Assembly (NCBI GenBank): GCA_050331235.1
Contig: JBHJHA010000045.1
Span: 1 to 22,456 of the forward strand
Direction: 5' to 3'
Source: Leptolyngbyaceae cyanobacterium
Lineage (GTDB): Bacteria; Cyanobacteriota; Cyanobacteriia; Phormidesmidales; Phormidesmidaceae
Length of the DNA: 22,456 bases
Part shown: piece by piece, positions 1 through 22,456 of the stretch
Layout: each line of letters starts with the position of its first letter
Numbering within the stretch: position 1 is the first letter of the stretch
Translations under genes and position numbers: made by a program
The notes under the pieces: generated by a model
The model's database searches: none
What the model saw: only the letters and a program-made list of their open reading frames with translations
What the model was told of the DNA's origin: nothing

Positions 1-139
1 TGTCGTTCTCCAAGAAACTAGAGAATCATATGGGTGCGATTTGGATGTTCATTCACGAATACAATCGCTTGATCAGGGAGCGGCTCATTAAGTCTGCCCA
101 TCCTGCTATTTCCTCTGTCCTTTACTAAATATCACTACC
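1..139 (+). mobile_element. Right end of an IS1-family element
   Basis: The transposase stop is followed by ATATCACTACC (129-139). Its reverse complement starts GGTAGTG, matching the GGTA(A/G)TG terminus of IS1-family inverted repeats. Confidence 0.75.
3..128 (+). CDS. IS1-family transposase (InsB), C-terminal end; gene starts upstream of the window
   Basis: Frame from 3 reads SFSKKLENHMGAIWMFIHEYNRLIRERLIKSAHPAISSVLY* (TAA 126-128). SFSKKLENHxGAIWxFIHxYN is the characteristic C-terminus of cyanobacterial IS1 transposases. Confidence 0.85.
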   Translation, partial: SFSKKLENHMGAIWMFIHEYNRLIRERLIKSAHPAISSVLY

Positions 140-638
140 TATGGCGTTAGCATGATGCTGGCCGTGTAGGAGCGATCGCAGAAATTGAGGGCATCAAGCA
201 AGATTGCAATGCCTTAAGAATCACCCAACTTCCATCTAGGGTGGCTTACTGAGAGGCTGCGGCCTCTACGCCAGATATATCTACAGTCATTCGACATATG
301 TTGGAGTGCCCCGCTTCAATCACGGCGATCGCTTTTTAGCGTAGGTCAAGACGATAGGGAACAGGCATCAATATTTCTGCAAACTTTCATCCACTCTAAT
401 CGACCTGACCCTTCTACGGATTGCGATACCTACTCTCAGTAGCAGATGCTTCTTGTGGTATCAATTAATCGGGATGGGTACTCTATAGCTGCCCTCCCTA
501 GAAGCCCTCCATACAGCTTTATCACGCATTACTGTTATGACGCTCAAATCAGTCATGCGCAAAAAGAACTTGATTGTTCTCGTTGATTCAGCTTCAAAAA
601 AGTTGTTGTAAATGACAGCGCGCATAGTTGCATTTTTT

Positions 639-3272
639 ATGAGCATTTCAACCCCACCATCTCTGCTTTCTGGCGATCGCCACAGCTCTTATAAACCTCT
701 GTTTTCCTCTCTAACGCTTGCCTCGGGGCTGTTGCTTATCAGCTTGGTAGTTCTTGGCTGTATAGGGACATACTTCAACCTTGAAATGTTCTTGGGAGTC
801 AATTTCCTGTTTGGCAGCATCTTCAGCCTCGTGATTGTTTACTTTTATGGGCTGATCCCTGGTACCATCGCCGCGATTGTGATTAGCACCTACACCTATA
901 TGATGTGGGGGCACCCGTATGCAATCATCATTTTTGCTGCAGAGGCTGCCTTTGTTGGTGTGGCACGACGATTTCGACGGCTAAACCTCATTACCTTGGA
1001 TAGCGTTTATTGGATTGGGCTGGGAGCCCCCTTGGTGTGGCTGTTTTATGCTCAAGTGATGCAGATTCCCACCTCCACTACTCTGCTGATCACTGCCAAG
1101 CAAGTTTGCAATGGCTTATTCAACGCTTTGATTGCGGATTTGGTCGTTGCCCACATTCCGATTACCCAGCTCCTGGGTAAACAACAGGTGCGTCAGCCAC
1201 TGTCAATGCAGCAAACGCTGGCTTATATCTTTGTGGCATTTGTATTTGTGCCAGCGATGCTGCTGACGATTTTGAGTAGTCGCGAAGCCCTAAGTGAGAT
1301 TGAAGTCCAGATTCCAGCTAAGCTGCAAACTGATGCGGCACTGATTATGGCCGAATTAGAGTCTTGGCAACAGCAACAGCAAACAACCTTGGCAGAGGTT
1401 GCTCAAGTTGCTCGTCAAGTTGAAGATTCTTCTTTGGGAACGCTACAGCAGAGCGTAAATTTGCTACAGAGAACGGTTGATGGTAGCGATCGCATCTATG
1501 TAACCAATGGCCAAAATGTTGTTATTGCGAGTGCACCCAATCCCCCTAGCACGACATTACCAGTGCTTGAGAAGGCGGTATTGCTAGACGGTCCCCAAGG
1601 AGACCGGTTTGTCCAGAGTATGCCCCTTGATCCGGCTAATCCTTCTTCAGGGAAAGCCGTTATTGAAACGAGCCTCAATTATTTCTCTACTCTGCTGAAG
1701 ATAAATCACGGCAATCCTGAATATTTAGTACACGCCACGTTGCTAAACGACACACAGGTTATACAAACGACCCGGCCCGAATTAACTGAAACCGAGGCAT
1801 TTGACCATTTGCCGGCAGCGGAAAGCCGTTTCTTAGCTCCCAATACATATCATTGGCTCCCTGCGGGTGATATGCCTACCTTTGCCCGCTGGAAACAATC
1901 TGCTTACGTGTACTCCACTCCTCTTAGTAATGAGGAAACCGGCTGGACACTGATGGTAGAGTCACCCGCTGCCCCTTACTTTGATGAGCTGCAGATTTTC
2001 TATATTCAGAGAATCTCTTTAACTTTAGCGATTGTGTTTGCGTCAATCCTCGTCTCTTATTTGATCAGTCGCCAGTTGGCACAGCCCATTTACCAGTTGG
2101 CTCATGTCACAACTGACTTACCGAACAGACTTTCAGAGCAAGAGAAATTTACGTGGCCAGAGAGCAATGTTTTGGAGATTAATGCCTTAATTGCCAACTT
2201 TATCGGCATGGCTAAGTCACTAGAACAGCAGTTCCAAACAATCCAGCAAACTAACGCCACCTTAGAAGAGCGAATTGCTGAACGAACTCAAGCGTTATCG
2301 GCGACCAACCAAAGTTTACAGGCCGAAGTCGAAGAACGGCAGCGCATGGCTGAAGCTCTTGAGCAGTCAGAAGCAGATTTACGTCAGAAAGCTAGCGCCC
2401 TAAAAACGAGTATGACAGAGCTGCAGCAGACGCAAACTAGGTTAGTGCAGGCCGAAAAGATGTCGAGCCTAGGCCAGCTAGTTGCAGGTATTGCCCACGA
2501 AATTAACAATCCTGTCAATTTTATTCATGGCAATCTATCCCATGTACGGAATTACACCAACGATTTGCTAGAGCTGATCGCCTTATATGAGCATAATCTA
2601 CCTGACCCTTCTGACGAACTGATTGAAGTCATAGAAGACTTAGATCTGGATTTTCTGAAGGAGGATTTACCAAAGATTGTGGCCTCAATGCAATTAGGAA
2701 CTAATCGCATTCGGCAAATCGTGCTGTCTCTCCGAAACTTCTCACGCACAGACGAAGGCTCTTGCAAGGCTGTTGACCTACATGAAGGCATTGAAAGCAC
2801 TTTACTCATTTTGCAATACCGCCTCAAAACAAAGTCTGAGCATCCTGCTATTCAAATCATTAAAAACTATGGCGACTTATCCCCTGTGGAGTGCTATCCA
2901 GGGCAAATCAACCAGGTGTTTATGAATATCTTGTCTAATGCGATCGATGCGATCGAGGAATTTCGCAGTGGCAGCACCTATCAACGTTCTGAGCAAGCAT
3001 TGGGAATAATCACCATCACAACCTTTATGGAAGGCGATGACTGGGCTGTTTTAACGATTGAAGATGATGGTCCTGGCATTCCCAAAGAGATTCAGAACCG
3101 AATTTTTGAGCCTTTCTTCACCACTAAGGAAATTGGGAAAGGAACGGGTATGGGCATGTCAATCAGCTATCAGATTATCGTTGAGCAGCATCGCGGCCTC
3201 ATCTACTGCCAATCCCTTCCAGATCGTGGTACCAAGTTCGTTATCCGCTTACCCGTTCGACCACCTTCATGA
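639..3272 (+). CDS. Membrane-bound sensor histidine kinase (multi-TM N-terminus, Cache-like periplasmic region, HAMP, coiled coil, HisKA, HATPase)
   Basis: ORF 612..3272; ATG at 612 or 639. H-box LGQLVAGIAHEINNPVNFI, N-box QVFMNILSNAIDA, G1 DDGPGI, F-box FEPFFTTK, G2 GKGTGMGMSIS. About 6 hydrophobic N-terminal helices and one more TM before the HAMP. Confidence 0.93.
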   Translation: MSISTPPSLLSGDRHSSYKPLFSSLTLASGLLLISLVVLGCIGTYFNLEMFLGVNFLFGSIFSLVIVYFYGLIPGTIAAIVISTYTYMMWGHPYAIIIFAAEAAFVGVARRFRRLNLITLDSVYWIGLGAPLVWLFYAQVMQIPTSTTLLITAKQVCNGLFNALIADLVVAHIPITQLLGKQQVRQPLSMQQTLAYIFVAFVFVPAMLLTILSSREALSEIEVQIPAKLQTDAALIMAELESWQQQQQTTLAEVAQVARQVEDSSLGTLQQSVNLLQRTVDGSDRIYVTNGQNVVIASAPNPPSTTLPVLEKAVLLDGPQGDRFVQSMPLDPANPSSGKAVIETSLNYFSTLLKINHGNPEYLVHATLLNDTQVIQTTRPELTETEAFDHLPAAESRFLAPNTYHWLPAGDMPTFARWKQSAYVYSTPLSNEETGWTLMVESPAAPYFDELQIFYIQRISLTLAIVFASILVSYLISRQLAQPIYQLAHVTTDLPNRLSEQEKFTWPESNVLEINALIANFIGMAKSLEQQFQTIQQTNATLEERIAERTQALSATNQSLQAEVEERQRMAEALEQSEADLRQKASALKTSMTELQQTQTRLVQAEKMSSLGQLVAGIAHEINNPVNFIHGNLSHVRNYTNDLLELIALYEHNLPDPSDELIEVIEDLDLDFLKEDLPKIVASMQLGTNRIRQIVLSLRNFSRTDEGSCKAVDLHEGIESTLLILQYRLKTKSEHPAIQIIKNYGDLSPVECYPGQINQVFMNILSNAIDAIEEFRSGSTYQRSEQALGIITITTFMEGDDWAVLTIEDDGPGIPKEIQNRIFEPFFTTKEIGKGTGMGMSISYQIIVEQHRGLIYCQSLPDRGTKFVIRLPVRPPS

Positions 3273-3308
3273 TTTAGGTTTTGGGACAGACAAATAGACC
3301 TTGTTGAT

Positions 3309-3377
3309 CATCGCACCGCTAAGAACGGGCGCAGTCTCGCGCACAAACAACGCTGTCTCTGCAAACAGTGCGATTGA
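3309..3377 (+). pseudogene. Degenerate IS1 InsA zinc-finger remnant
   Basis: Reads HRTAKNGRSLAHKQRCLCKQCD*, resembling the InsA motif KNG....KQRYxCKxC. There is no start, it stops in frame, and nothing follows it. Confidence 0.55.
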
Positions 3378-3493
3378 TTGTCGGCGGTGACATCGCCATA
3401 GACTGTACCATTACGCGGGTCGGCGCGGGTCGTGATCAGCCCCCGATTGTCTAGAACACCGCCGCCTATACCGCCAATATTGAGGATAGACAC
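3378..3493 (-). pseudogene. Fragment of a Gly/Asn-rich, probably secreted beta-repeat protein gene
   Basis: Reads SILNIGGIGGGVLDNRGLITTRADPRNGTVYGDVTADNQ. The composition is typical of extracellular beta-helix repeats. There is a stop just upstream and the reading runs into the IS1 remnant. Confidence 0.35.
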
Positions 3494-3881
3494 GGTTCAA
3501 TCCATTCAGCTTGAAGATTGGGCACACCAAACTGAGGGCATACTTAGCGGCCCAGCCCTATTTCACTGTTTGACTGAATCGTGATGTCCCGAAGGGAAGG
3601 AAGAACACCAGGCAGAAACGGGAGGCAAAAGCCCTGTATATCTGGGACTAAAGCCCGTTATTTTGTATAGGACTATGGTCCTATGAGTTTTAGGTCCAAA
3701 GCGATAAGTACCTGCTGGAGACTTGCGATCGCAAACTTACCAGCCCTTTGGAGCCGATAGCTTTCAGTTAATTGATCAATGAGTGAGATAGTCAGCGACG
3801 GGCGAATTCAGGGCGTTGCCATTGTCAAAATCCTGAACTTAGGCTGATGGCTGTGTCTAGTGCGTGCCTTGCCCATACCCG

Positions 3882-5111
3882 CTAGTGGCAATCCACTTTC
3901 GGTAACATCGTCATCCCTAAAACCCCGGCATCACACATACGACACTGCCGACGCCCGTAGTCGCCAGCCGTATGTACTCCCATTACTGCTAGCATCAGCG
4001 CCGACGGCAACTCATAGGGATCCGCTGCCGTGTAGTTGACTGCATAGCCCAAATCTTCCAGCGATCCCACCGTCAACCGACTCAACGGATTGAGGCCCAA
4101 GTTTAAAAAACCCGTCATCAGTTCATTGCCAAAGACTGTCTCCCGCCAATGGCCATCTCGGGTGCCCTGGCCCCCTGTATTTTCCACCGGCACTGGTGTC
4201 ATCCCTGATTCCCCCATCAGCGCAGCAAACTCCCGCATACCGTTGTTTCCCACATAGAGAGGATTGGCCGACCCCGCACCCACCAAGAGATTCTGCGACT
4301 GCCAGATAGTGCCAATTCCGAGCACATGCCCCATCTCAAGAATAATCACGTTGAGCAATCCTCCCTCAGCCTCTAACCGGGACAAGTCGCCGATATCAAA
4401 TTCCATCACCCCGGTAATAGGCAACAGCGAACCGCTACGCAGGCGCGTGGGACCAGCTCGACCTAGCACCCCACTTGACCCATCAATGGAAAGACCTCGA
4501 GCTTCAATCAGCACGTCATCAATGGTTTCTCCATTGACAACCCCCGAGGGCAAATCCCCAATGATAATCTCAGACCAGCGGGCGGCCGCCACCTCAAACA
4601 AGGCGCGTTGGCTCGCCGTCAGCCCACCCAAAAACCGAATCTCAATGGCAAACTGAGTCGGTGGCGGCGGCGCTACCACTTCGTTGAAGACCAATTCTAG
4701 CGACCACCGGTTCAACATGCCCCCATCAAAAAAGGCCTGATCTTGAATCTGGAGCGTCCAGGTCCCGTTGGGGTCCCCAATGAGCAATGGGGTCAGCGGT
4801 TGTTCTGGTCGAAAGGTGCCTTGAAAGGGGGCGGTGCCCTGAACGATCGCCACCCCAGCCGCATCATCAAACGTAGTCTCAAAGAAATTGTCGCCGCTGC
4901 CGCCTTCATTACCCACCAAGAGAACGGTTTCGCCGCTCGGCGCTACGAGGGAGATTCTCAGGTCGCTAGTGAAGGTGTGGACGACATTGATCGTTACTGC
5001 AATGCGTTGAAGGGGGGCCGTGACGTTGGAAACAGCGATCGCAGAGCTAACATCAGTCGGCGCAAATCGGGAAATTGGCACCGCAGTTGAATTTGTAAAA
5101 ACCTGTTTCAT
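3882..5111 (-). CDS. Proprotein-convertase P-domain + leishmanolysin-like (M8) zinc metallopeptidase, with altered HEXXH
   Basis: ORF 3882..5219; likely start ATG 5111 (MKQVFTN). P-domain motifs HTFTSDLRISLVAPSG and NGTWTLQIQD..DGGMLNRWSL. Peptidase motifs LGRAGP, LEMGHVLGIG, GHWRE and Met-turn ELMTG. Confidence 0.85.
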   Translation of the reverse strand: MKQVFTNSTAVPISRFAPTDVSSAIAVSNVTAPLQRIAVTINVVHTFTSDLRISLVAPSGETVLLVGNEGGSGDNFFETTFDDAAGVAIVQGTAPFQGTFRPEQPLTPLLIGDPNGTWTLQIQDQAFFDGGMLNRWSLELVFNEVVAPPPPTQFAIEIRFLGGLTASQRALFEVAAARWSEIIIGDLPSGVVNGETIDDVLIEARGLSIDGSSGVLGRAGPTRLRSGSLLPITGVMEFDIGDLSRLEAEGGLLNVIILEMGHVLGIGTIWQSQNLLVGAGSANPLYVGNNGMREFAALMGESGMTPVPVENTGGQGTRDGHWRETVFGNELMTGFLNLGLNPLSRLTVGSLEDLGYAVNYTAADPYELPSALMLAVMGVHTAGDYGRRQCRMCDAGVLGMTMLPKVDCH

Positions 5112-5346
5112 GGCGGCTAGATGCACTGAAAAAACAATATCTCGGGCTAAAGCAGAAAAATTATCCGATACAAGGCAAGGGAGTAATTGAAATCGAGCAA
5201 GCTGTCGCAGTCGATACATCCACGCTCTGCGCCCATTTAAGCCTTGAACCTAGAGACGGGTCCACAGGACTTTATGAAAACGTAACTTTAGGTGGATTAG
5301 GGCCATGCGCCCTACGCCCCTTACAGCTACCTCAGACAGACAGGAC

Positions 5347-6016
5347 TTATGCAAGAACCATAGTGATCGCGGGTCGCTTCAGCTGTTGCATCAGATAGTT
5401 GGCTAGCAAGCCATGCTTGATTTGATCAATCGTTTGACCTCTCTGGTAAGCGATGGCCTTCAACCGGGTCCACACGAGCAACGCACAAGCAATGTGATTG
5501 CGCTGAATCCTGGCTTTGCGGCACTGACAAGCCTCCACCCCAGTCAACTGCTTGAGTTCACGGTGTAACGCCTCAATCTTCCAACGGACGCCAGACTCCT
5601 CTTGTGCAGCCTCTGTGGCGTTTTGAGTTAAGTCGTTGGTAGCGACAAATTCCGTCCGGCAGGAAGACACCGTGACCCGGAACAGTTTCACCTTCTTGTC
5701 TTTCGGAAAACCCCGAATTTTAATGCGTTTGCCCGGGGCGAGCGCCTCACTATCCCACCTCAGTTCATCGATTCGCTGGTAAGGCTGGGTGCCGCCACTG
5801 TCGTCAACCCGGCGGTTGCGCTTCAGCGGACAGTAGTAGAGTTTGCCCAACTGGTCAATCTGTGCCATCAGCTTTTGACTGGCAGACCAACTGTCCATCA
5901 GCACAGTGCGAGAGGGCAGCCCCTTGACATGCACGACGGCCTCTAGCATCGCCGCCATATGGTCGAGTTTGCTCTGACCATCCCCATCTGGGTCATAGAG
6001 ACGATAGTCAATCACC
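5347..6016 (-). pseudogene. IS701-family DDE transposase, N-terminally truncated
   Basis: Motifs VIDYRLYDPDGDG, VLMDSW and RWKIEALHRELKQLTGVEACQCRKARIQRNHI. The predicted TTG start (MRKS) is just the neighbouring IR at 6017-6030, and the N-terminal region with the first catalytic Asp is missing. Confidence 0.85.
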
Positions 6017-6073
6017 CAGGACTTACGCAAGAACCATAGTGACCGCGGGTCACTTCAGTTGTGCCATCAAGTA

Positions 6074-6133
6074 CAGGACTTACGCAAGGCAAACTCATGC
6101 CAGAAGGATCAAGCTTGCCTTGCGTAAGTCCTG
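6074..6133. repeat. 60-bp miniature inverted-repeat element (MITE-like)
   Basis: Perfect 19-bp IR CAGGACTTACGCAAGGCAA (6074-6092) / TTGCCTTGCGTAAGTCCTG (6115-6133) around a 22-bp spacer. Confidence 0.8.
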
Positions 6134-6157
6134 TCAGCTTTAGATCAAAATAGTCCG

Positions 6158-6679
6158 TCAAATTTGCTGGCAGCGCTCTAGGCGCAGCATCATCGCATCA
6201 AACATGCCCGGGTCGCCAAAGCCGGCCCCTCGTCCTTTGCCAAATCCGCCCACTAACCAAGATCGATGCCACGACATCTCCCAAAACCATAGCGCTGGTA
6301 AATGTCCAGGCGGAGCCTCAAGGGAGAAGGTTAGCCAGCCGTAAAAGTTGAAAAAGCTCGCCAAGGGCCATGTGGTCATGGTCCAGCCCGTTTGCCGGCC
6401 AAATTCGTAGGTTGAGCGGCGAGCGATCTCTCGATAGATTTGTAGTTGGGTACTAAACCCAAACCGGCCACTGCTGTAAAGTAGCCAGCGCTGATCGATC
6501 TGGTGCAGTATCTCGCAGGGCAGTTGCGCGATCGCCTCTTGATTGAGCCAACCTTCATTGGTGCGGTTACAAGCTGCCAGCAATATTTCCAAAGTGACAG
6601 CATCAGCCTCTTGCCATTCATCCTGACACAGTAGGTCTTCTAGCTCTTGCAGCCCCGTGGTGATCTCGGCTTCTATCAT
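6158..6679 (-). CDS. Stand-alone GUN4-domain protein
   Basis: Motifs LEDLLCQDEWQEADAVT, LPCEILHQIDQRWLLYSSGRFGFSTQLQIY and FSLEAPPGHLP. ATG 6679 overlaps the upstream TGA (ATGA), so the longer 6760 start is unlikely. Confidence 0.88.
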   Translation of the reverse strand: MIEAEITTGLQELEDLLCQDEWQEADAVTLEILLAACNRTNEGWLNQEAIAQLPCEILHQIDQRWLLYSSGRFGFSTQLQIYREIARRSTYEFGRQTGWTMTTWPLASFFNFYGWLTFSLEAPPGHLPALWFWEMSWHRSWLVGGFGKGRGAGFGDPGMFDAMMLRLERCQQI

Positions 6680-8178
6680 GGCTCTGGCTGACCTGCTTCG
6701 GTGGCATTCTCGGCAGATGGTGTCGGTGGTTTGGGCGGTTGCTTGAGATGGGAGAAGCATCGCTCCACTAACTGCGCAAACACGCCGTTGACTAGTTCCT
6801 CATTGATGGCATATTCGCCCTCAAGGCTATTAGCTTCCCAGCGCCAAGTGGGCAGGTGACCCAGGGGTGCTTGTAGATTAAACTGCAGGTCCCGATAGGC
6901 TTTGCGCCGAGTTAGCAGATTGACACCGCCAAGGCCAACACCAGATGCCCACTCAACAGCGGCGAGAAATTCATTCGCCTGGCGATCGTGTTGCACATAT
7001 ACCTGGTGCTGAGCTGTGAAGCCAAATTTGCCCTGGCTGTAGCTTGACCACAGCTGGTCTAACGTTTGTAGATCAACACAGTGCAGCCGCAAGATGGCGC
7101 TATCGGTAAGGGGGCGCATGTCTTGACTGAGGGCGGAGAGCAGTAGTCTTTCGGTTTCTTGGTCAGCGGCCTCCCACTGATGGAGCCAGAGCAGATGCCG
7201 CAGCCGCGTGTAGTCGAGATGGAGGGCGGAGTCAATGGGGCCATAGCGTTCGTCGACGGTTTCTCGCTCGATCGCGCGTATAAGTTCTCGATCCAGTTCC
7301 CAGATCCGCCGGGCCTGCTCCAGCCGACCGCGGTCAAACTCGTTGGGATAAGGGCTATGGGCGATCGCGCTGGCAAACTCTTGGCGATACTGTTCCGCAT
7401 GGTTTTGCTGAGCGACCACATGTTGTTGAGGTGTTTTGTCTTTGGGCTCGGGCGGTGGTTCGGGATCGGGATTCTCAGGGGGCTGGCGCTTCGTGATTTC
7501 AGCTTCGTGGATGGGGGCCACATCAGCGGCAGAGAGATGGAGTGACTCACGCAGTCGCTGTAGTTCTATTTCAGTCGTGTCGTCTAGAGGGGGAGCATGG
7601 CGATCAAGCTCGGCGTCGAGGACTTCTCGATATTTATCTAGCTTGGCCTGGCGATCACGATAGGGGCCGAGGGCCCGGTTAATCATCTGCTCGGCCGCTT
7701 CTGGGTCTAAGTTCAACCGGTAGCACAGCAAGTCCAAATTGGCGCGCTCCACCGGCGATATCTCTCCCTCGCGCATGGCGTAGGTGGCGGCGCGGGCTTG
7801 AAATACCTGCCGGGCGGGTAAAATCGTGTCAACGACGGGGCATAATCCTAGCAACTCCTCTCCAGTAGCGGTTTGGATTTGCACTCGCAGTCGGCCTATC
7901 TCACAGGTGAGGCGGATGCTGGTGCCTTGGGTGGTAAGGCGATCACTAATATCCTGCAGCCAAATTTCTAAATATTCTGGTCGCGGCATCCTGACTTCTA
8001 AGCCGTAGAGGGTGTTTCCCTGGCTGCGGTCGCGAAGCGGGGTGATTTGGTCTGTCGGCGTTAGGTCAAGCTGACTGAGATCATCCCAAAAAGTCTGCAC
8101 TGTGCGATCGCGGTCGGCCACACTCAGTGTTTTATCAACGACTTGTAAAATCACTCGACTCGATTTGGCAATCTCCAC
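6676..8178 (-). CDS. Multidomain protein: EACC1-like N-terminus, three helical repeats, C-terminal GUN4 domain
   Basis: ORF 6676..8277; probable start GTG 8178 downstream of AGAGGAG. GUN4 motifs LDYTRLRHLL..WEAADQET, DLQTLDQLWSSYSQGKFGF and APLGHLP. The GUN4 call is secure; the N-terminal call is tentative. Confidence 0.8.
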   Translation of the reverse strand: MEIAKSSRVILQVVDKTLSVADRDRTVQTFWDDLSQLDLTPTDQITPLRDRSQGNTLYGLEVRMPRPEYLEIWLQDISDRLTTQGTSIRLTCEIGRLRVQIQTATGEELLGLCPVVDTILPARQVFQARAATYAMREGEISPVERANLDLLCYRLNLDPEAAEQMINRALGPYRDRQAKLDKYREVLDAELDRHAPPLDDTTEIELQRLRESLHLSAADVAPIHEAEITKRQPPENPDPEPPPEPKDKTPQQHVVAQQNHAEQYRQEFASAIAHSPYPNEFDRGRLEQARRIWELDRELIRAIERETVDERYGPIDSALHLDYTRLRHLLWLHQWEAADQETERLLLSALSQDMRPLTDSAILRLHCVDLQTLDQLWSSYSQGKFGFTAQHQVYVQHDRQANEFLAAVEWASGVGLGGVNLLTRRKAYRDLQFNLQAPLGHLPTWRWEANSLEGEYAINEELVNGVFAQLVERCFSHLKQPPKPPTPSAENATEAGQPEP

Positions 8179-8709
8179 CCCAGACAATACTCCTCTAAAG
8201 CATTGAAACTCTGGATTATCTGTAAGTTTTCGACTAAGGATACCTCCTGACATCGACTTTAGACAGATATTTGACAATTGCGGGTTATTTGCCGCGACCG
8301 CAGGGAATGATGGTTGGTCTGAGGCCTATACGGTGGTACCGCTATGCGCTAGGTACTGAAAACTCGGTGATAGTTGCTAGCCTTGTCCGGGCGCAAAGTT
8401 GCACATATGGAAAACATTCATAAATGCTGGCCAAGTCGTCAAAACTCTTGCACTACACTGGTGTGAGTTTGCTCAGAGACCTACTCAAATGGGCGAGCGA
8501 TTTACCTACTCCGGTTTATCCGTAGGTTCACGGTGATCGCCCAGGTGGGAACGCTATAGATGAAACAAATGTCAAACGCTAAAGCTTAATATCCCAGGCT
8601 TATTCTTGGCTTGGTGAAATCTTGGGTCTCGTTATAAATCGGTTGACCCAGGGTAATCTTGAACGTTGAAAGCTCCAATCTTAATCACACACTTATTTAT
8701 CCCAAGGGT

Positions 8710-11682
8710 ATGACAGCCACTTCTCAGTCGCTGCAGCGCACACTCTCTCAACTTGCCCCGTTTGACCAACTGCCAGGGACGGCGATCGCCAGCCTCACCC
8801 AAGGGGGGCAACTGCTGCGATATCGGATCGGACAGCCAATTGTGCGACCAGAAGCGCTGCCTCAGCTCGTACTCATTACTGAGGGGCAAGCTCGCTTGTT
8901 GGGAGAAGATCCCCGCACGGACAAACCTGTGACGCTGCAGTTATTGAGCCAAGGGGCGCTGCTGGGAGTGGTCGGGATGCTGCGCGGACAGCCCTGCGAA
9001 ACGGTTATCGCTTCTTCTGAAGTCATCGGCCTCCAGTTCTCCATGGCCGCATTTCAACAAACGATGGAGAGTCATCCGGAGTTTGCTAGAGCCATTCGCG
9101 ATCGCCTCTATCTGGCTGAAGTGTTTGATCTACTCGCGCGCCAAATTGATGATCAGGCTCAAGACGTGGGTGATTTGGTGCAGCTCACCAAGCGATCGCA
9201 CGAAACCGGCGTGGTCCAGTATTTGCCCTATGGCAAACGTCCCCTCAATCTACAAAAGGGCGACCTGACCTGGTTTGTCAGCAGCGGCACCATCATCAAC
9301 CAGCCCATGGGCAGTCAGCTCAACCTAGATTGGGCCGGTAATGAACTGGATGTTATTAGTCCCCAAGGGGCACGGCTGGTGGGGCTACCAGATTTGCCCA
9401 TGCTGGCCCCTGCTACCCCAGCACCGCAAAATGGCCATGCAGCGACCCCGACTGAGACCGACGACCGTGGGGCGATTCCCTATGCTCCAGAGCACCTTCC
9501 GGAGCCCGAGCCCGAGCCGGCAAGCATCAGCACCGACTATCCGTTCGTGCGGGGTAAGGGTGAAGTGGAAGGCATGCTGGCCTGTATGGAAATGGTTAGC
9601 CAGCATTTTGGTATGCCGTTTCGGCGAGATATCATTCGGCGGATTTTGACCAACCAGCGCGCTCGGCTAGGGCAACTCTCGTTGCCATTGGCAGGCAAAG
9701 TTGCCGAGTTTATGGGCCTCCGTACGCAAATGACGAAGGTGCCGGTCAATGCCATCAGCCGCCTGCCGACTCCGGCCCTGATTAGCTGGCAAGAGGGCTA
9801 TGCCATTCTCTACGAGACCAATGCTAAGGCGCGGATCTTAGCTGTCCCCGAGGTGGGGATCATTCAGCGATCGCCGATTGAATTTGAGGAAACCTGGGGC
9901 GACGAAGGCGAAGTCTTACTGCTGGAAAAAACCCGAGAGACGCCACAGGAGCGCTTTGGCCTCAGCTGGTTTATCCCCTCGCTAAAAAAGTATCGCTGGG
10001 TGCTGGTCGAGGTTCTGATTGCCTCCTTCTTCGTGCAGCTTTTTGGGTTGGCCAATCCCTTGATGGTGCAGGTCATCATCGACAAGGTGATTGTGCAAAA
10101 CAGCACTGATACGCTGCAGGTTTTGGGCGTTTTTCTGCTGATTATCGCTATCTTTGAGGCGGTGCTCACCGCCCTGCGGACCTACCTGTTTGTCGATACC
10201 ACGAACCGGATCGACATGGCACTGGGGACCGAAATCATCGATCACTTATTGAGACTACCGCTGCGTTATTTCGATAAGCGCCCCGTCGGCGAGCTCTCCA
10301 GCCGGGTAAATGAACTGGAGAATATCCGCAAGTTTCTTACCGGTACTGCCCTCACCGTGGTGTTAGACGCCGTCTTCTCGGTACTCTACATCGTGGTGAT
10401 GTTCATCTACAGTTGGCTGTTGACGCTGGTTGCCCTCGCGACGATTCCGCTGTTTGTCTTTTTGACCGTGCTAGTCGCTCCCATTGTGCGACGGCAGCTA
10501 CGACTCAAAGCCGAGCGCAATGCCTCGACTCAGTCTTATTTGGTGGAGGCACTGTCGGGCATTCAAACCGTCAAGGCCCAAAACATCGAGCTACGCACCC
10601 GCTGGCAGTGGCAAGAACGCTATGCCAGTTATGTCAGTGCCGGCTTTAACACCGTGCTTACGTCAACCACGGCGGGTGCAGCTAGCAACTTTTTGAATAA
10701 GCTGTCGGCGCTTTTGGTGTTGTGGGTAGGCGCTTACCTCGTTTTGCAGGGCGAACTGAGTCTGGGTCAGCTGATTGCTTTCCGGATTATTTCGGGCTAT
10801 GTGACTGCGCCGATTTTGCGTCTAGCTCAGCTTTGGCAAAACTTCCAAGAGACTGCCCTGTCATTGGAGCGTTTGAGCGATATTTTGGATCATCCCTGTG
10901 AGGCTGAGGAGCAGGGACGTAACCAGATTCAGATGCCCGATATTCAGGGCACGGTGCGATACGAAAACGTTGCTTTTCGATTTGCGCCATCGGGACCGTT
11001 GCAATTGGTCAACATCAATCTCGAGTTTCCCGCTGGCGAGTTTGTGGGTATTGTGGGGCAAAGCGGTTCTGGCAAAAGCACCCTGATGAAGCTGCTACCA
11101 CGGCTCTATGAAATTGAGTCCGGGCGCATCTTGATTGACAAATACGACATCGGTAAAGTGGAGCTCTATTCGCTGCGGCAGCAGGTCGGAATTGTCCCCC
11201 AAGACAGTCTGCTGTTTGAAGGTACCATTCAGGACAATATCTCCTTAACGCGGCCAGAGGCCGATACGGAAGCCATTATTTGGGCCGCTAAAATTGCTTG
11301 TGCCCATGAGTTTATTATGGATTTGCCGCTGGGATATAACACCCGAGTTGGTGAGCGCGGTTCCTCTCTATCGGGAGGGCAGCGACAGCGGATCGCGATC
11401 GCCCGCACGATTTTGCATAATCCTCGTCTGTTGATTCTAGATGAGGCCACTAGTGCCCTGGACTATGACACCGAAAAGCAGGTGTGCAACAACCTCAAAG
11501 AATGGTCAACGGGACGTACGGTATTTTTTATTACTCACCGTCTCAGCACAATTCAAGATTCCGACACTATTCTGGTAATGGATCGCGGGGCCGCGGTCGA
11601 ACAAGGAACCCATGGCGAACTCATGGATCTCCGAGGCCGCTATTACACCCTTTATCAGCAACAGATTCATACCCCTGAGTAA
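8710..11682 (+). CDS. hlyB: Type I secretion permease/ATPase, HlyB family (cNMP-binding domain, C39-like domain, ABC TM, ABC ATPase)
   Basis: ORF 8659..11682; likely ATG 8710. Walker A GQSGSGKST, signature LSGGQRQR, Walker B LILDEATSALD, H-loop ITHRL. TM region QVIIDKV...HLLRLPLRYF. cNMP-like N-terminus. Confidence 0.92.
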   Translation: MTATSQSLQRTLSQLAPFDQLPGTAIASLTQGGQLLRYRIGQPIVRPEALPQLVLITEGQARLLGEDPRTDKPVTLQLLSQGALLGVVGMLRGQPCETVIASSEVIGLQFSMAAFQQTMESHPEFARAIRDRLYLAEVFDLLARQIDDQAQDVGDLVQLTKRSHETGVVQYLPYGKRPLNLQKGDLTWFVSSGTIINQPMGSQLNLDWAGNELDVISPQGARLVGLPDLPMLAPATPAPQNGHAATPTETDDRGAIPYAPEHLPEPEPEPASISTDYPFVRGKGEVEGMLACMEMVSQHFGMPFRRDIIRRILTNQRARLGQLSLPLAGKVAEFMGLRTQMTKVPVNAISRLPTPALISWQEGYAILYETNAKARILAVPEVGIIQRSPIEFEETWGDEGEVLLLEKTRETPQERFGLSWFIPSLKKYRWVLVEVLIASFFVQLFGLANPLMVQVIIDKVIVQNSTDTLQVLGVFLLIIAIFEAVLTALRTYLFVDTTNRIDMALGTEIIDHLLRLPLRYFDKRPVGELSSRVNELENIRKFLTGTALTVVLDAVFSVLYIVVMFIYSWLLTLVALATIPLFVFLTVLVAPIVRRQLRLKAERNASTQSYLVEALSGIQTVKAQNIELRTRWQWQERYASYVSAGFNTVLTSTTAGAASNFLNKLSALLVLWVGAYLVLQGELSLGQLIAFRIISGYVTAPILRLAQLWQNFQETALSLERLSDILDHPCEAEEQGRNQIQMPDIQGTVRYENVAFRFAPSGPLQLVNINLEFPAGEFVGIVGQSGSGKSTLMKLLPRLYEIESGRILIDKYDIGKVELYSLRQQVGIVPQDSLLFEGTIQDNISLTRPEADTEAIIWAAKIACAHEFIMDLPLGYNTRVGERGSSLSGGQRQRIAIARTILHNPRLLILDEATSALDYDTEKQVCNNLKEWSTGRTVFFITHRLSTIQDSDTILVMDRGAAVEQGTHGELMDLRGRYYTLYQQQIHTPE

Positions 11683-11759
11683 AATCGGTTCGCTGACTCA
11701 ATTGTTTCAGTCCGTGATGTTTTCCCTATTAGGGCTTCGATTTACTGCGAGGACGACCT

Positions 11760-13325
11760 ATGCCCCCCGGATCGCGCATTTCTCATAATGGTCAACTGCA
11801 AAACGGCCATACTCCCAACGGGCGATCGCAAAATGGCCACTTGCCCCCGCCTCCATCCCCAAAATCTCCGGCCTCGCCAAGTCCAGGGTTTGAGCGCCCG
11901 GTCATTCTCCGTCAGTCGCCCCGGTGGGCCCGTTATGTTGTCTGGGGCATTGTGGGCGTCACCGTAGGCACAGTGACTTGGGCCTGCCTTGCCAAAATCG
12001 AAGATGCGATTCCGGCCCAGGGCAAGCTAGAGCCTCAGGGAGTAGTGCAGCCGGTACAGGCACCGGTGGGCGGTGTTGTTGATGAGATCTTGGTAAATGA
12101 AGGCGAGCAGGTCGAGCAGGGGGATGTCCTCGTCAAGCTTGATCCCAAGGCGACCCAAGCTCAGCTTAAGTCGCTGGAGGATGTCCAGGAAAGCCTAATT
12201 GAAGAAAACCAATATTATCGCTCCCAATTGAGTCCGTCCCCTGACCCCGAGGGAGCGCCCCTGGGCGTTTCCCCTGAGGTGACGCGGCTCACGAGCAACC
12301 GAGTTGCACTGATCGAAGAAAACGAACTCTATCGAGCGATTCTCCGAGGCGATATTGATGCGACGGGCCTTTCTCCTCGGCAGCGAGAGCGGGTCGAGAC
12401 CTCTCTGGGAGACATCAGCTCGCAAATCGCCATCAATCAACTCGAAATCGAGCAGCTCAGCAAACAGCTTGATCAGGTGAATACACAACTTGCCAATGCG
12501 GTCCAAGCTTTGAGCGTAGAGCAAGAAATTTACGGTCGCATTGAGCCTCTACTGGAACAAGGGGGCATCTCGGAGCTACAGGGACTGCGACAACAACAGG
12601 AAGTCAATAACCGCCAAACAGAGGTCTCGAGCCTGCGAGAAGAGCAGCAGCGCCTCAGGCTAGCCATTGATCAAGCGCGGGAAGAACTGCGTCGCACTTC
12701 AGTGGTGTCCAGTGAAGAACTGCTAGAGCGCATTGCGGCCAACGACAACCAAATAGCCAATATTGATAGCCAGTTAACCAAAGTTGTTGTTGATAACGAA
12801 AAACAACTCGAAGAAATTGAAGGCCAAATCAGCCAACTGCGCTTTGCCCTCGAAAATCAAGAACTGCGGGCCCCTCTTGATGGTCAAGTGTTTAACCTGC
12901 AAGCCAATCAGCCTGGCTACGTGGCCAATGCTACGGAGCCAATTTTAGAAATCGTTCCCAACGATACCCTAGTGGCTCGGGTCTTTATCACCAACAGCGA
13001 CATTGGCTTTGTAACCCAACAGTTTGACCAAGACGATGAACTCAAGGTAGACGTCCGCATCGACTCTTTCCCCTTTAGCGAGTTTGGTGATGTTGAAGGC
13101 ACCGTTGTTCACATTGGGTCTGATGCACTGCCCCCAGACGAAGTCAATCCTTTCTATCGATTTCCCGCAGAAATTGAACTAGAAGCCCAGCAGCTAGGCG
13201 AAGCGTTGCCGCTACAGTCTGGAATGTCGGTTACGGCGAATATCAAGCTACGGAAGCGTAGGGTGATTACGATTTTGAGAGATTTATTTGTACGCAAAAT
13301 AGATAGCCTCCGTTCAGGTGGCTAA
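11760..13325 (+). CDS. hlyD: HlyD-family membrane fusion (periplasmic adaptor) protein
   Basis: Single TM, AQGKLEP, VQAPVGGVV..V.EGEQVEQGDVL lipoyl half-motif, long coiled coil, LRAPLDGQV, FPFSEFG and LQSGMSVTANI. Directly downstream of hlyB. Confidence 0.92.
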   Translation: MPPGSRISHNGQLQNGHTPNGRSQNGHLPPPPSPKSPASPSPGFERPVILRQSPRWARYVVWGIVGVTVGTVTWACLAKIEDAIPAQGKLEPQGVVQPVQAPVGGVVDEILVNEGEQVEQGDVLVKLDPKATQAQLKSLEDVQESLIEENQYYRSQLSPSPDPEGAPLGVSPEVTRLTSNRVALIEENELYRAILRGDIDATGLSPRQRERVETSLGDISSQIAINQLEIEQLSKQLDQVNTQLANAVQALSVEQEIYGRIEPLLEQGGISELQGLRQQQEVNNRQTEVSSLREEQQRLRLAIDQAREELRRTSVVSSEELLERIAANDNQIANIDSQLTKVVVDNEKQLEEIEGQISQLRFALENQELRAPLDGQVFNLQANQPGYVANATEPILEIVPNDTLVARVFITNSDIGFVTQQFDQDDELKVDVRIDSFPFSEFGDVEGTVVHIGSDALPPDEVNPFYRFPAEIELEAQQLGEALPLQSGMSVTANIKLRKRRVITILRDLFVRKIDSLRSGG

Positions 13326-13349
13326 AGCTGAGTAAACGACAATAAAGAA

Positions 13350-13438
13350 CGGAAGCGGAGGGATTCGAACCCTCGAGGGAGGTTACCCCCCCTACCTCCT
13401 TAGCAGGGAGGCGCTTTCAACCGCTCAGCCACGCTTCC
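13350..13438 (-). tRNA. trnS: tRNA-Ser(GCU)
   Basis: Minus strand GGAAGCG...CCTCC-CT-GCT-AA-GGAGG, long variable arm, GGTTCGAATCC, CGCTTCC-G. 89 nt; CCA not encoded. Confidence 0.96.
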
Positions 13439-13464
13439 AAGGAGTTTTTTACAATCGTTTGGTC

Positions 13465-13493
13465 ATTATAGCCCTGGATTGTCCACAGCGTAA
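13465..13493 (-). promoter_or_regulatory. Probable sigma70-type promoter of tRNA-Ser
   Basis: Perfect TATAAT on the minus strand (13465-13470), 26 bp before the tRNA 5' end. A weak -35 (TTACGC, 13488-13493) lies at 17-bp spacing. Confidence 0.6.
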
Positions 13494-13593
13494 CCCCTAC
13501 AACCAAACAATCTAATAGGACTTGTCGGACTTGCAGCCCATCCACTAGCCGCAATGATTGGACTCAATCGAGGAGCCGTGTCAGGAGCTATGA

Positions 13594-14226
13594 CTACATC
13601 CCGTGTGCAGTTGTTGACGATCGCTCAGCAGTAACTGGATTCATCAGTAATCCGGCGACGGCTGAGAGCGATCGCTCATCGGACACCATTAAAGGATGCG
13701 TCAAAATTGGTAGCTGCACCATCTTGCCCACCGATAGTTGGGAGCTGTTGGCGGGCAGGATCATCAAATCATAGGGCGTCCAAATCGAAATAAACTCGAT
13801 CTGCCTTAGCTCATCCACCGTACTGTTGAGATCTTTAAGGAATGCGCTATTGGGCCGCATTTGGCTAGCTCCAAGGTTGGCCCGCAGGTAACCCGTCCAA
13901 GTGCCGTTATGGGGAGAAGATAGGGTGATAAAGCGCCGTACCCGGTGAAGCCCCCCCAACCGCTGCACGTAATATCGCCCAACCATGCCGCCCATGCTAA
14001 AGCCCACGATGTCTATAAACGGCGCATCGGGTAGAAATTGCTCAATATAGTAACGCACTTGTTCAGCGAGAGAATCTAATCCAGCATCTCCATTATTCGG
14101 CGATAGGTTGAGGGTGTGAATAGTGGAACAGCCGAGCCTGCCCAAATAGGCCTTCATTTTGTCAAAAATGGCGATCGTGTCATCGATGCCATGGAGCAGC
14201 AAGATGGGGGATGTATGGGGGGCCAT
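13594..14226 (-). CDS. Lipase/esterase (alpha/beta hydrolase)
   Basis: LLLHGI oxyanion region, nucleophile elbow GFSMGG, SPHNGT, Asp in YDLMI, His in LTHPLM. ATG 14226 (TTG 14232 is an alternative). Confidence 0.9.
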   Translation of the reverse strand: MAPHTSPILLLHGIDDTIAIFDKMKAYLGRLGCSTIHTLNLSPNNGDAGLDSLAEQVRYYIEQFLPDAPFIDIVGFSMGGMVGRYYVQRLGGLHRVRRFITLSSPHNGTWTGYLRANLGASQMRPNSAFLKDLNSTVDELRQIEFISIWTPYDLMILPANSSQLSVGKMVQLPILTHPLMVSDERSLSAVAGLLMNPVTAERSSTTAHGM

Positions 14227-14329
14227 AGGCAAGCAGTCTCCAGCCTTCTCATATCAATCTTATTTATAAGATACGAACTGGCAACGGCACTGGCAGCTCT
14301 ATTGTGACAGTTTTATGGACGAAATTTGA

Positions 14330-15715
14330 TTAGGTATCCTCAGACTCACTCTCAGGTGGTGTGGCTGATAAGTCTGGGTCTTGCGACGATACCATTCTGG
14401 AAAAGATTCGGCAGGCTTCGATTTCTTCTGTGGTCCACTGGCGCTGAAAGCCACTGCTATCAACGGGATCACGTTTGGGTGCAATCAGGTTGTACTCAAT
14501 ATTTTCGGTGTGAATCGCAAAAGTGACTTGGAAAACCTCTAAAAAATTGATCACCCAGTTGCACTGTTCTCGGGGAAATTGCTCATAGTACTGAATGAGA
14601 TCGGCAATTCGGGCTTCTAAATAATGATGTGAGCTTTTGGCAATGAGGACAACCTTCAGTAAAAGGATTGCCAGTAAAAGCGAGCTACTCTGTGACAGCA
14701 GTAGGGTAAATAACGGTGATGGCGATCGCTGGTCCTCTGTCATTAATGAGTCGATGACCCGGTTACAGGTGCGGAGCTGCAAGGAAGGATCAATGGGGTC
14801 GTTGTCATGTTCGACATACAAGTGACTCAATTTTTGTCCCAAATGTTGTCGCAGCGTTTTGACAACTTCGGGTTGCTGCATCGAGTAGGTTAGATATTCA
14901 ATTAGACTTTTTTTGTAGCTGCCATAGTTGAGATCTTTGACCTGCTCTAAAAATAGGTTGGCTAAGCTTTTGTAGCCGTACTGTCCTTTACGAGCCACGA
15001 TCGCCTTAATTAATCGCAAAACGCCATCGCCAAGGACGGTCGGATTTTTAAGATCTTTTCGCCCCTTCACCGAATAGTCTTGAGAGTGGGCTGTGTACAT
15101 TGCCAAATCCATCTTGTATTGGTCTTTGAGCTTACGCGACAGAGATCGGGCAGCTTCTCGCTGCTCCACTGGATTGTCGGTATTGATGTACTGCTGAATT
15201 AGTAAGTAGGAAGTGTAACGGGAAGACCACTGGGACTCCGTTTCGGTAAACCTTGAAGCAAACAGTTGAAGCTCTTGGAAATCGCTGCTTTCGATAAAGT
15301 TGCGAATCCAGTTGCGCAAGCGCTTGAGGGTCGGTGAAACCGTATATCTCGTCAGGGTAGAACTGTCGAATAGTTCAACTAGCGCTTGAATAGAGGCATA
15401 TTGACGAGCAACTTCCCAGTTGTTGATCAGAATATAACAGGAGCGCTTCAGGGTATTGTGGAACTCTTTTTCGTCATTGCTAAACAGAAGCACATAAATG
15501 GCAGAAGAGACATCAGTACTAGCAGTTTCTCCATATTCAAAAAAGAGTTGTTCAAATTGGAGCAGAACCTCTGCCGGGTCCCATTGCTTAACGATGCTCA
15601 ATAGAAAACTGAAAATATTTTCCTGAGCTTCGCTAAGGGTCATTGTCGACCTTGAAAAGCGCTCAGAGTTAGTATCTTGGCGATGTTCCGACACGAAATT
15701 TGCAACCCTTGCCAT
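14330..15715 (-). CDS. Hypothetical protein (cyanobacterial-type, predicted all-helical)
   Basis: 461-aa ATG-started ORF. It resembles an uncharacterised cyanobacterial family (LKRSCYILINNW; RYTSYLL; EQREAAR). No catalytic motif recognised. Confidence 0.8.
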   Translation of the reverse strand: MARVANFVSEHRQDTNSERFSRSTMTLSEAQENIFSFLLSIVKQWDPAEVLLQFEQLFFEYGETASTDVSSAIYVLLFSNDEKEFHNTLKRSCYILINNWEVARQYASIQALVELFDSSTLTRYTVSPTLKRLRNWIRNFIESSDFQELQLFASRFTETESQWSSRYTSYLLIQQYINTDNPVEQREAARSLSRKLKDQYKMDLAMYTAHSQDYSVKGRKDLKNPTVLGDGVLRLIKAIVARKGQYGYKSLANLFLEQVKDLNYGSYKKSLIEYLTYSMQQPEVVKTLRQHLGQKLSHLYVEHDNDPIDPSLQLRTCNRVIDSLMTEDQRSPSPLFTLLLSQSSSLLLAILLLKVVLIAKSSHHYLEARIADLIQYYEQFPREQCNWVINFLEVFQVTFAIHTENIEYNLIAPKRDPVDSSGFQRQWTTEEIEACRIFSRMVSSQDPDLSATPPESESEDT

Positions 15716-15791
15716 GAAAATATCTGCTACCTAGAAAGCCTTTATGCACGACATAATCGGTATTGCCTGATAGCGTGCTAATCGTCACACA

Positions 15792-15807
15792 CCCTACGTA
15801 CGTAGGG
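15792..15807. promoter_or_regulatory. Perfect 16-bp palindrome, candidate operator
   Basis: CCCTACGTACGTAGGG is its own reverse complement and lies about 77 bp upstream of ATG 15715. Confidence 0.45.
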
Positions 15808-16217
15808 CTATCATACTAGACCCCTGCCCGAACTAAATCGGTCATTGTCAGTAGATACCACGAACTAAAGATGCAACAGCTTCTTCAGTTTGAGTTCGAC
15901 TAATTCCGCTTGGGACTGCCAAAAATGGGCAGACATTTGGTGACCGCTACGTAATTGACCCATTTATTGGGCACTGAGAGCCACAGAGTCATTGATTAGA
16001 GATTAACAATTTGCAATTTATAGAGGGGCCGCGATCGCTGGCTAGCTAGTTTTTGGCAAACGAAATTAGAGGCTATCGTTCCATAAGCAAACTATTTACG
16101 GAGCGATGAATGATGCTGTAGATGCGGTACCCGCAGGATTCATTAAAAGCCAAAACTGTGGAATCTACGCAAGACTCCTCAATAACGTTATTATCTGCAA
16201 CCAATTTTTTCAATCTA

Positions 16218-16592
16218 TGGGGGCGGAGGGACTTGAACCCTCACGACCTTAACGGTCAACGGATTTTCATCCTCCCGCAGCTTTCGCTGCTGCCAAACTG
16301 AATCGTAAATAAGCAGTTGGCTTTGAGAATTGGACCCTCCCTTTACCCTCGCCAAGCGCGTTAGGGTAGCTCCCGTCGGGCCTCTGCACCTTCCAGCTAG
16401 GCGATTGTGACTAGAAAAGTCGACAGTGACTAGTTGGCTTGGCTCAGGATTGCCATATCTGTCAGCGGGCTGCCTAGCAAGCAGCGTTGGCAGAGTTAGG
16501 TTTCCCTGAGTTTGAGAGCTTCCACTCAGCGGGTTTCCCTGCTGAGGCTCAGTTTTCTAAGTCCGTAGCGTCTACCATTCCGCCACGCCCCC
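16218..16592 (-). tRNA. trnL: tRNA-Leu(UAA), split by a group I intron
   Basis: Exon 1 16592-16559 GGGGGCGTGGCGGAATGGTAGACGCTACGGACTT. Exon 2 16267-16218 AAAATCCGTTGACC...GGTTCAAGTCCCTCCGCCCCCA. The spliced loop is CU-UAA-AA; mature length 84 nt. Confidence 0.96.
16268..16558 (-). ncRNA. Self-splicing group I intron of trnL(UAA), 291 nt
   Basis: Inserted after the anticodon wobble U and ends in G. Conserved core elements CTCAAACTCAGGGAAACCT, ATGGCAATCCTGAGCCAAG, GGTGCAGAGGCCCGACGGGAGCTACCCT and GGGTAAAGGGAGGGTCCAATTC. Confidence 0.95.
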
Positions 16593-16764
16593 TTATGACC
16601 TGATGCCCATGCGAGCTATCAGGCTTATCTATATTACAGATCAAACTCCATTCGCGATCGCTTTTCTTGAGAATTCGTCTTGCCCTTAGAATATGTTTAC
16701 GGAAGCACGCGCTGAGATCAGTCAGTTAAATGCTGATGTCCCGAACACTGACCCGGAGTACAAC

Positions 16765-17010
16765 ATGTTGGATAATCTGCCTTTCTCTCTAGATACTTTG
16801 ATCACCCTTGGTTTATACGGCGGGTTGGCGGTCACCTATTTGCTGGTGGTCCCGGCAGCGATCCTGTTTTACTTAAAGGCCAGATGGCTCGTGATGGGGT
16901 CCATTGAACGGTTGTCTCTATACGGCCTGATGTTTGCCTTTTTTCCAGGGATGGTGCTGTTGGGGCCATTCCTCAACTTTCGTCCCCATCCTCGCTCTAT
17001 GAATTCATAA
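16765..17010 (+). CDS. ndhL: NAD(P)H-quinone oxidoreductase (NDH-1) subunit L
   Basis: YLLVVP...YLKARW....[24 protein letters not shown] is the NdhL signature. ATG 16765, preceded by GGAG, gives 81 aa (upstream ATG 16693 is less likely). Confidence 0.93.
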
Positions 17011-17049
17011 ACTTAGTCAAGCTATTGATTTAGGACTTGAGATTGCCTC

Positions 17050-17081
17050 ATGAGTCGCGGGCCTGATTCCCGCGATCATTT
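17050..17081 (+). terminator. Possible terminator hairpin after ndhL
   Basis: Stem TCGCGGG (17055-17061) / CCCGCGA (17069-17075), extendable by ATGA/TCAT. Only a short T run follows. Confidence 0.35.
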
Positions 17082-17273
17082 GACCCAAATGCTCTGCACT
17101 GACTGTATCTATCTCAGATAGTGGCCGTGGAGCCATTTCGTTTCAGTGCTGGCGAGTCTGTTCTAACGAGCCTATTGTTCCATCCACTGTCAGAAATAGT
17201 CGGGAAATAATTATCCTCTCGAATCAACTTTCGGGAACCTTCAAATTAGGGTGTGGCGCTGGGGTGAACAAGC

Positions 17274-18815
17274 GTGAATTGGCGAAATGCATTGGTCAAG
17301 GAGAATTCTCTTCAGCAATGTGTCGTTGGTGGCGTATTCCTATGCTTGGGGGTCGCTTGCTCCTCGGTGGCGATCAGTGAGGAGCACACGGCTGAAATCA
17401 TGCCTACTCCTAAGGATGAAGCCGCTGTCATGGTGCACTTGTTCGAGTGGACCTGGGATGATGTTGCCCATGAGTGTGAGACGGTTTTGGGACCCCAGGG
17501 ATATCGAGCCGTGCAGATCTCGCCCCCGCAGGAGCACATTATCGCTTCGGAGTTTGGGTTTCCTTGGTGGCAGCGATATCAACCAGTCAGCTATCAGCTG
17601 ATTAGCCGTAGTGGCGATCGCGCCCAGTTGCGGGAGATGGTGCAGCGCTGCCGGGCTGCCGGGGTGAAGGTCTTCGCTGACGCCGTGATCAATCATATGG
17701 CGGCGGTGGATGATGTGCCGGGCTCTGCCGGAAGTAAGTTTAGCCGTTATCACTACCCTGGGGTTTACGAGCCAGAGGACTTTAATCTTTGCCGACAACC
17801 GGTCACCGACTACCAAAATGCTGAAAATGTGACCCAGTGCGAGTTAGTCAGCCTGCCCGATCTCAACACCGCCTCTGAGGGAGTCCAAAGTCGAATTGTC
17901 AATTACTTAGCCGATCTGATGAGTCTGGGGATCACTGGATTGCGTATCGATGCCGCTAAGCATATCCCCCATGAAGATCTGGCCGCGATACTGATGCAGC
18001 TACGCGATCGCGTTGAGCCCAAGCCCTTCATTTATCAAGAGGTAATTGATCCTGGTACAGAGGCGATTAAAAAGCAAGATTACTACGAATTGGGGGACGT
18101 CGTTGACTTTGAATATGGGCGACTCGTGGGGGAGGCCTTTTTGAACATCGGCGATCGCCGGCTGGCTGATCTGCAAAATCTGGAGAGTCAAGCCGATTTG
18201 GTGCCCAGTCAGCAGGCCGTCGTGTTCATTGATAACCACGACAAACAGCGAGGCCACGGCGGGGGAGGAAACTTTGTCACACATCAAAATGGAGAGCTGC
18301 ACCCCTTAGCCATGGCCTTTATGTTGGCGTATCCCTATGGCAAGCCGCGGATTATGTCGAGCTATGCCTTTGAGAATTCTGAGCAGGGGCCACCGGCTAC
18401 TGCTGATGGCCAGACTCTGACCGTATATGCGCCTGACTTTTTGGGGTGTGGCCAAGCCTGGGTTTGTGAGCACCGTCACCCGATGGTAACCGCGATGGTA
18501 GATTTCCGGGCGGCAACCCAGACGGTACCCGTTGTGACGGACTGGTGGACCAATGGCGAAAATCAAATTGCGTTTGGCCGGGGCGATCTCGGGTATGTAG
18601 TGATCAATCGGGAAGGGGTATCGCTCAATCGCACCTTTCAAACTCAGTTGCCAGCGGGTGATTACTGTGAAATTGTGAGTGCGGAAAATGCGGGTGAGGC
18701 TGGGTGTGATCGTCTCCTGTCAGTGGACGCCCAAGGCCAATTCACCGCTACCATCGCGCCCATGACCGTCGTGGCCCTACATCAAGCAGGTCGAGTAGCG
18801 CAGGTTAGGCGCTGA
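17274..18815 (+). CDS. Alpha-amylase, GH13 (animal/actinobacterial-like), probable lipoprotein
   Basis: VHLFEW, WWQRYQPVSY, DAVINHM, catalytic RIDAAKH / YQEVID / FIDNHD, QRGHGGGG loop, WVCEHR and a C-terminal beta domain. Hydrophobic leader ending in lipobox-like LGVAC. Confidence 0.93.
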   Translation: MNWRNALVKENSLQQCVVGGVFLCLGVACSSVAISEEHTAEIMPTPKDEAAVMVHLFEWTWDDVAHECETVLGPQGYRAVQISPPQEHIIASEFGFPWWQRYQPVSYQLISRSGDRAQLREMVQRCRAAGVKVFADAVINHMAAVDDVPGSAGSKFSRYHYPGVYEPEDFNLCRQPVTDYQNAENVTQCELVSLPDLNTASEGVQSRIVNYLADLMSLGITGLRIDAAKHIPHEDLAAILMQLRDRVEPKPFIYQEVIDPGTEAIKKQDYYELGDVVDFEYGRLVGEAFLNIGDRRLADLQNLESQADLVPSQQAVVFIDNHDKQRGHGGGGNFVTHQNGELHPLAMAFMLAYPYGKPRIMSSYAFENSEQGPPATADGQTLTVYAPDFLGCGQAWVCEHRHPMVTAMVDFRAATQTVPVVTDWWTNGENQIAFGRGDLGYVVINREGVSLNRTFQTQLPAGDYCEIVSAENAGEAGCDRLLSVDAQGQFTATIAPMTVVALHQAGRVAQVRR

Positions 18816-18871
18816 CGTCGCCGCTCCCGCGATGACCAAGCTAAAATCGAGACGATTTGATCCATGCACCT

Positions 18872-19621
18872 ATGCCCCCAATAACTCAAAGGCAACAGTC
18901 TCCCCAAGCGGGCGCGATCGCGGCCTCCACACCGGTCATCAAGTTGGACGATGTTTCTCGGATATACGGGACCGGTGAAGCCAGAGTAAAGGCCTGCGAT
19001 CAGGTTAGTCTCACGATCCGCCAGGGAGAATACTGCGCCATCATGGGCGAATCAGGATCGGGCAAAACCACCCTGATGAATATTATTGGATGCTTGGATC
19101 GTCCTAGCATAGGGCGCTATTGGTTGGACGGCATCGATGTTTCCCAATTGGGCAAAAATCGATTAGCGCGCATCCGCAATCAAAAAATTGGCTTTGTCTT
19201 TCAGCGATATGAATTGTTGAACAATCTGACTGCGCTCGAAAATGTCATGTTGCCGATGATGTATGCCGGAATTGACCGCTCCCAGCGCCGCCGGTTAGCC
19301 GCTGCCGCGCTGACGCGTATGGGGCTGGGGCAACGCCTCGACAAGCCCCCAACGCAACTTTCGGGTGGCCAACAGCAGCGAGTCGCGATTGCCCGAGCAA
19401 TTGTAAATCGACCGTTGCTGCTGCTGGCCGATGAGCCAACAGGCGCGCTAGATACCCACTCAGCTGAAGCGGTCATGGGCATTTTTAATGAACTGCACGC
19501 CTACGGTATCACTATCGTGATGGTGACACATTCCCACGAAGTGGCTCGCTACAGCAAGCGCATGATTCAGGTCAGTGATGGCAAAATTTTGCATGACAAT
19601 ATTTCTCCTCACCCTGCATGA
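18872..19621 (+). CDS. ABC transporter ATP-binding protein (MacB/LolD-type)
   Basis: [47 protein letters not shown] from TTG 18857; ATG 18872 likely. Confidence 0.93.
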
Positions 19622-19692
19622 GCCATACCCAGCGCAAGATCAACCTCTAAGACTGTAGGTGATGGACGAGCGCATTTCGGATTGATTCAACA

Positions 19693-21120
19693 TTGACGAA
19701 TAAATCACGGCTTATCAGAATTGTGGATAGATCAGGTTTAGACCCCAATCAGGATATTGCTGTGGAGCCTATCAAGCCCCAAGATACTCAGGCGGCATCA
19801 CTCTCAACTTCCTTTAAGTCCACCCCCTATGATGATGAACTCGATTTACTAGATGAACCGATACGCCGAGAGCGGACCGGGCTACGGTGGCTAGTCGTCT
19901 CGGGGGTGTTGGTCTTAGTGGGGGTTGGCGGTTGGTTGGGGTATCGGACGTGGCTCCAAACGCCTGCTGAGCCGGTGACTGTGACAACGGTTCAGGCGGG
20001 TCGGATGGATCTTGAGGTGACAATTACTGAAGCAGGCATCGTAGAACTGGGTGGCCAGCAGACTTTTAAGGCTCCGAGCGATGTCACAGTGCAAACGGTG
20101 CTGGTAGAAGAGCGGGAGCGGGTTAGCCAAGGCCAAGTATTGCTAGAGCTGCGCGATCGCGATCTCCAACAGCGCCTCGAAGATCAAATGGTCCAGGCAC
20201 GCATCAATCAGCTTGAGCTAGCCCGACAGCAAGAGGTGCTGGCAGAGCGGCGATCGCGGGTTGCTGATGCCGAGACCCGCTTAGCCGACTCAGCCGATTT
20301 GCTAGATCAAGGCTACATCTCAGAAGATGAATTTCGTCGGGATAAGCGTGACCTTGAAGATGCCCAATCGCAACTGCGAGATGCCGAAGTAGAGTTGACC
20401 AAAGCCCAACTACAGCTACAGCAAAATCAGTTGTCGGTGGAAAGTCTACAGCTGCAACTCGAAGATAACCAGATTATTGCTCCCATCGATGCGATTGTGC
20501 TCCGGGTTGATGTCAAACCCGGTGATGGGGTGGAGCGCGAAGGTCGACTTTTGAGTATTGGCGACCCAACCCAGGAGACGATCAGGCTAGAGTTGACTAC
20601 GCTCAACGCGGCTAAGGTCGGCATTGGTATGCCGGTGCGAGTCAGTGTGATTGGCCCCGATCCTGACATGTTTGAAGGACGTGTTATTCGAGTGTCTCCC
20701 CAAGCGATCGCCGATGATAGCAATGCGGATCAATCAACGGTGGAAGCCGAGGCGGTGCTCAATCAGCCTAGTGCTACCCTCATTCCAGGCAGTGCGGTGA
20801 GCGTTGAGATTGTGTTAGAGCAGCGACAGAATGCCTTAGCTGTTCCCGTTGCAGCCATTCAACGCGACTCACCAACGCCCTATGTGTGGGTGCAAGATGC
20901 AGCTGGACTAGCCCAACAGCGGGAGGTTTCCTTGGGGCTCGAAACCCTGGAATCGGCAGAAATCACGGCTGGATTACAGCCTGGCGATATGGTCGTAGTT
21001 GCCATTCCCCCGGAGGTTAGCTTGTCCCCTGGTCAGCCCCTGGATATTGGGTCTGACTCGGGAGCCGGTGACGGGCAAAATGACGAGTCTGGTGGCCGTC
21101 GTCAAGGAGGCACGCCGTAA
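19693..21120 (+). CDS. Efflux periplasmic adaptor subunit (MacA-like)
   Basis: One TM, lipoyl half-motifs, coiled coil, IIAPIDAIV, LIPGSAVSVEI, ALAVPVAAI and GLQPGD.V. The start codon is uncertain. Confidence 0.88.
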   Translation: MTNKSRLIRIVDRSGLDPNQDIAVEPIKPQDTQAASLSTSFKSTPYDDELDLLDEPIRRERTGLRWLVVSGVLVLVGVGGWLGYRTWLQTPAEPVTVTTVQAGRMDLEVTITEAGIVELGGQQTFKAPSDVTVQTVLVEERERVSQGQVLLELRDRDLQQRLEDQMVQARINQLELARQQEVLAERRSRVADAETRLADSADLLDQGYISEDEFRRDKRDLEDAQSQLRDAEVELTKAQLQLQQNQLSVESLQLQLEDNQIIAPIDAIVLRVDVKPGDGVEREGRLLSIGDPTQETIRLELTTLNAAKVGIGMPVRVSVIGPDPDMFEGRVIRVSPQAIADDSNADQSTVEAEAVLNQPSATLIPGSAVSVEIVLEQRQNALAVPVAAIQRDSPTPYVWVQDAAGLAQQREVSLGLETLESAEITAGLQPGDMVVVAIPPEVSLSPGQPLDIGSDSGAGDGQNDESGGRRQGGTP

Positions 21121-21122
21121 TT

Positions 21123-22319
21123 ATGGGACTTTCACCAGCCGATTTAGTATTGACGACCTTCCGAGACTTAGGGGGCAACTGGGTGCGTTCTGGTCTGACC
21201 ACGCTGGGGATCTTTATGGGGGTGGCTGCGGTCAACGCTACGCTAAATATCGAAGCCATTACGACCGCCCAGATTCAGCAAAAGCTAGCCCAGCGCGATA
21301 ATCCCTATGTCAGTTTTTGGATGTATGACCCAGCTGGCAGCAAGCCACCACCAGAACTGACAGAAGAAGATTTTGTGGCTATGCAGCAGACCGTTGCTGG
21401 GGTATCTGGGGTCAGCCGTCGGACCCGGGTGTTCAGCGTCAACCAGGTGCGACATCAGGGGCAGGTGGCCTCGGATGTTTCCATAGAGGGCGTTTCTCTG
21501 AATTTTCAAGAAACGATGGGCCGACAGATTGTGCAGGGGCGATTTTTTCAACCCTTGGATTTTGAAGGTTACTACCCTGTGGCGGTTATCAATACGGTTT
21601 TAGCAGAGCAGCTTTTTCCCGAGGGGCAGCCCATTGGTCAGGGCTTGTTTCTCGATACGATTCGCTTGACTGTGGTAGGTATCAGCGAATCCAAACAAAA
21701 CAATCCCGATCGCGAGCCAGCGGGAGAGGTTTGGCTGACCCAAAATTATGCCGATGCCATTGCCGGTAATTACAGTTGGGGAAACACGCAAATCGCCATT
21801 GCTGAGCTCGATCAGTATGAAGGGGTGGAAGACGGGATCGAAGCTTTTCTACGCTATCGGTTTTCAGGATTTGAAGTGAGGATGTGGGGCAATGCCGAAG
21901 ACCTATACAAAGAAGAACAGCAGCAGCGCACCAGTGCACTAATCCTTAAAGGTGTCGGTGTTTTGGCGCTGATCATTGGAGGTGTTGGTATTGCCAATAT
22001 CACGATCGCTGCGGTAATGGAGCGAACTCGTGAAATTGGTTTGCGGCGGGCGATTGGCGCTACGGATTGGGAAGTTATGATGCAGTTCATCGCTGAGGCT
22101 GCTCTGCTAAGTCTTATCGGGGGCACCGCCGCGATCGCCACCATTCATGGATTGACCAAACTGGCGACGACCCAAGTATTTGAGGCGCCCTACAGCTTTC
22201 GAGCCCAGGATGCCGCGATTTCCATGGGTGCGGCGTTCGTTGTGGGCGTCGGTTCTAGCTTTTTCCCCGCATTGCGGATTACGCAAATTGATGTTGTGCA
22301 GGCACTGAGGGGCGAGTAG
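21123..22319 (+). CDS. ABC transporter permease (MacB/FtsX-type)
   Basis: RSGLTTLGIFMGVAAV, GRFF, GGVGIANI...V.ERTREIGLRRAIGA, QFIAEA and C-terminal PA.R......ALR.E. Confidence 0.93.
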   Translation: MGLSPADLVLTTFRDLGGNWVRSGLTTLGIFMGVAAVNATLNIEAITTAQIQQKLAQRDNPYVSFWMYDPAGSKPPPELTEEDFVAMQQTVAGVSGVSRRTRVFSVNQVRHQGQVASDVSIEGVSLNFQETMGRQIVQGRFFQPLDFEGYYPVAVINTVLAEQLFPEGQPIGQGLFLDTIRLTVVGISESKQNNPDREPAGEVWLTQNYADAIAGNYSWGNTQIAIAELDQYEGVEDGIEAFLRYRFSGFEVRMWGNAEDLYKEEQQQRTSALILKGVGVLALIIGGVGIANITIAAVMERTREIGLRRAIGATDWEVMMQFIAEAALLSLIGGTAAIATIHGLTKLATTQVFEAPYSFRAQDAAISMGAAFVVGVGSSFFPALRITQIDVVQALRGE

Positions 22320-22323
22320 CGAG

Positions 22324-22456
22324 ATGTGGCGATTAGTCAGTGAACAGTTTGGCTATCCTAGCTTAGCTATGGGGGTGCTGTTGGCGGCGCTGCCCATAGC
22401 TCAAACTCCAGTGGTGCCAGAGCCCGTATTTAGCCCTTTGCCGTCAGAGTCAACCT
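22324..22456 (+). CDS. N-terminus of a probable exported protein (truncated by window), possibly the outer-membrane component of the exporter
   Basis: ATG 4 bp after the permease stop. The frame is open to the window end: MWRLVSEQFGYPSLAMGVLLAALPIAQTPVVPEPVFSPLPSEST, a signal-like segment followed by a Pro-rich linker. The product identity is a guess. Confidence 0.5.
   Translation, partial: MWRLVSEQFGYPSLAMGVLLAALPIAQTPVVPEPVFSPLPSEST

Follow-up and report, generated by a model that had tools for sequence, protein, structure and literature searches.

A caspase-less fusion of an EACC1-like domain, helical repeats and GUN4, paired with a second GUN4 gene in one cyanobacterial family

What could two adjacent GUN4 genes be doing when neither is the canonical gun4, and when the larger of them opens with a domain reminiscent of EACC1, the partner of caspase-domain proteins, with no caspase beside it? 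Such a pair lies in the DNA that we analyzed, a contig of 22,456 nucleotides (hereafter, the window) from a Leptolyngbyaceae cyanobacterium (JBHJHA010000045.1). An earlier note on this sequence had proposed that the pair might be a tetrapyrrole-sensing, protease-less variant of an EACC1 system that acts in trans. The explanation that we now find best, at somewhat under an even chance, is that the large gene (a fusion from which the caspase was deleted) and the small GUN4 gene together make a permanently closed, non-lethal two-protein sensor or scaffold.

The gene pair and its parts

The features of the locus, all on the minus strand, are as follows:

6158..6679, minus strand: small gene, a stand-alone GUN4 (paralogue B; ATG start, 173 aa)
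6185..6295, minus strand: pocket loop of paralogue B, fixed, Trp/Gly-rich and 37 residues long; it is under the strongest constraint within the module (dN/dS 0.067)
6676..6679, minus strand: ATGA, read from the minus strand, in which the large-gene stop overlaps the small-gene start
6676..8178, minus strand: large gene, with a domain homologous to EACC1 followed by three helical repeats and GUN4 paralogue domain A (500 aa, GTG start, recorded as P0003)
6745..7233, minus strand: GUN4 paralogue domain A, residues 316-478 (PF05419 and a fold match to 1y6i)
6811..6861, minus strand: GHLP-[TS]WRW...L...Y, the fixed loop of the domain A pocket, standing where LxNxLR would be (family alignment)
7240..7416, minus strand: helical repeat 3, residues 255-313 (repeat 2 against repeat 3 by profile: probability 78%, E 1.8e-5)
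7417..7482, minus strand: proline-rich, low-confidence linker, residues 233-254 (alignment and AlphaFold model)
7483..7818, minus strand: helical repeats 1 and 2, residues 121-232 (with homologues behind the protease domain of EACC1-linked caspases)
7819..8166, minus strand: domain homologous to EACC1, residues 5-120 (profile-profile comparison and structural neighbors)
8002..8028, minus strand: site of the glycine-rich hydrophobic segment of EACC1, here shortened and polar, residues 51-59 (profile gap and hydropathy)

An alternative upstream TTG at 8277 would extend the large protein to 533 aa. Both proteins match the PF05419 GUN4 family far past its cut-off (E 7.9e-27 and 7.3e-29), and domain A and paralogue B are about 34-36% identical over the GUN4 domain. 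The earlier description of two divergent GUN4 genes joined by an ATGA overlap is therefore accurate, and the N-terminal residues quoted with it are present in the large-gene sequence. The exact four-base overlap is, however, not a conserved feature. In 71 relatives, the start and stop overlap to some extent (-17 to -1) in 35, are 0-20 nt apart in 24, and lie further apart in 12; an in-frame start at -4 occurs in 11 of the 71. Promoter and terminator scans at the locus gave results at chance level. As had been noted before, there is no linked caspase and no chlorophyll-synthesis gene nearby: neither family occurs among the 10 ORFs of the window that were scanned, and no caspase-dyad pattern was found in the ORFs of 75 large-gene loci.

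Profile comparison recognizes three repeat units in the large protein (probabilities 52%, 19%, and 78%). The linker at residues 233-254 is, in most relatives, a charged helix-like stretch. An AlphaFold model of the large protein, based on 62 sequences (mean pLDDT 90.1), predicts an N-terminal domain of alpha/beta type, then helical repeats and lastly a GUN4 core, in orientations that are unsure because the pTM is 0.53. PF05419 is carried by all 62 full-length relatives (all 63 proteins of the set, for which proteins of 275-875 aa were searched).

Origin of the N-terminal domain and the repeats

Direct Pfam and NCBIfam scans returned no match for the N-terminus or the repeats, and none of 49 N-termini of family members matched PF19953, the EACC1 family, in the direct Pfam scan. 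A PF19953 search of genomes gave no match anywhere, controls included, and hence carries no weight as a negative. We built a profile from the 49 N-termini and searched it against 1.84 billion representatives, which yielded 58 proteins at E<=0.001, with stand-alone proteins of 119-162 aa appearing from E 2.5e-7. Eighteen of the 58 fell below 1e-10, and the full-length ones among these resemble family members. From the remaining 40, we scanned 27 against Pfam, namely 24 stand-alone proteins (119-162 aa), one CHAT fusion and two divergent family members, and left out five very long partial matches, three fragmentary sequences, and five others that were family members or fragments. Eight of the 25 non-family proteins scanned matched PF19953, two of them above the curated cut-off.

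Comparison of the fused N-terminal profile with that of the stand-alone proteins gave a probability of 98.6% (E 8e-16, 114 columns, with a 5-column gap), and the stand-alone EACC1 profile reciprocally retrieves the fused genes. The domain is predicted to be ferredoxin-like (beta-alpha-beta-beta-alpha-beta-beta-alpha). In an Atlas structure search, EACC1 clusters reached row TM values of 0.76 and 0.71, below the Atlas naming bar, with a generic ferredoxin-like row lower at TM 0.62; a fold search against solved structures returned generic ferredoxin-like rows only (best Z 8.6, tied rows). Judged by this transitive chain of sequence and profile matches, the N-terminal domain is homologous to cyanobacterial EACC1, much as the earlier note had recognized from the residue pattern. 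A caspase lies directly downstream in 23 of the 30 top stand-alone EACC1-like loci from the same bacterial family, and an EACC1 gene followed by a caspase gene is the arrangement that defines the EACC1 system (PMC7159879).

We also considered the bacterial TRADD-N domain, which is likewise ferredoxin-like and occurs in modular proteins of cyanobacteria, where GUN4 can be the C-terminal domain, but which is sandwiched between other domains (PMC8195603), whereas that of the large gene is N-terminal. Foldseek with the full large-protein model gave a weak TRADD-N row (1f2h, E 0.13), and domain-only searches gave generic ferredoxin-like rows. This identity was set aside; the sequence profile leads to EACC1-type proteins rather than to TRADD-N.

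The earlier note had treated EACC1 as an adaptor. That view does not agree with 10.1101/2025.11.14.688446, which describes EACC1 as a protease-activated pore former: an autoinhibited monomer that the linked caspase cuts, near Asp49 in the Ktedonobacter protein, thereby freeing a toxic C-terminal half that permeabilizes liposomes. By analogy with the Ktedonobacter protein, the cut site and membrane segment of cyanobacterial EACC1 would map to the region around residues 51-59 of the large protein. The absence of the usual central hydrophobic segment, correctly observed before, is evident here, with a mean hydropathy over the 16 residues around this position of -0.38 (sd 0.44, n=49) in fused proteins versus +0.95 (sd 0.40, n=24) in stand-alone ones, a comparison of related sequences in which p-values overstate the difference. 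Ahead of the conserved Gly, the fused family has a loop 4.6 residues shorter than that of stand-alone EACC1, and a Lys motif that precedes the segment is found in 1 of 49 fused versus 17 of 24 stand-alone proteins.

The repeats point to the other partner of the ancestral system. The profile of repeats 1 and 2 matches the caspases encoded downstream of stand-alone EACC1, directly after the protease domain (21 ORFs, E to 4e-23), and such a post-caspase match is present in 14 of 14 extended EACC1 loci. In two operons (L116, from the same family, and L133, from another), EACC1 is followed by an unfused caspase–repeats–GUN4 gene. In the large protein, the last EACC1 helix continues directly into repeat 1. 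Because the repeats are of the post-caspase type and operons of this EACC1→caspase–repeats–GUN4 kind exist, the simplest and likely reading of the sequences is that the large gene represents EACC1 fused to its caspase–repeats–GUN4 partner, minus the caspase domain. Such a derivation of the repeats from the caspase partner, a point absent from the earlier note, would explain the architecture. A tree built from 52 repeat sequences has a branch, supported at 100/99, that separates the 20 caspase rows from the fused rows, and a GUN4-less paralogue nests inside the latter. The repeat and GUN4 trees are unrooted and prove neither the direction of change nor a single fusion event, so that a passage from two-gene system to fusion is, on the repeat tree, only inferred.

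Compared with the EACC1–caspase system (PF19953 plus PF00656), the pair shares a homologous EACC1 in the 5' position, the same post-caspase helical repeats, and a C-terminal GUN4 as in L116 and L133. It differs in that its large gene encodes one polypeptide without a caspase and with a shortened, polar segment; its C-terminal domain is constant, not variable; there is a second GUN4 gene; and the pair occurs once per genome and throughout whole genera instead of patchily. Three features that define the system are lacking: in 72 of 75 loci the neighbor on the 3' side encodes GUN4 alone rather than an N-terminal caspase (or cNMP cyclase), the hydrophobic segment with its small-residue patch is missing, and, instead of a variable C-terminal domain, PF05419 occurs in all 63 proteins (275-875 aa in length). 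We therefore do not class the pair as a member of the EACC1 system.

According to PMC7159879, EACC1 is stand-alone or fused to EAD1 or EAD2, with GUN4 among the cyanobacterial fusion partners, and PMC8195603 and PMC5756287 describe TRADD-N and caspase fusions with GUN4. In the literature searched, neither a caspase-less EACC1–repeats–GUN4 fusion nor this gene pair is described, although supplementary architecture tables may list the fusion. Within that literature, the caspase-partner origin suggested for the repeats and the caspase-less, fused EACC1–repeats–GUN4 gene with its twin GUN4 are new.

The GUN4 domains and their ligand

Domain A aligns with Synechocystis GUN4 (1y6i) over 147 residues (Z 19.6, rmsd 1.9), and structural alignments to canonical GUN4 give 22-27% identity. 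The pair thus shares the core fold of canonical GUN4 (Sll0558; PDB 1y6i; the ChlH activator), but both domains lack LxNxLR, including Asn211 and Arg214. A canonical gun4 identity was set aside, as this motif is absent and the true orthologue, with LxNxLR, lies elsewhere in the genome of the window (G000:C43); in this respect, the earlier note's alternative that one gene might be the ChlH-activating gun4 does not apply. With the multidomain GUN4 paralogues of cyanobacteria (caspase-, kinase-, TIR-, and NACHT-GUN4; PMC7159879, PMC5756287, PMC10156173), the pair shares a C-terminal GUN4 core without LxNxLR; it differs from them in having no enzyme domain and in a pocket loop that is fixed in both length and sequence.

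The fixed loops were found in both genes. In 62 domain A proteins, retrieved with residues 1-320 only, G440-P443, W445, R446, and W447 are invariant. Since the 75-locus set was partly retrieved by the domain A loop motif, loop counts from those loci are circular for domain A; the small gene was never bait for that set, and its loop is 37 residues long in all 67 proteins parsed. By contrast with these, 27 of 30 tails of other GUN4 paralogues, taken from 15 genomes plus L116 and L133 (eight ORFs were unparsable), are mutually unlike by eye and vary in length, and the other three constitute another fixed family. In the GUN4 tree, domain A and paralogue B each form a separate family (99/98 and 99/97) and are joined against the other paralogues only at 84/82; because of that modest joint branch, their origin by tandem duplication is unproven.

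The earlier proposal of tetrapyrrole sensing does not fit these domains well. LxNxLR was found in none of 68 large and none of 69 small proteins parsed (7 and 3 were unparsed), and the Arg214 position of domain A is occupied by Glu, Ser or Asp if a four-residue insertion is allowed, and by Cys or Ala otherwise. According to PMC10156173, LxNxLR marks bilin binding, and the motif Asn, missing in the paralogues, is needed for it, whereas loss of that Asn left porphyrin binding intact. Substitution of Arg214 by Ala or Glu is reported to abolish porphyrin binding (PMC1084334), and the equivalent change in a plant protein to cause a 3- to 12-fold loss (PMC8967248). The invariant R446 near the motif could be a stand-in for Arg214. 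Since LxNxLR is absent and Arg214 replaced, and yet an invariant Arg lies close by and loss of the Asn is tolerated for porphyrin, we consider, from sequence, that bilin sensing by the two domains is unlikely and porphyrin binding doubtful.

These results bear upon two explanations, each of which we regard as improbable. One holds that the large protein is an EACC1 variant that senses tetrapyrroles and is cleaved by a caspase whose gene lies elsewhere. The GUN4 fold is intact, EACC1 homology is present, an EACC1-type caspase (query at E<=1e-30) is encoded elsewhere in 29 of 71 carrier genomes, and in the genome of the window PF00656 is matched twice more and CHAT eight times. However, LxNxLR is absent throughout, Arg214 is replaced in either register, the Lys motif before the segment has nearly vanished from the fused proteins, and no cognate caspase was detected with that query in 42 of 71 carriers, among them the genome of the window (95.5% complete), in which no stand-alone EACC1 was found either; action in trans with a cognate protease is accordingly not supported. 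The other, with an equally small chance of being right, holds that the pair is a lineage-specific carrier of porphyrin or another small molecule in pigment metabolism, for which EACC1 and the repeats would serve as a stalk only. Its distribution like that of a core gene, the conserved aromatic residues of the pocket, and the porphyrin binding retained by a motif-less GUN4 mutant (PMC10156173) would all be compatible with such a carrier; the canonical, full-motif gun4 in the same genome, the missing Arg214, and the lack of any pigment gene among the recurrent neighbors scanned argue against it.

Distribution, selection and a proposed function

The small gene lies directly downstream in 72 of 75 large-gene loci, and the other three loci end at or just after the large gene; genes are interrupted or partial in L028 and L063, and L002 and L056 are cut by contig ends. 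Across 140 genomes of the family, the large gene occurs in 71 (E<=1e-60; weakest match 1e-123) and the small gene in the identical 71 (E<=1e-45), with one copy of each per carrier; the two are adjacent in 69 of these and on separate contigs in the other two. The linkage, for which the earlier note had proposed a survey, is thus conserved. Presence by genus is nearly all-or-none (46/46, 11/11, and 4/4 versus 0/40 and 0/18, with one genus at 1/2), and the carriers, a group of filamentous cyanobacteria, include Nodosilinea, Halomicronema, Almyronema, Sphaerothrix, and Leptolyngbya PCC 6406. Outside the family, no full-length large gene was found among 401 phylum-wide genomes, in each of which three candidates were scored. 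Housekeeping genes are usually present almost throughout a genus, a distribution that is also compatible with defense.

All parts of both genes are under purifying selection. Pooled dN/dS, from 16 disjoint pairs, is 0.20 for the EACC1 part, 0.15 and 0.19 for the repeats, 0.14 and 0.13 for the GUN4 cores, and lowest for the small-gene loop, within a range over all parts of 0.07-0.21. The recurrent neighbors are housekeeping genes that differ by lineage, and include tgt, a sigma factor, a ferritin-like protein, a cation exporter, a C39-peptidase ABC transporter with HlyD, and an RNA polymerase subunit.

In animals, protease-dead caspase homologues limit killing. By analogy, the pair might be a decoy or brake, in which an uncleavable EACC1 mimic with repeats would bind incoming active caspase–repeat or TIR systems and limit self-killing. 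The substrate fold and the partner's repeats have been kept while the protease and the toxic segment were lost, and canonical systems come and go in the family (76 of 140 genomes match the EACC1-type caspase query). We nevertheless think this improbable, if a little less so than the tetrapyrrole and carrier explanations, as no EACC1-type caspase was detected in 42 of 71 carriers, while 47 of 69 non-carriers have one, and the strongest constraint is on the GUN4 loops rather than the EACC1 part.

A better candidate, though still an unlikely one, is that the pair remains anti-phage: the fixed GUN4 pockets would detect a conserved phage product, and the repeats would recruit an effector, such as a TIR–repeat protein, without proteolysis. 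All of the domains come from predicted immune proteins (PMC7159879). In 27 of 75 loci (14 of them titled Nodosilinea), the large gene is preceded by a third paralogue that lacks GUN4, and beyond it, in nine of those 27, is a divergently oriented TIR gene; eight of the nine carry the same repeats by profile match. Recruitment of an effector through a shared domain would fit this arrangement, which keeps a defense role alive and, found in 9 of 75 loci, may mean that one sublineage has retained a connection to immunity. The PADLOC model PD-T4-6 also matches both proteins, but only in their GUN4 domain. Against an anti-phage role, the pair has no enzyme or membrane segment, the recurrent neighbors are not defense genes, no other ORF in the genome of the window matches the widened repeat profile at E<0.1, and the all-or-none distribution of the pair by genus differs from that of the canonical caspases, which are patchy in the carrier genera (15/46 and 6/11).

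The closed, non-lethal sensor or scaffold accommodates these observations best. Change would have run from a two-gene EACC1/caspase system to the fusion. The fused protein would form no pore, because it has no protease, the segment following the presumed cut is polar, and the C-terminal piece is tied to 380 further residues. The EACC1 fold and the repeats would now act as contact surfaces, and the large and small proteins, made together, would bind each other. The two GUN4 pockets would read one constant cellular ligand or protein, which would not be a bilin and probably not protoporphyrin, and the GUN4 signal would pass through the repeats to a partner encoded away from the locus. More tentatively, a protease-triggered, pore-forming death module may have been domesticated into a core gene pair of one cyanobacterial clade in three steps (excision of the caspase, neutralization of the EACC1 membrane segment, and freezing, twice, of a normally hypervariable GUN4 loop), such that what was once an immune receptor would respond to an unchanging signal from the cell itself, in ordinary physiology or filament development.

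If this is true, the path from a bacterial cell-death system to a conserved, non-lethal gene would be traceable through relatives that still carry the parent arrangement and protease-dead intermediates. The large gene would provide a natural closed-state EACC1 with which to test the pore-making segment, and the two fixed-pocket GUN4 paralogues would be the easiest members in which to find non-canonical GUN4 ligands. The helical repeat, which has no Pfam match and is common to caspase, TIR and fused proteins, may have an adaptor role.

Candidate intermediates came from the small-gene loop. This loop type also ends three larger, non-family proteins: L194 and L195, which are caspase–repeats–GUN4 proteins with Tyr or Arg replacing the catalytic His, and L187, a repeats–GUN4 protein with no caspase match; the regions fetched around the three contain no EACC1 match. 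An origin of the small-gene loop by G/T-rich diversification is conceivable from codon positions 1-2, which are G/T-rich (0.67 versus 0.49), but third positions barely differ (0.55 versus 0.51). The three cases, few as they are, suggest that the loop type tracks a dead or absent protease and that the small gene, too, is what is left of a caspase–repeats–GUN4 protein.

Genes beside the module in relatives

Beside the two-gene module (the large gene, an EACC1-like domain with helical repeats and GUN4, and the small stand-alone GUN4 gene), relatives carry further genes built from the same repeats:

L058 (a relative's locus), 3808-4941, and 26 further loci: a third gene with an EACC1-like domain and repeats
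L036 (likewise), 2680-3603, and eight further loci: a gene joining a TIR_2 domain to module-type helical repeats

The third gene lacks GUN4 and gave no Pfam match, and in the repeat tree it is placed within the fused EACC1-repeats-GUN4 family. The TIR_2-repeat gene lies divergent from, and upstream of, the three-gene form at these nine loci, and is present in two copies at L073.

EACC1, caspase-like and GUN4 domains in other architectures

Stand-alone EACC1-like genes were found at L091, L095, L096, L105, and L108, with room available downstream and no caspase there. The protein P0115 is an in-frame fusion of EACC1 with a CHAT domain, in which the hydrophobic segment of EACC1 is intact. Two loci, from two other cyanobacterial families, encode a pseudo-caspase joined to multiple repeat units and to a GUN4 domain with a fixed loop:

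L194, 2557-5223
L195, 1988-5713

Both caspase domains have another residue at the catalytic His position, and the neighbours of both genes are housekeeping genes. Fixed pocket loops also occur in two more families of GUN4 paralogues (L171, L172, and L184; L150, L174, and L175), one of which has a Cys-x-x-Cys pattern.

Surroundings and partial copy of the small gene

Directly downstream of the small gene lies a transposase remnant, whose match to NF049921 was below cut-off and which is flanked by inverted ends of 17 nt:

5339-6135: IS701-family transposase remnant, 227 aa
6008-6069: repeated end, at the remnant
6073-6134: small inverted-repeat element, at the remnant

Elsewhere in the same genome we found L136 (G000, contig C115, 16193-16474), a 282 bp stretch that duplicates the 3′ half of the small gene. 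With 96% identity to that gene and an in-frame stop, L136 is, as judged from its sequence, a pseudogene fragment of it. At one position of the Gly-rich loop L136 retains Thr, whereas the intact copy in the window carries Lys; Thr or Ser occupies this position in 69/69 relatives.

Other genes of the window

3882-5219, minus strand: fusion of a proprotein-convertase P domain with an M8 peptidase domain that resembles leishmanolysin
14330-15715, minus strand: helical-looking ORF, 461 aa
8659-13325, plus strand: cNMP–C39–ABC transporter paired with HlyD, both oriented divergently to the module

The 461-aa ORF matched nothing above cut-off in Pfam or NCBIfam, and the M8 peptidase ORF has LE in place of the usual HE motif. 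The transporter gene occupies the equivalent position in 12 relatives' loci and does not adjoin the module in the others.
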